Source: Octopus vulgaris
Taxonomy: Eukaryota
Length of the DNA stretch: 64,000 nucleotides
Reading direction: 5' to 3'
Assembly: GCA_951406725.2 (NCBI GenBank)
Contig: OX597820.1
Location: 73,346,001-73,410,000, forward strand
Part shown: piece by piece, positions 1 to 64,000 of the stretch
How the letters are laid out: each line of letters opens with the position of its first letter
Position numbering within the stretch: the stretch's first letter is position 1
Notes under the pieces: generated by a model
The model's input: the letters and a program-made list of their open reading frames with translations, nothing else
The model's database searches: none
What the model was told of the DNA's origin: nothing
Program-made: the position numbers and the translations under genes

Positions 1-317
1 TCAATCTTTGCACTTTTAAAGTGCATTATGAAGTTGAAAAGGCAAAAAGCCGCCTCGGGGCATAACTGACTGATATTTTTCACATCCTAACTGATGGAGG
101 GTTTATTCCGATTCCGATCTTTTTCTCCTATATCGAAAATGATGGAAATATCCATAGCGACAACTGGAATTTCAGAAGTGTAAAATAAAAATATTGAAGA
201 AGAACCAACGATAAACACATATACACATGAAAACTTTCCAATATCGTTAATCCATATAAGTGCAAAACTGGTGTGCGCTTGAATAATATATCCACAAGAG
301 AGAACAACTTCTTTTAT

Positions 318-1130
318 ACAGACTCACGCACGCATACACACGCACACACACGCATACACACATACATTACACACGTACACACACACCTACATACACATGC
401 ATACACACACACAAACATGCACGGACACACCCAGACATACATACATACACGTATACACACACGCCCACACACCTACATACACACACATACATACACACAC
501 ATACACGGACACACCCATACATACTTACATACATACACCTATACACACACGCCTACACACCTACATACACATGCATACACACACACACACATGTACGCAC
601 ATACACACACATATACGCACATACATATATACCCCACACACATGCACACACACACACACATACGCACATGCATGCATGCATGCACACGCGCACACCTACA
701 CGCATACATGCATACATGCATACACAAACACACACGCACGTACACATACATACATACACACACACATACATACACCCATACACATACATGCATCCTACAC
801 ACACATACATACACACTCACACATACATACACACACACACACTCACTCACACACCTGTATGTACGCGCACACACATGCACATACACACACTTCCACACAC
901 CCACACGTACATACATACACACTCATACACATACACACACACACGGACATACATCTATGCACACACATATATACACACATACTTACATACATTCATCGGA
1001 CACACTGACACCCAGACATACACACAGACACACTCACACATCCACACACATACATACTTACGCACGCACTCGCAGGCGTGCGCACACACGCGCTTGCGCC
1101 GGTTCGCGCACGCATACGCGCATGCATGCA
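318..1130. repeat. Degenerate CA/CATA-rich low-complexity tract
   Basis: Runs of (CA)n, CATA and CACG; source of the spurious His/Thr ORFs 273..1328 etc. Confidence 0.9.
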
Positions 1131-1799
1131 CCTCGCTCTTGGACCCGACGAGACCTCCCGCTCGTTCCTGGGGCCGTCGCTTGTCGTTGGGTTCTCCCAC
1201 GCCCGTCTCCGCGGGACCACTCTTCCATCTTCCCCTCAGCTGGAGTCCTTTTTCCTTATAACCCCCCCTTTTTTGTTACACACACGCGCACACATACATA
1301 CACCCACTCACACACACACATTGCTTAAATACATACATTACTCTTACACACACTTCAAATCTACTCGCCATTAATACAACTACGACACTGGACACACACA
1401 CACTACTACTGGCACGTTACATACGCCCCCACCCCTTCCCCTCCCTCCCTTCCTCCTTCCTTCATTTTCTTACTACTGACCACTGTCTGCTGCCTACTAC
1501 TGTTCGCCCTACCTCACACGCCTACACACAGACGCACACACTAACATATACATATATTTTTTGTTTTTTTTTCTCGCCTCACACACACATACACACACGC
1601 ACACACTCACACATACACACACACATCTGTTGCGTTACCAACCCTGTCTCCACTCTTTTGGCTTTAAAAACCTACTTTGCTCTTGTTATCGTAAACTTCC
1701 GCCTTTCACCATGTGTACTTCGTAAACACCAGTCGTTTTTTTTTTCTCCCTCTTGTTGCCCACTTTGGGATCTTTCTTTCCTCTCTCTTCCTTCTTTAT

Positions 1800-1834
1800 G
1801 TTTCCGACGAAGAGCTCCGCTCGAAACGTCATAC
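1800..1834 (+). ncRNA. Minimal type-I hammerhead ribozyme motif (Penelope pLTR-type) within a short repeat ending at (TA)n
   Basis: GTTT-CCGACGA-A-GAGC-TCC-GCTC-GAAA-C-GTC-ATAC: core boxes, stem II GAGC/GCTC, loopless helix III with palindromic ACGT; related copies at 31460 and 51295. Confidence 0.7.
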
Positions 1835-1926
1835 CTTCCTGCTTTCATCTTTTCCTGAGCGCCTATTAATAATAATACTGTAATTGTTCCACGTGTTGTT
1901 GTTTTTTCTGTTTTCCCGTTTGGATT

Positions 1927-1998
<72 letters not shown>

Positions 1999-2774
1999 CA
2001 GGCGACTCCAGGGTATCAATGTCACTCGGGCTCATCACAGATTTCGCGTGAGACATATGTCTGCTCGAAGAATTTCACGTTTATCCACAATATTTCTAGC
2101 CCCAAATGGCCTATGTTTTCATATCTAGCACATTTCTAAGTCAAGGCTAAAAATAAAGCAACCCTGCAAAACACAACTGATCTTTACACACAAACCCACA
2201 GAGTAACAGCAATCAAATAGCGACAGCGCAGTGCACAACAACCTTGAGCGATCTGACTGTCGCTTGTACTCTTGACAAGAGATAACACATAGTCTTTTAC
2301 ACTTACTAGGCTTGTTCGTATTAGCCCGAGTTGCTGGATAATTTTTCGTACTTTTAAGAATATTGTAGAACGGAAAATTTTCATAGATTGGAATTTAAAT
2401 CTTAATCTATTGTTTCATGAAAACATTGAATTTGAATTACTTTTAATTTCTACGATTATAGATAACAACTCGGGCTATAACTTCTGAGCCCGTGTCAGGC
2501 GCGTGTGAACGATGTCGAGAGAACGTTAGCTACGAATAATATTTTTTTGACTCAGGACATCTCTAAGACGACCGCCAGACGCTGAACGAAAATAAATGAA
2601 CTGCGACCGGGTTCAATAAAGGAAGCCCGAATTATTGACTGAAATTACATACTTGAAATCAGTGTTGGCAGAATTTTAATCAACTGGCAAATACACGTTC
2701 ACTTTACTAAATTTATACTCGGCTAAGACCGTACCCAATGACAGAGTCGCCACTGGTAGATAGATAGATCGATC

Positions 2775-2834
<60 letters not shown>

Positions 2835-2975
2835 TAGATAGATAGATAGATAGATACATACATACATACATACATACATACATACATACATACATACATA
2901 CAAATATATATACACAAATTTATATATATACATACATACGTACATACATACATATGCATAAATACATACATATAA

Positions 2976-3031
<56 letters not shown>

Positions 3032-3046
3032 TGAATAGTTTCTCGT

Positions 3047-4010
3047 CACTTACACACAGAAGAAGCCCTCCAAAGGCTCATTAACTGTTTTGAGCAAGCA
3101 TGTAACGACTTTGGCTTAGCTATCAGCCTTTAGAAGACCAACATCATGGGCCAGGCTACATCGGACATCCCAAACATACATATTGGAGACCACAGATTAC
3201 AAGAGGTGGAGAAGTTTACCTATCTGGGCTCTACCGTCACCTACAACCTATCCCTTGACGCCGAGCTCAATATACGCATTGGCAAGGCAGCTGCTGCGAT
3301 GGCCCAACTCTCCAAACGGGCTTGGGACAACAATAAGCTGACCAAGACCACGAAAATGAAGATCTACCAGGCATGTGTACTCAGCACTCTACTGTATGGA
3401 AGTGAGACCTGGACGCTATACACACGCCAAGAGCGTCGCCTAAACATTTTTCACCCGCGCTGCCTCCGAAAAATCCTCCGCATCAAATGGCAGAATCATA
3501 TCCCCAACAAAGATGTCCTCAGGCAAGCAGGAATACCAAGCATGTTTGCACTCCTCACACAAAGACGTATGAGATGGCTTGGGCATGTTAGCCGTATGAA
3601 AGATGGAAGAATCCCCAAGGACATACTATACGGAGAGCTTGCTAGGGGTACTAGGTCTGTGGGTAGACCGATCTTACGTTACAAGGATGTTTGCAAAAGG
3701 GACATGAAGGCCTGCAACATCAATATTAGCGGTTGGGAGGCAGTTGCCGGCAACCGTGGAGAATGGCGACGTACTGTAAAAGAGGGAATACAAAGGAGTG
3801 ACAGAGAGAGAGGAGAAATGGAAAGAAAGGAAGAGACGTAAACAAGAGACTATGGCACTACAACCAGCCAGGAACAGTCTTCGCTACATTTGCGGTACCT
3901 GCCAGAGGGAGTGTTTGTCCAGGATAGGACTACACAGCCACAGCAGGAAATGTATCAGGACATGAAATATAAAAGCCGGACTAGACCTCCCGAGACAGAA
4001 AGGATGCCAA
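3047..4010 (+). mobile_element. RTE-clade (BovB-like) LINE, 5'-truncated 3' fragment, pseudogenised
   Basis: ORF 3146..3841 has FTYLGS, LLYGSETW, RWLGHVSRM, RIPKDILYGEL, GRPILRYKD; in-frame TAG at ~3131; frameshifted C-terminal CxxC...SRIGLHSH motif; ends at (TA)n. Confidence 0.93.
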
Positions 4011-4133
4011 TATATATATATATATATTAATTTCTAAAGTTTTTTAATCGAAATAGCTGTCAGCGATGTCCAGTTTTGTCATTAATAAATTATTATTAAT
4101 TATCTGTTATCTTATTTTCTTATATGTATGTAC

Positions 4134-4214
<81 letters not shown>

Positions 4215-4233
4215 TATACATATGAATGTATTA

Positions 4234-4454
4234 CGAAGGAGTACTGAAGAGTTCCTGGTTTTAAGGATGATGTCGCGAAAGGCCTGGTTGGAGGCCCAAT
4301 CTTCCAAGTTCTTTTTACAAGACTTAGAAAAACTGAAGGTCTGCTGTAATAAGCGTGTGAATCTGAGAGGGGAATATGTTGAATAAAATCATAATTAACT
4401 GAGCTTCATGTATTTTCTTTTACTGAAAGCCAGGAACTTTGAAACACCACAACG
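4234..4454 (+). mobile_element. Non-autonomous mariner derivative (MITE-like)
   Basis: Imperfect TIRs; internal FFLQDLEKLKVCCNKRVNLRGEYVE resembles a mariner transposase C-terminus; homologous copies at 13701 and 34288. Confidence 0.75.
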
Positions 4455-5209
4455 TATGTAAACAATGGGCTTCTTTCAATTTCTGTCAAGCAAATCCACT
4501 CAAAAGGCTTTGATTGTTCAGGAACTACTGCAGAAGACATAATGCCGTGCAAGGTACCGTACGTGGGACTGAACACGAGACCATATGGTTGGGAAACAAG
4601 CTTCTTAACCACACATCCATGTCTACTAATCTATCCCATTATCTATCACGATTATCGGAATTAACACGCGACCTGTTGTATGATTTACGGGTTTATTGGT
4701 GAAACTACAGTCATATTTCAGTCAGTTCTATTCAGCCATTATAAACTATTGATTACAAATAAAAAATAAGCAAATAAATAAATAAATAAATAACTATAGA
4801 CTTTGGCTCTGAATTCCCATGGTCAGTATCTGATGGTAAAGACTTCGTAAGAAAGCGAATATATCAAATATGCAAATAAAGTCTCCAATAATAAAACCGT
4901 CAAGCTCAGCTTAAGTTCATTGAGAAACTGTTCATTACACAACGAAGAACTGTTGAGTTGTTTAAGGAATATTTGCATAAAGAAGTAATTATTACCAGAT
5001 AACTATCGATTTCTAATTGATATTTAAGCATTATGATTTGTGATAAGCCTCGGTATATATACATAGACAGAAACATTTAAACGTACACGCTCACACACTC
5101 AAAATATGAATAAATACATGTATATATATATATATATATACATACATACATACGTTCCCAGACACACACACACATGTACACGTACATTTATGTGCGTGTG
5201 TATACCACA

Positions 5210-5259
<50 letters not shown>

Positions 5260-5366
5260 GTATGTGTGTGCGTGTGTGTGTATGCATGGATGGATTGATG
5301 GATGGATGAATGTACGCACACACAAATATACATATATACACACATATATCTTTATATCTACCTCTA

Positions 5367-5417
<51 letters not shown>

Positions 5418-6749
5418 TTACCTAGTTATCTATCGACCTATCTATATATATGTTTGCGTATGTGTTATGGATGCATGCATGTATCTATATATCTATGTCT
5501 GTCTGTCTGTATGCTATTATGTATAATGTAAGTATATATGTGTGTGTGTGTCTGTGTCTATGAATGTACGCATGTATGTGTGTATGCATGCATATATATA
5601 TATGCATATGTGCATGTATGTATGCCTGTATGTATGCATGTATGTACCGCATGCACAGAAAGACAGAGAAAGATACACACGTACATATATGCGTACGCAC
5701 GAACATACATCCAAATCGAAATACGAATACTTACTGAAACGTGCCCGTCTTGTTCAGATCATCACATCGTACACGACCAAGGACGCTCTGACATGTTTAT
5801 TGAAGAAATTAATTGGTGTAGTTAGTTGAAAAATAGTGAGAAGCTCTATGCCAGGCTGGGCGTAGTTGTAAAAGTAACTAACAGGAAAAACGAGCCGTGA
5901 TCATGTTAGCGCTTGAGATTAACGATTTCTGAAAGAGAGAATTGAGTTAGTTGTCGCCAGTAAACGATAAGAGACGATCAAATATCTGCTAAGGATTTCG
6001 TTGCTGTAGGTAATTGCTGATGTTCACAAAGGAATTCAGAAGTGAAAACGTCGATCAAAGAAGTTATACTTGTTGTTCTTGCTGTTGTCAGGGTTATTTA
6101 GCTGCAAGTCAATGCATCCAAAAGCATCCAGTAATATTTTTTTGACTATCTTATCAATCGTTGGTTCAGTTGAACGATTTTGTTGCTGACGTTCAATTGA
6201 ACACTAAAATAAGTGACCAGCATCTTTTATTCGTGTTGGTTTCTCTGAATCGTTTTGACATATGGAATTCCTTCTCATGAAATATACGAGTGTGTAAGCA
6301 ACCGAATACTCGCAAGATACGGTTATACCTAGAACCAGGGTTGGCCTATGACCGTCAGTCCAGATGTTCCTTTCTCTTCTGCTTCTTAAGCAAATCCGCC
6401 ATCTTTCGTTGGCTTGCCAGGCCTGTTGCGAATTCACTACATTAATTATGTCACAAATTGCTTTTGCAAAGGATGTGTCTGAATGATTTAACAACACCTT
6501 GCGAACATTTAGTTTTGATTTTATTTACGTCTCACATCATACTAGGTTGGTCAGGAATTACAAAATATCCACATAGGATTAACAAGATGTAAGAAATATA
6601 ATGCAACATGCAATGTAACTAGATATCAAAACTTAGCACTGAGTCTGGATTCAACACAGGAATATATATATATATATGCGCGCCGCTTTATATCTGCCGT
6701 TAAATAATGCATGCCAGGATAAGCATGCTGACATTAGAACGACTATTTT

Positions 6750-7146
6750 ATTTTTTTACTTGTTTCAGTCATTTGATTGCGGCCATGCTGGAACACCGCG
6801 TTTAGTCGAACAAATCGACCGCAGGATTTATTCTTTGTAAACCCAGTACTTATTCTATCGGCCTCTTTTGCCGAACCGCTTATATACGGAGACATAAACA
6901 CGCCAACATCGGTCGTCGAGCGACGGTGGGGGAAAAAAACACAGATACACAAACACACACACACACACACATTTTTAATATGGGACAGGCTTGTTTCAGT
7001 TCGCGTCTACCAAATCCACTCACGAAGTTTCAGTCGGCCCGAGGCTATAGTAGAAGACACTTGCCCAAGGTACTATACTGTGGGACTGAACCCGGAACCA
7101 TGTGGTTGGAAAGCAAGCTTATTACAACACAACCATGCCTGCGCCT
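6750..7146 (-). mobile_element. tRNA-derived SINE, family A
   Basis: Reverse complement of the head (A/B-box-like TGGCTGTGTGG...GGTTCAGTCCC), body and CCAGCATGGCCGCAGTCAAATGACTGAAAC tail seen in >20 copies in the window. Confidence 0.85.
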
Positions 7147-7687
7147 ATATATGAGAAGTGTTTGTAACGAACCGCAGCCTAGCACTCACTGAAGCTTGGC
7201 GAGAGTGGCGATGGCATTCTGTTTGGACGTCTACAACATTCTGCGAATGGCGCTCTTTTACCGACTTTATTTATAGGATATTTACATGGAACAATCTAGA
7301 AAGATCTGGAGAAGCTATCACGTGAAAACCAGCCACTGATTGCCTGATAACTCAGCTTCACACGTTAAAGAGTGGAGCGATGTGTTGGCTTGAAGTCCGT
7401 AATTGTGACGGCTCGAGTTCGGGTCTTTCTACATTCATGTTTGCTTGCCGAGTGGACGTGAGAAGAGGTGTTTTGTTCAAGATTACAACGCATCTTCCGA
7501 CCCAGGACTCGAAACCACAATCGTACAGTCATGAGGCCAACACCGTTACCACTAAATCATGCATCTCCACTGCTCTACAGATACTTAACGTAATTGTTTG
7601 AGCTGACACAATATGGCAAGACTGGATCCTTTGAATTCCAGGTACCTGTCAGAAAGAGAGAGAGGGAAGCAAAAGAGAGAGGGAAGC

Positions 7688-7725
<38 letters not shown>

Positions 7726-8103
7726 CCACGTAATCCCAAACTGTATTCTTTGAGTGTATCCCGGATAAGAAAGGTGGCTAGAAGGTAGAAAGGAAGGATT
7801 TAAGATTTGTGGCACTTCAAAGAAGAAAATAAAGGCGGCTTAGATTCGTATAGAGTCAATAACCAAGTCGAAGCCATAGACTTGCGTTTAAACAAGAGGA
7901 CATTGTTTATGTGCTTTTTCTCCATATTTTTGAGATTTAAATAGTGTTCCTGGAAATCTGTAGCTTTGGGTGGAAAACAAAGGAAAGAGGAATTTAACGC
8001 ATTTATATATAAAGGTTCCTGTTGATTGCTATCGCAGAAATTACAGCCTAAAATCAATGGCCTGTCATAAAGTATCACCCAAACTCAATTAGTAGTTAGG
8101 AAA

Positions 8104-8450
<347 letters not shown>

Positions 8451-9032
8451 GATACAGATATATTATAGATACTATAATGAAGAAAGCTGCTAATTATTTA
8501 GGTGGAGTTATGTAACTTTTACGAAAAGAAAGCAATAATTAATTTCTCCGTTACCTATAAAATTCCTTAAAACTATAATTTTGATATATTTTTATCAAAA
8601 TGGGGCTTTTAATATTCTTTTCAACTAAACGGTTGATATTAATTCAATGTGAGCGTTCTTTTTAACCTTTAATGCGACGTAGCATTTGTAAAGTCTTAAG
8701 GCTTTCTCTCTCTCTCTCTCCCTCCCACTCACTCTCCCTATCTATCTGTCTATTTTTCTCTACCCCCTTTTTTCCCATTTTTCCATTTCTGTACATTCTC
8801 TTTAAATGCAAACGATATATACATTTATATACAAAAAGAAAAGAATATTCATTCACGATTATTATACAAAAAATATATTTATAAAACTTTAAATGCGTTT
8901 TTATTTTCTCCTTTGACCAATTACGCGAGCGCTCAAATCTCTTTCTCGGTGATTTACATATGTGTTCCTAAATCATAGGTAAATAATCCTTCGAACAGAC
9001 GGTCAGTAGCGACGCCTGCTGGGTTCGGCTGC

Positions 9033-9075
9033 TCTACATTGATAAGGGTCAAATACGCTGAAACTAGTCTGCAGA
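9033..9075 (+). ncRNA. Degenerate minimal type-I hammerhead motif inside a rod-like hairpin (8983-9126)
   Basis: TCTACA-TTGATAA-...-GAAAC-TA-GTC-TGCAGA; core box has 2 substitutions; flanking arms ATAATCCTTCGAAC/GTTCGAAGGGTTAT, GTCAGT/GCTGAC, TGCTGG/CCAGCA. Confidence 0.5.
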
Positions 9076-9394
9076 TGCCAGACCAGCAAGGGGAAGTGGC
9101 TGACTTCCCCCGTTCGAAGGGTTATAGTGAACACAGCTTCGTGTTTCAAATAGCTAGCTTGAGGCGATGGCCTCTTGGAGCTAATCAACAGCAGCATTCG
9201 TCCTATTTTTTGGACTGCCGTATTAGCTTGGCGATAACTATTAATATATATATATATATATTAAAGGAATTTTTTTGCCAACCTCATGTGACAGTCCCAT
9301 TTGGGGACTAATGCTACTGTAGCATTCGCTACTGAATTTCTCTTGTTGAGAGATTTAGGAACAAAAATGTTTGTATTTTATATTCATATATATA

Positions 9395-9464
<70 letters not shown>

Positions 9465-9943
9465 CCCTTACACACAAAGCCACAAACACATATTCTCTTA
9501 CATAGACTCAAAGGCACATATGAGCTTACAATCGTAAAGTCATAGATTTGATTACCGGACCAGATGGCGCAGTGTGCTGTTGAAAATCAGTTGAAATGAA
9601 CACCAGCCACTGTCATATTCTGGGTTTTCCGCCAGAATAAGAGTGGAGGAGGAGCATGTCAACTTGCGACAACGTTAAGCCTTAAAGCAATCAATTATTA
9701 AAAGCATGATTCATACTGTCAAGGCATTATCGATTCTGGGTGACGGCCATAGTAGCTGTGTGTTTACGTGCATGTGCGAGTGAGTGTGTGTGTGTGTTTG
9801 TACAAATAAACAGATTCCAAAAAAATGATTCCCAAAAAATTTCCACAGATTCCAAAAACTATTTCACACTCTCTCGAAAGTTTATATACACACACACACT
9901 CACACGCGCGCGCGCACACATGCACACAAACATATATAAGGCG

Positions 9944-10272
9944 GTTCCGGGTTCAGTACCACTGCATAGCACCTTGGGCAAGTATCTTCCACTATAGTCT
10001 CGGGTTGACCAATACCTTGCAAATGGATTTGGTAGACGGAAATTGAAAGAAGCCCGTCACATATGTGTATGTGTCTTTATGCCTGTGCTTGTCCCCTGCC
10101 ACCACTTTACAACCGGTGTTGGTCTGTTTATATCCCGTTACCTCGCAGTTCGGCAAAAAGGAGTCATTAAAATAAGTACCAGGCTTTAAAAACCGTCCTG
10201 GGGCGGATTTGTTCAACTAAAACTCCTCAAGGCAGTGCTCCTGCTTGGCCACAGTCAAATGACTGAAACAAA
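9944..10272 (+). mobile_element. SINE family A, 5'-truncated
   Basis: Matches body and tail of the other copies. Confidence 0.8.
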
Positions 10273-10340
10273 AAATAATAGATAGACAGACACACAGAAA
10301 GGCAGACGGACACATACATACATAGATACATACATACTTA

Positions 10341-10741
10341 CATAAGTCCAGATTTACACCTGTAATCATTGGGGTCCTGGGATATGTAACACACTGCCTA
10401 AGTACCAAACTTGAGAAATTAGGCTTCTCAAAACCTGGAAAGAGAAAGCTAATTCGAAGACTATAGATCCAGTCCATCACTGGAACTGTAAAAATCTGTA
10501 AAACGTTCCAGAGGTTTTATCATTTAAATATACACGAGCATGTCTAGACATGCAACTATATGCATAATAATATATACATAAAGCAAAACGTACAAATATA
10601 CGCATATACTATACATACATACATACAAAAATACGCCCTTGTTGATGTTGAAATTCCAATGAAGGGCCTTGGATCTAGGTTAGAAACCGGTTCTTTCTCT
10701 ATTGGCAAGAAATCTTGAAATAAAGCTGAACAATGACATAC
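10341..10741 (+). mobile_element. R4/Dong-like (RLE) non-LTR retrotransposon 3' end
   Basis: PVIIGVLGYV...LQIQS.TGTVKICK-type C-terminus plus 3' UTR shared with the 12259 and 34101 copies; embedded in (CATA)n. Confidence 0.7.
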
Positions 10742-11286
10742 TTAGATGATGTAATGTAAAGTAAGTTTGGGTGTTCGGCTTGGGCAATAGTCTGGTGTAT
10801 CCTTTCTGCAGCACTTAATGGAAACTCCTAACTAACCACAATGGTAATCTCGATAATCCTCTGCTGCAGGAACTCCATCCAATTATGGCTGGCATAACTT
10901 GTGTTTATATAAAGCGTAGAGTAACATATAAGACAAAGAAGATGGGATTACCATTGTTTCGTTACCATTGCGCAAGTATATTAGCAAACTTTGTTAAGCG
11001 TCGGATGTCGCTTCACTCTGCACGGTTCTTTTACTTGTGTCAGTCATTTGGCAGCGGCCATGCAGGAGCAACGCCTTAAAGGATTCTAGCCGAAGAAATC
11101 GATCGCTGGACTAATTCTTTTTTTATGTTAATCCAAGTACTTATTCCATTGGGTGTCTTTTGCCGAACCGCTAAGTTAAGGGCACATAAACACACCAACA
11201 CCAGTTGCCAAGCAATGATGTATGCGTGTGTGAGTGGGCGGACAAACAGAGACACGAAGACACATACACATAAATATATACATATT

Positions 11287-11668
11287 GGAGTGGCTGTGTG
11301 GTAAGTAGCTTCCGGGTTCAGTCCCACTGGGTGGCATCTTGGGCAAGTGTCTTCTACTATAGCCCCGGGCCGACTGAAGCCTTGTGAGTGGATTTGGTAG
11401 ACGGAAACTGAAAAAAGCCTGTCGTATATGTGTATATATATATGTGTGTGTGTTTGTGTGTGTGTTTGTCTCCCTAGCATTGCTTGACAACCGATGCTGG
11501 TGTGTTTAAGTCCCCGTCACTTAGTGGTTCGGCAAAAGAGACCGATAGAATAAGTACTGAGCTTACAAAGAATAAGTCCCGGGGTCGAATTGCTCGACTA
11601 AAGGCGGTGCTCCAGCATGGCCGCAGTCAAATGACTGAAACAAGTAAAAGAGTAAAAGAGTAAAGAGT
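11287..11668 (+). mobile_element. SINE family A (back-to-back with a minus-strand partial copy at ~11027-11280)
   Basis: Head, internal TA/TG microsatellite, tail and (AAAAGAGT)n end. Confidence 0.85.
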
Positions 11669-12159
11669 ATATAGGACGAGCTGTTTTCATTTCCGTGTAC
11701 TAAATCCAATTACAAGGTTTTGTGGAAGACACTTGCCCAAGGTGCGAAGCAGTAGGACTGAAACCAGAACCATGGGTGAATTTACACATTTCTTTTGAAA
11801 TTTGTCACACAATCATTTTCATATAATGGTATTCGAATTGAACTGATGCTGAAACAATCGTAACATATATTAAACTTAGACTATATATTAAACTTAGACT
11901 ATATATATTGCGCCATATTTATTTCAATGAATGCTCACTCACCTTTGGATAGAAAGATGAAAACATTTTTTCTGAATTACTTCAGTTGATGCAGATATGA
12001 AAAGATAGAATAGAACAGGAAAGATGGTATTTAATGATAAGTAAAAACAAAACTGCAGTAAAATGAAAATAAGAATTTAATATACTTACATGCTAAAAGG
12101 ACTTCTGAAACACTGCATGTATGAATGAATGTATGTATATATGTATGTTTGCATGCATA

Positions 12160-12198
<39 letters not shown>

Positions 12199-12258
12199 GA
12201 CTGTCTGTCTGTATGTATGTATGTATGTATGTATGTATGTATGTATGTATGTATATGT

Positions 12259-12462
12259 GTCATTGTTCCGTTTTTTTTATTTCAAGATTTCTTGCCAATA
12301 GAGAAAGAACCGGTTTCTAACCTAGATCCAAGGTTCCTTCAGTGGAATTTCAAAATCAACAACAGGATATTTTTGTATGTATGTATGTATGTATGTATGT
12401 ATGTATGTATGTACGTATGTACGTATGTATGTATGTCTGTATGTATGTATTATGTATGTCTG

Positions 12463-12496
<34 letters not shown>

Positions 12497-12884
12497 TGTA
12501 TGTATGTATGTATGTATGTATGTATGTATGTATGTGCAGATATTTATTTTTTGTTTTATGTATGTCTTCTCATGCATATTTAAATGACAAACTTCTGGAA
12601 AGTTTTACAGATTTTTACAGTTCCAGTGCTGGATTGGATCTGCAGTCTTCGAATTAGCTTTCCCCTTTCTGGTTTTGAGAAGCCTAATTTCTCAAGATTG
12701 GTATTTAGGCAGTGTGTTACATATCCCAGGACCCCAATAATTACAGGTATAAACCTGAACTCGTAATCTGGGTAGTGTAACTGCAGATAATTTCTCACAA
12801 GTTCAGCATAGGTGTTCTCTTTTTCACTGATCTTCAGCTTTATGTTAACATCCGCTGGGCAGCTAATTTCCACAACTGAGGAAA
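12259..12884 (-). mobile_element. R4/Dong-like (RLE) non-LTR retrotransposon 3' end
   Basis: ORF 12580..12873 EISCPADVN...EKENTYAEL...FIPVIIGVLGYV resembles the end of the restriction-like endonuclease domain; flanked on both sides by (TATG)n. Confidence 0.75.
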
Positions 12885-13494
12885 TTATGTATGTATGTAT
12901 GTATGTATGTATGTATGTATGTATGTATGTATGTATGTATGTATGTATGTATGTATGTATGTATGTATGTGTGTATGTATGTATGTATGTATGTATGTGT
13001 TTGTGAGTGTGTGTGTGTATGAAAGTATGTGAAAATGGACCTCGAAAGCTTATAAATGAACTGAGTAATTCGTGATGGGTACATTATGAGAAATGAAACC
13101 AGTCACTTTAATCCAACTTCAAGTTGACGAAAGTTCGATAGTTTATCCATCGGGTCTATTTTTGCTGAGATACTAGATATATGCTTGTTTAGCATATTCT
13201 GTATGACATCAATGTACATATATATTAACGAATGAACTACTTAAGTATTATATATACAGATATGTATGTGCTGTGTATGTCATGGGAATTTGAAAAACTT
13301 CGAGAAACGTGAAATAATTGGGGGTTTTCTCAAACGGTGGAACTCGAAATAAATACAGCTATAGTTAATAGCGTGTAGATATCGGGTAAAGAAAACTCTT
13401 TGGGTAGAAAAAGTCGAAGATTTGCCGTGGGACTCGAACCCTCATCGTTTATAGACACGACGTCTGTTTAAGCTTCTAATTCTTTGACGTAATA

Positions 13495-13699
13495 CAGTAA
13501 TCCCTCGCCATATCACGGTTCACCTATCGCGGTTTATTATTTAAGCTTACGTCGATTCCGCCGTGGTGTTGTCTTGAAATTTATAATAAAACAAATAGAT
13601 AAAAATTATAAAAATAATAACAAGAAATATACAGTACAGTACTGTTTCTACTTCGCGGATTTTTGTAACGTAACATCCGCGATAATCGAGGAATTGCTG
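13495..13699. mobile_element. Tigger/pogo-type MITE
   Basis: TA-CAGTAATCCCTCG...CGAGGAATTGCTG-TA terminal inverted repeats with TA duplication. Confidence 0.75.
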
Positions 13700-13700
13700 T

Positions 13701-13835
13701 AACATACTATTCACATACTTATTAGAGCGGTCCTTCTGTTTTTCTAAGCCTTATAAAAAAGAACATGGAAGGTTGGGCCTCCAACCAGGCCTTTCACGAT
13801 ACCCTTAAAACCAAGAACTTTTCGACACCCTTTCG
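13701..13835 (-). mobile_element. Mariner-derived MITE, partial
   Basis: Reverse complement of part of the 4234-4454 element. Confidence 0.7.
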
Positions 13836-13884
13836 TATATGTGCATGTGTGTGTGAGCATATATCATACACAGATAGACAGACA

Positions 13885-13941
<57 letters not shown>

Positions 13942-14621
13942 GATATATTACGTGCTTGTTTGTGTACCTTCGTGCTCACTCACAAAATCATATTTATAAC
14001 CGTGTCTTCAGCGAATTTTCCATTACCCATACAAACCACTATAAACCCACCCCTATTAACTTTCGGAAATGCATCAACGTTTCAACTTTCTATATCCGTT
14101 CTTCTATAGAGCAGAGACTCTTTCAAATTTACGTAAATGTTTAAATATTAGCTCTTTTGCAACAAAATCTGGTAATTTAACAAGATAGACAAATAATTTT
14201 GTATATAAACTGATCGTATTTTGGAAATCGATATAAAATGTTTGGATTCAGTTAATGTATTGTGACTGTCAATTGAGCTTAAATGATTTGTATGTGTTGG
14301 AAATTGCTTTTATTGATTAGCCATTGTAAAGTTGATTGGTCAATTAGTTGCTAATAGCAACCCAACAAACAATCACAATAGAAAGTGGTTTCACAGATTG
14401 TTAGACGTTCAATTTTCTATTTGAAATAATTATCCATTTTAAATTATCAACCAAATATTGCTCTTATCTAGGTCAGGTTAACATTAGGATGAAGAGAATT
14501 TTAAAACTCACTTTACATTGCTGATTTGATAGAGCCGCACACGTATTTTCTTTACATCCGGCTATTGATTTTTCTATAAAACAAAACAAAAACGATAGAA
14601 AAACGAGTATTACTATGGTTT

Positions 14622-14939
14622 ATGTCTCCATATGTGTGTAATCTTTACATTCATACTGTCGTACAGTCATACAGTGCATTACTCAACTTAGAGGTGGGAA
14701 AGATCATTTTAAAAACTGAAGTGCTGTCTGTTAACAAGCTGAAGAATGAATATGACAGCTCACTGTTCACATGGTACAAAGAATTTATCGTTGATTTCCG
14801 AACACGAGTGAATCAAGGTGAAAAAGTATATTTCTACTCGAACAATCAGAAAACCACGGGTTTCTTAAAAGAGATATCGAAGAATTTATTTCAAATGGTA
14901 GAAGTTATTGATAACTTTGTTCTTCTGGCATTATGGTGA
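14622..14939 (+). pseudogene. Possible decayed pogo/Tigger CENP-B-type HTH fragment
   Basis: EYDSSLFTWYKE...GFLKEISKNL...DNF..LW weakly resembles HTH_Tnp_Tc5; by-eye similarity only. Confidence 0.3.
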
Positions 14940-15274
14940 ACAATTACTGAATGCGGAAGCAAAAACCAACGATAAGTAAGACAAGTGTTAGGTCTGAACA
15001 GACTTTTGTAGGAAAAAAAATCAACGATGTATATAATAATAGTAAAATAGGTTAGTAAAGACATTTAATAAATACATCTATATGACGCATTTTTCAAATG
15101 TATTATATAGAGGTCAAATATACACACTGAATACGGATGAAAATCGAAAGCTTCAAGAAACGGCGATAGTATGAATGGTCCTAGTTTTGCAGACAATTTG
15201 AATAATGATTTTCGACATTTTGGCTTGAATAGAATTCAGGAACACGAACATCTTTTATCCTTTAAATTTTATCT

Positions 15275-15657
15275 TTTATCTTTTACTTGTTTCAGTCATT
15301 AGACTTCGGCCATGCTAGAGCACTGTCTCGAAGAACTTTTGGTCGAATTAGTTGACCGCAGTACTCATTTTTTAAACCTGATTCTTATTCTATCGGTCTC
15401 TTATCTTCTCCAGAACCGCTATGTTACGGGGACTTACTTAAAAATACTAACACCCGTTGTCAAGCGGATGTGGGGAACAAACATAGACACACACACACAT
15501 ATATATATCTTATATATACGACAGGCGTCTTTCAGTTTCCGTCTACTAAGTCCATTCACGAGGCTTTCGTCGGCCCGAAGCTATAGAAGAAACTGCTTGC
15601 CCAAGGTTCCACACTGTGGGACTGAACCCGGAACCATGTGATAGGAAGCATGACTCT
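15275..15657 (-). mobile_element. SINE family A, diverged
   Basis: Reverse-complement match to family consensus. Confidence 0.75.
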
Positions 15658-15804
15658 GTGTATGGGTGTGTGTGTGTTGTACACGCGTCTTGGCGTCTAT
15701 GTTTCTTATCCTCAATCAACCCCACTACTTGATAACGGTACTGGTTTGTTTATGTTCTTATAACAGCAAAAGGAACCGTCAGAATAATTACCTCATGTGC
15801 TTTT

Positions 15805-16240
15805 AGGCGTAGGAGTGGCTGTGTGGTAACTAATTTGCTTATTAACCACATGGTTCCGGGTTCAGTCCCACTACGTGGCACCTAGGACAAGTGACTTCTA
15901 CTATAGCCTCGGGCCGACCAAAGACTTATGAGTGGATTTGGTAGACGGAAACTGAAAGAAGCCTGTCGTATATATGTATATATATGTGTGTATGTGTGCG
16001 TATATGTGTGTGTGTTTGTGTGTTTGTGTGCCTGTGTTTGTCCCCTCAACATCGCTTGACAACCGATGCTGGTGTGTTTACGTCCCCGTAACTTAGCGGT
16101 TCGGCAAAAGTGACAGATAGAATAAGTACTAGGCTTACAAAGAATAAATCCTGGGGTCGATTTGCTCGACTATTGGCAGTGCTCCAGCATGGCCACAGTC
16201 AAATGACTGAAACAAGTAAAAGAGTAAAAGAGTAAAGAGT
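15805..16240 (+). mobile_element. SINE family A, full length
   Basis: GGCGTAGGAGTGGCTGTGTGG head through ...GACTGAAACAAGT(AAAAGAGT)n. Confidence 0.9.
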
Positions 16241-16687
16241 CTGAGGTGCCTTGTTCGACGAAAACGCTTCAAGGCGGTCTTTTGAGTAATTTGCAAGTGT
16301 TCTCGAAAACTCTTGCGCTTTACGTTGCGTTATTTATATAGTTTAATTTATATATTTATCTATTCTTATTTTATCCTTATTTATTCTTATCTATTAAATT
16401 ATTTGTATTTTGGGTGTTGTTGCCCTTATTTGTTCTGTATGTTTGTAAAAGTATTTATATCATAAATGACATTCAGTGAGTTTATAGGTTACACGCAATG
16501 AACCTTCAAAACAAATATCTTTCTGCAATGTTAAGCTGTATAAAAAAATGTTATAAAAGCATTTTACCTAAAAATAAGATACATGGCTACACGCAAAATG
16601 TCTGTATACATGTTACAGGTGCTTCATCAACAAGATTATTGAAGAAATTAATATTTCGACATTAGTACATTGACTTGGCAGAATCGT

Positions 16688-17008
16688 TATGGCGCACTCC
16701 GTCGGTTACGACGACGAGGGTCCCAGATGATACGATCAACGGAACAGCTTGCTCGTGAAATTAACTTGCAAGTGGCTGAGCATTCCACAGACACGTGTAC
16801 CCTTAACGTAGTTCAAGTGGAGATTCAGCGTGACACAGAGTGTGACAAGGCCGGCCATTTGAAATACAGGTACTGCTCATTCTTGCCAGCTGAGTGGACT
16901 GGAGCAACGTGAAATAAAGAGTCTTGCTCAAGGACATAATGCATCCCCGGGAATCGAACTCACGACCTTACGAACACGAGCCGAATGCCCTAACCACTAA
17001 GCCATGCG
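16688..17008 (-). mobile_element. tRNA-derived SINE related to family C
   Basis: Minus-strand TGGCTTAGTGGTTAGGGC...GAGTTCGATTCCC head; tail shared with the 23155 copy. Confidence 0.75.
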
Positions 17009-17009
17009 T

Positions 17010-17350
17010 TAGCACATCGAGCATAATGCTTACCGGCATTTTGTGCGTCTTTATGCTCTCAGTTCAAATTCCGCCGATGTCGACTTTGCCGTTCATCGTT
17101 TTGGGGGTCGAAAAATTAAGTACTAGTTGAGTACTGGGCTCAAGGTAATCGACTTATCCTCTCTCCCGAACTTGCTGGCCTTGTGCCAAAATTTGAAACA
17201 AAAATTTCGATATGAAGGCAGCAGGAAGGCAGAAACGTTATCAGGCCGCAAAAGGCTAAGCGGTATTTCGTCCGTCTTTATGTTCTGAGTTCAAATTCCG
17301 CCGAGGTCGACTTTGTATTTTATCCTTTGAACCCGTGCCAAAATTTGAAA
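17010..17350 (+). mobile_element. Two degenerate family B (Meta-domain-type) SINEs
   Basis: GTTCAAATTCCGCCGA.GTCGACTTTG...TCATC...GGGGTCGA...AAGTAC motif. Confidence 0.7.
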
Positions 17351-17899
17351 CCAAGTTGCATTAAAAGCAATACGTATAAGGAAAGATAGAGCGGTTTGGA
17401 TCACCTCAGTATTTTGCTGGTACTTATTTCTCCGAATAACAAAGGACGGAAAGCAACTATAATCCCTGGTGAGAACTAATATTAATTCCGTTATCTACGA
17501 CCATTTAGATCCACAAAATAACTAATAGTCATAAATATGTTATGTCGAGAAGATGTTAAAAGAGATTCGTGCCGTAATCGGTAGTCTTTGTTATCGCTGT
17601 ACTTAAACATTACTCGGAAAAACGATAACGATAAAAACGAAAGCTAGATTTCAATACAATACCAAAATACATTTAGTGGTTTCCAAGCAACTTTAGAATA
17701 AGAACGTATCGCTTGCTTCAAGTAAAAGAATGAGTGATGTCATTTGTAATATTTATAAAGTGTTTTCTAATTCAAACGGCAAATATCTACCGCGGATGGT
17801 GTTACGAATTAATTATCAATATTCGTTAAAGACAAACAGAAAAGCAAAACAAACTCATATATCCATGCACACAGATGTATATATTTACGTATGTGTATG

Positions 17900-17948
<49 letters not shown>

Positions 17949-17964
17949 ATATATATATGTACAT

Positions 17965-18190
17965 CTGCATGGTGTGGATGTGGGTTTCTTTAAATCTAAA
18001 CTCGATCTCTTCTTGTCAGGGGTTCTAGATGAAGCTACCTCTCGGCAGGAAACACAGATGCGGACAGCGGCGTCGAACTCCCTTGTTGATCAAGTGCCAC
18101 GTATCAGAGGAGGTTTCACATACTAGTGTAGCACAATCAACGGTGGTGCCCCAGCATGACCGCAGCTTTTGGGCTGAAGCACTTTTAAGG
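17965..18190 (+). mobile_element. CR1/L2-group LINE extreme 3' end
   Basis: FFKSKLDLFLSGVLDE...RTAASNSLVDQ C-terminus then a 3' UTR GGTGGTGCCCCAGCATGACCGCAGC...GCTGAA resembling the SINE A tail. Confidence 0.65.
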
Positions 18191-18220
18191 ATTTAAGGAT
18201 TTATACATGCACATATACTT

Positions 18221-18275
<55 letters not shown>

Positions 18276-18358
18276 CATACACATATACATATATATACAT
18301 ATACATACATATATATATATATATATACATACAAATATATACATAAATATATACATAC

Positions 18359-18398
<40 letters not shown>

Positions 18399-18423
18399 AT
18401 GTATATATTTATGTATATATTTG

Positions 18424-18496
<73 letters not shown>

Positions 18497-18713
18497 TGTC
18501 ATTTGAAATAACATGTGAAATAACAACATCAGAATTTACCCACCATGGACAAGAAATCTTTTTACCCGTTCTTCATAGCACATTCCTTGGATAACGAAAC
18601 AATAACTTTAACATCCGACATGTATTCTTATTTTCATATTTACCTTTATAAGTTCTGTATCTCTCCTTTTCCAAAATAACTTCTTATACAATGAACTCTA
18701 ACTCTCTTAACTC

Positions 18714-18761
18714 GTCCCTGATGATGGGATATCATTTATTTCTCTGAAACAGCTGTAAGAC
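18714..18761 (+). ncRNA. Minimal type-I hammerhead ribozyme motif
   Basis: GTCC-CTGATGA-T-GGGA...TCTC-T-GAAAC-AGCT-GTA-AGAC; canonical core, palindromic CAGCTG helix III, GUA triplet; one mismatch at the base of helix I. Confidence 0.75.
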
Positions 18762-18871
18762 CACCTTTCTCCTTATAAATGTCATAGAAATTTCCCATTG
18801 CTTGGCCTTGTTATCTCATTTTATTTATTATATATCTATCTATCTGTACACACACACACATATATGTGTAT

Positions 18872-18942
<71 letters not shown>

Positions 18943-19024
18943 TAAGGTATGTAGAAAAATACAACATGGACAAGAACGTATAACTCTTAGAAGACGACAC
19001 AATAAACACGGACAGGACATTCGA

Positions 19025-19102
19025 AACCCTCAGTCTTCAGTCAAGAACCGGATCATCGTAGTAATTTCGGCTGATTAATCTTGAGATTACTAGATCACGG
19101 CC
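19025..19102 (-). ncRNA. Non-circularly permuted hammerhead ribozyme candidate (family 1, copy a)
   Basis: Minus strand: TAGTAA-TC-TCAAGA...AGCC-GAAA-TTACTA...TCTTGA-CTGAAGA-ctgag-GGTT; perfect 6-bp helix III and helix I, AUC triplet. Confidence 0.7.
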
Positions 19103-19867
19103 AGCCCTCCAAGAAAAACCAAGCAACGAGCATTAGAAAAACTAAGCTGGAAGCGTAGATTTCCTGGAAGAAGGATCGAATGCATACGAACACCAGGACA
19201 GCAAAAGGGACAGATATAAAAAACAAAAAACAATAATGGAATACAGAAACATGAAATACAGAAGCATTAACGGTGAAAACAACAGTGTCTTACGACTGAT
19301 AACAAGCAAACAAATTTTTTCTCTGGCGCAATGGAAAAAGCCTTTATAGTGGCGGACGAAAACAGCGATGTTAACAGAACGAGGGTCAGAGGCTGAAAGG
19401 CAGATTTCGGCCAACAGTCACGTGACAGAGAAGAGGGAAAAGAAAAGAAAGAGAAGCAAAGGAAGAGAGAGAGAGAGGAGGGACAAACGCAACAAGGAGA
19501 GAGAAGAGAGAGAAAGAAGGAATCAGAGAGGAGAAGGGATGGGTGTCGAAGAATGACCTGTGAGTGCAGAGCGAGACAAAGAAATAGGAGGGTAGTGGAA
19601 GACTAGACCAAAGAATCAGAGGAAAGAGAAGAGAAAAAGAGGATGAGTAGAGAGAAAAGAGAGAGAGGGGGACAGATCAAGTAAAAATGAGAGAGAGAGA
19701 GAGACAAACAGAGAGTCGTACCAATTATTAAGAATATGTGCTCACATAAATGTTAAGGGGGGTACGGGGCGCCTGGAATATATGTTAAGGTATGTAGAAA
19801 AATACAACATGGACAAGAACGTATAACTCTTAGAAGACGACACAATAAACACGGACAGGACATTCGA

Positions 19868-19945
19868 AACCCTCAGTCTTCAGTCAAGAACCGGATCATC
19901 GTAGTAATTTCGGCTGATTAATCTTGAGATTACTAGATCACGGCC
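19868..19945 (-). ncRNA. Non-circularly permuted hammerhead ribozyme candidate (family 1, copy b)
   Basis: Identical motif 843 bp from copy a. Confidence 0.7.
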
Positions 19946-20269
19946 AGCCCTCCAAGAAAACCAAGCAACGAGCATTAGAAAAACTAAGCTGGAAGCGTAG
20001 ATTTCCTGGAAGAAGGATCGAATGCATACGAACACCAGGACAGCAAAAGGGACAGATATAAAAAAACAAAAAACAATAATGGAATACAGAAACATGAAAT
20101 ACAGAAGCATTAACGGTGAAAACAACAGTGTCTTACGACTGATAACAAGCAAACAAATTTTTTCTCTGGCGCAATGGAAAAAGCCTTTATAGTGGCGGAC
20201 GAAAACAGCGATGTTAACAGAACGAGGGTCAGAGGCTATATATATATATATAAATATATAAATATATAA

Positions 20270-20347
<78 letters not shown>

Positions 20348-20670
20348 TTGCTATAATGCAAAAGTGTCGTAAGTCCAAAACATTACCTTGTGGTAAAGCG
20401 TTAAAACTGTTGAATTTCTGACCACTCCAGCTAATGCTTGGCCAGCAAAAGAAAGTTTTTCGTTCTGAAAAATAAAAGCAGTTCTCTTTTACAGTTTTAC
20501 TTGTTTCAGTCATTTGACTGCGGCCATTCTGGAGCACCGCCTTTAATCGAACAAATCGACCCCATGACTTATTCTTTGTAAGCCTAGTACTTATTCTATT
20601 GGTCTCTTTTTGCCGAACACACCAACATCGGTTGTCGAGCGATGTTGGGATGGACAAACACAGACACACA

Positions 20671-20743
<73 letters not shown>

Positions 20744-20954
20744 AATATAGGATAAAAAATTTTTCGAAAAAATTCTTTTCCCCAAAAAATTTTATCAATG
20801 GCAAGCATATTAAAACATACCTTTAAAGGTTAAAATTATAAACAATTCATAAATAAGGGCAAACGAAAAAATTTCTAATGCCAAATATGCCGAAAAATTG
20901 GACATATTGTCCATTAACCATATAATTTTTTCGTTTGCCCTTATTTATGAAAAA

Positions 20955-20992
<38 letters not shown>

Positions 20993-21410
20993 GACCGGCT
21001 TCTTTCAGTTTCCGCCTACCAAATCCTCTCACAAGGCTTTGGTCGACCTGAGACTATAATAGAAGACACTTGCCCAAGGTGCCACGCAGTGGGACTGAAC
21101 CCGGAACCATGTGGTTGGTAAGCAAGCCATTACTGCGCCCGCATACACTTTATTCATTACAACTAACTTTACGCACAGGAGAGTTTTAGAAGCACAAACA
21201 ACCAGCTGACCTTCTAAAAGTAGTTGTCATAACAGCAGGTTGTCTGCGAGAATGAAATACTGTCACTTCCATGGTTTCTTCGTTTGTGGAAACACAAAGT
21301 AGTCGTGGCATAGGAGTATGTAGTCGTGGTTCTCCCATCATCCGGTTGGGTACGTCCTCGGTTGCTGTTGCTCTTTAATAAATACTGACTAGAATGTACC
21401 ATATATATAC

Positions 21411-21586
21411 ACGACTGTGTGGTAAGAAGCTTTCTTCCCAACCACATGGTTCCGGATTCAGTCCCAATGCGTGGCAACTTGAGCAAGTGTCTTCTACAAT
21501 AGCCTCGGGCCAACCAAAGCTTTGTGAGTGAATTAGGTAGACGGAAAATGAAAGGAGCCCGTCGCATATATATACCAATATATATA

Positions 21587-21632
<46 letters not shown>

Positions 21633-21872
21633 GTATTTATATATATAGGTATGTATGTATGTATGTATATATGTGTGTGTGTGTCTATGTGTCTGTGTTT
21701 GACCACCCGGTGTTGGTGTGTTTACGTCCCTGTAGCCTAGTGATTCAGCAAAAGCGACCGATAGAATAAGTACTAGGCTTAGAAAATAAGTCCTGGAGTC
21801 GATTAATTCGACTAAAATGCTTCAAGGTGGTGCTCCAGCATGGCCCCAGTCAAATGACTCATTCAAGTAAAA
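21411..21872 (+). mobile_element. SINE family A
   Basis: Head, expanded internal microsatellite, tail. Confidence 0.8.
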
Positions 21873-22165
21873 TAATACATGCATACACACACACATACAT
21901 ATGCATGCATACATATAAATATAACATAATATAGATATATGTGTATGTACACGGATACACAAATACACACTCACACAAACACACATATGTATGCGCATTT
22001 ATACACCTCTGCTGTTAAACATGTACGCACAAAAAAAATCACTGAAAATTAATTGCCTATGTCTGAAAGTTAAAAGTCAACTCAGAAAATCCTCGAAATA
22101 TAAGGACCCTACGAAGCTGAAAGTTAATGTTGTTTCCTATGAACAATGGAGAAGAGGAATACACA

Positions 22166-22211
<46 letters not shown>

Positions 22212-22901
22212 TATACATAAAACATTCTATTTAAAAAGCAAAAACAGATCAGAGATATTCAATAAATGCAGAGACTCGGAAAAGCCCATATTACGTAACT
22301 GCGTAATTGAGAAGCATGATTTTCAGCCGACTTGAACTGCGTATGTACAGAGACATTTGATATTACTTCACCTCGTATTTTCTTCGCTCTTTCTTCTCAG
22401 TTTCCTTACTGTATTATCTATATGTTTTATAGTTAATTTTTCTAATAAACATCCATCTTTCACACCTCCAGCCCAATTTATTTCCCTCACGTCAACGGAA
22501 ATTACTTTCCTCTAAACACATTTAGCAATTTTGGTTTCTCCAGAGCTTAAAACAATTACATCATTTTCTTCAAGCGACAATAATATAAAGGTATCGGAAA
22601 AATACTCTCAGCCCCTGAGCATGAAATATTTATAAAAGCCGAAGGAATTTGACAAAATATATTCTTTCAAAATACTTCCTGTATCTTTTTATACCATACG
22701 AAGATAAACAGTGCTCGAAGGCCAAAACCGCGAATCCAAACAATAAACCAACTATTATTGTTTTGTAAATACAAATACATACTCGCACGCACGCACACTC
22801 ACACACACACACACACACACACACAATTATATATGTATGTATGTATAAAATAGTTTTATAAGTGCGTATGTATGAATATATGTGTCTATATCAATATATG
22901 C

Positions 22902-22943
<42 letters not shown>

Positions 22944-22944
22944 G

Positions 22945-23026
<82 letters not shown>

Positions 23027-23076
23027 TACGTTCTTGTCCATGTTGTATTTTTCTACATACCTTAATATATATATAT

Positions 23077-23123
<47 letters not shown>

Positions 23124-23154
23124 CACACACACACATATATACACACATATATCG

Positions 23155-23520
23155 TGGAACTCCGTCGGTTACGATGACGCGGGTTCCAGTTGAGCCTGAT
23201 CGTGAAATTAACGTGCAAGTGGCTGAGCACTCCACAGACACATGTACCCTTAACGTAATTCTCGGGGACATTCAGCACGACACCGAGTGTGACAAGGCTG
23301 GCCCTTTGAAATACAGGTACAACAGAAACAGGAAGAATGAGTGAGAGTAAGTTGTGGAGAAAGAGTACAGCAGGGTTCACCACCAGCCCCCTGCCGAGAC
23401 CTCGTGGAGCTTTAGACGTTTTCGCTCAATAAACACTCACAACGATCGGTCTGGGAAACGAAACGGCGATCCTACGACAGTGAGTCCGCTGCCCTAACCA
23501 CCGAGCCTTTGCGCCTCCAC
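23155..23520 (-). mobile_element. tRNA-derived SINE, family C
   Basis: Reverse complement of GTGGAGGCGCAA.GGC.CGGTGGTTAGGGCAGCGGACT head. Confidence 0.8.
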
Positions 23521-23552
23521 ACACGCGCGCACGCACACACACACATATATAT

Positions 23553-23599
<47 letters not shown>

Positions 23600-23600
23600 C

Positions 23601-23668
<68 letters not shown>

Positions 23669-23918
23669 CATAGAGAGCGTGTATATGTGTGTGTGCGTGT
23701 GTGTGTATATGTGTGTCTGTGTGTGTGTTCGGTGGAATAAAAATTAATTACCACCGGCTTCCAAAAAGATATCGGTGTATCACGAATGTTATACGGTATA
23801 AGTATGATTTATAAATTTGAATTGTAGGAGAAAACCCTAAATAATAGACAAAGGGAATCTTGTTTTGTCTTACGAGTGATCAGAACAATGCAGATTGAGG
23901 ACAAGTTTACCATATACA

Positions 23919-23952
<34 letters not shown>

Positions 23953-23963
23953 TCATATATGTG

Positions 23964-24014
<51 letters not shown>

Positions 24015-24077
24015 CTTAGAATAACTTAGAAAGGTTTTTGGCCAGTATTGGCCCAGGCCATGTCTAACTTAATAGCA

Positions 24078-24470
<393 letters not shown>

Positions 24471-24639
24471 AAAAAAAAAAAAAAAAATATGTAGCAGGCG
24501 TGACTCTGTGGTAAGAGACTTCCCAATCTTGGTTCTGGATTCAAAGAAACTGCGTGGCACCGTAGACAAGTGTCTTCTACTATAGCCTCGGGCCGACCAG
24601 ACCCTTGTGAGTGGATTTTGTAGACGGAAACTGGAAGAA

Positions 24640-24690
<51 letters not shown>

Positions 24691-24831
24691 GTGTGTGTGT
24701 GTGTGTGCATATATGGGTACACGACGTCACCGACGATAAACAACATGAAATACGTATATGTAAGCAAATGAGTTCAATACGCAAACAATGAGAGAAACAA
24801 ATGGAAAACAGGATAAGTAACATAAAGAACG

Positions 24832-24907
24832 ACCCTTCATCAGTTGTTGGCTGTCTATCTACTTCTCATTTCGAGCATTGAACAACAATATGAGTCTTCA
24901 AAGACAG
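24832..24907 (-). ncRNA. Non-circularly permuted hammerhead ribozyme candidate (family 4)
   Basis: Minus strand: CTGTCT..CTCA-TA-TTGTTG-ttcaat-GCTC-GAAA-TGAG..AGACAG-c-CAACAA-CTGATGA-A-GGGT; all three helices pair; canonical core. Confidence 0.8.
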
Positions 24908-25125
24908 TTGTTTCCATAAGTATGTAAATATAATTTGTGATTTATGGAAGGTCAAATTTGGGAACAAAGACAGGATAATGGAAACACAAGGAAACCGAAC
25001 GAAAACAAACATGGAGGGTGGTTAAACCAGAACGAGATTAAAATAGCGAACGTTGGCGAAATATTTACTTTGAACAGAGAAAAGATAGAAGAGAGAGGTA
25101 GAATACGTCCAGCCCTTAGGACAAG

Positions 25126-25420
25126 TGGAGCCACATATCATAGTGGTTAGAGCAGCGAACTCGCGGTCGAGGGATCGCGGGTTCGAATCTCAGACCAGGC
25201 AGTGTGTCTGTGTATGAGCAAAACACCTAAGCCCCACATGGCTCCGGCAGAAGGTAATGGCGAACTTCGGCTGACTCTTTCGCCACAACTTTCTCTCACT
25301 CTTTCCTCCTGCATCAAGCAGCTCACCAGCGACGGACCGGTGTCCCGTCCAGGTGGGGAATCTATACGCCAATGAAACCGGGAAACCGACCCTTATGAGC
25401 CAGGCATGGCTCGAGAAGGA
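25126..25420 (+). mobile_element. SINE related to family C
   Basis: TAGTGGTTAGAGCAGCGAACTCGCGG...GGTTCGAATCTC tRNA-like head. Confidence 0.75.
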
Positions 25421-26109
25421 AGTCCTTAGGACAGTGCTGAAGGAAAAGAAAGATGATCACGTGAGAAAAAGAAAGAGCAGCGAGAGAGAGAAAAAGAGAA
25501 ACGGAGAGAGAGAGAGAGCCAGACAGACAGATAGAAAACGGTGAAGGAGGGAAAACAGTAAAGAGTAGAGTCGCTTCACGCCACGCATCTATTTCCAAGT
25601 ATATATATATAAAGAGAGAGAGAGAGAGAGAGAAAGAGAGAGGACAGAGACAAACAGACAGACAGATACATACATACACACACGCACATATATGTACATA
25701 CATATACAAACACACATATATATATCGCTATGTATGTGTTCGTGTTTGTTTCCCCACACCGCTTGGCAACTGGTACTGGTTTGTTTACATCCCTCAAACA
25801 TTAGCGGTTCGGCAAAAGTGTTCGATAGAATGATATGCTCCAGATTTTAAAAAAATAAATACTAGGGTCGATTTTTCCACTAAACCCATTCAAAGGGGGT
25901 GGTCCAGGATGGCTGCATTCCAATGACTGAAACAAGTATAAGATAAAAAAAAATATATATAATTGCTTTTTTTTTCTTTTATTTGTTTCAGTCATTTGAC
26001 TGCAGTCATGCTGGAGCACCACTTTTAGTCGAACAAATCGACCCCAGGGCTTATTCTTCGTAAGCCTAGCACTTGTTCTACCGGTCGCTTTTACGGAATC
26101 ATAAACATA

Positions 26110-26500
26110 GGCGCAGGAGTGGCTGTGTGGTAAGTAGCTTGCTAATCAACCACATGGTTCTGGGTTCAGTCTCACTGCGTAGCATCTCGGGCAAGTGTCT
26201 TCTGCTATAGCCTTGGGCCAACCAATGCCTTGTGTGTGGATTTGGTAGACGGAAACTGAAAGAAGCCTATCGTATATATGTATATATATGTGTGTATGTG
26301 CGTGTGTTTGTCCCCCTAGCATTGCTTGACAACCGATGCTGGTGTGTTTACGTCCCCGTCACTTAGCGGTTCAGCAATAGAGACCGATAGAATAAGTACT
26401 GGGCTTACAAAGAATAAGTCCCGTAAAGTAAAAGTGTAAAAGAGTATACCAACATCGCTCGTCAAGCGATGATGAGGCGAACAAACACAGACACACTTAC

Positions 26501-26540
<40 letters not shown>

Positions 26541-26700
26541 CAGGCTTTTTTCAGTTTCCGTCTACCAAATCCAGTCACAATGCTTTAACCGGCCCGAGGC
26601 TATAGTAGAAGACACTTTCCCAATGTGCCACGCAGTGGGACTGAACCCAGAACCATGTGGTTGGAAGCAAGCTTCTTACCACACAGCCAAGTCTGCGCCT
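26110..26700. mobile_element. Family A SINE (+, 26110-26445) nested in a minus-strand family A SINE (~25975-26700)
   Basis: The minus copy is interrupted at ...ATAAACA/ ...CCAACATCG by a plus-strand copy. Confidence 0.75.
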
Positions 26701-27899
26701 ATTGGTTTTTTTTCCCAGTTGCATGACTAAGTAAATTTTAGTACAAAAAAAAGTAAGGAAATCGATTATGGATTTAATCAGAATGTTTGAAGTTTTATGT
26801 GTGAAGCTGTTACTATGATATCTGTGTTTTGATATTCAATATGCAAAAATAAATTTACAATTAAATAAAATTTTGATTAACTATTGAGTTGACAGAGAAA
26901 TTCGTTTGTTTCTTTCAAATGTTATTTGAATTAACACGAAAAATACTTTTATCGTATTGTTTTAGGGTTTGTTTTTGTTTATTTGTTTTTTTTTTTTTCC
27001 TGTAGAGCTATTCTGCCTCTACAACTTTTGTCTATCGCTTTAAAATTTGAGTAAATTTAATCTCTTTTCAGACGTATGACCTTGGAATGCCAAGCAGAAA
27101 AAAAAATGCCCATTTTCGATACCTGCTTCTCTTCACCTTGAATCAAGTTTCCAAACCAAAGTTGGGGAAGTTCTACCGCCAACTACCGTGTTCTTCTGAC
27201 GTTGTGCTTTATATCACCCGCCTTTTCGGTCGCTCCCCAATGGTTTGTGAGGCATTTTGTTCAGCATGGCGTGGATCTGAAAACGTTGCTCGTTGAATTC
27301 TTGTTGAGTCAAAGACCTTGTGATTCCTACCATTGGCAAGCTAATGGAACGTTCGCAAAAAATTGTGAACACTGAAGGAGAGAATATATTATTGACTTAT
27401 TTGTTAAACTAAATGAAAAAAATGATTTTATCTTACAACCCAATACTATCATTTATATAAGGTATCATGTGCATAATGTTAAACTTTACAAATAAAGTTT
27501 TATAAAATAAGATTTAAAGTATAACGGGAGAAATCATAGCAAGAAACATCAATATTGTACAAAATATCTAATTTAACAGTTAAAGAAGAGAGTGCTAAAA
27601 GCGGAACTTAATAAGGCAGAGAGAAAAATAACGAACCTGGCTGAGTTTAGATGTTGGAAGTACACTATCGTAATTAATGAAATTAAAAATAGTTAACTAT
27701 ATTGATGATTGATAAATTAATCGATTTATTTTGCTCTTAGTGGTTACATTGCTCTTAGGAAACTATCGATAGATATTTATCGAGATTGATAATACTGTTA
27801 CTTGAAGTTAGTAAAAATATCGTAAAAATTTTGTGCAAAAGCTACAAGAAGATAGTGTTAGAGTTCATTCAGAATAGAGTAGCTTAGAAGAGAAAATTC

Positions 27900-28500
27900 A
27901 GGATTAATTTGAGTGCTATTAAGATTACAAAATCATAACTACATGGTGTGTTTTTTTTTAGTTTTATTCAATATTAATTGGCTTAATTGTGACTTTCTTC
28001 TTAAGTATATGATCAATTAGCAACACTAAATTTCCTCCGCCATCTTCTTAGATGTCACCTTGAACCTAGATAATTTTTCCTTTTAATATTTCCTTGATCT
28101 AAAACCAAATGAGAAACTAGATACACGTTCTAAGATCCTAAGAACGCTATCAATTACTTAGTCAAGAACGTTTCTATGTGGTTATGCAACCTGTCTAGAA
28201 ATTTGCAAATGTTAATGATTCATCTAATTACTATAAATGATAACCTCTTCCGCAATGGACAGCAAAGATTAAATCAAATATACAGAAAATAGGAAACGAG
28301 CTACAAAATCCACAGCGAAAGTATAATCTAGTCTAATCCGTCGTTCAAGTTAGTAGAGACACTGACTGCAAAAATTGTTGTTATTCAATATATTAAAAAA
28401 GCATTCCTCCACAACGTAGATATTAGATATGAAAAACGCATCAAAATTTAATACGTTACCACCTTTAGTCTTGCACAAAATTTAGTGAAACCTAACCAAT
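27900..28500 (+). pseudogene. Highly decayed Penelope-like reverse transcriptase C-terminal fragment
   Basis: Frameshifted motifs FLDVTLNL, KPNEK, LVKNVSM.LCNLS, RKYN/II.SNPSF in the order typical of PLE RT (FLDVTLNL...KPN...IWFNPPF). Confidence 0.55.
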
Positions 28501-28623
28501 TTAAAAGTAACACAGCTATTTCCACTTCGTTAATCGCTATAATTATCCCTATGATTGTAACTGTCAAATTCATGACATTGTATATCAATGTAGATGCTAA
28601 CAACTTGTGTATGATTTAAAGTT

Positions 28624-28790
28624 GGATATTTCGACCATACTTCCTTTTGCAATGGATATTTCGTCCATACTTCCTTTCGCAATGGGTATTTCGACCTTAC
28701 TTCCTTTCGCAATGGATATTTCGTCCATACTTGCTTTCGCAATGGATATTTCGACCATACTTCCTTTTGCAATGGATATACCGACCATAT
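28624..28790. repeat. 30-bp minisatellite, ~5.5 units
   Basis: GGATATTTCG(A/T)CCATACTTCCTTT(T/C)GCAAT repeated; possibly subterminal repeats of a foldback-type DNA transposon. Confidence 0.85.
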
Positions 28791-29654
28791 TTAAATTCTT
28801 ACTTAAATAAGTATTTCTTGCCTTCGTGGTTATATACCTTATTTTGAATAATGCAGTCACTATTGTTACAGAGTCTATGATCATTGAGTAAATCAACAAA
28901 CAGATTACGGCATATTCGTCGAAAACACATTGATCGAAAGTACATTGGCTGAAAGACAAACTGATCGGAAACAAAAAATTTACAGACAAGCAAATACGGA
29001 TATAGTTCTCTGTATTAAATTAAAGTGTCATTAGATGTTTTTGTCCGTTAAAAACTACCAGTCAGACAGGCAACTCTTATACTGGCGCCAGATATTGGCA
29101 CAAGGCCAGCAATCTTGGGGTGTGCGCTAATCGATTACATTAATTCCAGAACTCAGCTGCTACTTTATCGATTCGGAAAGAATAAAAGGTAAAGTCGATC
29201 TCGGCGGAACTTGAACTCAGAACGTCAACAGGCTGTGATACTGCTTGCCAGCCAAATGTTTTATATTTTGTTTTTGTTCTTCTTTTTTTTTTTGTCTTTT
29301 GTTTTTTGTTAGGGACAGATGATAGTCCGACTGGGCCAAATCAAGTCACAGGAATGCACAGTAGCCAGCGAAACCAAGGACCCTGTATGCTGGAAAATTG
29401 TCCTAACGAAACAATACCCATTTCGTCAGTTTTCTTGTAGGAACTACATGGACGCCAGGACTCGAAAAGACGAAAGGTAAAGTTGATCTAGGCGGAATTT
29501 GAACGCGGAACGTGCAAACTGACGAAATGCCGCTAAGCATTTTCCCGGCTTACTTAACGATTCTTCAGCTTGCTCCCTTAATTACGAGTAAGATTAAATT
29601 ACGATTATTGTTAGCAAAATTAACAACTCGCAAACACGCTTAGGATATTTTTTT

Positions 29655-29880
29655 ATTCTTTTACTCTCTCACTTGTTTCAGTGATTTAACTGCGGCCATG
29701 CTGGAGCACCGCCTTTAGTCGAACAAATCGACCCTAGAGCTTATTCTTTGTAAGCCTAGTATTTATTCTATCAGTCTCTTTTTGCCGAACCGCTAAGTTA
29801 CGGGGACGTAAACACACCAACATCGGTTGTCAAGCGAATTTGGGGGACAAACACAAACACACAGACACACAGACACACAC

Positions 29881-29969
<89 letters not shown>

Positions 29970-30131
29970 GACGGGTTTCTTTCAGTTTCCGTCTACCAAA
30001 TCCACTCACAAGGCTTCAGTCGGCCCGGGGCTATAGTAGAAGACACTTGCCCAAGGTGTCACGCAGTGGGTCTGAATTCGGAAACATGTGGTTGGTAAGC
30101 AAGCTACTTACCACACAGCCACTCCTGCGCT
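29655..30131 (-). mobile_element. SINE family A, full length
   Basis: Reverse-complement match head to tail. Confidence 0.88.
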
Positions 30132-30883
30132 TGTAGTTATATGTTGAGCATAATTTTATCTTAAGTGGCTTCCATAATATAGATATATATACATATATAT
30201 ACGTGCGCGCGTGCGTGTCTGTGTGTATGTGTGTCTGTGTGGGTGTCTGTATGTGTGCGTGTGTCTGATTGTGTGTGTGTGTGTGTGTGTCTGTATGTGT
30301 GTGTGTGTCTGTATGTGAGTGTGTGTCTGTGTGTGTGTAGTTGGATACATAGATAGATGCATAGACAGTTATATAGATATGCATGTATGTATACAGAGAT
30401 AGATATACTCATTCATGCATACGTATATATGCATGCATGCACAAATACACACACAACACACACACACGCACACATACGCACTCACACACATGTATATGTA
30501 TATATTCCATCGTATAGACATGCACGCACATATGTTCATAAACCTGCAGATATATATATATGCACATATACATACATAAATACATACATACATACACACA
30601 CACACAAACGCATGCGCACACATGCACACACCTGCACACACATACAAAAGCTGAAGCAATACTTCAAATTACAACAAGAATATATACAAAATGTGGAAAA
30701 CGATGATTCCAGAAGAATTCAATGGGGACAATCAAAAAATATCTCTCCCTGAGTATTGATAGCTGAAATATCTCTTATTTAAATCTATTTTGCACAATTC
30801 AGTACTGTGTTAAATAGATTTAATAGATTTCTCTAAGAGATATTGTCAAATATATGTGGTAGAGGGGGCGGTGAGAGCGTGTG

Positions 30884-31074
<191 letters not shown>

Positions 31075-31459
31075 CTAAAAACAGTTTGATTCGGTCCCAT
31101 GCAACCTAAAGTTTCGCAGGATCGTTACAAAAACATTGCACATCAGGCTCAGCGACCGAATATGTGTGTACGCGCATGTGTGTGTGTGTATGTGTGTGCA
31201 TGTATGCATGTATGTATACACACATACATACACACACACACACTCATATACAGAGCTTCCTCGGTCAAGTTCTCTCACAAGTCATTGGACGGTCCGGGCT
31301 ATAACAGAAGGTGCCGCGCAGTTGGACTGAGCCCGTGTCTTCCCAAATAACCCAGAACCGACCAATGCCTTGCAAAAGAATTTGGTAGACGGATATCGTG
31401 TAGAAGCTCGCTGGTCACACCACATTCTTTATTTTCTTTCCTTGTTTCTTTCTGTGTTC

Positions 31460-31495
31460 CTTTCTGTGGAAGAGCGTAGGCTCGAAACGTTAAAG
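31460..31495 (+). ncRNA. Minimal hammerhead-like motif, atypical core
   Basis: CTTT-CTGTGGA-A-GAGC-GTAG-GCTC-GAAAC-GTT-AAAG; helix I co-varies relative to the 1800/51295 family; A6 replaced by U. Confidence 0.55.
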
Positions 31496-31592
31496 ACTTT
31501 TTTCACTTCCCGAACGTTAAACTAATACATCTGTTTGCTATCTACACCACCCGTCTTCTTCTTTTGTTTTTTTTGTGAATTCTTCCCCTATA

Positions 31593-31651
<59 letters not shown>

Positions 31652-31797
31652 ATATATATACATACATATATACAAAGAGAAAAAGAGAGAAAGGGAGGGT
31701 AATAACTATAGTAATCTATGGATGGAATTTATAAATATTTTTTTACCCGAAGAAATGAATGCATGACAAACACAAAGACACAAAGACACAAATACAC

Positions 31798-31891
<94 letters not shown>

Positions 31892-31904
31892 TCGTTTGCT
31901 CTTA

Positions 31905-32278
31905 TATTTGTTTCAATTATTTGACTGCTGCCATGCTGGAGCACCGCCTTTAGTCGAGAAAATCGACGCCAGGACTTATTCTTTGTAAGCGCAATACTTA
32001 TTCTATCGGTGTCTTTTGCCGAACCGACCGCTAAGTTACGAGGACATAAACACATCAACATCGGTTGTCATGCGACAGTGGGGGGCAAACGCAGACACAC
32101 ACACATATATATACGATGGGCTTCTTTCAGTTTCCGTCTACCAATTCCACTCGCATGGCTTTGGTCGGTTCGAGGCTATAGTAGATGACACTTGCCAAAG
32201 GTACCACGCAGTGGGACTGAACCCAGAACGATGTGACTGGAAAGCAAGCTTCTTACCACTCAGCCACTCCAGTGCCTA
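31905..32278 (-). mobile_element. SINE family A
   Basis: Reverse-complement match. Confidence 0.82.
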
Positions 32279-32647
32279 TATATATTTCTTGATAGAAACT
32301 TAAATTGTAACATCTTTAGAAATATTCCTCATTGTCGATAAGGCTACCCATGCAGTCTGTATCACACCTGTCTTTTATGCTAAGTATAGGTAGGTGTGGT
32401 GACGGTTATACGAATGTCTGGTGGCGGTAGTGGGGTGGTGCCACCATATGTGAATATGTATACAACTAATAGATTATCCTATGCCTGAATACATTCGCTA
32501 AGTTTCAAATACTTGACTAAGCTTGTCTGCCGCCGACCCCCCGTGTGGCACTTGGTCTATTGTGTTGTGGAAGCGATTACATGTCTGGCCCCTTGCATAA
32601 CATAATACATGTATAATGCTTACGTACGTGTGCCTGTGTGTATGTGC

Positions 32648-32684
<37 letters not shown>

Positions 32685-34100
32685 CATACACGCATATATA
32701 TATATATATATATATTACACAAACACAAACGCGCAAGAATGCACAGGTGCACAGGTGCACACACATGCGTACGCGCGTGTGGGCACCTGTGTGTGTGTAT
32801 ATGTGTGTGGGTGCGTGTGTGCGTGTGTGTGTGTGTGTGGGTGCGTGTGTGCGTGTGTGTGTGTGTGGGTGCGTGTGTGCGTGTTCAACCTTTCAAGAAA
32901 TTTATTAGTTTTATTCTTGCCATGACTGTTTCAAAAGGCTTTGGGTTTGTGTGTGTGTGAGAGAGAGAGAGAGAGTTTGTGAGGGGGTGGGGTGAAACGA
33001 GAGAGGAAAAGAGACGTAGAAAGAGAGAGCGAGGGAAAGAGAGAGCGAGGGAAAGAGAGAGTGTGGGGGAGTGAAGCGAGAGAGAAAGAGAGAGAGTGCA
33101 TGTATGTGTATGTGCGTGTGTGTGTGTGAAGCGAAAGAGATACAGAGAGAGAGAGGGAAAGAAAGAGCGAGAGAGAGCGAGAGAAAGAAAGAGAGATATA
33201 GAAAGAGAGACAGAGAAGAGAGAGCGCGAGAGAAAGAGAGAGAGACTAAGAGAGAGAGAGAGAGAGAGAGAAAGAGATAGAGTATGTGTGTGCGCGTGTA
33301 TGTGTATTTGTGTGTGAGTGTGTTTGTGGGGATGTGAAGCAAAAGAGAAAAAGAGACAGAGAGAAAGAGCAAGAGTAGGAGAGAGAGAGACAAAGAGAGT
33401 GAGACAGAGAGACACACACAGAGTGAGAGAGTGTGTGTGTGTGTATGTGTGAATGTGTGTGTGTGTATGTGCGTGTGTGTGTGTGCATGTGTTAGTGCGT
33501 GTGTGTGCGTGCGTACGGGACCCGAGTTCCCTATCAATATCTGCCTGACAGTTTTCTGGATACGGTTTATGTGTAACGGATATCACTATGAAGATATCAT
33601 CACGTGGATATCTATGAGGATAAGAAATGCAGGCAAAACGGCAAACCGTTACGCCATATGCAAGACGATGTGTGTGTGTGTTTGTGTGTGTGTGTGTGCA
33701 TGCATGTATGCATGTTTGTGAGTGTATGTATGTATGTGTGTATGTACGTGTGTATGTTTGTGCATGTATGTATTTGGATATGTATGTATATGTGTATGTA
33801 TGTATGAATGCGTGTGTGTGCATGTATGTATGTGTGTATGTATGTATGGGTGTGTGTGTGTATGTATATATGTATATGTGTATGTATGTATGTATGCACA
33901 CATGAATGTATGTATATATGTATGTGTGTGTATATGTATGCATGCATGCATGAATGTATGTATGTGTATGTATGAATGTATGCATGTAGTTATGTACGTA
34001 CGTACGTATGCATGCATAGATGTATGTATGTGTGCACGTATGGATGTATGTATGTATGCAAGCATAAATGTATATATGTATGTATGTATGTATGTATGAT

Positions 34101-34206
34101 GTCATTGTTCAGTTTTATTTCGAGATTTCTTGCCAATAGAGAAAGAACCGGTTTCTAACCTAGATCCAAGGTTAACTCATTGGAATTTCAACATCAACAA
34201 CAGGGT
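34101..34206 (-). mobile_element. R4/Dong-like 3' UTR-only insertion in (TATG)n
   Basis: Matches 12259-12367 and the reverse complement of 10635-10741. Confidence 0.7.
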
Positions 34207-34287
34207 ATGTATGTATGTATGTATGTATGTATGTATGTATGTATGAATGTATGTGTGTATGCATGTATGCATGTATATGTGCATGTG

Positions 34288-34500
34288 CGAGGAGGTACTG
34301 TAAACTTCCTGGTTTGGGGTAAAACAAAATACAGGCGGATCAGTTATGATTTTATTCAACATATTCCGCTTTGAGATTCACACACTTGTTGCAGCGGTCC
34401 TTCAGTTTTTGTAAGCTCTGTGAAAAGAACTCGGTATGTTGGGCTTCCAAACAGGCCTCTCGCTATATGCTTAAAGCCAAGAACTTGTCAGCCCACCCTC

Positions 34501-34501
<1 letters not shown>
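34288..34501 (-). mobile_element. Mariner-derived MITE
   Basis: Homologous to 4234-4454, TIRs at both ends. Confidence 0.7.
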
Positions 34502-34569
<68 letters not shown>

Positions 34570-34785
34570 TGTATATATAATAACAATTTAATAAATAAAA
34601 CATATGCATACATACATACATATATGTACATACTTACATCTATATGTATATATACATGCATATATGAGTACAGGACACCACAAATAAACGTAGACAACGA
34701 GGAACGAAAACAAAATCAAACAAGGAAACGGACTTTTTTTAACAACGTAAAAACAGAGTACAAGACAAACAATACAAAGAACATT

Positions 34786-34858
34786 CCCCTTCTTCAGCTG
34801 CCCCTGTTTCGACTCAATGCGTGTTTCGAAGGTAAGGGCAGAACACGGCCACGCCGAA
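34786..34858 (-). ncRNA. Non-circularly permuted hammerhead ribozyme candidate (family 3)
   Basis: Minus strand: TTCGGC..CGTG-TT-CTGCCC-tta-CCTTC-GAAA-CACG..GTCGAA..GGGCAG-CTGAAGA-A-GGGG; GUU triplet. Confidence 0.75.
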
Positions 34859-35123
34859 GCAATCCTTCCCGCAAAATGAATTAAATAAAAAATTTTTTGC
34901 GGAGGGGTAAAAAAAGTGACAAGAACAGGACGTAAAAGCAATACAAATGAAGAAAAAAAAACAGTACAAATAAAGATAAAAACAGTAAAATACAGGACAA
35001 GGAAACCAACAATAAGGGCTTTTTTTTAAGCCTAGACGGTGGAAAAATTCGTTAGAACGCATTCTGAAGATCGGCTGCGGAAGAGAGAAAAAAGCTGATC
35101 TTCTCCAAGTAAGTTTTATATAC

Positions 35124-35193
<70 letters not shown>

Positions 35194-35629
35194 GCGTGTG
35201 TGTGCGTGTGTGCGTGTGTGTGCTAACACTTTAACTTGTTTCAGCTGTAAACCTGTGGTCATGCTGGGGCACCTCCGTTAAAATATATTATATATATATA
35301 TATATGTATTTACATACGTGTGTTTTTGTGTATATGTATAAGCATATATGTGAAGGCGCTTGGTCTAGTAGTTAAGGTGTTGCTCCTCGATCGTAATTTC
35401 GAATCCTGGGCTTGTCGTGCGTTGTGTTCTTGTGGAAAACACTCCACTTCAGTTGCTCCAGTTCACTCGGCCGTAAATGGGACGGAATGGGTGTCCCTTC
35501 AATGGTGGGGGGATTTTGCCTGCCCACCGAGAAAGCGCAATGTGACCAGCGGCGTGTAACAATATTCTATAGTGTTGTCAATACAGTGATAATATGGATG
35601 TATATCTTCGTTTTATCGTTTATTTATCC

Positions 35630-35962
35630 CCGCCATTAAACTGTGCCATGCTGGGGCACCACCTTGAAGAAATTCAGTCGAACAAATCGATTCCAGTACC
35701 TAGTGCTTCTTCTGTCGGTGCTTATTTATGCAGGCGCGTAAACACACTAACACCGGTTGTCAAGTGGTGGAAAGGGGACAAACAGACGCGTGCGCATGCG
35801 ACGAGCTTCTTTCAGTTTCTGTTTACGAAATCTACTCACAAGAATCTGGGCGGCCTGAAGCTATAGTAAAGGACGCCTCACTAAGGTGCCACGCAGTGGG
35901 ATTGAGCCAGGAACCATGTGACTGGGAATCATACTTCTTACCACACAGCCACACCTGCACCT
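35630..35962 (-). mobile_element. SINE family A, diverged
   Basis: Reverse-complement match. Confidence 0.7.
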
Positions 35963-35982
35963 ATATAGACAGACAGGCAGGC

Positions 35983-36103
<121 letters not shown>

Positions 36104-36239
36104 AATTGACTGATTGATCGATCGATAGAGTGCGGGTGGGGGAGAAATGAAAAAGAAAAAATGTAAGTTCCTGTTTTGTAGAAAGAAAAGCAGCCAGGCG
36201 GAAGAAATATCTTCATTTATATCTTTCTTCTTCTTTCGT

Positions 36240-36541
36240 CCTTTTCAAGCCTAGCCAGGCTCATGGGCCCGCTTTCCCGGTTTCTATGGCGTATGTGTTC
36301 CCCCCAGCAAGACGGGACGCCAGTCCATAGCTGCGTTACTCAAGAAACAGGAAGAAAGAGTGAGAGAAAGTTGGGGCGAAAGAGTACAACAGGGGTCGCC
36401 ACCACCACCCCCTGCCGGAGCCTCGTGAAGCTTTAGATGTTTTCACTCAATAAACACACGCAACGCCCGGTCTCGGAATCGAAACCGCGATCCTCCGTCC
36501 GCGAGTCCGCTGCCCTAACCACTGGGTCATTGCGCCTCCAC
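36240..36541 (-). mobile_element. SINE family C
   Basis: Reverse complement of GTGGAGGCGCAATGACCCAGTGGTTAGGGC head. Confidence 0.8.
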
Positions 36542-37079
36542 TCTTCATTTATAGAGACGATCAAAATAAAACGAACACGCAATCCAGCGAGAAAAGCATT
36601 AAAAATAACCATTAACAAATATGGATGTATAAACGCCCTCGTATTCCATCTTCCGTCTTTCATTTGACATACACACACGCACACATACACACACGCACGC
36701 ACGCACACACATATGTACATACATATATGTAGACAATTACCGGTATGTCAAATACAATGAAAGAAAATTTCCTGATTTATCACGATTATCTCCGATTGTA
36801 GAAGATTCATCATAGTTATCAAAATGGCAATTATGACCAACTTCTCTTGAGAAGGGGAGATAAAAATCAAAATTCAAATATTTCTCCAAAACTGACATGC
36901 CATTAAGGCTGATTGTCTGGAATTAAGTGGACAGTCGTAGACACGTGTTTCTAGCTCAATAGACTCCATCAATATGACAAGTATCCGACCTTATTTTCAC
37001 TAAGGAAAAAACTTAGACATATACAAAACGAAGCAGAGAGAACAGTTATGGCCTACGTAATTTGCATATATATGCACAC

Positions 37080-37143
<64 letters not shown>

Positions 37144-37188
37144 GTGTGCCCCTATATATATATATATATATATATATTTTACGTGTGC

Positions 37189-37240
<52 letters not shown>

Positions 37241-38778
37241 TGATTAGCTGCACGTGTACACTCATAAGGTCACATATTTTTTCTGAGTTTCTCGATATTT
37301 CTCCGGAGACAGTCGTCCACATTCCATTTTTTTCTCTCATTACGATCGATCTCAATTACTCCCGTCTCCTGGCGAATAGCAATTGTGACACAGAATAGTA
37401 GAACATTCAATGTCCAAAAGATTTCGATCTTTCCCAGTTGTTCCTGCGTTACTTTATCCATTGCGGTCTTTTACTCAAGGATAGTACAGCCACGACGTCT
37501 CGTCTTACTAAGAATTCCATCTGCTGTGCTCCACGCTATTAAGAGAATGAGAACAACATGGTTCATAGAGTTATTAATAAGAATTGAACCTACAACTGTA
37601 GCCACAAACATAATTAGGCTATCAACAGAATATTTCAACTGCTTTCCGTCCAAGCTGTGAATTCCTTGTCTTCCCCGTTGAGGAAATACAAGGCGTCATG
37701 ATAGGAACTGCAGATGAAAGAAAAATAATGTCACTCACACTGTGTTTTGTTTAAAAGCTTAAGATGTACTCAAGTAATATTCAAGACGCCATATGACATA
37801 GCTGGGCATAACATACTCGGAGATGACGGGAGTGGAGGTTGGTCGCGACAAACATCATGAGTTAATGAAACGAGAAAAGATCATGAGTTAAGCGACTAAT
37901 ATGGATATGGATATGAAAACTCATGAACAAATCACTGTGATGGATGTTAGAAATATCTTGCAATAGACGACAATATTTTATGTTTGGTGTTTTGAATAAA
38001 GACTTGAAAGAGAAATACTCTTTATACCACCAGAAAGTTAAACATGGATACATATCCCACAACGTAAGTAATAACGACAGCATTGACAGGCTCCCCTGGA
38101 GCAGTGCGATAAATACCACATCTTATTTGGGATACTACGCACTTTGCAAATTGGCCCAATGAGGACTGGCAAGCATATAACCATAAAGTGTCTGAATAAC
38201 AAGGAAGGTAAGAACGCCTCTACGTTATGATAGAAAATGTCGATCGCACCATACCAGTGCGAATAATATCGCCTGTATTATCAACCGCTATCCAAAAATG
38301 TCCGCAAGATAATACTCTCCCGTGAGACATGACATTGTCACGTAAGAAATCTACAATGTTATACGTAGGAAGAATTGTCCTTATAAAATGCATATAAATT
38401 ATACCTTTTAATCAGATATTCTTTGGTCCTGGCGTGAGCTTTGGCAAAATGGTATAGGACAGTTCTTCCAGCGAATAGCATTAGCGGTATTTCGTTAAGC
38501 GAATACGTTCTGAGTTCAAATTCCACCGAGGTCGACTTTGCTTTCATCCTTTCGGGGTCGAACTTAAAAACCAGTTATAGAAACATTTGGATAATAATCG
38601 ATTTTTAATCTGTGTTTGTCAGTTGTTTGTCCTCTCTGATAATTCTTTGTGGATATGAACTGATTAACTAATATTGAAATCTAAGTTACGGCTGTCTGAG
38701 TTTGTGAATTATAAAACGTCACGATGCACTTTTTCATTGAAAGTGTACTATATATGAGTGTGTGTGTGTGTACGATAC

Positions 38779-38830
<52 letters not shown>

Positions 38831-39992
38831 TCAACAATATAAAGGAATGAATATTGTATTATTTGTCTCACTAGAAAGAAGCAATACTCAAACCGCCATA
38901 AATCACGTTGAAACAATGTCAACTTTTATTAAGGTAAATCATTTTTGATTTTCCTGTATAAATTAATAATTACTATTATTTAGCAATCCCTGGTATGGAA
39001 AAAAACTGCCGGTACGTCACATCAGATAGTTTGAGAAGCAGTGATCTAGTACAATTCCTACCGAATTGGAATTTATATATATATAGTCTGCGACTACTCT
39101 TTCTCACAGCGAAAGGTGGCGAAAACATTTCTATTGAATTTTTTAAGGCTACCCTTATATTGATTAAAATACTATATATATATATATGTATATATATATG
39201 TATGCATTATTAAATGCATAATGTGGATAGTTATACCTACTTAGCACTTGACCAAGAAATACCTTTATATCAAATTCAGAATTGGTACACGTGGATGACA
39301 TACTCCCACAACGTAAGTAATAACGACAGCATTGACAGGTTCACAACGCATAAATACACTACATCACAATTTCTTATTTAGAATTCTGCTCTATTTAACA
39401 TTAGCATAAAACCAAATTCTGAATAACAAGGAAGGTAAAAAGATCCTCTACCGTTACTGATGCAAATGATATCTGCACAAATTTCTTCACGGGCCGCCAG
39501 ATACATTACAGTCAACTACTACATACTTGAATCAACCGCTATCCAAAAATGTCCGCAAGATAATACTCTCCCGTGAGACATGACATTGTCACGTAAGAAA
39601 TCTACAATGTTATACGTAGGAAGAATTGTCCTTCAAACCATACCAAATTATACCTTTTAATCAGATATTCTCTGGTCCTGGCGTGTCTTTGGTATGGTAT
39701 AGAGGACAGTTCTTCCAGCGAATAGCATTGTCGATTTTTTAAGCGAATACTTCTGAGGAAGCGATGGCGGCTTATTGTATGAACTTAAAAACCATTATAG
39801 AAACATTTGGATAATAATATTTTTAATCTTTTTCAGTAATATATTAATTCCTGATAATTCTTTTGCGATATGAACTGATTAACTAATATTGAAATCTAAG
39901 TTACGGCTGTCGGTTTGTGAATTATAAAACGTCACGATGCACTTTTTCATTGAAAGTGTACTATATATGAGTGTGTGTGTGTGTACATACAT

Positions 39993-40029
<37 letters not shown>

Positions 40030-40033
<4 letters not shown>

Positions 40034-40268
40034 TCAACAATATAAAGGAATGACCCTGGTAGGCCATTCGTCTCACTAGAAAGAGCAGCCATACTCAAAC
40101 CGCCATAAATCACGTTGAAACAATGCATTGTCCAAGGATGATTAAGGTAAATCTTTTTGATTTTCCTTTAATTTCTGAATTACTATTATTTAGCGGTTTG
40201 AGTATGGCTGCTCTTTTTCTAGTGAGACGAATGGCCTATCAGGGTCATTCCTTTATATTGTTGAATTT
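40030..40268. repeat. Fold-back/MITE-like element with ~75-bp inverted arms in (TA)n
   Basis: 40030-40103 is the near-perfect reverse complement of 40193-40268. Confidence 0.85.
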
Positions 40269-40363
40269 ATATATATATAGTCTGCGACTATTTTCTCTTT
40301 CTCACTGGACCGCTGGTGGCGAAAAAATTTCTATTGAATTTTTTGCTACCCTTATATTGATTA

Positions 40364-40395
<32 letters not shown>

Positions 40396-40754
40396 GTATG
40401 CATTATTTGCATAATGTAGAGGTTATACGGGCTTTCTGACAACAAACGATCGCTCATAGCTTCTCTTTCTGTGTGTTATATGTTCTAAAAAGTACATTGT
40501 TATTGCATGATATGTATACAGTATATGTAAATCATACGTGAGATGAGATGGATGTAAGATCGTATCTAAATGAGATGCGGAAGAGAAAGAAGGCCGAGAT
40601 AAAGAGACACGAGATTATGTCTAGACTACTACATACTTGAATGAGCCATGATAATACAAAATTTTAATTAAGAATGACTTAACAGATCCTCTCAGGTGGT
40701 GCTATTAAGTTAGACTTGGCCAGTAGTCAAACTTTGGCCGAAACATATCTAAAG

Positions 40755-40791
<37 letters not shown>

Positions 40792-40801
40792 CAATAACAG
40801 G

Positions 40802-40875
40802 CTCTTACCGATGAATTCTCCCTGAGTAATTAAATTATTTTTATTACTGAAAAGAACGAAACTGCAGTCTAAGAG
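40802..40875 (+). ncRNA. Minimal type-I hammerhead ribozyme motif with extended stem II
   Basis: CTCTTA-CCGATGA-ATTCT...AGAAC-GAAAC-TGCA-GTC-TAAGAG; perfect 6-bp helix I, palindromic CTGCAG, GUC triplet. Confidence 0.8.
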
Positions 40876-41041
40876 GAACCGAGTTAGTAAACGTTTTTAT
40901 TTTCATTTCACTAAATTTATCAAGCTTCTGTGTTTCTAGTACATACTTCGCCTTTTAATGTACTTATATATGAATAATATATGGCTTGTGCTAGAAATAC
41001 CAGCGATAATAATTAATTTTATTTTATCGCATTTTGAATTT

Positions 41042-41118
<77 letters not shown>

Positions 41119-41120
<2 letters not shown>

Positions 41121-41350
41121 CGGCAAGCTGGCAGAAACGTTAGCACGCCGCGCGAAATGCGTAGCCGTATTTCGTCTGCCGTTACGTTCTGAGTTCAAAT
41201 TCCGCCGAGGTTGACTTTGCCTTTCATAATTTATGGGTAGATAAATTAAGTATCAGTTATGTACTGGGATCGATGTAATCGATTTAATCCCTTTGGCTGT
41301 CCTTGTTTATCCCCTCTATGTTTAGCTCCTTGCGGGAAATAAAGAAATAC
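41119..41350 (+). mobile_element. SINE family B (Meta-domain-type)
   Basis: GGCGGC.AGCTGGCAGAA...GAGTTCAAATTCCGCCGAGG...GCCTTTCAT...GATAAATTAAGTA central domain, AATAAAGAAATA end. Confidence 0.85.
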
Positions 41351-41890
41351 GAAACATCTAAAGTTTTCTAAGTATTTATTTATAAATGGTTGATTATTCG
41401 CGCTGTCTTTACTACGGTTTTACGGGCTTTCTGACAACAAACGATCGCTCATAGCTTCTCTTTCTGTGTGTTATATGTTCTAAAAAGTACATTGTTATTG
41501 CATGATATGTATACAGTATATGTAAATCATACGTGAGATGAGATGGATGTAAGATCGTATCTAAATGAGATGCGGAAGAGAAAGAAGGCCGAGATAAAGA
41601 GACACGAGATTATGTCTAGATTAGTATCAGTGTGAATGTTGTATGATTTAAATGTGTGTGTGTGTGTGGCTGGTGTTTCCGTGCGCCCTCTTTAGGTAAG
41701 TTTCTAATTAAGCTTACACTTGGAAAGTTCATTAAATTCTAGTTAGCGTCGTCTCTTCTCTGAACTGCAAGCAGACACAATGTTAAAATAAGTACACAGT
41801 GTGACAGCAAGGGCTCACACGGGCACATATATATTTCTCACAGAAACGCAGTCTGCTTTCTAACATGCAAATATATACATGTATACATGT

Positions 41891-41931
<41 letters not shown>

Positions 41932-42009
41932 TGTATGTGTTTGTGTGTGTGCTTGTATATAAAGCATACATGTACATTGCAATGTCAAAGCGAAATATTA
42001 AAATACAGA

Positions 42010-42063
<54 letters not shown>

Positions 42064-42075
42064 TACGCACGCACG

Positions 42076-42129
<54 letters not shown>

Positions 42130-43304
42130 CTCTCTGTCTCTATGAACGTATATATCTATGCATGCATACACACATACATATGTACATGCATACGTACATA
42201 CAACCATGCTTGCTTACATACATGCATGCATACATACATACATACATACATACATACATACATACATACATACATACATACATACACGCATGCATACTTA
42301 CATACATACAAGCATGCATACTTACATATATATATGCCTATAAGCATGCATACTTACATATATACATACACGCATACATACATATATACATACATACACG
42401 TATGCATACTTACATATATACATACACGCATACATACACGCATGCATACTTACATATATACATACACGCATGCATACTTACATATATACATACACGCATA
42501 CATACTTACATACATACATACATACATACACGCATGCATAATTACATATATACATACACGCATAGATACTTACATATATACATACATACACGCATGCATT
42601 ATTGCATATATGCATTCTTACATATATATACATACATATATAGATACGTACAGAAAGACAGACAGACAGACAAACAGGCAAACATATTAGAATAAGGCCA
42701 AAGGGAAAATATATAAAAGGAGAGTTGATAGAGTTATGATGATGCACTGTTAAAAATATGTGAGAGGAGGAGAGGGGAGGGGCAGCGGGAAGAAGTAATA
42801 CAGAAAGAGAGAGAGGGGAACGAAGAAGGGGAGTAGAGATAAATAATTTTAACTCAAGAATATTGACCTTATCTCTCCCATATCGTTGATCAGTTCACCT
42901 ATTTTATCGATCATATACAGATGTTACACAAAACGAGCCGATATGTGTGTACGTGTGTACGTGTGTGTGTGTGTGTGTAATAAAACATACACATACACAT
43001 ACACACCGACGTGAATATGTGTGTGTATGTGTGTGTGTCTATATGTGTGTGTGTGACTGTGTACATGTATGCATATGTATTTGTATGTGTATAAGTAAAT
43101 ATATATATATTCATATATATAAATATGTATATGCATATATATGTGTATATATATATATATATATAGATATAGATAGATAGATAGATAGATAGATGTGAAT
43201 ATGTGTGTGAGTGTGTGTGCACGTATGTATATATATATATATGTGTATTAATAAATATATATATTTATTTATATTTATATTTATAGATACATATGTACAT
43301 ATAT

Positions 43305-43400
<96 letters not shown>

Positions 43401-43433
43401 ACATGAATATGTGTGTGTATGTATGTGTATATA

Positions 43434-45070
43434 CATTGGGGGGATAAATATTTGTACATGTCAAAATTCTTTATTTATTTAATTTCTAATGAACATAAAT
43501 GAGAGATACTAATACTATATTTGCATACACATGCATGGCCACAGCTCGTGAGCTGAAACTAGAAAAAAAAAATAAAGATACTAAGAATATGCAAAAGAAA
43601 CTAATAAATTATAGTAACTAAGGAATTTATATTCAATTATAAATATTTAGGGGTGAAAAAAGTATTCGTACAGAGCATAAATAACTGATAATTCTGATTT
43701 AATACCTTGTAGCATAACCATTATTCAGTTCCACTTCAACCATTCTCTTCTTGTAGTTCTTAATCACCGACTCGCATGTTTCTTTAGGAATTTTTTCCCA
43801 TTCTTCTTGACAAATTTTCTTCAAATCTGCAATGCACGTTGGGGCTCTTGAATGAATTTTAATTTTCAAATAACGCCACAAATTTTCAATGGGGTTCAAG
43901 TCAGGTGACTGGCTTGGCCATTCTAATAATTTTATATTGTGATCGACAATCCATTTTTTGGTAGACTTTGCCGTGTGCTTAGGGTCGTTACCCTGTTGTA
44001 AAACCCACCCTTCACAAAACTGGAGCTTTTCTACAGAGTCCCATAAATTATTGTTCAAAATATTTTGGTACATCTCTACATTCATTCTACTATCTATCAC
44101 ATGTAAATTGCCAGTACCATTTGCAGAGAAACACTCCCACACCATGATGTTGCCACCTCCAAACTTTACGGTAGGGATTGTGCTTTTCCTCCAAACATGG
44201 CTACGCGAATTTCGTCCAAACAATTCAATTTTTGACTCGTCTGTCCATAGAACATTTTCCCAGAATGTATCAGATTTATCTTTATGTTCATAAACAAATC
44301 TTAAACGGCCATCCCTTGGCCTTTTAGTCAACAGTGGAGTTTTTCTAGGAGAGCGCGACTTCAGTTCATTCCTATGAAGTTCATTGCTGATTGTTCATAG
44401 TGTAACACTAGTCCCTGAAGCTAACAAATCTTCTTGCAACTCCTTTCTAGTGATCATTGCTTTTTTTTGTTTGTTTTTTTTTCGATTCTTCGCTTCATTT
44501 TTATTAAAGATCTAGGGGAAATCTTGAGTGGTGCACCGGATCTTATTCTGTTTTCAACAGTTCCTGATTCTTTATATCTTTGAATAAATGAAGATATGGT
44601 AGTAAATGGAATACAAAGGGTCTCTGATATTTTCCTATAACTTTTACCTGCTTTCCATTGTTCAATAATTAAATTTTTCACTAAATTTGTGAGTTCTTTA
44701 CTTTTCGCCATTATTACGATACTACTTTATGTTGTCTCAGTGCTGAATGAAGGAGCTAGTGTTTTGACGCTTAAAAATGACAACTGATAAGATTAGTGGA
44801 ACAAACGAGAAAGCTCTAGTAAAAAAAAAAATTAACAGTATTTTGTGGCATAGAAAATCATAAATTTATTCTGTACGAACACTTTTTCACCCCTAAATAT
44901 TTATAATTGTATATAAATTCATTAGTTACTATAATTTATTAGTTTCTTTTGCATATTCTTAATTTATGCATGTGCATACAAATATAGTATTGGTATATCC
45001 CATTTATGTTCATTAGAAATTAAATAAAGAATTTTGACATGTACGAATATTTATTCCCCCCACCCCACTG
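43434..45070 (-). mobile_element. Tc1-like (DD34E) transposon, full length, long IR/DR-type TIRs, inactive
   Basis: About 200-bp inverted repeats (43434-43673 / 44869-45070), each with duplicated inner/outer motifs; transposase between them. Confidence 0.92.
43699..44711 (-). pseudogene. Tc1 transposase pseudogene
   Basis: N-terminal paired-like HTH (44454..44711), frameshift, then WTDESK...QQGNDPKH...WPSQSPDLNPIENLW; second catalytic Asp replaced by Gly. Confidence 0.92.
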
Positions 45071-45187
45071 AATACATATATACATAATAATATAAATAAT
45101 ACATGTATATATGCATTTATACATACGTATATGTACATACATCTATACGTATATATATAGGTGCAGGAGTGGCTGTGTGGTAAGTAG

Positions 45188-45417
45188 CGGCGAGCTGGGA
45201 GAAGCGTTAGCACGCCGGGCGTAATGCTTAGCGGTATTTCGTCTGCCGTTACGTTCTGAGTTCAAATTCCGCCGAGGTCGACTTTGCCTTTCATCCTTTT
45301 GGGGTCGATAAATTAAGCACCAGTTACGCACTGGGGTCGATGTAATCGACTTAATACCTATGTCTGTCCTTGTTTGTCCCCTCTATGTTTAGCCCCTTGT
45401 GGGTAATAAAGAAATAG
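45188..45417 (+). mobile_element. SINE family B inserted into the head of a family A SINE
   Basis: Flanked by direct repeat GGTAAGTAGC (45179-45188, 45417-45426). Confidence 0.88.
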
Positions 45418-45457
45418 GTAAGTAGCTTGCTTACCAACCATATGTATATATATATAT

Positions 45458-45702
45458 CGTTGTTATTATGCAAAATTGTCTAAGTCCAAAACGTTGCTTT
45501 TTCAGAAAACAAAAAAGTAGTTTCACCATTCCATAGCAAAACCGTTGCACTACACTTTGACAATTTTTAATATCTTGGCATCTGAAGCAGCTGGAAATAC
45601 AAAAGTTTGACCAAAAGAACCAGTTATTGCAAGCAAAAATAAATATTCAAAAAACGCACTTGACCAAATTTGGACATACGACAGTTTAACATAATAGCAA
45701 CG
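45458..45702. mobile_element. MITE with ~35-bp imperfect TIRs
   Basis: CGTTGTTATTATG.AAAATTGTC.TAAGTCCAAA / TTTGGACATACGACAGTTTAACATAATAGCAACG; TA flanks; related end at 20346. Confidence 0.7.
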
Positions 45703-46621
45703 ATATACATTAAGTGTGCGTATGTGTGTGTGTGTGTGTGCACGTATGTTTGCACGCGTGTGTGTGTGTGTGTGTGCTTGTGATTTACCCCTATCGCTTG
45801 TAAACCGATGTCGGTTTGTTTACTTCCTCGTAACTTCGCAATTCGGCAAAGAAACGCACGGAATAAGTATCAGACCTTAAAAAAGAAAAGAAAAAAAGAG
45901 AGGAAGTCCTGTGGTTTATTTGTTCAAATGAAAAATCTTTCAACGTGGTGCTCCAGCATGGCCGCTGTCCAATGACTGAGACAAGTAAACGTGCAAAGGA
46001 AGAAGATAACAGTTTTAAAAAATGAGCAGCGGGAGGAGGAGGAGGAGGGGGGGTAAATTCCAGAGGACTGACATTACAACTTGGGAATTGGGTAGAGAGA
46101 GGTTAGCGATGAAATACTATGAGTAATGTAATAAGAAAAGAGATGAGTGGACTGAGAGGGAGTTGGGAGTGAACAGGGAACGTCTGAATTGAAACATTTA
46201 TAGAAAAAAGTTAAAAACACATAGATAACAGACGTCCTAAAGACAAAATGATCGAAGATAGAAATGATCTGAATGGTACAACGACTGCTCATAATTCAAA
46301 ATGGCGTGTAGACAGTTTTATACAAGGAAAAGGAAGCATAACTGAGCATCTATTGTAATGTTAAAATATATTTCACTTTTGTAGGTTGGCTTTTCATAAA
46401 ATGCTTTATTTGCTGTAAAAAAAAAAAAAGGTGGTGGGTGTTATTGTGTTTTAAGGGGGAAACTAAAGTATGCCATTCATTTTTGGTTAAACCTGTACAT
46501 AAATTAATAAATTACAAATCGGGGATACGATATATTTTCTTTCTTTCATTATTAATGTTACCATCAGCATGGCCGCAGCTCTGAGCTGAAACTAGAGAGA
46601 ATATATATATATACATACAAA

Positions 46622-46710
<89 letters not shown>

Positions 46711-46806
46711 TGTGTGTGTGTAAATGTAACTAAGATATTATTTAAACACATCGACATGATCCGAACTACGCCATCTTTATTATAGGGGGATGGGTTAGGA
46801 AACGGC

Positions 46807-46837
<31 letters not shown>

Positions 46838-46838
46838 C

Positions 46839-46904
<66 letters not shown>

Positions 46905-47099
46905 ATATATATATATATATACATACATACATATATATATATACATATATATATATATACATATGCATATATATACATATATACATATATATATACATAC
47001 ATATACATATATATATATGTGTATATTCATACATATACATACATTCATATACATAAATATATTGATATACATAAGTATATACATATATATATATATATG

Positions 47100-47149
<50 letters not shown>

Positions 47150-47241
47150 CCTATATATATATATATATATATACATATGCATGTATATATATATAGACAT
47201 ATGTATATATACGCATATATATATACAAATATATACATACT

Positions 47242-47272
<31 letters not shown>

Positions 47273-48642
47273 ACAACGTTTTATCTTCCCTTCTCATTTC
47301 CATATAGCGGGAATGGTTGAATACTTAACTATTCACAAAACTGTTCGCATTCTCTCCCCGTATTTCCCCCTTCAGCTTCCACCCAATATAACCACTCCTG
47401 TTCTCACTATGAACAACAATGCACTCTTTAGCCTTCCATACTTATTTCCATATACCCTTTATCCTTTCCTCTTTCCTTTTTTTTTTTTTTTTCCTTTATG
47501 TCCATCCTCTCCCGCAGTCATGTTTTTATATAATTTTATGTCCGTCACCTTAGATGTGTGTCTGTGTGTTAAGGAGAGAAAGTGATTTGTTTATGCAGAG
47601 ACGTCAGTAAAGAACATTTGTACAAACCGGGTCTAATCTATTCTAAAGTGCTCCATAAACTATTTAACGATTTCAGAACTATGACAATTGTGTACGATAG
47701 AAGAAAAGGCATTGAAGAACAAGAATTACTCTGCGAAAGAAAACATTAAAAAATATGTAGTAAATAACTGATGTATTCCGAGAATATCCAAAGTTTTCTT
47801 AAGTAATTGCCTGGTCTCTTCAGCCAGATTGCTAAGAGAAAAATACGTGTGCTAGACTGTTTTGTATAAGCGGAAGTTACCTAAGTAAGACCTTGGGTGA
47901 CGCTACAATTTTTGCTTCCTTTTGCCGTTTGTGAGGGACGTTTTAATAAATTAGGAGTTTATCGTGTGAAGCATTCACCATACTCAATGGTACGCATGGC
48001 ATTTAGGTTCGACGGCTATTTAACAATTGCGTGGCCACTCAGAAATTCCAGGTTGAATGTCCGGTTTACAGGAAGACCACCGAGAGTGAGACACCCCTCT
48101 GTTTCTATTAAAGGTGACTCTGATATAAAACTGGATTTGCAGGGAATGGCAGTGGACATTTTGGTGATCTTTTGCTTTCACTTGAGATCGTGGCTTTCAA
48201 ACATTCCTGAGCCTGCGACCCATATTGGCACTGTATATCTTGCCTCAAATCAGTAGGGTGGCGAGGGTCTATGAGGCGTCGTACAAGCCTTATTAGACCT
48301 AAAATTGTACATGGGTATTGATGACATTCTGCATCAACGTTGCTGCTGGTGAACATAATGTTTTTAATTGTCAGTGATGGTCTTCCCCGGCCATCGAGCG
48401 GACAGCCGCCATGTATGCATGTATGTATGTATGTATGTATGTATGTATGTATGTATGTATGTATGTATGTATGTATGCATGCATGTATGTATTTATGTAA
48501 GTATGTATGTATGTATGTATGTATGTATGTAGGTAGGTATGTATGCATGCATGTATGTATTCATGTAAGTATGTATGTATGTATGTATGTATGTATGTAT
48601 GTAGGTAGGTAGGTAGGTAGGTAGGTAGGTAGGTATGTAGGT

Positions 48643-48871
48643 AGGTGAGCTGGCAGAAACGTTAACACGCCGGGCGAAATGCTTAGCAGTATTTCGTGTG
48701 TCTTTATGCTCTGAGTTCAAATTCCGCCGAGGTCGACTTTACCTTTCATCTTTTCGGGGTTGATAAATTAAGTACCAGTTACGCACTGGGTATCGATGTA
48801 ATCGACTTAATCCGTTTGTCTGTCCTTGTTTGCCCCCTCTGTGTTTAGCCCCTTGTGGGCAATAAAGAAAT

Positions 48872-48872
<1 letters not shown>
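48643..48872 (+). mobile_element. SINE family B
   Basis: Matches 41119 and 45188; last ~25 bp re-duplicated at 48946 after (GATA)n. Confidence 0.85.
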
Positions 48873-48943
<71 letters not shown>

Positions 48944-49380
48944 ATGCCCTTGTGGGCAATAAAGAAATAAGGTAGATAGATAGGTAGGTAGGTAGGAGAT
49001 AGGTACAACTATGCGTGCATACAAACACACGCTCCCTGAAGACGGAGGCTCGTCTCATTCTACGATGGAATTAATCTACGAACATTATTTTGAACCACCG
49101 ATCCACCCCACTCCCCAGAAACAGCTGTTGGATTTGTATTACCTTTCTTCATCACCTTTAGTTCTCTATATCATTTATATCCTAAGTAGGACCCTTTTGT
49201 ATGTAAACATATAGATTTATCGTAATTCATGAAATTTAATATAACTTATATATTGACCTGTCTAACTTGCTTATCCCCACATATACTTTTCTACTCGCTG
49301 AACTTTAAATCTCTTGAGCACTACTAAGCGTATTCTATACAGAGAATATCTGATTCTCATCTATGAAATACATACATACA

Positions 49381-49702
49381 TCACCGTGATCACCGTGACC
49401 GACCAGGCTATCAGACGTTACTACACATCGCTGGTCACAATGCGCTTCGCATTGTTTTAGCCTTCAAATGACGCCAGGCCAACAGAAGAGAGCGAGCAGG
49501 CCAACAGAAGAGAGCGAGCAGGCCAACAGAAGAAAGAGTGAGAGAAAGTTATGGCGAAAGAGTACAGCAGGGTTCGCCACTACCCCCTGTCGGAGCCTCG
49601 TGGAGCTTTTAGGTGTTTTCGCTCAATAAACACACACAACGCCCGGTCTGGGAATCGAAACCGCGAGTCCGCTGCCCTAACCACTGGGCCATTGCGCCTC
49701 CA
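49381..49702 (-). mobile_element. SINE family C
   Basis: tRNA-like head at 49702 reading leftwards. Confidence 0.8.
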
Positions 49703-49716
49703 CACATACATACATA

Positions 49717-49765
<49 letters not shown>

Positions 49766-49979
49766 CAATAATAATTCTCTAAAAGGGATATAGACAGTAA
49801 CTGCTCGATAACATAAGGGACTAAAGCCATCTGAATATGGCTAGGGACAGGGCAGGGTGGTGGGGGTGTTACTGTTGCATTTAGCCCCAGGCGAACATCG
49901 ACGTCACCAGAAAGGCTCGACACCGTCACGGTGCCCTAAACCTGCAAAGGGAGGTAATTCCCCGATGAAGCGGAAACCA

Positions 49980-50025
49980 CACACGGACCATGGTTTCAAG
50001 GTGTATTGCCTATCATCGGCGTGTG
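49980..50025 (-). ncRNA. Minimal type-I hammerhead ribozyme, unit 1
   Basis: Minus strand CACACG-CCGATGA-T-AGG-CAATACA-CCT-T-GAAAC-CATG-GTC-CGTGTG; predicted cut between 49986 and 49985. Confidence 0.85.
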
Positions 50026-50339
50026 GTAGGCCTCCGCTTCCTCGACGAATTCTCACTCTGCAGGATTTTCTTATATAGATTTTCAAGCAAAATACATTTG
50101 CTGATTTCGAAAATCTGTTCGAAAGCAATAATAATTCTCTAAAAGGGATATAGACAGTAACTGCTCGATAACATAAGGGACTAAAGCCATCTGAATATGG
50201 CTAGGGACAGGGCAGGGTGGTGGGGGTGTTACTGTTGCATTTAGCCCCAGGCGAACATCGACGTCACCAGAAAGGCTCGACACCGTCACGGTGCCCTTAA
50301 CCTGCAAAGGGAGGTAATTCCCCGATGAAGCGGAAACCA

Positions 50340-50385
50340 CACACGGACCATGGTTTCAAGGTGTATTGCCTATCATCGGCGTGTG
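50340..50385 (-). ncRNA. Minimal type-I hammerhead ribozyme, unit 2
   Basis: Identical to unit 1, +360. Confidence 0.85.
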
Positions 50386-50699
50386 GTAGGCCTCCGCTTC
50401 CTCGACGAATTCTCACTCTGCAGGATTTTCTTATATAGATTTTCAAGCAAAATACATTTGCTGATTTCGAAAATCTGTTCGAAAGCAATAATAATTCTCT
50501 AAAAGGGATATAGACAGTAACTGCTCGATAACATAAGGGACTAAAGCCATCTGAATATGGCTAGGGACAGGGCAGGGTGGTGGGGGTGTTACTGTTGCAT
50601 TTAGCCCCAGGCGAACATCGACGTCACCAGAAAGGCTCGACACCGTCACGGTGCCCTTAACCTGCAAAGGGAGGTAATTCCCCGATGAAGCGGAAACCA

Positions 50700-50745
50700 C
50701 ACACGGACCATGGTTTCAAGGTGTATTGCCTATCATCGGCGTGTG
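50700..50745 (-). ncRNA. Minimal type-I hammerhead ribozyme, unit 3
   Basis: Identical to unit 1, +720. Confidence 0.85.
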
Positions 50746-50850
50746 GTAGGCCTCCGCTTCCTCGACGAATTCTCACTCTGCAGGATTTTCTTATATAGAT
50801 TTTCAAGCAAAATACATTTGCTGATTTCGAAAATCTGTTCGAAAGCAATA

Positions 50851-50923
50851 ATAATTCTCTAAAAGGGATATAGACAGTAACTGCTCGATGCAGTTACTGT
50901 CTATATCCCTTTTAGAGAATTAT
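50851..50923. repeat. Perfect 34-bp fold-back terminating the array
   Basis: 50851-50884 = reverse complement of 50890-50923, 5-nt loop TCGAT. Confidence 0.95.
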
Positions 50924-51294
50924 AATAATAATAATGATAATAATAATAATAATAATAATCATATGCCCGATGCAGTACCAGGCAGTGGCTCTCATAGCTT
51001 CTCATCTTAACTGATTGGAAGTGTAATCATGTATATTGTTTTGTCTTGTATAAAAGATGGGCTACAGCAAATATGCTGCTCAATATCACAGATTTGCTTG
51101 TCAGTTGTTTGACCTTAACCAGTTGATCATCTCCTTTACTAGCTGACGATATGTTCATCTCTGATCACGAGCAGAAGTGGTGGGGGAGCATCTATCTATC
51201 TATATATATATATATATATATATATGACCTCGTGAATACTACCCGCAATTTTTTTTCCTCTGTCCTCCCGTCTCGGGATCTTTCTTTCTCCTAT

Positions 51295-51329
51295 GTTTCC
51301 GACAAAGAGCTCCGCTCGAAACGTCAAAC
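51295..51329 (+). ncRNA. Minimal hammerhead motif (same family as 1800), probably inactivated (G8A)
   Basis: GTTT-CCGACAA-A-GAGC-TCC-GCTC-GAAAC-GTC-AAAC. Confidence 0.6.
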
Positions 51330-51930
51330 CCTCCTTCTTCCCTTCTTTCCTGAGCGTCCAATAATACTTTATTTGTTCCACATCCTTGCGTTGTTGTCTT
51401 TTTGTTTTCTTGTTTGGATTAACTTTATATATATATATATATATACATATCAAACAGATAGATCCGAGTTCAGTCCAACCTTGAATAAGTGTCGTATAAC
51501 CTCGGACTGGCCCTGGTGTTGCGAGTAGATCTGGTACACGGAAATTGAAAGAGAGCCATCGTGTGCATGTTTTTATATGTCCCCTGCCTTCCACCCTCTT
51601 TGATTCCCTCTCTCTCTGTCTCTCTTTCTCTCTCTCCCCTGCAACCTGCTGCTTCTCCACCATTTCGTTGGCGATCGTATCTCGCCAACATCTGTATTTG
51701 TCCCCTCTACCGAAAAGGTAATTATTTCTACGCCTGCTGCTATGTTTGTTGTTTTGTCTCATTTGGTCTAAAGTCGTATGACAACCACCGTTATATTATA
51801 TTTTGTTTAACCGTTACCGTTTTCAATTTCGTTTTTGTTTCTCGTATTTACATCCGTCTCGTGCGTTCACATTCCTGTCTTCTACCAAGAAATCTAATGC
51901 TTACAGCTTAGTTTTTTTTCTTGGGGCTGG

Positions 51931-52008
51931 CCGAGTTGGAGCAAATATCAGAATTGAACAGCCGAAATTTGCTATGGTGATTCGGTGTCTGACTGAAGAT
52001 TGAAGGCT
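51931..52008 (+). ncRNA. Non-circularly permuted hammerhead ribozyme candidate (family 2)
   Basis: CCGAGT..AGCAAA-TA-TCAGA-attgaac-AGCC-GAAA-TTTGCT..ATTCGG..TCTGA-CTGAAGA-ttgaa-GGCT; compensatory changes relative to family 1. Confidence 0.72.
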
Positions 52009-52080
52009 TCGAATGATTTGTCTGTGTTCCGTGTTTGTCCCTTCCTGTATTTCACGTTCTTTATATATAAAACATTTATT

Positions 52081-52118
<38 letters not shown>

Positions 52119-52121
<3 letters not shown>

Positions 52122-52642
52122 GGTGATTGAGAAGTAACTCTCTATTTTAAAATATTTAAAAAATAATTATTATTTGTAATTTTTACAAAAAAAAAATGTA
52201 TACGAAGGGAAAACTTTTAGTATGAGGTTTTATTTAAAATTCGATATGGGATCTAGATGTCGCCACCAGCTTTTTGAGTCGCCCTGGAATAGCGTCAAGT
52301 GATTTCACCAGGAACTCTGGTGGGATAGAAGGCATATAACTTCTCGAATTTGCCCTTCAAATTCTTTCAAATTCTTTGATTTGGTACAATGGACTTGTTC
52401 CTTTAACTGACCCCAAAGAAAGACGTTACAAGATATTAAGTCGGAACTCCTGGCTGGTCCACTGATGCGGTCCACGACGTCCCATCCATTTCCCGGGGAT
52501 GTGGGCATCCAGCCGTTCACGAACGACATGAGCAATACGATTAATTTTCATACTACAAAATCCAAACACAAAAAATTATGAAAAAATACAATTGATAAAT
52601 AATTTGTATTTTAAAATAAGGAGTTAGTTTTCAATTACCCTG
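52119..52642 (-). mobile_element. Internally deleted Tc1/mariner-superfamily element
   Basis: TA-CAGGGTGATTGAGAAGTAACTC...GAGTTAGTTTTCAATTACCCTG-TA TIRs; PARSSDLISCNVFLWGQLKEQV transposase remnant. Confidence 0.82.
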
Positions 52643-52740
<98 letters not shown>

Positions 52741-53623
52741 TACATATATGTATGTATGTTTGTTTGTATTTATGTATGTATGTATGTATGTATGTATGAA
52801 TGTGTGTGTGTGTAATATCAATCAGTGAGGATGAGTGTTGGATAGAGCACTAGTGGATAATTTGGATTTTTATGTAAAAAGGGGTCTAAATTTATAGAGG
52901 GGGTAACTTGAGGTGAGAAATTGATTGGGAAACGTTTTGAGGCGCTACAGTGGTTGTTTTGCTGTGAAAACGGGGATTTTATTGATTTTTGGGGAACACT
53001 TTACTCATTGAGGGACACCTTTTGCCCGATTTCAATCAAATTTTCAACATGGTAAAGTGGAAGCGTATTTGTAATTTAAGCGCGGAAAATGGGTTCGAAA
53101 CTTTGAAATTTAAGGCAAGATTTTTGAAGTTGAAAAAAATTTCTCGTTTTTACGTATTTTCGCCTTTTACTTATTATTGTTTACAGTTTTCATTTTTTCT
53201 GAAAGAAATTTACAGCTGCATGTAGTCAGTGTTTAAAGGTTTCATTTGCATGGTCAACCGTCGAACAATTCACAAAATAAGTACTAAATTTAACAAAGAA
53301 ATCCTTTATTTCCTTATTTTTAATCGCTCAAATAGTGGCACGCACAAAAAGCAAGTGTGCTTTCCATTGTCACTGCCTGATATGATTGATCTTTCAAACT
53401 ATTTTCTTTCTCAACTTACTCGTGATCTTTTGTTTTTTATAAATGGAAGAGAGACAGATAGAAAAAGATATAGAATAAGAGAAAGCGAGGGAGAGTCCGG
53501 GAGAAAGAAAGAGTAAGAGAGTGGGAAAGTGAGAGAGAAAAGAGAGAGAAACAAAGAGGGAAAATGTGGCGATAAGAAACAGAAAGGAAACAACAGAAAG
53601 TAACAACCACACACCTTAAGCTA

Positions 53624-53671
<48 letters not shown>

Positions 53672-53679
53672 ATATATTC

Positions 53680-54075
53680 TTTTATTTATTGCAGTCATTT
53701 GACTGCAGCCGTGCTGGAGCACCACCTTTAATCGAACAAATCGACCCCAGGACTTATTCTTTGTAAGCCTAGTACTTATTGTATCGGTTTCTTGTGTCTA
53801 ACCGCTAAGTTACAGGGACGTAAACACACCAACATCAGTTATCAAGTGATGGTGAGGGACAAACACACACACACAAACATACACACATACACGCACACAC
53901 ACACATAAATATATATATACGACAGGCTTCATTCAGTTTCCGTCAGCCAAATCCACTCACAAGGCTTTGGTCGGCCCGAAGCTATAGTAGAAGACACTTG
54001 CCCAAGGTGCCACGCAGTGAGACTGAACTACGGAACCCGGTTGTTTGTAAGCAAGCTACTTACCACACAGCCACA
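53680..54075 (-). mobile_element. SINE family A
   Basis: Reverse-complement match. Confidence 0.82.
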
Positions 54076-54460
54076 CTTTTATACGTGTGTGTGTATGTAT
54101 ATATATATGCATCATGTACAACATATTTATTCGCAACAAGTCTAGGCAGGTTCAGACGCAAACTCTACTGGTATCTGTATGCCCGCGCGCCTGTATGTTT
54201 ATGTGTAAGTGTATGTGCGTGTGTATGTGTGAGTGCGTTGCGTGTATGTGTGTGTGTGTGCGTATGCGTGCGCGCGTTATAAAGGAAGAATCGTTATCCT
54301 GTCGGACAAAATGCTTTAACGGTAGTCCCTCTGGGTCATTACGTTCTGTGTTCAAATTCTACCGAAGTCAGCCAAGCGTGTCCCTAATATAACTGACCTT
54401 GCACCAAAAATTAGAAAGAATATATTGTGTATCATATAGAATTATCATGGTCGTCATCGT

Positions 54461-54491
<31 letters not shown>

Positions 54492-54642
54492 ACGCTGTTG
54501 TCATTTTGTAAATTTTTATTGCATTACTTGTTTACTGCTGTTAATTTTTGCTTGGAGTTGTACTGAGTTTGTGATTAGAGAGATCTATGGGGAGAGAAAA
54601 ACATGCTTATAAACACACGTGTGTGTATTTAAATGTGTGTGA

Positions 54643-54706
<64 letters not shown>

Positions 54707-54806
54707 ATATATATATGTATATCTATGTATGTGTGTGTGTATATGTAGATATATATACATATATATATATATGTGTGTGTGTGTATGTGTGTGTGTATGT
54801 ATACGC

Positions 54807-55134
54807 GTGAAGGCACATGGCTAGTGGTTAGAGCGTCGAGCTTACGATCGTGAGGTTGTGAGCTCGAATCCCGGACCGGGCTGCGTGTTGTGTTCTTGAG
54901 CAAGACACTTTATTTTCACGTTGCTCCAGTTCACTCAGCTGTAGAAATGAGTTGCGACGTCACGAGTGCCAAGCTGTATCGGCCCTTGCCTTTCCCTTGG
55001 ATAACACTGGTGGCGTGGAGAGGTACGCATGGGCGACTGCTGGTCTTCCATAAACAACCATGTCCAGACTTGTGACTAGGAGGGTAACTTTCTAGGTGCA
55101 ATCCCATGGTCAGTGTCGTCACCGAAGGGGGTCC
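54807..55134 (+). mobile_element. tRNA-derived SINE (related to 35350-35480 and 16688)
   Basis: TGGCTAGTGGTTAGAGCG...GAGCTCGAATCCC head, TTGAGCAAGACACTT body. Confidence 0.75.
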
Positions 55135-56431
55135 CGGATCCCGGATGTATAAGCGCACACACACACACATATATATGTATATATGTATACGCGCACACAC
55201 ACACACACACACACGTGCGCACGCCCACGCACACAGAGTTGAAGAATGGCTGAAACAGTCAAGGATTATCACAGTGCGACATTGCTATGGCGGGGTCTTA
55301 TTGGAGTGCAAATACTCCAGCCATACATAAATTTCCCTATAGCGATTTCAGTATAACAAGAGTATATACAAAAGTTTAAAGGGTAGGGTAAATGTTTCTA
55401 GTTCTTTTCTTTTTTTCTCTTTCCTTTTCAAGCTTTGAGAATTCTTGATATATCCTATTCAGTGTTCAAGTCTTGGTTGATTTCCAGGATCACTCCAGTA
55501 AATGATGGTCATCTTTAAGTTTGATAAGTCTCCAATGACTTCAAAGGAAGTTTTACTCAGCAAATGCGTTCCTTCAGGTCGAAGACAGAAAATTGCACCT
55601 CTTACTAACCACATGGGTCCGGGTTCAGTCTCACTGCGTGGCACTTTGGGCAAGTGTTTCCTACTATAGTCTCAGGCCGACCAAAGCAGTGGTTCTAGGA
55701 TCAAAACAATGACCTGCCAAATATTGCCCTCTTTACTCATACAGGACGTGCAACTGTCGTCTTGGTCTTTCGGAGAAACTTCGCATAGTGTAAAAGCCAA
55801 TTCTATACTTTGAAATGAATTGTCAATTTGCTGCTATCAACGAGGTTCTTTCTTGTAGCTAATACCATTCTATAAGCTTTATTTCACATATTGAAGTAGC
55901 ATGTTGTACTCTTTAATTAATTATTAGTTATTAAATTATTAACTGTAAATACCATTTCATAAATTTTCAGCTGGTCATTAATTAAACAATATCTATTTAT
56001 TCACAACGCAGACAAATCAGAAGAACCGGAAGTGCTACTCATAAATATGAATTGTTTACTTAATTGCAAGCAGTCAAAATTACAACTACGCAAATTTAAG
56101 TATCCACTATGGTGCTAGCCTAATTTATGACAATTTCGTAAACAACTGAGTTATTGATTAATGAAGGAATCTGCGAACGTCTTCTGTGAGAAGTGTTCAA
56201 CAAACCATGAAACCGTTTGTTTGGAGACTCAACTCTTTTTCGGGACTTCAGTAATATAGAAAGAATATGCTTACATTCTTATTTAACTTACAGTAAGGCT
56301 TAATATATATATAGATACTTAGATGTGCATACATATGTGTGTGTTTTTGTATGTGTATGCATGCGTTTATTTATATATAGTTGATAGAGATATAACACAC
56401 ACACACGCGCATATACATTACATATATTGAT

Positions 56432-56818
56432 CAGGAGTGGCTGTGTGGTAAGTAGCTTGCTAACCAACCACATGGTTCCGGGTTCAGTCCCACTGCGTGG
56501 CATCTTGGGCAAGTGTCTTCTGCTATAGCCCCGGGCCGACCAATGCCTTGTGAGTGGATTTGGTAGACGGAAACTGAAAGAAGCCTGTCGTATATATGTA
56601 TATGTGTGTATGTGTGTGTGTTTGTCTCCCTAGCATTGCTTGACAACCGATGCTGGTGTGTTTACGTCCCCGTCACTTAGCGGTTCGGCAAAAGAGACCG
56701 ATAGAATAAGTACTGGGCTTACAATGAATAAGTCCCGGGGTCGATTTGCTCGACTAAAGGCGGTGCTCCAGCATGGCCGCAGTCAAATGACTGAAACAAG
56801 TAAAAGAGTAAAAGAGTA
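56432..56818 (+). mobile_element. SINE family A, young full-length copy
   Basis: Nearly identical to the 11287 copy. Confidence 0.9.
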
Positions 56819-56834
56819 ATATTCTCTTTCTCAC

Positions 56835-56911
<77 letters not shown>

Positions 56912-58045
56912 TCACACCCATTTAAATACACACACGTGTGTTTATAAGCATGTTTTTCTCTCCCCATAGATCTCTCTAATCACAAACTCAGTACAACTCC
57001 AAGCAAAAATTAACAGCAGTAAACAAGTAATGCAATAAAAATTTTACAAAATGACAACAGCGTAACAACAACAACAACAACAACAGCAGCAGCAGCAACA
57101 ACAACGACGATGACGACCATGATGATGATGATGATGATGATGATGATAATGAAAGCTAAAACAAAACAAAAATGTCTATATGAAGTTGTTTGAAATCGTT
57201 TGTTTTCGTTCTAACTGCTGCATGCCTGCACAACGAACGGGTCGGTTGGGATGGTTTGCAAGATGACATGGATGAAAAAAACAAAACAAAAAAAAACAAC
57301 GATGTTTAAAAAAATGGCCCCGTGGTGAATGAAAGGCTATATGGGCAAAACAAAAAAAAATAATTAAAAAAAACCGAATAAACATTAAAAATACCAAATG
57401 ATATAAAAACAGCAACATATAAATATATATAACAAAAACACAAAATGACAAAAATTGCGACGATGTTTGGAAGGAGGAGGAGGAGGAGGAGGAGGAGGAG
57501 AAAGTATTGGGTATTTGAGTGAACTCTGCTATGTCAGAGTGGGTAAATTTGATGGTGGTGTTAGTGTGGGGTGGTGGTGACTGTGACATCTAAGCGAAGA
57601 GAGAGAGAGAGAGAGGGGAAAGAGAGAGAGAGAGAGGGGAAAGAGAGAAAGAGAGAGAGAAGAGGATGGAGCAAGAAGGGAGTGATAAGGAGAGGGTGAT
57701 CGAGTAGTGGTGGTGACGGCGGCGTTACGGTGATGGGGAGATGGATAAGAATGGGCGGTGGGAGGGGGTGGGGGGATTTGGGGGTTTTGAAAGAGGAAGA
57801 TGAAGGGGGTGCATAGCTAGCTGGCTGGCTGGCTGGCTGGCTGGTTGGCTTGCTAAGAACACGTGGGTCGAGAACTTGAAAGAGGATCGGTGGTGGCGGG
57901 TGGGTTCGGGGTAGCAGCGATGTGTGTACGGGTAGGGGTAGATGGCGCGGGGTGGTGGAGGTGGTGGGGGTGGTAGGGTAAGCAATGACTTCACACGGGG
58001 TGGAGCACACAACGCTAACCTCCCCTCCCCATCTTCTCCACCTCC

Positions 58046-58101
<56 letters not shown>

Positions 58102-58379
58102 ACTGCTACTGATATTTTAATTTAACGCTGTTGTTGTTGTTGCCACAAGCTCCCACCAGCATGTGCGCAATAATCAGCGCACGCCAATATAATTTGTATT
58201 GTTGTTATTTTTATGGTTGATCCTCCACCGCCTCATTCTGGCGACATCTCTCAAAGTGAGACATTATCATTGCAGACAGACCTATGAACAAAGGCGTTCC
58301 AGCCATGACCATCCCGTTTTTCTCTTTTGCTCTCTTATACTTGTTTACAGAAACAAGTAAAAGAGCAAAAGAGAAAAAC

Positions 58380-58883
58380 AAGTCATTTGACTTGTGTCAG
58401 TCAATTGACTGCGGCCATGCTGGAGCACCGCCTTGGATGGTTTTTAGTTTTAAAAAAATCTACCCCACCACCACTCCGCCAACAAGACTCATTTTCTAAC
58501 GCTTATTACTTATTCTGTCGCTCTGTTTTGCCGAACCGCTAAGTTGCGGGGCCATAAACATACCAACACCGGTTGTCAAGCGGTGATGGGGTGACAAATA
58601 CAGACTTTTGTTTGTTTCTTTTTTTGTCCTAAGTGCAGGCATGGCCCTGTGTTTAAGATGATCGCTTTGCGATCACGTAGCTTCGGGGCCAGTTTCACAG
58701 CGCAGTAACTTGGGAAAGTGTCTTTCTCTATAGACCTGGGTCAAGCAATGCTTTAGGAATGAGCTTGGTAGACGGAAACTGTATGGAATCCCGGTGTTCG
58801 TGTGCATATACATGTGTGTGTGTATGTGCGTGTGCCCCAGTATGGCCACAGTCCAATGACTAAAACAAGCAAAAGGTAAAACA

Positions 58884-58960
<77 letters not shown>

Positions 58961-58964
58961 TATG

Positions 58965-59002
<38 letters not shown>

Positions 59003-59625
59003 CATGTATATGTATATATATATAGGTGCGGCTGTGTGGTAAGAAGCTTGCTTCCCAACTACATGGTTTCGGGTTCAGTCCCACTGTGTGGCACCTTGCC
59101 TTCTACTACAGCCTCGGGTCGACCAAAGCTTTGTGAGTGGATTTGGTAGACGGAAACTGTAACTGTATTTGTGTGTTCGTGTCCCCCCCCCCCCCCACTA
59201 ACATCGCTTGACAACCGATGCTGGTGTGTTTACGTCCCCTTAACTTAGCGGTTCCGCGAAAGAAACCAATAGGAAAAGTACTACGCTTACAAAGAATAAG
59301 TCCTGGGGTCGATTTGTTCGACTAAAGGCGGTGCTCCAGCATGGCCGCAGTCAAATGACTGAAAACAAATAAAAGAAATAAAAGAAACTTACAAAGAAAC
59401 ACAAACAAACAAACACACAAACGTATGCATGTGCTTGTCCCCCACCACCGCTTGACAACCGGTCTTGGTTTGTTTACGTCCCCGTAACTTAGCGATTTCG
59501 GCAAATAAGACCGATAGAATAATTGCCAAACCTAGAATATAAATAGTGGAGTCGATTTCTTCGGCTAAACCCATCAATACGGTGTGCTCCAGCAGGGCCG
59601 CAGCCCAATGACTGAAACAAGTTGA
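58380..59625. mobile_element. Cluster of ~4 family A SINE copies/fragments in both orientations
   Basis: 58380-58600 (-), 58630-58880 (+), 59024-59385 (+), 59430-59625 (+). Confidence 0.78.
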
Positions 59626-61617
59626 CGATATAGTGTATCTAGGACTACATTATTCAATGTGTTCCTTCTTTTTACTGATAATTTATTATTAGCATAGACT
59701 AAGAAGCTTGAGGGAGACCTGGCTACTGTTTCTCCCTTGGGGGGGGGGGGCGACTATATGCATGTTTCATTGTTGATCTGTATTGCAGGTGCTGCCGTTG
59801 TTGTTGTTGATATTGGTGGTGGTGGTGGTGGTGGTTAACTCCAAGTCAACTCTGATGGAGCAAATTCTCTGGTGGTGCCGATTTATGGTCAGAAACAATC
59901 CAACTTTGGCCACCACCCAAACGAAAGAACTACGCCATGTCTGTTCGATTTATTAAGAATAGCAAACAAACGTCTCTTGAATCACACCTTGTCGTTCGTA
60001 AAGATAAATACAAAGACAAACAAACAAACAAATAAATAAACAAATAAAACAAATAATAAATAAATGAATAAATAAATAAATAAATGAATAAATAAATAAA
60101 TAAATAAACAGGCTGACTCTCAGAGAAAGTCTGAAATAGAAGATGGGATGTTTATAGGTAGAATTTTTTTTATTTTTTTATTGTAAGTGTGCTCAGAAAC
60201 GGCTAACTAGGGAGTTAAACAACAGCAACAACAACAATAGCAAAAGCTAAGTCTATTTAGGGGTACGTAGGATTACTTTACCCAATCTATACAAGGCGCA
60301 GAGTATGATATGAGGGAGATTTAGCTGTTATTTCTAGCAGGTTGAGAGAAAGCACGCCCTGCCAGGCTCCATCGTTGACTGGTACCTCACAGTTTTGTAC
60401 GTTGTGTGTGACAAGGAGTTGAGTCTATTTGGACAGTGGAAATTCATCGATATAGAGAGGACGGCAGCAGCTAGCTCTGCTCAAGTGAGTTCGTTTATTA
60501 TTATTATTTTTCCCCCTCTTTTCTTCTTCTTCTTCTTCTTCTTCTACAGCTGTCTGGAGTAAACAGTGGCTACCATAAGCAAAATTTCCCAGGCTAGTAC
60601 AATTAATAATGCGGTAACCCTGAGTTATAAATGAAACTATACCTTTGTAACACAACTTTACCCAACTACAACGATTTATACGACCAGCCAACCAACCAGC
60701 CAGTCAGTCAAGTGACGAATAAGAAAGAGAGAGAGAGAGAGAAAGAGATAGAAAGAAAGAAATAACCCGGACGGACGGAATCATTTTACAAACTAGGGGG
60801 GTGAAAAGAGAAGGCAGCAGCAGCAGATCGGACGGGTTGGCAAGGCAGACGAACGGGCAGACGGGCTGGCGGTTTGTATTAGGTCGCTATCGGACACATT
60901 CTGGTAGAAACTGTTCTTGTGGCACCGTCACTGCCGCTTGCTGCAGCTGCTGCTGCTGCTGCTGCTATTGCTGCTCGTTCGACTACTGCTCTTATCGATT
61001 ACGGACCATTCCAGTTGTTTGGTTCCGCCGTTCTTGGCATCGTTTACTCCATCCAGCACCAGTCACATCATAGAAATAACGCTCGCGCATACACACGAAC
61101 ACACGGTATACAATGCATATATGAGACTATATGAAGCAACAGCCGGTTTCTTTTCTTTCATTCCAAACATCTACAATTATTATTAACACGTTGGTAAATT
61201 CCAATATTCATATATACATACACACGTTTAAAAGAAGAATATTGTAGTTATATATATTTATCGTTTTAATTTCTTTTTACGGGGAAGAATTAATTTTCAA
61301 CAAAGCCGTCAACACATCAAAGAAAAAGAAACAAAACTATTGCTATGAATGTTCGTCTTTTATATACATTATAAAAATTATAAAATATAATATAATATAA
61401 TATAATATATTACATTATATTATACATTTGAGTTTGAATTCTATCTACTTTACCTTGCACACGCACGTACACAAAACAGAAGGCGGTGGTGTCATTCTAT
61501 ATATTGACTTAAAATAAATAACAAGGAAAAAGTCAATGAAAGCGATGGACGGATGAAATAAGGAGAGAGATATAGAAAAAAGGGGGAGAAATAGAGAGGG
61601 AACTAGAGGGGGGAAAC

Positions 61618-61661
<44 letters not shown>

Positions 61662-61871
61662 ACAGAGGCAAAAAGGATGGAAGAAGTTGAGTAAGGAAAT
61701 TACAAAGATCTCCACAACAGCAGAGTCAACAAACGAACAAAGTAAGTTGCACTTTTACTGTTTATTACTGTTTATTATTTGCTTTTGTTGTTGTTCGCTT
61801 GTTTTTGTTTTTTTTATCAAAACCGATTGATGAATTTTTGCTACATTTATGAAATTACAGGTAAACGTTGT

Positions 61872-61913
<42 letters not shown>

Positions 61914-61940
61914 AAAATATATTACGAACACACTTGTGAG

Positions 61941-61970
<30 letters not shown>

Positions 61971-61973
<3 letters not shown>

Positions 61974-62105
61974 TATAATTAAGGGTATCTAAGAGATAGC
62001 ACCATGCTAGAGATAGCAGTTAAAACTTGACTCTAAAGAGAGTCAAGTTTTGACTGCTATCTCTAGCATGGTGGTGGTATCTCTAAGATACCCTTAATTA
62101 TAATT
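61971..62105. repeat. Near-perfect ~64-bp-arm hairpin next to (TA)n
   Basis: AAGGGTATCT...TTGACTCT-aaag-AGAGTCAA...AGATACCCTT. Confidence 0.9.
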
Positions 62106-62592
62106 ATAATAATAATTATTACCTATAAGGTTTTTATTCCCATGCTGGCCACTTGATATGATCCGTATTTTAAATAACGATCTTATCCTTATCTCTCTAT
62201 ATAAAATTTATGTATATATATACACGTGTATGTATACATATATGAGTGTGCATATATGTATACATATACATGCGTAATGTGTATATATACAAGTACCCAA
62301 ATGAAAATAAACATAGGTGTGTGTGTGTGTGTGTGTAAGTATATAGGCATATATATTTGAATGTATGTAACCATGTATGTTTGTGTAGTGTGTATGTATA
62401 TATTGATATATGTATATGTATGTGTGTTTGTATGTATTTGTATGCATCTCTGTATATCGATGTATAATGTGTGGTGTAAGTCTATATAAGAGAGGCGTGC
62501 GTAAATGAAATTGTTTACGTTCGTGTATATGTAAAAAAATAATAAAGTATATCTCTCTCGCTCAGTCTCTCACTTGCCTGTCTATCTATCTG

Positions 62593-62634
<42 letters not shown>

Positions 62635-62789
62635 TTCACAGATATAAATGGCTACATATATAAATAATATGGATGCATACATGCATATGTTGGCTTGTGT
62701 CTCTAGACACATAGGTATATTTACAAACACACAGATATACATACATACGTACGACAGACGGTGAGAGAACGGTTTAAATATATTTGCAC

Positions 62790-62837
<48 letters not shown>

Positions 62838-62842
62838 ATACA

Positions 62843-62882
<40 letters not shown>

Positions 62883-63258
62883 ACACACATCCATACACCA
62901 CATACACATTGCTTACATGTGCGTTTGTGTCTATAACATTAAATGTACGGCTTAATGTAAAGAGTAAGTATATAGATATATATATATATACACTATATGA
63001 ATGAACTTGTGTGTGTGTGCGTGTGTGTGTGTGTGTGTGAATGTGAATTGAAGCATATTGAAGGTAGAAATCCCGGCGACCAACTGATGCTATCCGGTTT
63101 CGATTTCCACTCAGTAACTCGTCTCTCCGGTTACTGGCTAATGGGTCTGGCGGAGGAACGAGCGTCAAATTATCTCATTTTTCCGTTTTGGAGAAAGTAT
63201 TATAAACAATACACACACACACAAAACACACGCTCGCACGCACATATGTATATGCATG

Positions 63259-63342
63259 TATAGATAACCATACACATCTTAATGTAAACACACACACATA
63301 TATATATGTGTGTTTACATTAAGATATGTATGGTTATCTATA
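63259..63342. repeat. Fold-back centred on (TA)n
   Basis: TATAGATAACCATAC.CATCTTAATGTAAACACAC / GTGTGTTTACATTAAGAT.TGTATGGTTATCTATA. Confidence 0.85.
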
Positions 63343-63354
63343 TAGATGTATGGT

Positions 63355-63385
<31 letters not shown>

Positions 63386-64000
63386 GCACACACATCTAGA
63401 TGTCTGTGTATATATAATATACATGCACAAACACACACATAAATGTGTGTGTGTGTAGATAGATAGATACATCGATGGGTGGATGGATGGATGGACGACT
63501 ATATATATATATATATATGTGTGTGTGTATGTATGTATGTATGTATGTATGTATGTGTGTGTTCAAATATAAATTTCTATATATAAATATATGTGTGGCT
63601 GTGTGTGTGTGTGTTTCTATATATACATGTTTATGTGGATTCAGATGTTGGCTTACGCGTGTATATGCGTAATATCAGGTCATGTGTACATGTAGACACG
63701 CAGACACACACACTCACACACATGCCCACACATACACCCACACATACACCCACACATACACACATACGCACGCACGCATGCATACACACACTGACAAACT
63801 TATAACTGTGTATGCACATGTCCACGCAATATAAATCGTACGACGTCGAATCAGGCCGGCGTCACTTTAAATTTTCATTTTCCTCTAAATGGTTGAGATT
63901 CGCTGTTGATAAAGGAGAAGAGTGGATAGTCAGGCTATAAGAATGTTAAATCAACTGACACCAGGATTTGAAATCTGATTTACTGAACACACATTCGTAC

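Follow-up and report, generated by a model that had tools for sequence, protein, structure and literature searches.

Introduction

The closest described counterparts of the ribozyme reported here are the non-circularly permuted hammerheads of types SGC and CSG, which come from metatranscriptomes and metagenomes, with one bacterial candidate of type GCS in a known organism (Eckert, 2023; PMC10085705). In type SGC, the stem II strand stays right behind CUGAnGA, and no known hammerhead is stated there to have more than 1–2 nt between CUGAnGA and its stems. One-nucleotide insertions between A9 and G10.1 are common in the hammerheads of Penelope-like elements (PLEs; PMC4209133), which makes some slack at this position plausible. 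The core variants listed in passages of two other sources (PMC3088659; PMC6765202), the loop-split Clec2 ribozyme among them, include no branch at A9/G10.1.

Several groups of retroelements provide a second frame of reference. Naiads, a clade of PLEs, are described as being without a canonical hammerhead, although an 'HHR_core' and eight cases of an 'HHR_half_core', including those of Naiad_Ovul and Naiad_Esco, were noted in the 3' UTR (Craig et al., 2021; PMC8557442). Naiad and other PLEs are described as inserting preferentially into (TA)n, which Naiads usually target, and as forming partial tandems and being 5'-truncated (PMC8557442). Animal non-LTR retrozymes carry type I hammerheads and produce RNAs of about 170–400 nt (Cervera and de la Pena, 2020; PMC7229834), with consensus lengths of up to 972 bp (Li et al., 2026; 10.64898/2026.07.22.740005), and a PLE-driven spread via circular RNA has been proposed for them. 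Plant LTR retrozymes carry type III hammerheads, Ty3-gypsy PBS and PPT boxes and 4-bp target duplications, and have a GC content above 55% (Cervera et al., 2016; PMC4918200).

Here, we describe an element found in a 64,000-nt stretch of DNA from Octopus vulgaris (hereafter the window). With a probability of roughly 0.7, we read it as a recently inserted non-autonomous PLE, the unit of which carries a predicted monomeric hammerhead of undescribed topology, and which was probably mobilized by a Naiad.

Results

Microsatellites abound in the window, a stretch of animal DNA that also contains remnants of LINE and Tc1 elements, and they dominated the output of a generic repeat finder. The element itself contains two repeats (18942–19394 and 19785–20237) that align over 453–454 bp without a single substitution and with two 1-nt homopolymer indels (BLAST 99.6%). 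They are separated by a 390-bp spacer that is 79% pyrimidine on the minus strand, and (TA)n flanks the element on both sides, at its 3' end (18876–18941) and at its 5' end (20238–20346). Thus, the repeats of about 453 bp, the purine/pyrimidine-biased spacer of about 390 bp and the two TA flanks described in an earlier note on this DNA are all confirmed. When read on the minus strand, the insert begins with a 453-nt 3' part, continues with a full 843-nt unit (19784 to 18942) and ends in (TA)n; it amounts to 1.54 copies of the unit, or 1296 nt (843 + 453), with a GC content of about 42%. At the internal junction, the 3' end of the unit is joined straight to its 5' start, head-to-tail, and the sequence there runs on as CATATAT, briefly matching the TA target. 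A period of 843 bp is seen at both repeat ends and also between the predicted cuts (19927 to 19085, 843 nt), so that the arithmetic of an exact 843-nt cut-to-cut monomer proposed in that note holds. The full unit (18942–19784, minus strand) has its 5' end at 19784 and abuts (TA)n with its 3' end at 18942. It is preceded, head-to-tail, by a 5'-truncated upstream copy of 453 nt (19785–20237, minus strand), a pseudo-LTR delimited by the repeat alignment and the junctions. The 'spacer' (19395–19784, minus strand) is the 5' part of the unit, present only once, with about 70 nt of mixed sequence followed by a CU-rich stretch, and its last 75 nt align to a diverged copy at 51.6 kb.

The element appears to be non-coding, as previously suggested. 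On the circularized 843-nt unit, the longest ATG ORFs encode 41 aa (minus strand) and 62 aa (plus strand), while a 118-aa open minus-strand frame in the upstream repeat had no homologue among 73 candidates at E ≤ 0.01 and no Pfam match; a coding role for the open minus frames was therefore dropped, as neither a homologue nor a Pfam match was found. The ORF that defines Naiads (N-terminal GIY-YIG, CxC motif and C-terminal RT) is absent, which makes the element a non-autonomous dependant at most. Three further ideas were set aside: a viroid-like rod (merely 41–43% of bases are paired in the 843-nt fold), a ribozyme on the second strand (the plus strand of the element has no CUGANGA) and an RT-binding site in the 5' hairpin of the unit (z −1.2, not significant).

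Two other members of the 843-nt family lie in the window. The first is a 44-bp 3'-terminal fragment (23022–23065, plus strand) that is 100% identical to the unit, sits between two TA runs and represents an independent, heavily 5'-truncated insertion with the identical 3' base. The second is a diverged single copy (51593–52080, plus strand; about 70–74% identical; nhmmer E 1.5e-22) that also retains the end of the spacer, so that the spacer-to-repeat order is common to both copies. The family is therefore represented by three insertions in 64 kb, two of which end at the same base. Only one of the three insertions is itself a tandem. The family shows both a 5'-truncated copy before a full unit (pLTR) and dispersed copies with a constant 3' end and 5' truncation of varying extent, as expected of a non-autonomous PLE. 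The repeats are best read as a 5'-truncated copy ahead of a full unit, not as LTRs, and we are confident, from this anatomy of repeats and junctions, that the element is a PLE partial tandem; the non-autonomous Penelope-like reading offered in the earlier note therefore stands. Its other suggestion, a likeness to LTR-type retrozymes, extends to the outline only (PMC4918200): direct repeats a few hundred bp in length with hammerheads, a non-coding centre and a similar cut-to-cut length. Unlike in plant LTR retrozymes, the ribozyme is not of type III, there are no TG...CA ends, no TGG-type PBS was seen inside either repeat, and the GC content is about 42% rather than above 55%. As both flanks are (TA)n, no target duplication can be read at the element.

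The window was scanned for CUGANGA, GAAA and UH in any block order, and stems I and III had to reach 5 bp or more. The order S-G-C was found at 5 of the 20 CUGANGA sites (H17 at 19928, 19085, 51947, 34842 and 24889), compared with a single S-G-C match in 40 block-wise dinucleotide shuffles (0.025 per window); one further match, of order GCS, reuses the core at 34.8 kb. Two of the five sites belong to the tandem element and one to the diverged copy (domain 51870–52015, AUA triplet at 51947), which shows the same ribozyme layout. The remaining two are a locus at 34786–34907 (minus strand; GUU triplet at 34842) and one at 24831–24953 (minus strand; AUA triplet at 24889), the latter with an imperfect upstream stem II strand. 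Around the ribozyme, neither has significant similarity to the 843-nt family, so that one ribozyme layout is found in three sequence families. All four ribozyme loci lie 115–177 nt upstream of a TA run.

The core nucleotides CUGANGA, GAAA and NUH are intact at all five sites, and H17 is only ever C, A or U. In the element, the core consists of CUGAAGA, GAAA and AUC, with G19106 and C19069 forming the G10.1–C11.1 pair and with A15.1–U16.1 in place; stems I, II and III (6, 5 and 7 bp) abut the core. The orders of types I, II and III (CGS, GSC and SCG) do not fit. A permuted hammerhead had been claimed for each repeat, and both AUC triplets (H17 at 19928 and 19085) were indeed recovered, with predicted minus-strand cuts at 19928/19927 and 19085/19084. 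Block S (19079–19092, minus strand) contains a stem III strand, the AUC triplet with C17 at 19085 and a stem I strand. Block G (19059–19073, minus strand), as located by the core scan, contains the stem II 3' strand CAGCC, GAAA and the other stem III strand. The P4 3' strand, the second stem I strand and the catalytic CUGAAGA (C3 at 19040) follow at 19034–19054 (minus strand). The predicted ribozyme domain is larger than this core, at about 165 nt (19183–19017 and 20025–19860). In the downstream copy (19017–19183, minus strand) its order is P0a, hairpin P5, IIa, P4a, IIIb, cut, Ib, IIb, GAAA, IIIa, P4b, Ia, CUGAAGA and P0b, and the upstream copy (19860–20025, minus strand; cut 19928/19927) is complete, with the same helices.

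Comparison of the copies is consistent with these helices. Stems I and III show changes on both sides, and in the alignment of the 19-kb and 52-kb copies stem III has additionally gained a pair through both of its strands. Stem II is invariant within the 843-nt family and differs in sequence between families. In the same alignment, 42 of 44 cells are paired and three pairs have changed on both sides, a count that rests on two sequences, is reached by 50 of 500 shuffles and is thus weak and suggestive only. Rfam searches of the window and the element returned no ribozyme family, only microsatellite-driven miRNA matches and one chance match (E 6.1), and the lack of a hammerhead match is expected of a non-nested fold. 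Pseudoknot-free folding of the core region gave a competing long hairpin and no significant z at any locus (−1.0 to +0.9).

The most novel feature, passed over in the earlier note, is the split between CUGANGA and stem II. At three of the four distinct loci, the strand before GAAA finds its best partner, with 5 Watson–Crick pairs, 21–26 nt upstream of the cut. In the element, this partner is GGCUG (19102–19106, minus strand; G10.1 at 19106), which has no link to A9 and lies 72 nt upstream of it, and the nearest downstream partner would require a 5-nt insertion. The 24.9-kb locus has no good upstream stem II strand (the best run is two Watson–Crick pairs, and by eye three of five pairs form at the expected position). 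Next to the upstream stem II strand, P4a (19093–19101, minus strand) pairs just 5' of stem I at all four distinct loci, with a P4 duplex of −7.6 to −10.4 kcal/mol, and is equivalent to the stem I–stem II interaction helix of Eckert (2023). The joint shuffle p values for stem II and P4 were 0.005, 0.0006 and 0.002; all shuffle tests of the helices were designed after these had been noticed.

Two further helices occupy the gap between A9 and G10.1. Hairpin P5 (19107–19169, minus strand; shuffle p 0.005) has a 10-bp base stem and ends directly before G10.1. The strand before it (19170–19183, minus strand) pairs with the G-rich tail behind A9 (19017–19031, minus strand), as seen by co-folding and pair count, to form P0 (8+5 bp; duplex −17.1 kcal/mol; shuffle p 0.0002). 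In minimum-energy co-folds of the 95-nt leader and the tail, both helices were present at all five sites: P5 always ended at, or one base before, G10.1, and P0 always joined the strand before P5 to a tail beginning 0–2 nt behind A9. Within the 843-nt family, P0 is supported by p values of 0.0002–0.014 and by 20 of 20 paired cells with two one-sided changes, but alone it is not significant at 34.8 or 24.9 kb (p 0.13 each), nor is P5 at 24.9 kb (p 0.12). Two other uses of this region were considered and rejected: a stem II built, with a CC bulge, from the bases that immediately follow A9 (G10.1–C11.1 would be inverted, and just three pairs are left in the 52-kb copy), and a relic minimal hammerhead in the tail (CUGAAGA...CGAAU), which the P0 strand explains better.

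According to the resulting model, a helix and a hairpin inserted between A9 and G10.1 would open the predicted core, and the CUGANGA–stem II block would be split. In terms of topology, this would be a fourth way to open the C-S-G cycle, beside SGC, CSG and GCS. The six permutations of Eckert (2023) do not include this fold, the topology of which appears to be new. As in types SGC and CSG (PMC10085705), the blocks are in S-G-C order, the linker between stems I and II is short, a helix joins the far ends of these stems (here P4) and the core is a double pseudoknot. The type-SGC descriptor, which allows linkers of 0–8 and 0–15 nt and stems of 4–7 bp, also accommodates the linkers found here (5 and 12 nt), stem I (6 bp) and stem III (7 bp). 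However, G10.1 and the stem II strand do not follow CUGAnGA within 0–2 nt, as the descriptor demands; instead, stem II begins upstream of the cut, P0 and P5 branch at A9/G10.1, and the ribozyme resides in an animal retroelement. Because block C is split, the fold is not a member of type SGC.

Could the locus nevertheless encode an ordinary type-SGC hammerhead, with stem II taken from the G-rich tail behind CUGANGA after an insertion of 1–5 nt, and with the upstream GGCUG, P0 and P5 acting as an inhibitory switch? Such a fold would keep A9 and G10.1 linked, as they are in all known hammerheads (PMC10085705), and 4 bp between the tail and the pre-GAAA strand are possible at all four distinct loci; at 24.9 kb the tail is the only stem II partner found. 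However, the tail duplexes are weaker at three of the four loci (−3.1 to −5.0 versus −5.7 to −8.4 kcal/mol), P0 is the better pairing for the tail, 5 nt would have to be inserted at 19 and 52 kb, and the tail, examined by eye, is unable to pair with the stem II strand in four sets of published Naiad sequences. We consider this explanation unlikely.

These published sequences came from excerpts of the supplement of Craig et al. (2021), in which the last 260–450 nt of 52 Naiad consensus records were read by eye, not computed; the ends of Naiad_Smim and Naiad_Cmel were left out, and record names were assigned by file order. The split layout, in differing sequences, was seen by eye in 9 of the 52 3' ends, from a ctenophore, cnidarians and cephalopods: Naiad_Bfor, Naiad-3_Chem, Naiad_Amil, Naiad_Aacu, Naiad_Anas, Naiad-2_Movir, Naiad_Obim, Naiad_Ovul and Naiad_Esco. 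These nine records amount to six unrelated sequence sets and include some flaws (a stem I of only 2 bp in Naiad_Bfor, one stem II mismatch in Naiad_Aacu and an imperfect stem II in Naiad_Esco). P0 (10 and 8 bp) and P5 were also visible by eye in Naiad_Bfor and the Acropora records. The sets in which, by eye, the tail behind CUGANGA is unable to supply stem II are Acropora, Naiad-2_Movir, Naiad-3_Chem and Naiad_Bfor. A clean type-CSG hammerhead was seen by eye in six nematode records (Naiad-1, -2 and -3_Nbra, Hcon, Hpol and Asuum), and in the parts viewed the remaining 37 of the 52 records showed neither layout.

At the sequence level, no link to an autonomous Naiad emerged. The two ribozyme motifs of the 843-nt family had no matches in the excerpts of the Craig supplement, where line breaks can hide matches, and so the motif look-up did not yield the autonomous RT/GIY-YIG element sharing the repeat that had been proposed as a search target. 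A GGCAGCCCC-like motif common with Naiad 5' regions was discarded as too short, with six matches in these excerpts, two of them outside Naiads.

Is the predicted ribozyme catalytic? We think it quite likely that it is active in the proposed fold. The 1–2 nt limit of Eckert (2023) would count against the activity of a core opened at A9/G10.1. A different explanation is a non-catalytic or protein-dependent structure, which might serve in RT binding, RNA end protection or as a circularization clamp; no 843-nt RNA would then accumulate, and tandems would arise from read-through RNA or template jumps. This draws on the Poseidon PLE, whose hammerhead needed protein in order to cleave, could be dispensed with when insertion was assayed in vitro and had no RNA-seq ends mapping to its cut site (PMC11167929), and on the 37 of 52 Naiad 3' ends that lack the motif in the part viewed. 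However, the core nucleotides are intact at every one of the five window sites, where H17 is restricted to C, A and U, and the 7-bp stem III resembles the monomer-active hammerheads of fungal PLEs, not the weak minimal ones (PMC4209133). We therefore regard a non-catalytic or protein-dependent structure as improbable. Like minimal PLE hammerheads, the ribozyme is located close to the 3' end of a PLE unit, and an extra nucleotide between A9 and G10.1 is tolerated in those ribozymes (PMC4209133). Unlike them, it has a stem III of 5–7 bp and permuted strands, while minimal PLE hammerheads lack a stable stem III and act as dimers. With a stem III of 7 bp in the element, the dimeric fold that had been envisaged for the tandem pair is not needed.

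That the tandem is an assembly artefact, a false duplication or a mis-join of two genomic copies, is very unlikely. The repeats differ by two homopolymer indels only, which are typical of read errors, and (TA)n flanks confuse assemblers. However, the A-B-A layout has a clean head-to-tail junction at the very base where an independent insertion ends, the diverged copy has the same spacer-to-repeat order, the layout is that of a typical PLE partial tandem (PMC8557442), and the ribozyme result is independent of the tandem.

A scan of GTDB with the family pattern gave 39 loci, none of them similar to the 843-nt unit (nhmmer E ≤ 1). Only one, L015, fitted a loose S-G-C pattern, which was taken as chance. 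Three were tandem tRNA-Phe genes with the same spacing; GCCGAAAU and GACUGAAGA are common to these loci and the 843-nt family by construction of the pattern, and the in-register matches to tRNA-Phe comprise three short blocks, one of which, an 8-nt run (shuffle p 0.002), lies outside the pattern. Despite this, it is highly improbable that the GAAA...CUGAAGA half is simply a decayed, SINE-like tRNA-Phe and the hammerhead reading coincidental, because neither ARAGORN nor Rfam calls a tRNA at the element, downstream matches outside the pattern are not significant (14/35, p 0.15), compensatory changes follow hammerhead helices that extend beyond any tRNA, and the 34.8- and 24.9-kb loci share the layout without significant tRNA likeness. 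The likeness may be due to chance, or a tRNA-Phe fragment may have supplied the GAAA and CUGAAGA halves in this 843-nt family, an origin that would be compatible with a ribozyme. Finally, a literature search that covered few subscription journals found no report of permuted hammerheads in animal genomes or Naiads, and in the same literature the SGC and CSG terms appeared in Eckert (2023) only.

Discussion

The anatomy that can be read directly from the DNA comprises a partial tandem, a fixed 3' end, a (TA)n target, intact core nucleotides and six predicted helices that recur in unrelated sequences. The type of element is already known, and the ribozyme topology appears to be new. Like animal non-LTR retrozymes (PMC7229834; 10.64898/2026.07.22.740005), the element is a non-coding tandem with one hammerhead per unit and low GC: it has at least two complete predicted hammerheads and less than 45% GC. 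Unlike them, its hammerhead is non-nested and of order S-G-C, not type I, and it consists of 1.54 copies. It would thus work like an animal retrozyme, that is, as a non-autonomous PLE, yet it falls outside the type I definition. With Naiads (PMC8557442), it shares the (TA)n target, the 5'-truncated partial tandem and the lack of a canonical hammerhead, as well as the split layout seen by eye in 9 of 52 records. It differs from them in having no EN-RT ORF, in its size (843 nt versus 3.4–4.4 kb) and in having no sequence match to the published Naiads in the excerpts searched. Naiad is probably the partner clade that supplies the RT/GIY-YIG protein.

We propose the following mechanism. The element would be transcribed from the minus strand, and stems I, II and III would build a normal core from IIa-IIIb-cut-Ib-IIb-GAAA-IIIa-Ia-CUGAAGA. 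A9 would be unlinked from G10.1, with the closing helix P0 and hairpin P5 branching there, and P4 would tie together the far ends of stems I and II. Each copy would then cut after AUC as a monomer, releasing an 843-nt RNA with 5'-OH and 2',3'-cyclic phosphate ends. As P0, II, P4 and III span the cut, strand exchange could bring the two ends of the monomer into pairing with each other, and a ligase, most likely of the RtcB type, could then join them, as for animal retrozymes, the monomers of which were circularized in vitro by RtcB far better than by self-ligation (PMC7229834). A partner protein would nick (TA)n, and RT would begin at an internal point that lies 143 nt downstream of the cut, where the RNA itself continues as a short AUAUAU; internal RT initiation has been shown for the Poseidon PLE (PMC11167929). 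By passing more than one round of the circle and halting early, RT would produce 843 + 453 nt. From the RT start, a linear cut monomer would yield just about 143 nt; only a circle, a multimer or a transcript left uncut could account for an insert of 1296 nt. The Poseidon findings noted above, that cleavage was dispensable in vitro and that RNA-seq ends at the cut were absent, count against this mechanism. We hold a circular 843-nt intermediate in vivo to be slightly short of an even prospect.

In summary, we lean, by a modest degree, towards a broader view in which an active seventh natural hammerhead topology, with a three-way junction at A9/G10.1, would be the hidden ribozyme of many Naiads, from ctenophores to cephalopods, with nematode Naiads carrying type CSG instead, and in which the helices spanning the cut would clamp the ends and drive formation of an 843-nt circular RNA that spreads non-autonomous elements. 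Non-circularly permuted hammerheads were reported only from environmental sequence, and the CUGAnGA–stem II block was assumed to be uninterruptible (PMC10085705). Our finding points to such ribozymes, as predicted structures, in the chromosomes of animals, with several copies in the present 64 kb and in a form outside the six permutations. A ribozyme with its ends clamped after cutting would also be of interest for circular RNA production. Furthermore, as Rfam models and standard descriptors miss this fold, counts of ribozymes and retrozymes in invertebrates may be too low, and the split layout may explain why Naiads were found to 'lack canonical HHR' and yet keep core remnants (PMC8557442).

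Other hammerhead-type motifs and transposon remnants

Two further sequence families in the window carry a predicted split hammerhead with the block order S-G-C (34786-34907 and 24831-24953, both on the minus strand), in the same layout as the main element, a predicted non-autonomous Penelope-like element (PLE). Each sits where a truncated insertion terminates in a U-rich 3' end, beside (TA)n. By sequence, another PLE family contributes two minimal type I hammerhead-like motifs (1804-1830 and 51299-51325, plus strand), in both of which U4 is replaced by C. The 51299-51325 motif precedes the diverged single copy of the main-element family at 51593-52080 (+) by 270 bp. Other remnants comprise a Tc1-type transposase (43699-44394, minus strand), an RT-associated protein of which the C-terminal part is present (12583-12888, minus strand) and, by inspection, a LINE-like frame (3134-3841, plus strand).

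Features within the main element

In the upstream repeat, a hydrophobic ATG frame of 76 codons is open (19883-20110, minus strand); homopolymer indels disrupt it in the downstream repeat, and a search for homologs of the frame found none. The minus strand at 19003-19071 agrees with tRNA-Phe in three short blocks, which correspond to positions 1-8, 30-38 and 61-68 and keep exact register. A eukaryote-type tRNA-Phe gene is repeated in tandem arrays with a 160-bp period at three loci from our GTDB scan for the family pattern (L020, 1-563; L032, 1-678; L038, 1-655). All three are short contigs assigned to bacterial MAGs, and the arrays are probably non-bacterial DNA inside bacterial bins.

Predicted and possible structured RNAs in published Naiad 3' ends

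Among the Naiad records consulted from the supplement of Craig et al. (2021; PMC8557442), six nematode 3' ends show, by eye, clean predicted hammerheads of type CSG in which the stem I-II helix is long. In Eckert (2023; PMC10085705), type CSG comprises only two sequences, both metagenomic. Within the same supplementary records, the Naiad-1_Movir 3' end looks like a twister ribozyme when compared with twister alignment rows. Bivalve and hemichordate Naiad 3' ends share another conserved motif of ~60 nt, 3' of the ORF, which begins GCGGGUG and includes GGCACCUG or GACACCUG; this is possibly another structured RNA.

Follow-up and report, generated by a model that had tools for sequence, protein, structure and literature searches.

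A predicted, non-circularly permuted hammerhead ribozyme in an abundant animal repeat, likely related to Naiad-type Penelope-like elements

Within a window of 64,000 nt (the whole stretch of DNA analysed here), the minus strand of positions 24907-24832 carries a full set of hammerhead parts in exactly 76 nt, as found by reading the sequence and by a pairing search. Our main reading, to which we give a probability of about 0.65, is that this motif represents a decayed copy of an animal repeat with a high copy number, likely a Naiad-type Penelope-like terminal-repeat ribozyme that is predicted to cut RNA, likely by means of two paired copies. Among its blocks, the cut site (S) comes first, GAAA (G) second and CUGAUGA (C) last, i.e., S-G-C, an order which is unobtainable by circular permutation of a type I, II or III hammerhead. 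The motif is real, a variant of a known ribozyme that probably has its home in Naiad-type elements.

All the motif elements listed by the first-pass annotation, which gave no strand, were recovered on the minus strand (Table 1). P0 and helix I each comprise six Watson-Crick pairs, and helix III comprises four together with A15.1-U16.1. CUGAUGA (CUGAnGA) stands directly 3′ of helix I′, and a single nucleotide separates P0′ from helix I′. Across the four distinct sequences of the motif in the window, the H of the cut site is A, U, C and A, GAAA is followed by helix III, and both the A15.1-U16.1 pair and the NUH rule hold. Fold computation on the 24907-24832 motif gives P0 and helix III a pair probability of 0.81-0.90, while the plain fold energy is ordinary (z = 0.48), as expected for a pseudoknotted motif. 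Rfam covariance models gave no match at gathering score in the whole window, and the 102 matches down to E 10 in 18900-25700 include no hammerhead family.

Table 1. Motif parts, sister motifs and host repeat in the window, with helix lengths of Naiad consensuses parsed by eye from the available part of File S5 (PMC8557442)
Feature	Positions	Strand	Basis or remarks
Strand X, 5′ strand of helix II (10.1-10.5)	24909-24913	-	Two of five pairs lost in this copy, including G10.1; outside the 76 nt of the first-pass annotation
P0 5′ strand, putative stem I-II clamp helix	24902-24907	-	Pair probability 0.81-0.89
Helix III 5′ strand (16.2-16.5)	24891-24894	-	Pairing search
U16.1 and A17, AUA triplet	24889-24890	-	Cut predicted 3′ of 24889 (24889/24888) by analogy with hammerheads
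Helix I strand 3′ of the cut site	24883-24888	-	Pairing search
Helix II 3′ strand (11.5-11.1)	24873-24877	-	Pairing search, alignment test
GAAA (G12-A15.1)	24869-24872	-	Invariant in the alignment of four distinct window sequences
Helix III 3′ strand	24865-24868	-	Pairing search
P0′ strand (pairs with 24907-24902)	24851-24856	-	Pairing search
Helix I′ strand	24844-24849	-	Pairing search
CUGAUGA catalytic core (C3-A9)	24837-24843	-	Sequence
Extra A and helix II strand of the first-pass annotation	24832-24836	-	Pairing search; weak alternative partner
Sister motif, intact upstream helix II	34791-34868	-	Descriptors
Sister motif, intact, first unit of the 843-nt partial tandem (20236-18940); cut predicted after 19928	19877-19949	-	Descriptors
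Sister motif, intact, second unit of that tandem, 99% identical	19034-19106	-	Descriptors
Sister motif, intact, diverged subfamily; cut predicted after 51947	51925-51999	+	Descriptors
Host repeat copy, pseudo-LTR-like, non-coding	24712-25600	-	About 580 nt without insertion; ends approximate; between (TA)n and (CA)n tracts
Later SINE-like insertion into the host repeat	25124-25433		10-nt target duplication 25114-25123 / 25424-25433
Naiad_Ovul and the preceding element (Obim by order)			II 6 bp, P0 5, III 4, I 6; by eye
Acropora Naiads Amil and Anas			II 6, P0 9, III 12, I 6; by eye
Plae Naiad			II 6, P0 8, III 5, I 6; by eye
Element preceding Plae (2_Movir by order)			II 6, P0 8, III 4, I 4; by eye
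EuTe Naiad			II 6, P0 5, III 9, I 6; by eye
One Clytia Naiad (header not seen)			II 4, P0 8, III 4, I 5; by eye
Type-CSG nematode Naiads			2_Nbra and 3_Nbra (adjacent headers); Parc, 1_Nbra, Asuum, Hcon or Hpol (by position); by eye
Partial Naiad parses (three)			Aacu, display ends before X; Esco, helix II 4/5; Smim, S-G-C, helix II ambiguous

The motif is one of several in the window. An order-blind hammerhead descriptor found five loci, with cores at 24843, 34797, 19883 and 19040 on the minus strand and at 51993 on the plus strand, and all five are in S-G-C order, which bears out the earlier call of a non-circularly permuted hammerhead. In 300 dinucleotide-shuffled windows, the same search yielded 0.12 sites per window over the six orders, 0.023 SGC sites per window and none of the quality of the 24907-24832 motif, and 500 shuffled windows contained no site with helices I and III; a chance origin of the motif is set aside by these shuffles. 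A descriptor for the split form, in which the helix II strand lies upstream, matches four of the five window loci, the 24907-24832 copy being the miss, and none of the 500 shuffled windows. Elsewhere, it matched none of the 120 loci listed (of at least 120) in viral contigs preselected for core words, and none of five metagenome loci chosen in the same way. The generic core pattern, which served as a negative control only, occurs at 120 loci or more in viral contigs, with no folding locus among those listed. The family pattern has no match in viral contigs, and its five matches in metagenome contigs were rejected as chance, helices I and III being present in none. In all four distinct window sequences, every pair of helices I, III and P0 is kept with different letters, and P0 is a conserved helix.

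The partner of the strand before GAAA is what sets this fold apart. When all possible partners were searched, the best, in three of the four distinct sequences, was a 5-mer of perfect complementarity situated shortly before P0 (GGCUG twice and GAAGG, with G10.1 first in each), for a chance expectation of about 0.4% within the 6-nt slot. In an alignment of only four distinct related sequences, two of them with identical helix II letters, so that shuffle fractions are not to be taken as probabilities, this upstream helix II has 18 of 20 cells paired and four of five pairs changed on both sides; one shuffle in 500 did as well, with 10-40% for slid registers. Both unpaired cells belong to the 24907-24832 copy, at 24913 and 24911. 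The downstream helix II proposed earlier has 10 of 16 cells paired, which 116 of 500 shuffles equalled, and its energy is -1.5 kcal/mol at 24907-24832 and 0.0 at 34797, whereas the upstream partner scores -4.6 to -6.8. A weak downstream partner is present in all four sequences, with a register that varies from 1 to 5 inserted nucleotides, and the version with a 1-nt insert, itself weak, occurs only in the 24907-24832 copy and at 34797. The four contiguous pairs of the annotated GGGT/GCTC helix do exist, but they consist of two G-C and two G.U pairs, require an extra A after CUGAUGA and show no covariation, and this helix II (GGGU/GCUC in RNA) is probably wrong. An uninterrupted block C, with a helix II strand 1-2 nt after CUGAnGA, is therefore not what the alignment returned. 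Helix II with G10.1-C11.1 can form through the upstream strand at four of the five window loci and in the family majority, and is broken in the 24907-24832 copy, which retains only the weak downstream partner. An additional helix, from the leader preceding X to the tail that follows A9, was sought by eye, with only weak, variable options of 5-6 bp as the outcome.

Because it lacks two X pairs, including G10.1, the 24907-24832 copy is the most decayed in the window and not the best construct. It had been flagged as the cleanest; a 76-nt construct would omit strand X altogether. The analysis indicates which copy and which boundaries suit test constructs, and the flagged copy is the wrong choice.

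Related contigs from four public runs were aligned to 24700-25130 at 80% likeness, comprising 8007, 8952 and 8963 DNA contigs from three organisms and 1283 contigs from a fourth run that is RNA by guess only; among the data sets listed as containing the motif, none is catalogued as RNA. Depth peaks at the motif (24790-24909), summed contig depth being distinct from copy number. At 24913 and 24911, the alternative letter makes up 90-98% of depth in all four runs and restores five of five Watson-Crick X pairs; as depth there is about 5% of the peak, with letters from 40 of 97 difference rows listed, this restoration speaks for the nearest subfamily. The helix I pair 24884:24848 is U-A in the 24907-24832 copy and C-G in the family majority (90-96% at 24884, 68-75% at 24848), a swap that could be decay, being unphased and lying at two CpG sites. 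A head-to-tail joint from 25121 to 24782 occurs in two of the four runs, in one contig each, and loose contig ends in run X22 (guessed to be RNA) extend beyond the SINE-like insertion. A variant at 24900 (35-46% of depth) creates a 12-nt palindrome over P0 and the internal loop (24901-24895 with 24907-24894, minus strand) that would compete with P0; as a dimer signal, this palindrome was set aside, being absent from the sister families.

The window is animal DNA, cephalopod in appearance and rich in microsatellites and SINEs. Besides the host repeat, it has a sister element at 19.9 kb that forms a partial tandem of 843 nt with (TA)n on either side. Insertion at a (TA)n microsatellite and a partial tandem with pseudo-LTRs, two traits of Naiads and habits of Penelope-like elements, are both present. 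A 51-nt fragment at 23022-23072 matches the 3′ end of this sister element with 98% identity. Upstream of their T-rich bodies, on the minus strand, the target (25540-25450) and the 19.9-kb element (19480-19395) have in common a CT-rich stretch and, after it, one short word, TCACGTGA, which may mark a promoter or a protein site in the pseudo-LTR. Among the 117 of 245 open stretches of at least 60 aa that were scanned with Pfam, there was no GIY-YIG or RT domain, the sole find being a Tc1-type transposase, and the window copies look non-autonomous or truncated. The transposase remains (HTH_SB, HTH_Tnp_Tc3_2, DDE_3) occupy 43702-44726 on the minus strand, with inverted ends near 43438-43682 and 44864-45060. 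ARAGORN found no tRNA gene in the window. Three other repeats deserve mention. At 49765-50889, a 360-nt tandem repeat of about three units, more than 99% identical, follows a (TA)n tract and could be another Penelope-type partial tandem; the order-blind descriptor finds no hammerhead in it. A short repeat at 1782-1835 and 51279-51330 consists of a hairpin followed by CGAAACGT and resembles a minimal type I hammerhead whose core is altered. A 1.2-kb unit is present twice, diverged to 74% (38002-39166 and 39246-40363), with differences that look scrambled, and these copies may be a long-read assembly artefact.

In the available part of the description by Craig 2021 (PMC8557442), Naiads insert at (TA)n, form partial tandems and carry no canonical hammerheads, and some contain a core that fits no descriptor; "HHR_core" and "HHR_half_core" are annotated near their 3′ end without a structure (Methods, File S1 and File S5). 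Parsed by eye, eight of the 54 Naiad consensuses of File S5, from four phyla, end in the split fold with all four helices and with differing letters (Table 1). The downstream helix II partner is absent, again by eye, from the Acropora, Plae, Movir, EuTe and Clytia consensuses. Six nematode consensuses keep an intact block C in the order C-S-G, i.e., type CSG, with helices of 4-11 bp; since type CSG is known from two sequences in the available literature, these six form a ready covariation set. Apart from three partial parses, the remaining 37 were either unparsed by eye or without a core word, in a search that misses words split at a line break; for Darwinula, Ppla, Omin, Dcar, bivalves, hemichordates and fish, the 3′ ends in the available part of the file either yielded no parse or lacked a core word. 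By eye, the helix I strands of the Octopus Naiad are those of the window copy at 34797. As no Naiad ORF was found among the open stretches scanned, the link rests on the common fold, the flanks and this one shared helix I. Against it, cephalopod Naiads are described as old remnants (PMC8557442), yet the window family is abundant. On the basis of these likenesses, the window family likely works like, and derives from, Naiad-type elements.

The order of elements, X-P0-III′-UH-I-II′-GAAA-III-P0′-I′-CUGAnGA, corresponds, as read from sequence, to an SGC/CSG circle whose opening falls between A9 and G10.1, a predicted fold that none of the six permutations in Eckert 2023 covers. In the split-form loci, P0 lies 0-5 nt from X at its start and 0-2 nt from I′ at its end, and so bridges the tips of helices I and II. 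The rod predicted from P0 and helix III has the cut site and GAAA within its loop; X and the CUGAnGA strand form its tails. In the mechanism we propose, P0 would clamp the tips of helices I and II, in the manner of Eckert's interaction helix, and the clamped tails of a second rod would cut the loop of the first, a two-copy action that we hold at slightly better than even odds. The second rod could be supplied within a partial-tandem transcript, by its other terminal repeat, or by a separate transcript, and element RNA would then be trimmed only from tandem transcripts, as has been proposed for dimeric type I Penelope-like hammerheads. Without G10.1 and the second X pair, the 24907-24832 copy would be a supplier of loops with poor tails, likely slow or dead on its own. 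We give a rather low chance to there being no cutting at all.

Geometry bears on the number of molecules. A helix rises by 2.8 Å per pair, and a linker spans at most 6.5 Å per nucleotide. By this rough arithmetic, a P0 stacked coaxially in one molecule needs 53-67 Å, versus 52 Å available at 24907-24832 and 39 and 13 Å at two sister copies. The compact coaxial fold suggested by the first-pass annotation is accordingly borderline here (about 53 versus at most 52 Å) and excluded for these two sisters, whereas its other suggestion, assembly from two RNAs, holds up as a serious option. A P0 folded back needs 17-20 Å, which is feasible at 24907-24832 (20 versus 52 Å) and at 34797, marginal at 51993 and, from parses by eye, beyond reach in EuTe, Plae and Acropora, where 0-1 nt separate P0 from helix III. 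A single active molecule requires the two ends of the rod to meet; two copies are the simplest common solution. The same four helices could nonetheless form within one molecule, as a compact double pseudoknot with P0 folded back beside helices II and III, or with P0 melting as an off-switch before the core forms. Linkers of 7 + 8 nt at 24907-24832 and of 5 + 6 nt at 34797 reach if P0 is folded back, helices I and II remain 4-8 bp and can form without threading, and Eckert's SGC and CSG ribozymes cut co-transcriptionally from single-copy templates, with the clamp helix needed (PMC10085705). We nevertheless regard this as unlikely, given a shortest linker of 1 nt at 51993 (13 Å versus the 17 Å needed), the 0-1 nt linkers read by eye in several Naiad consensuses, and a conserved, near-continuous P0-III rod that is hard to reconcile with fraying.

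There is a small chance that the fold no longer cuts and is a hammerhead-derived signal, for example for protein binding or reverse transcription, or that its short helices are due to chance. Activity is a prediction here, the fold energy is unremarkable, and Penelope-like hammerheads are reported as weakly active or protein-dependent (PMC4209133, PMC11167929), but the core nucleotides are invariant while every helix changes letters, the shuffles rule out chance, and the NUH site is in register in all parsed examples. The first-pass reading, an ordinary type-SGC with block C intact, helix II right after CUGAUGA and the 24907-24832 copy active as drawn, has a slim chance: G10.1-C11.1 with one extra nucleotide after A9 is a hallmark of minimal Penelope-like hammerheads (PMC4209133), and the contiguous downstream pairs here have 3-4 bp counterparts in sister copies, but the downstream energies are weak, the register drifts, covariation is missing, and several of the available Naiad consensuses have no such partner.

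A broader proposal, which we hold tentatively and at somewhat less than even odds, is that Naiads in at least four phyla carry active non-circular hammerheads, mostly A9/G10.1-split and acting as obligate head-to-tail RNA dimers, with many thousands of genomic copies in this animal. In the available open-access literature, including the accessible part of PMC13725137, we found neither a Naiad with a permuted hammerhead nor a split at 9/10.1; open-access sources likewise yielded no tested precedent for an A9/G10.1 break, and "type-SGC" appeared as a term in Eckert 2023 only (PMC10085705). The split fold would offer a concrete answer to a published puzzle, that of Naiads without canonical hammerheads and yet with unexplained half cores. 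Non-circular ribozyme permutations, a matter of rare metatranscriptome contigs, would be extended to repeats that abound in animal genomes, and the proposed topology breaks the block assumption that underlies the six-permutation scheme. Genome-wide ribozyme counts made with circular descriptors would miss a large class. If true, dimer assembly could also account for two features of the published SGC and CSG ribozymes, linkers of zero length and slow rates.

Among known systems, the closest in layout are the type-SGC (HRIMA-1) and type-CSG hammerheads of Eckert 2023 (PMC10085705), in which the interaction helix was shown to be required and whose authors also remarked on the geometric puzzle of short linkers. 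Type-SGC shares with the present motif the S-G-C order, the full core, the helix at the tips of stems I and II, the short or absent linker from that helix to helix III and a size of about 80 nt. Unlike in Eckert's types, the helix II strand here lies upstream and block C is broken at A9/G10.1, which the six-order scheme assumed impossible, and both strands connect the clamp helix with helix III. In the available text, Eckert's sequences come from metatranscriptomes and metagenomes, with the genome of a known organism for one GCS candidate only, whereas the present motif belongs to a high-copy animal genomic repeat. Naiads (PMC8557442) have in common with it the position of the motif near the 3′ end of the element, the (TA)n flanks, the partial tandems and, in eight of the 54 consensuses read by eye, the split fold; unlike Naiads, the window repeats show no Naiad ORF in the stretches scanned, the likeness being one of motif and flanks.

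The minimal type I hammerheads of Penelope-like pseudo-LTRs and of non-LTR retrozymes resemble the window family in their terminal repeats, high copy number and mostly solitary, truncated copies (PMC4209133; bioRxiv 10.64898/2026.07.22.740005), and those of Penelope-like elements also in a proposed dimer action, with slow cutting (Cervera and de la Pena 2014, PMC4209133), and in tolerance of one extra nucleotide at 9/10.1. Their order is the circular C-G-S and they dimerise through a palindromic helix III, whereas here helix III is stable (4-12 bp) and copies would meet via helices I and II. The Anolis Penelope-like hammerhead requires a protein for cutting and is dispensable for insertion in vitro (PMC11167929), and one of nine Xenopus retrozyme dimers cut (bioRxiv 10.64898/2026.07.22.740005); slow, protein-dependent or rare cutting in these relatives counts against a large role. 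Lastly, the pseudoknot hammerhead of Zhan 2024 (PMC11300833) also has an extra helix beyond helix II, coaxial with its pseudoknot helix and helix III, and is a guide to the placement of P0; unlike the present motif, it has another connectivity, with A9 joined to G10.1, and forms one compact, fast ribozyme.

Follow-up and report, generated by a model that had tools for sequence, protein, structure and literature searches.

A young non-LTR retrozyme family in the Octopus vulgaris genome with the insertion signature of Penelope-like elements (PLEs)

The tandem array and its surroundings

The window (the whole stretch of Octopus vulgaris DNA that was analysed, 64,000 nucleotides) contains at positions 49764-50889 a tandem array of 1,126 nt with a period of 360, corresponding to 3.13 head-to-tail units. 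The lone mismatch among them is at 49938, where A stands against T in the later units (u186), and the initial description of a 360-bp array with 3.1 units and one mismatch is thus confirmed. Units are numbered on the minus (ribozyme) strand, whereby u1 corresponds to 50123 and u360 to 49764. The features of the insertion are as follows:

49764..50889, minus strand: long arm of 3.13 units of 360 bp, with the fixed 3' end u360 against (TA)n and the 5' end at u315
49764..49809, minus strand: PLE-type 'tail' u315-360, the 44-46 nt that separate the two fixed 3' ends of the family
50890..50926, plus strand: short arm in inverted orientation, corresponding to about u320-353, which folds into a perfect hairpin whose loop has 5 nt
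49702..49763, no strand: (TA)n-rich microsatellite, the left insertion target
50924..50960, no strand: (AAT)n tract on the right side, followed by another dispersed repeat
49938, no strand: u186 polymorphism, both letters being common genome-wide haplotypes, with the other letter in 70 of 180 units

Both the inverted arm (37 nt, 97% complementary) and the (TA)n-rich microsatellite had been overlooked in the initial annotation. Unlike the usual two-arm (TA)n insertions described below, the second arm of this focal copy terminates in (AAT)n; it is atypical for the 360-bp family and likely of fold-back origin. The outer unit of the array belongs to a different genome-wide haplotype than the inner two. 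The unit has a GC content of 46.9%; a single ORF within it starts with ATG and reaches 40 aa or more, having 50 aa on the strand that lacks the ribozyme. Within the 64-kb window, no match to a PLE protein was obtained, and an ORF with RT and GIY-YIG between the repeats was absent. Both flanks of the array (49396-49700 and 50961-51185) are other dispersed repeats, and elsewhere in the window (28623-28789) there is a 30-bp minisatellite of 5.6 copies.

Predicted hammerhead ribozyme and fold of the RNA

When both strands of the 64-kb window were scanned with a descriptor, three hammerhead motifs and no more were returned. All of them lie within the array on the minus strand, which bears out the earlier claim of a minus-strand type I hammerhead in each unit:

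49980..50025, minus strand: type I hammerhead motif of unit 1, with U4C core and palindromic helix III; predicted cut between 49986 and 49985
50340..50385, minus strand: type I hammerhead motif of unit 2; predicted cut between 50346 and 50345
50700..50745, minus strand: type I hammerhead motif of unit 3; predicted cut between 50706 and 50705

The motif consists of a 6-bp helix I (CACACG/CGUGUG), the core CCGAUGA, helix II (AGG/CCU), GAAA, the palindrome CCAUGG and GUC, and cleavage is predicted after u138. The core departs from the canonical hammerhead by U4C, a point missed at first reading; according to PMC3088659, this change cuts cleavage in vitro considerably, yet suffices for viroid infectivity. 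A search of Rfam gave zero hits at the gathering score in the 64-kb window, and the 25 matches obtained up to E=10 in 49700-51000 did not include a hammerhead; the ribozyme call is therefore based on the descriptor and on conservation (see below). The miRNA hits of Rfam in the array region were rejected, as they correspond to the terminal hairpin and TA runs.

In comparison with shuffled sequences, the folding of the minus strand was more stable (z -4.55 as a linear molecule and -4.94 as a circle) than that of the plus strand (z -2.31 and -2.24, respectively). Of seven complementary pairs listed in the initial annotation, six are present in the circular MFE structure, while TAAGGG/CCCTTA is absent from it. 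The predicted minus-strand fold is branched. Hammerhead viroids and satellite circRNAs are likewise about 360 nt long, highly paired and furnished with a hammerhead. In comparison, the 360-bp family is encoded in the genome and has the ribozyme on one strand only, with a branched fold and no sign of RNA-to-RNA replication, so that the term 'viroid-like' was an overreach.

In the predicted monomer circle, the active ribozyme fold lies 7.4 kcal/mol above the MFE and the hammerhead core is mispaired, as has also been reported for some mussel retrozymes (PMC7229834). The duplex of the palindrome ACCAUGGU was calculated at -11.2 kcal/mol, approximately what it takes to open two ribozymes in a dimer. 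The predicted ribozyme may act as a dimer, and the palindrome swaps seen in the sister family (see below) are as expected for dimers as described in PMC4209133. For Xenopus, eight of nine retrozyme dimers are described as not cleaving (bioRxiv 10.64898/2026.07.22.740005).

A young family dispersed over the genome

The search of the genome (2.8 Gb, 227 contigs) gave at least 219 matches on many contigs, from 40 scored of 755 candidates, while an exact 32-base ribozyme pattern occurred 806 times and a 29-base pattern from elsewhere in the unit 1,463 times. Across the 40 top-hit loci, a sample biased to close copies, 271 of 64,385 aligned bases deviated from the unit of the window. The initial proposal of a young, dispersed family is well supported by these numbers, whereas a single-locus satellite, named there as the case against it, is excluded by the genome-wide dispersal of the units. 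Every feature of non-LTR retrozymes testable at the sequence level (PMC7229834) is found in the 360-bp family: tandem units in the range of 150-450 bp without LTR, non-coding and below 50% GC, dispersed in multiple copies, with a predicted hammerhead per unit, two or more in succession, and a highly self-paired monomer. Together with the insertion anatomy, the dispersal supports the earlier view of a non-LTR retrozyme made by reverse transcription.

A second subfamily differs from the window unit at 6-8 sites, and its only recurrent core change is at position 7. This position of the hammerhead core is a variable one. Many of the subfamily changes break pairs of the window unit's MFE structure. 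Haplotypes have themselves amplified, such as the subfamily with 58del+66T, which was initially considered as a private variant until it was found to be carried by 162 units. A mutation hot spot at u66-72 (p 1e-5 with 8 hand-picked sites) was dropped, since the changes of other subfamilies are spread along the unit. Among the long arrays, L081 has repeated internal variants at a spacing of 5 units, and L083 a cluster of four changes (u184-194) present in both arms.

Besides, a sister retrozyme family was found with a unit of ~350 bp, ~60% identical to the 360-bp unit. It is older, its copies being ~90% alike, and gave 2,589 candidates (L121-L150). Its core is the canonical CUGAUGA, helix II (GGG/CCC) is changed yet still paired, and the palindrome of helix III is CUCGAG or CCCGGG; the fold has a z of about -4.1, and the long end is the same, in (TA)n. 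Hence, the predicted ribozyme with its palindromic helix III is conserved across 40% divergence. RNAalifold gave 16 of 65 pairs changed on both sides, with local hairpins bearing compensatory changes, in what is essentially one comparison of two lineages; a formal covariation test against the sister family was non-significant (9 of 14 double changes paired against 6.8 expected, p ~0.09). A match to the tail in locus L079, considered as homology between the unit and a PLE, was rejected, as it represents a separate insertion of the sister family.

Insertion anatomy

Sixty loci were examined, namely the 40 top hits and 20 further ones from two pattern listings. Two inverted arms pointing outwards were present in 46 of them, and in 41 of these 46 the arms ended at u357-360 (long) and u314-316 (short), mostly in (TA)n. 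By hand tally, the first 40 loci included 29 two-armed insertions, of which 26 were of the long+short type, with neither long+long nor short+short combinations, and 65 of 69 ends were at the two fixed sites. From reading of the alignments, 61 of these 65 ends enter (TA)n; read in the same way, the second 20 loci had the long+short combination in 15 of 17 two-armed cases. The focal copy is an exception to this pattern with the tail at one end. In both loci of the A315G haplotype the short terminal unit shows the letters of the target, placing the short end at or before u314 and giving a tail of ~46 nt. This tail is the part best conserved in the sister family (78% over 45 nt).

As opposed to the 3' ends, the 5' ends were scattered. 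There was no enrichment at the predicted cut site among the 66 ends tested, with one being within 3 nt of it against 1.3 expected, and the distribution was compatible with uniformity (KS p 0.32); the minus arm of L115 (unanchored) and L085 were left out of the 5'-end and haplotype tests. Fixed 3' and uniform 5' ends identify the ribozyme strand as the RNA strand, and uniformity around the unit excludes simple copying of cut linear monomers.

According to Craig et al. (PMC8557442), inverted 5'-truncated copies and a tail of 30-40 bp are features of PLEs. The PLE protein of Anolis in vitro is described as cutting both strands of AT-rich DNA and starting reverse transcription at two internal RNA sites which bound the tail, and the element inserts without ribozyme cleavage (Frangieh et al., PMC11167929). 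In 41 of the 46 two-armed loci there is an inverted 5'-truncated arm and just one end bears the tail; this arrangement and the AT-microsatellite target are shared with PLEs, and the two fixed ends, tail and inverted arms constitute the published PLE insertion signature. The 360-bp family is thus very probably mobilised by a PLE. The initial annotation is supported as to a retrozyme and reverse transcription but did not name the PLE machinery, to which the insertion anatomy points.

Circular or linear template

Both arms had the same haplotype in 25 of 25 loci tested, against 6.8 under shuffling; L092, L113 and L120 (no diagnostic cover, one arm) and, by oversight, L116 (concordant) were left out. 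A shared arm haplotype is, however, also expected from a uniform donor array. The variant T229C occurs five times genome-wide, always in one and the same insertion and in both of its arms, and no donor locus for it was found in this assembly. Several young haplotypes repeatedly show arms of 8-15 units, those of 14-15 units being found in different haplotypes. On the other hand, although an insertion as a rule carries one haplotype, the focal array, L083, L115 and L118 are internally mixed in haplotype, and a single uniform circle would leave this unaccounted for. In L118 the palindrome is nearly perfect, so that the second arm could have been copied from the first as DNA. In three of four runs guessed to be RNA there were contigs of 390 nt that close after 360 nt, although tandem DNA or multimers look alike in such contigs. 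Overall, the balance tilts towards a circular RNA template. Rolling-circle copying, as initially proposed, is plausible, but little can be drawn from the focal array in its favour, the outer unit there differing in haplotype from the inner two.

The most serious alternative retains the same PLE-driven family but assumes an uncleaved linear multimer as the template, whereby the weak U4C ribozyme seldom cuts and circles are uninvolved. Since long uniform arrays exist, linear multimers could be templates. However, 5'-truncated copying only shortens arrays, while arms of 8-15 units recur in young haplotypes; T229C lacks a donor locus in this assembly, and the predicted ribozyme and palindrome were kept across 40% divergence. 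A linear template is, therefore, regarded as rather unlikely.

Candidate helper elements

A search for GIY-YIG yielded two PLE families, each with an RT (RVT_1), a C-terminal GIY-YIG and a CX4CX2C linker; 150 of 6,136 and 150 of 18,165 endonuclease candidates were scored. Both families would be of the Neptune/Nematis type by the description in PMC8557442.

The first family has a 4,270-bp unit with a 775-aa RT-GIY-YIG frame. All 150 of its best scored hits were 99-100% identical in the endonuclease region, and 794-800 of 800 bases were identical among 30 copies (~99.7% identity); an intact autonomous PLE as young as the retrozyme is, therefore, present in the genome. It also inserts with inverted arms in (TA)n, having ends at 188 and up to 234, and four of five two-armed loci were of the long+short type. 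Its ends are up to 46 nt apart, a match to the retrozyme which is suggestive only because the long end is spread (6 at 234, 14 shorter). The hammerhead core of this family is CCGAAGA, with U4C as in the retrozyme. In the second family (781 aa), the body is 94-98% identical among copies, and it also has two ends and a (TA)n target, which weakens the identification of the helper. The 775-aa family is slightly more likely than not the helper of the 360-bp retrozyme.

No homology was detected between the 360-bp unit and the pLTR of the 775-aa family (score 27; 137 of 200 shuffles as high), and similarity to a partner pLTR or 3' end was lacking for both PLE families examined. By comparison, Xenopus retrozymes are described as resembling their PLEs (bioRxiv 10.64898/2026.07.22.740005), as are the Chlamys non-autonomous elements (PMC8557442). 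One might consider the unit itself as the pLTR of an unsampled autonomous PLE family and the arrays as its truncated copies, given the PLE-type ends and inverted arms and the 150 of 6,136 and 150 of 18,165 candidates scored. Yet up to 15 units follow one another head to tail without an intervening ORF, PLE coding fragments occurred at three of the first 40 loci, each several hundred bases off the array, and none of 50 PLE loci carries the unit as a pLTR, making this origin quite improbable. A satellite generated at the DNA level, by recombination or rolling-circle DNA with an incidental ribozyme motif, is hardly credible: the repeated internal variants of L081 and L083 do suggest later local duplication, but such an origin is at odds with 3' ends that are fixed and 5' ends that scatter, with the targeting of (TA)n, with folding that differs between the strands and with a conserved ribozyme.

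An example of the very young and abundant 775-aa PLE, which inserts up to ~2.5 units, is L183:4954-9223 (G000:C3, ~5.86 Mb). Both PLE families (L183:6407-6497 and L064:2626-2704) have a further frame upstream, in -1 phase to the RT frame and overlapping it at a CAT-T-run common to the two; this run might serve as a slippery site or else as an intron acceptor. PLEs are described as having one ORF. The 781-aa family comprises L061-L078, and a U3-A8 covariant core with a palindromic helix III was seen at GIY-YIG loci, L062 and L077 among them. Pieces of PLEs adjoin or lie near retrozyme insertions at L087, L095, L114 and L166, consistent with shared TA targets, and at L166 a retrozyme insertion and a 775-aa PLE end are in one TA tract. 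Hammerhead-like motifs of other families were seen at L047, L130, L049, L073 and L074, including two more kinds with the U4C core.

Proposed mechanism and relation to known systems

The focal array is interpreted, with a probability of roughly 0.7, as one insertion of a young non-LTR retrozyme, likely copied into (TA)n by the RT-endonuclease of a co-resident PLE and probably from circular RNA. Arrays would be transcribed on the ribozyme strand, and adjacent hammerheads would pair via the ACCAUGGU palindrome and cut the transcript to 360-nt monomers to be ligated. The PLE protein would then bind the RNA near the tail, nick both (TA)n strands and prime one cDNA at ~u360 and the other at ~u314, each of variable length up to ~15 units; the two cDNAs would meet at short microhomology, resulting in a palindromic insertion. 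A stronger version is tentative and somewhat doubtful: a 360-nt circle without homology to its helper might hijack an amplifying PLE by structure alone, two rolling-circle cDNAs starting ~46 nt apart on the same circle at both nicked (TA)n strands, with the U4C-damped hammerhead in both elements keeping circles closed. If true, this would offer one compact model of how retrozymes are mobilised and of the inverted arms and tail of PLEs, a structure hitherto unexplained.

As to how animal retrozymes return to DNA, PLEs have been named as candidate mobilisers (PMC7229834), and a 2026 preprint (bioRxiv 10.64898/2026.07.22.740005) adds co-occurrence and pLTR homology, calling the mechanism unresolved. 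The 360-bp family bears the PLE insertion signature directly and shares the genome with a candidate helper that is intact and just as young. With its two start sites mapped and its target known, a 360-nt RNA brings the question within reach of an in vitro assay that is already published. The finding draws its weight from the insertion anatomy and the candidate helper rather than from the focal array by itself.

The metazoan non-LTR retrozymes described in PMC7229834 (coral; mussel, 350-390 bp; axolotl, 330/350 bp) are alike in their non-coding tandem units of a few hundred bp, GC below 50%, one type I hammerhead per unit, strong self-pairing and co-existing PLEs. The present family differs from them in its U4C core and its inverted two-arm (TA)n insertions with fixed ends; the word 'inverted' is absent from the main text of that paper. 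The preprint shares the view of non-autonomous dependence on PLEs but relies on co-occurrence and pLTR homology, mainly in vertebrates, as opposed to the insertion anatomy without pLTR homology in octopus; 'tail' and 'mollus' are absent from its main text. EN+ PLEs (Anolis Poseidon, PMC11167929; Neptune, Nematis and Naiad, PMC8557442) are described with several of the same traits: partial tandems, a hammerhead, an insertion target of AT or (TA)n, two sites at which copying starts, a 5'-truncated arm in inverted orientation and a tail at one of the ends. By contrast, the 360-bp unit has no ORF, and its tail of 44-46 nt exceeds the 30-40 given for PLEs. Chlamys elements such as MRC1 (PMC8557442) are also non-autonomous PLE dependants with multicopy head-to-tail insertions; unlike the 360-bp family, they are green algal, their 3' end is reported to resemble the autonomous partner, and their clade to lack canonical hammerheads.

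In the literature covered, neither this family nor a retrozyme with the two-arm, two-end signature was reported, and the words 'ribozyme' and 'retrozyme' are absent from the main text of an octopus repeat annotation (PMC13282606). The 360-bp element thus probably represents a new non-LTR retrozyme family, for which the genomic evidence of PLE mobilisation is unusually clear.

Words of the unit were also present in runs labelled as six other organisms, with shares of 0.32-1.00.
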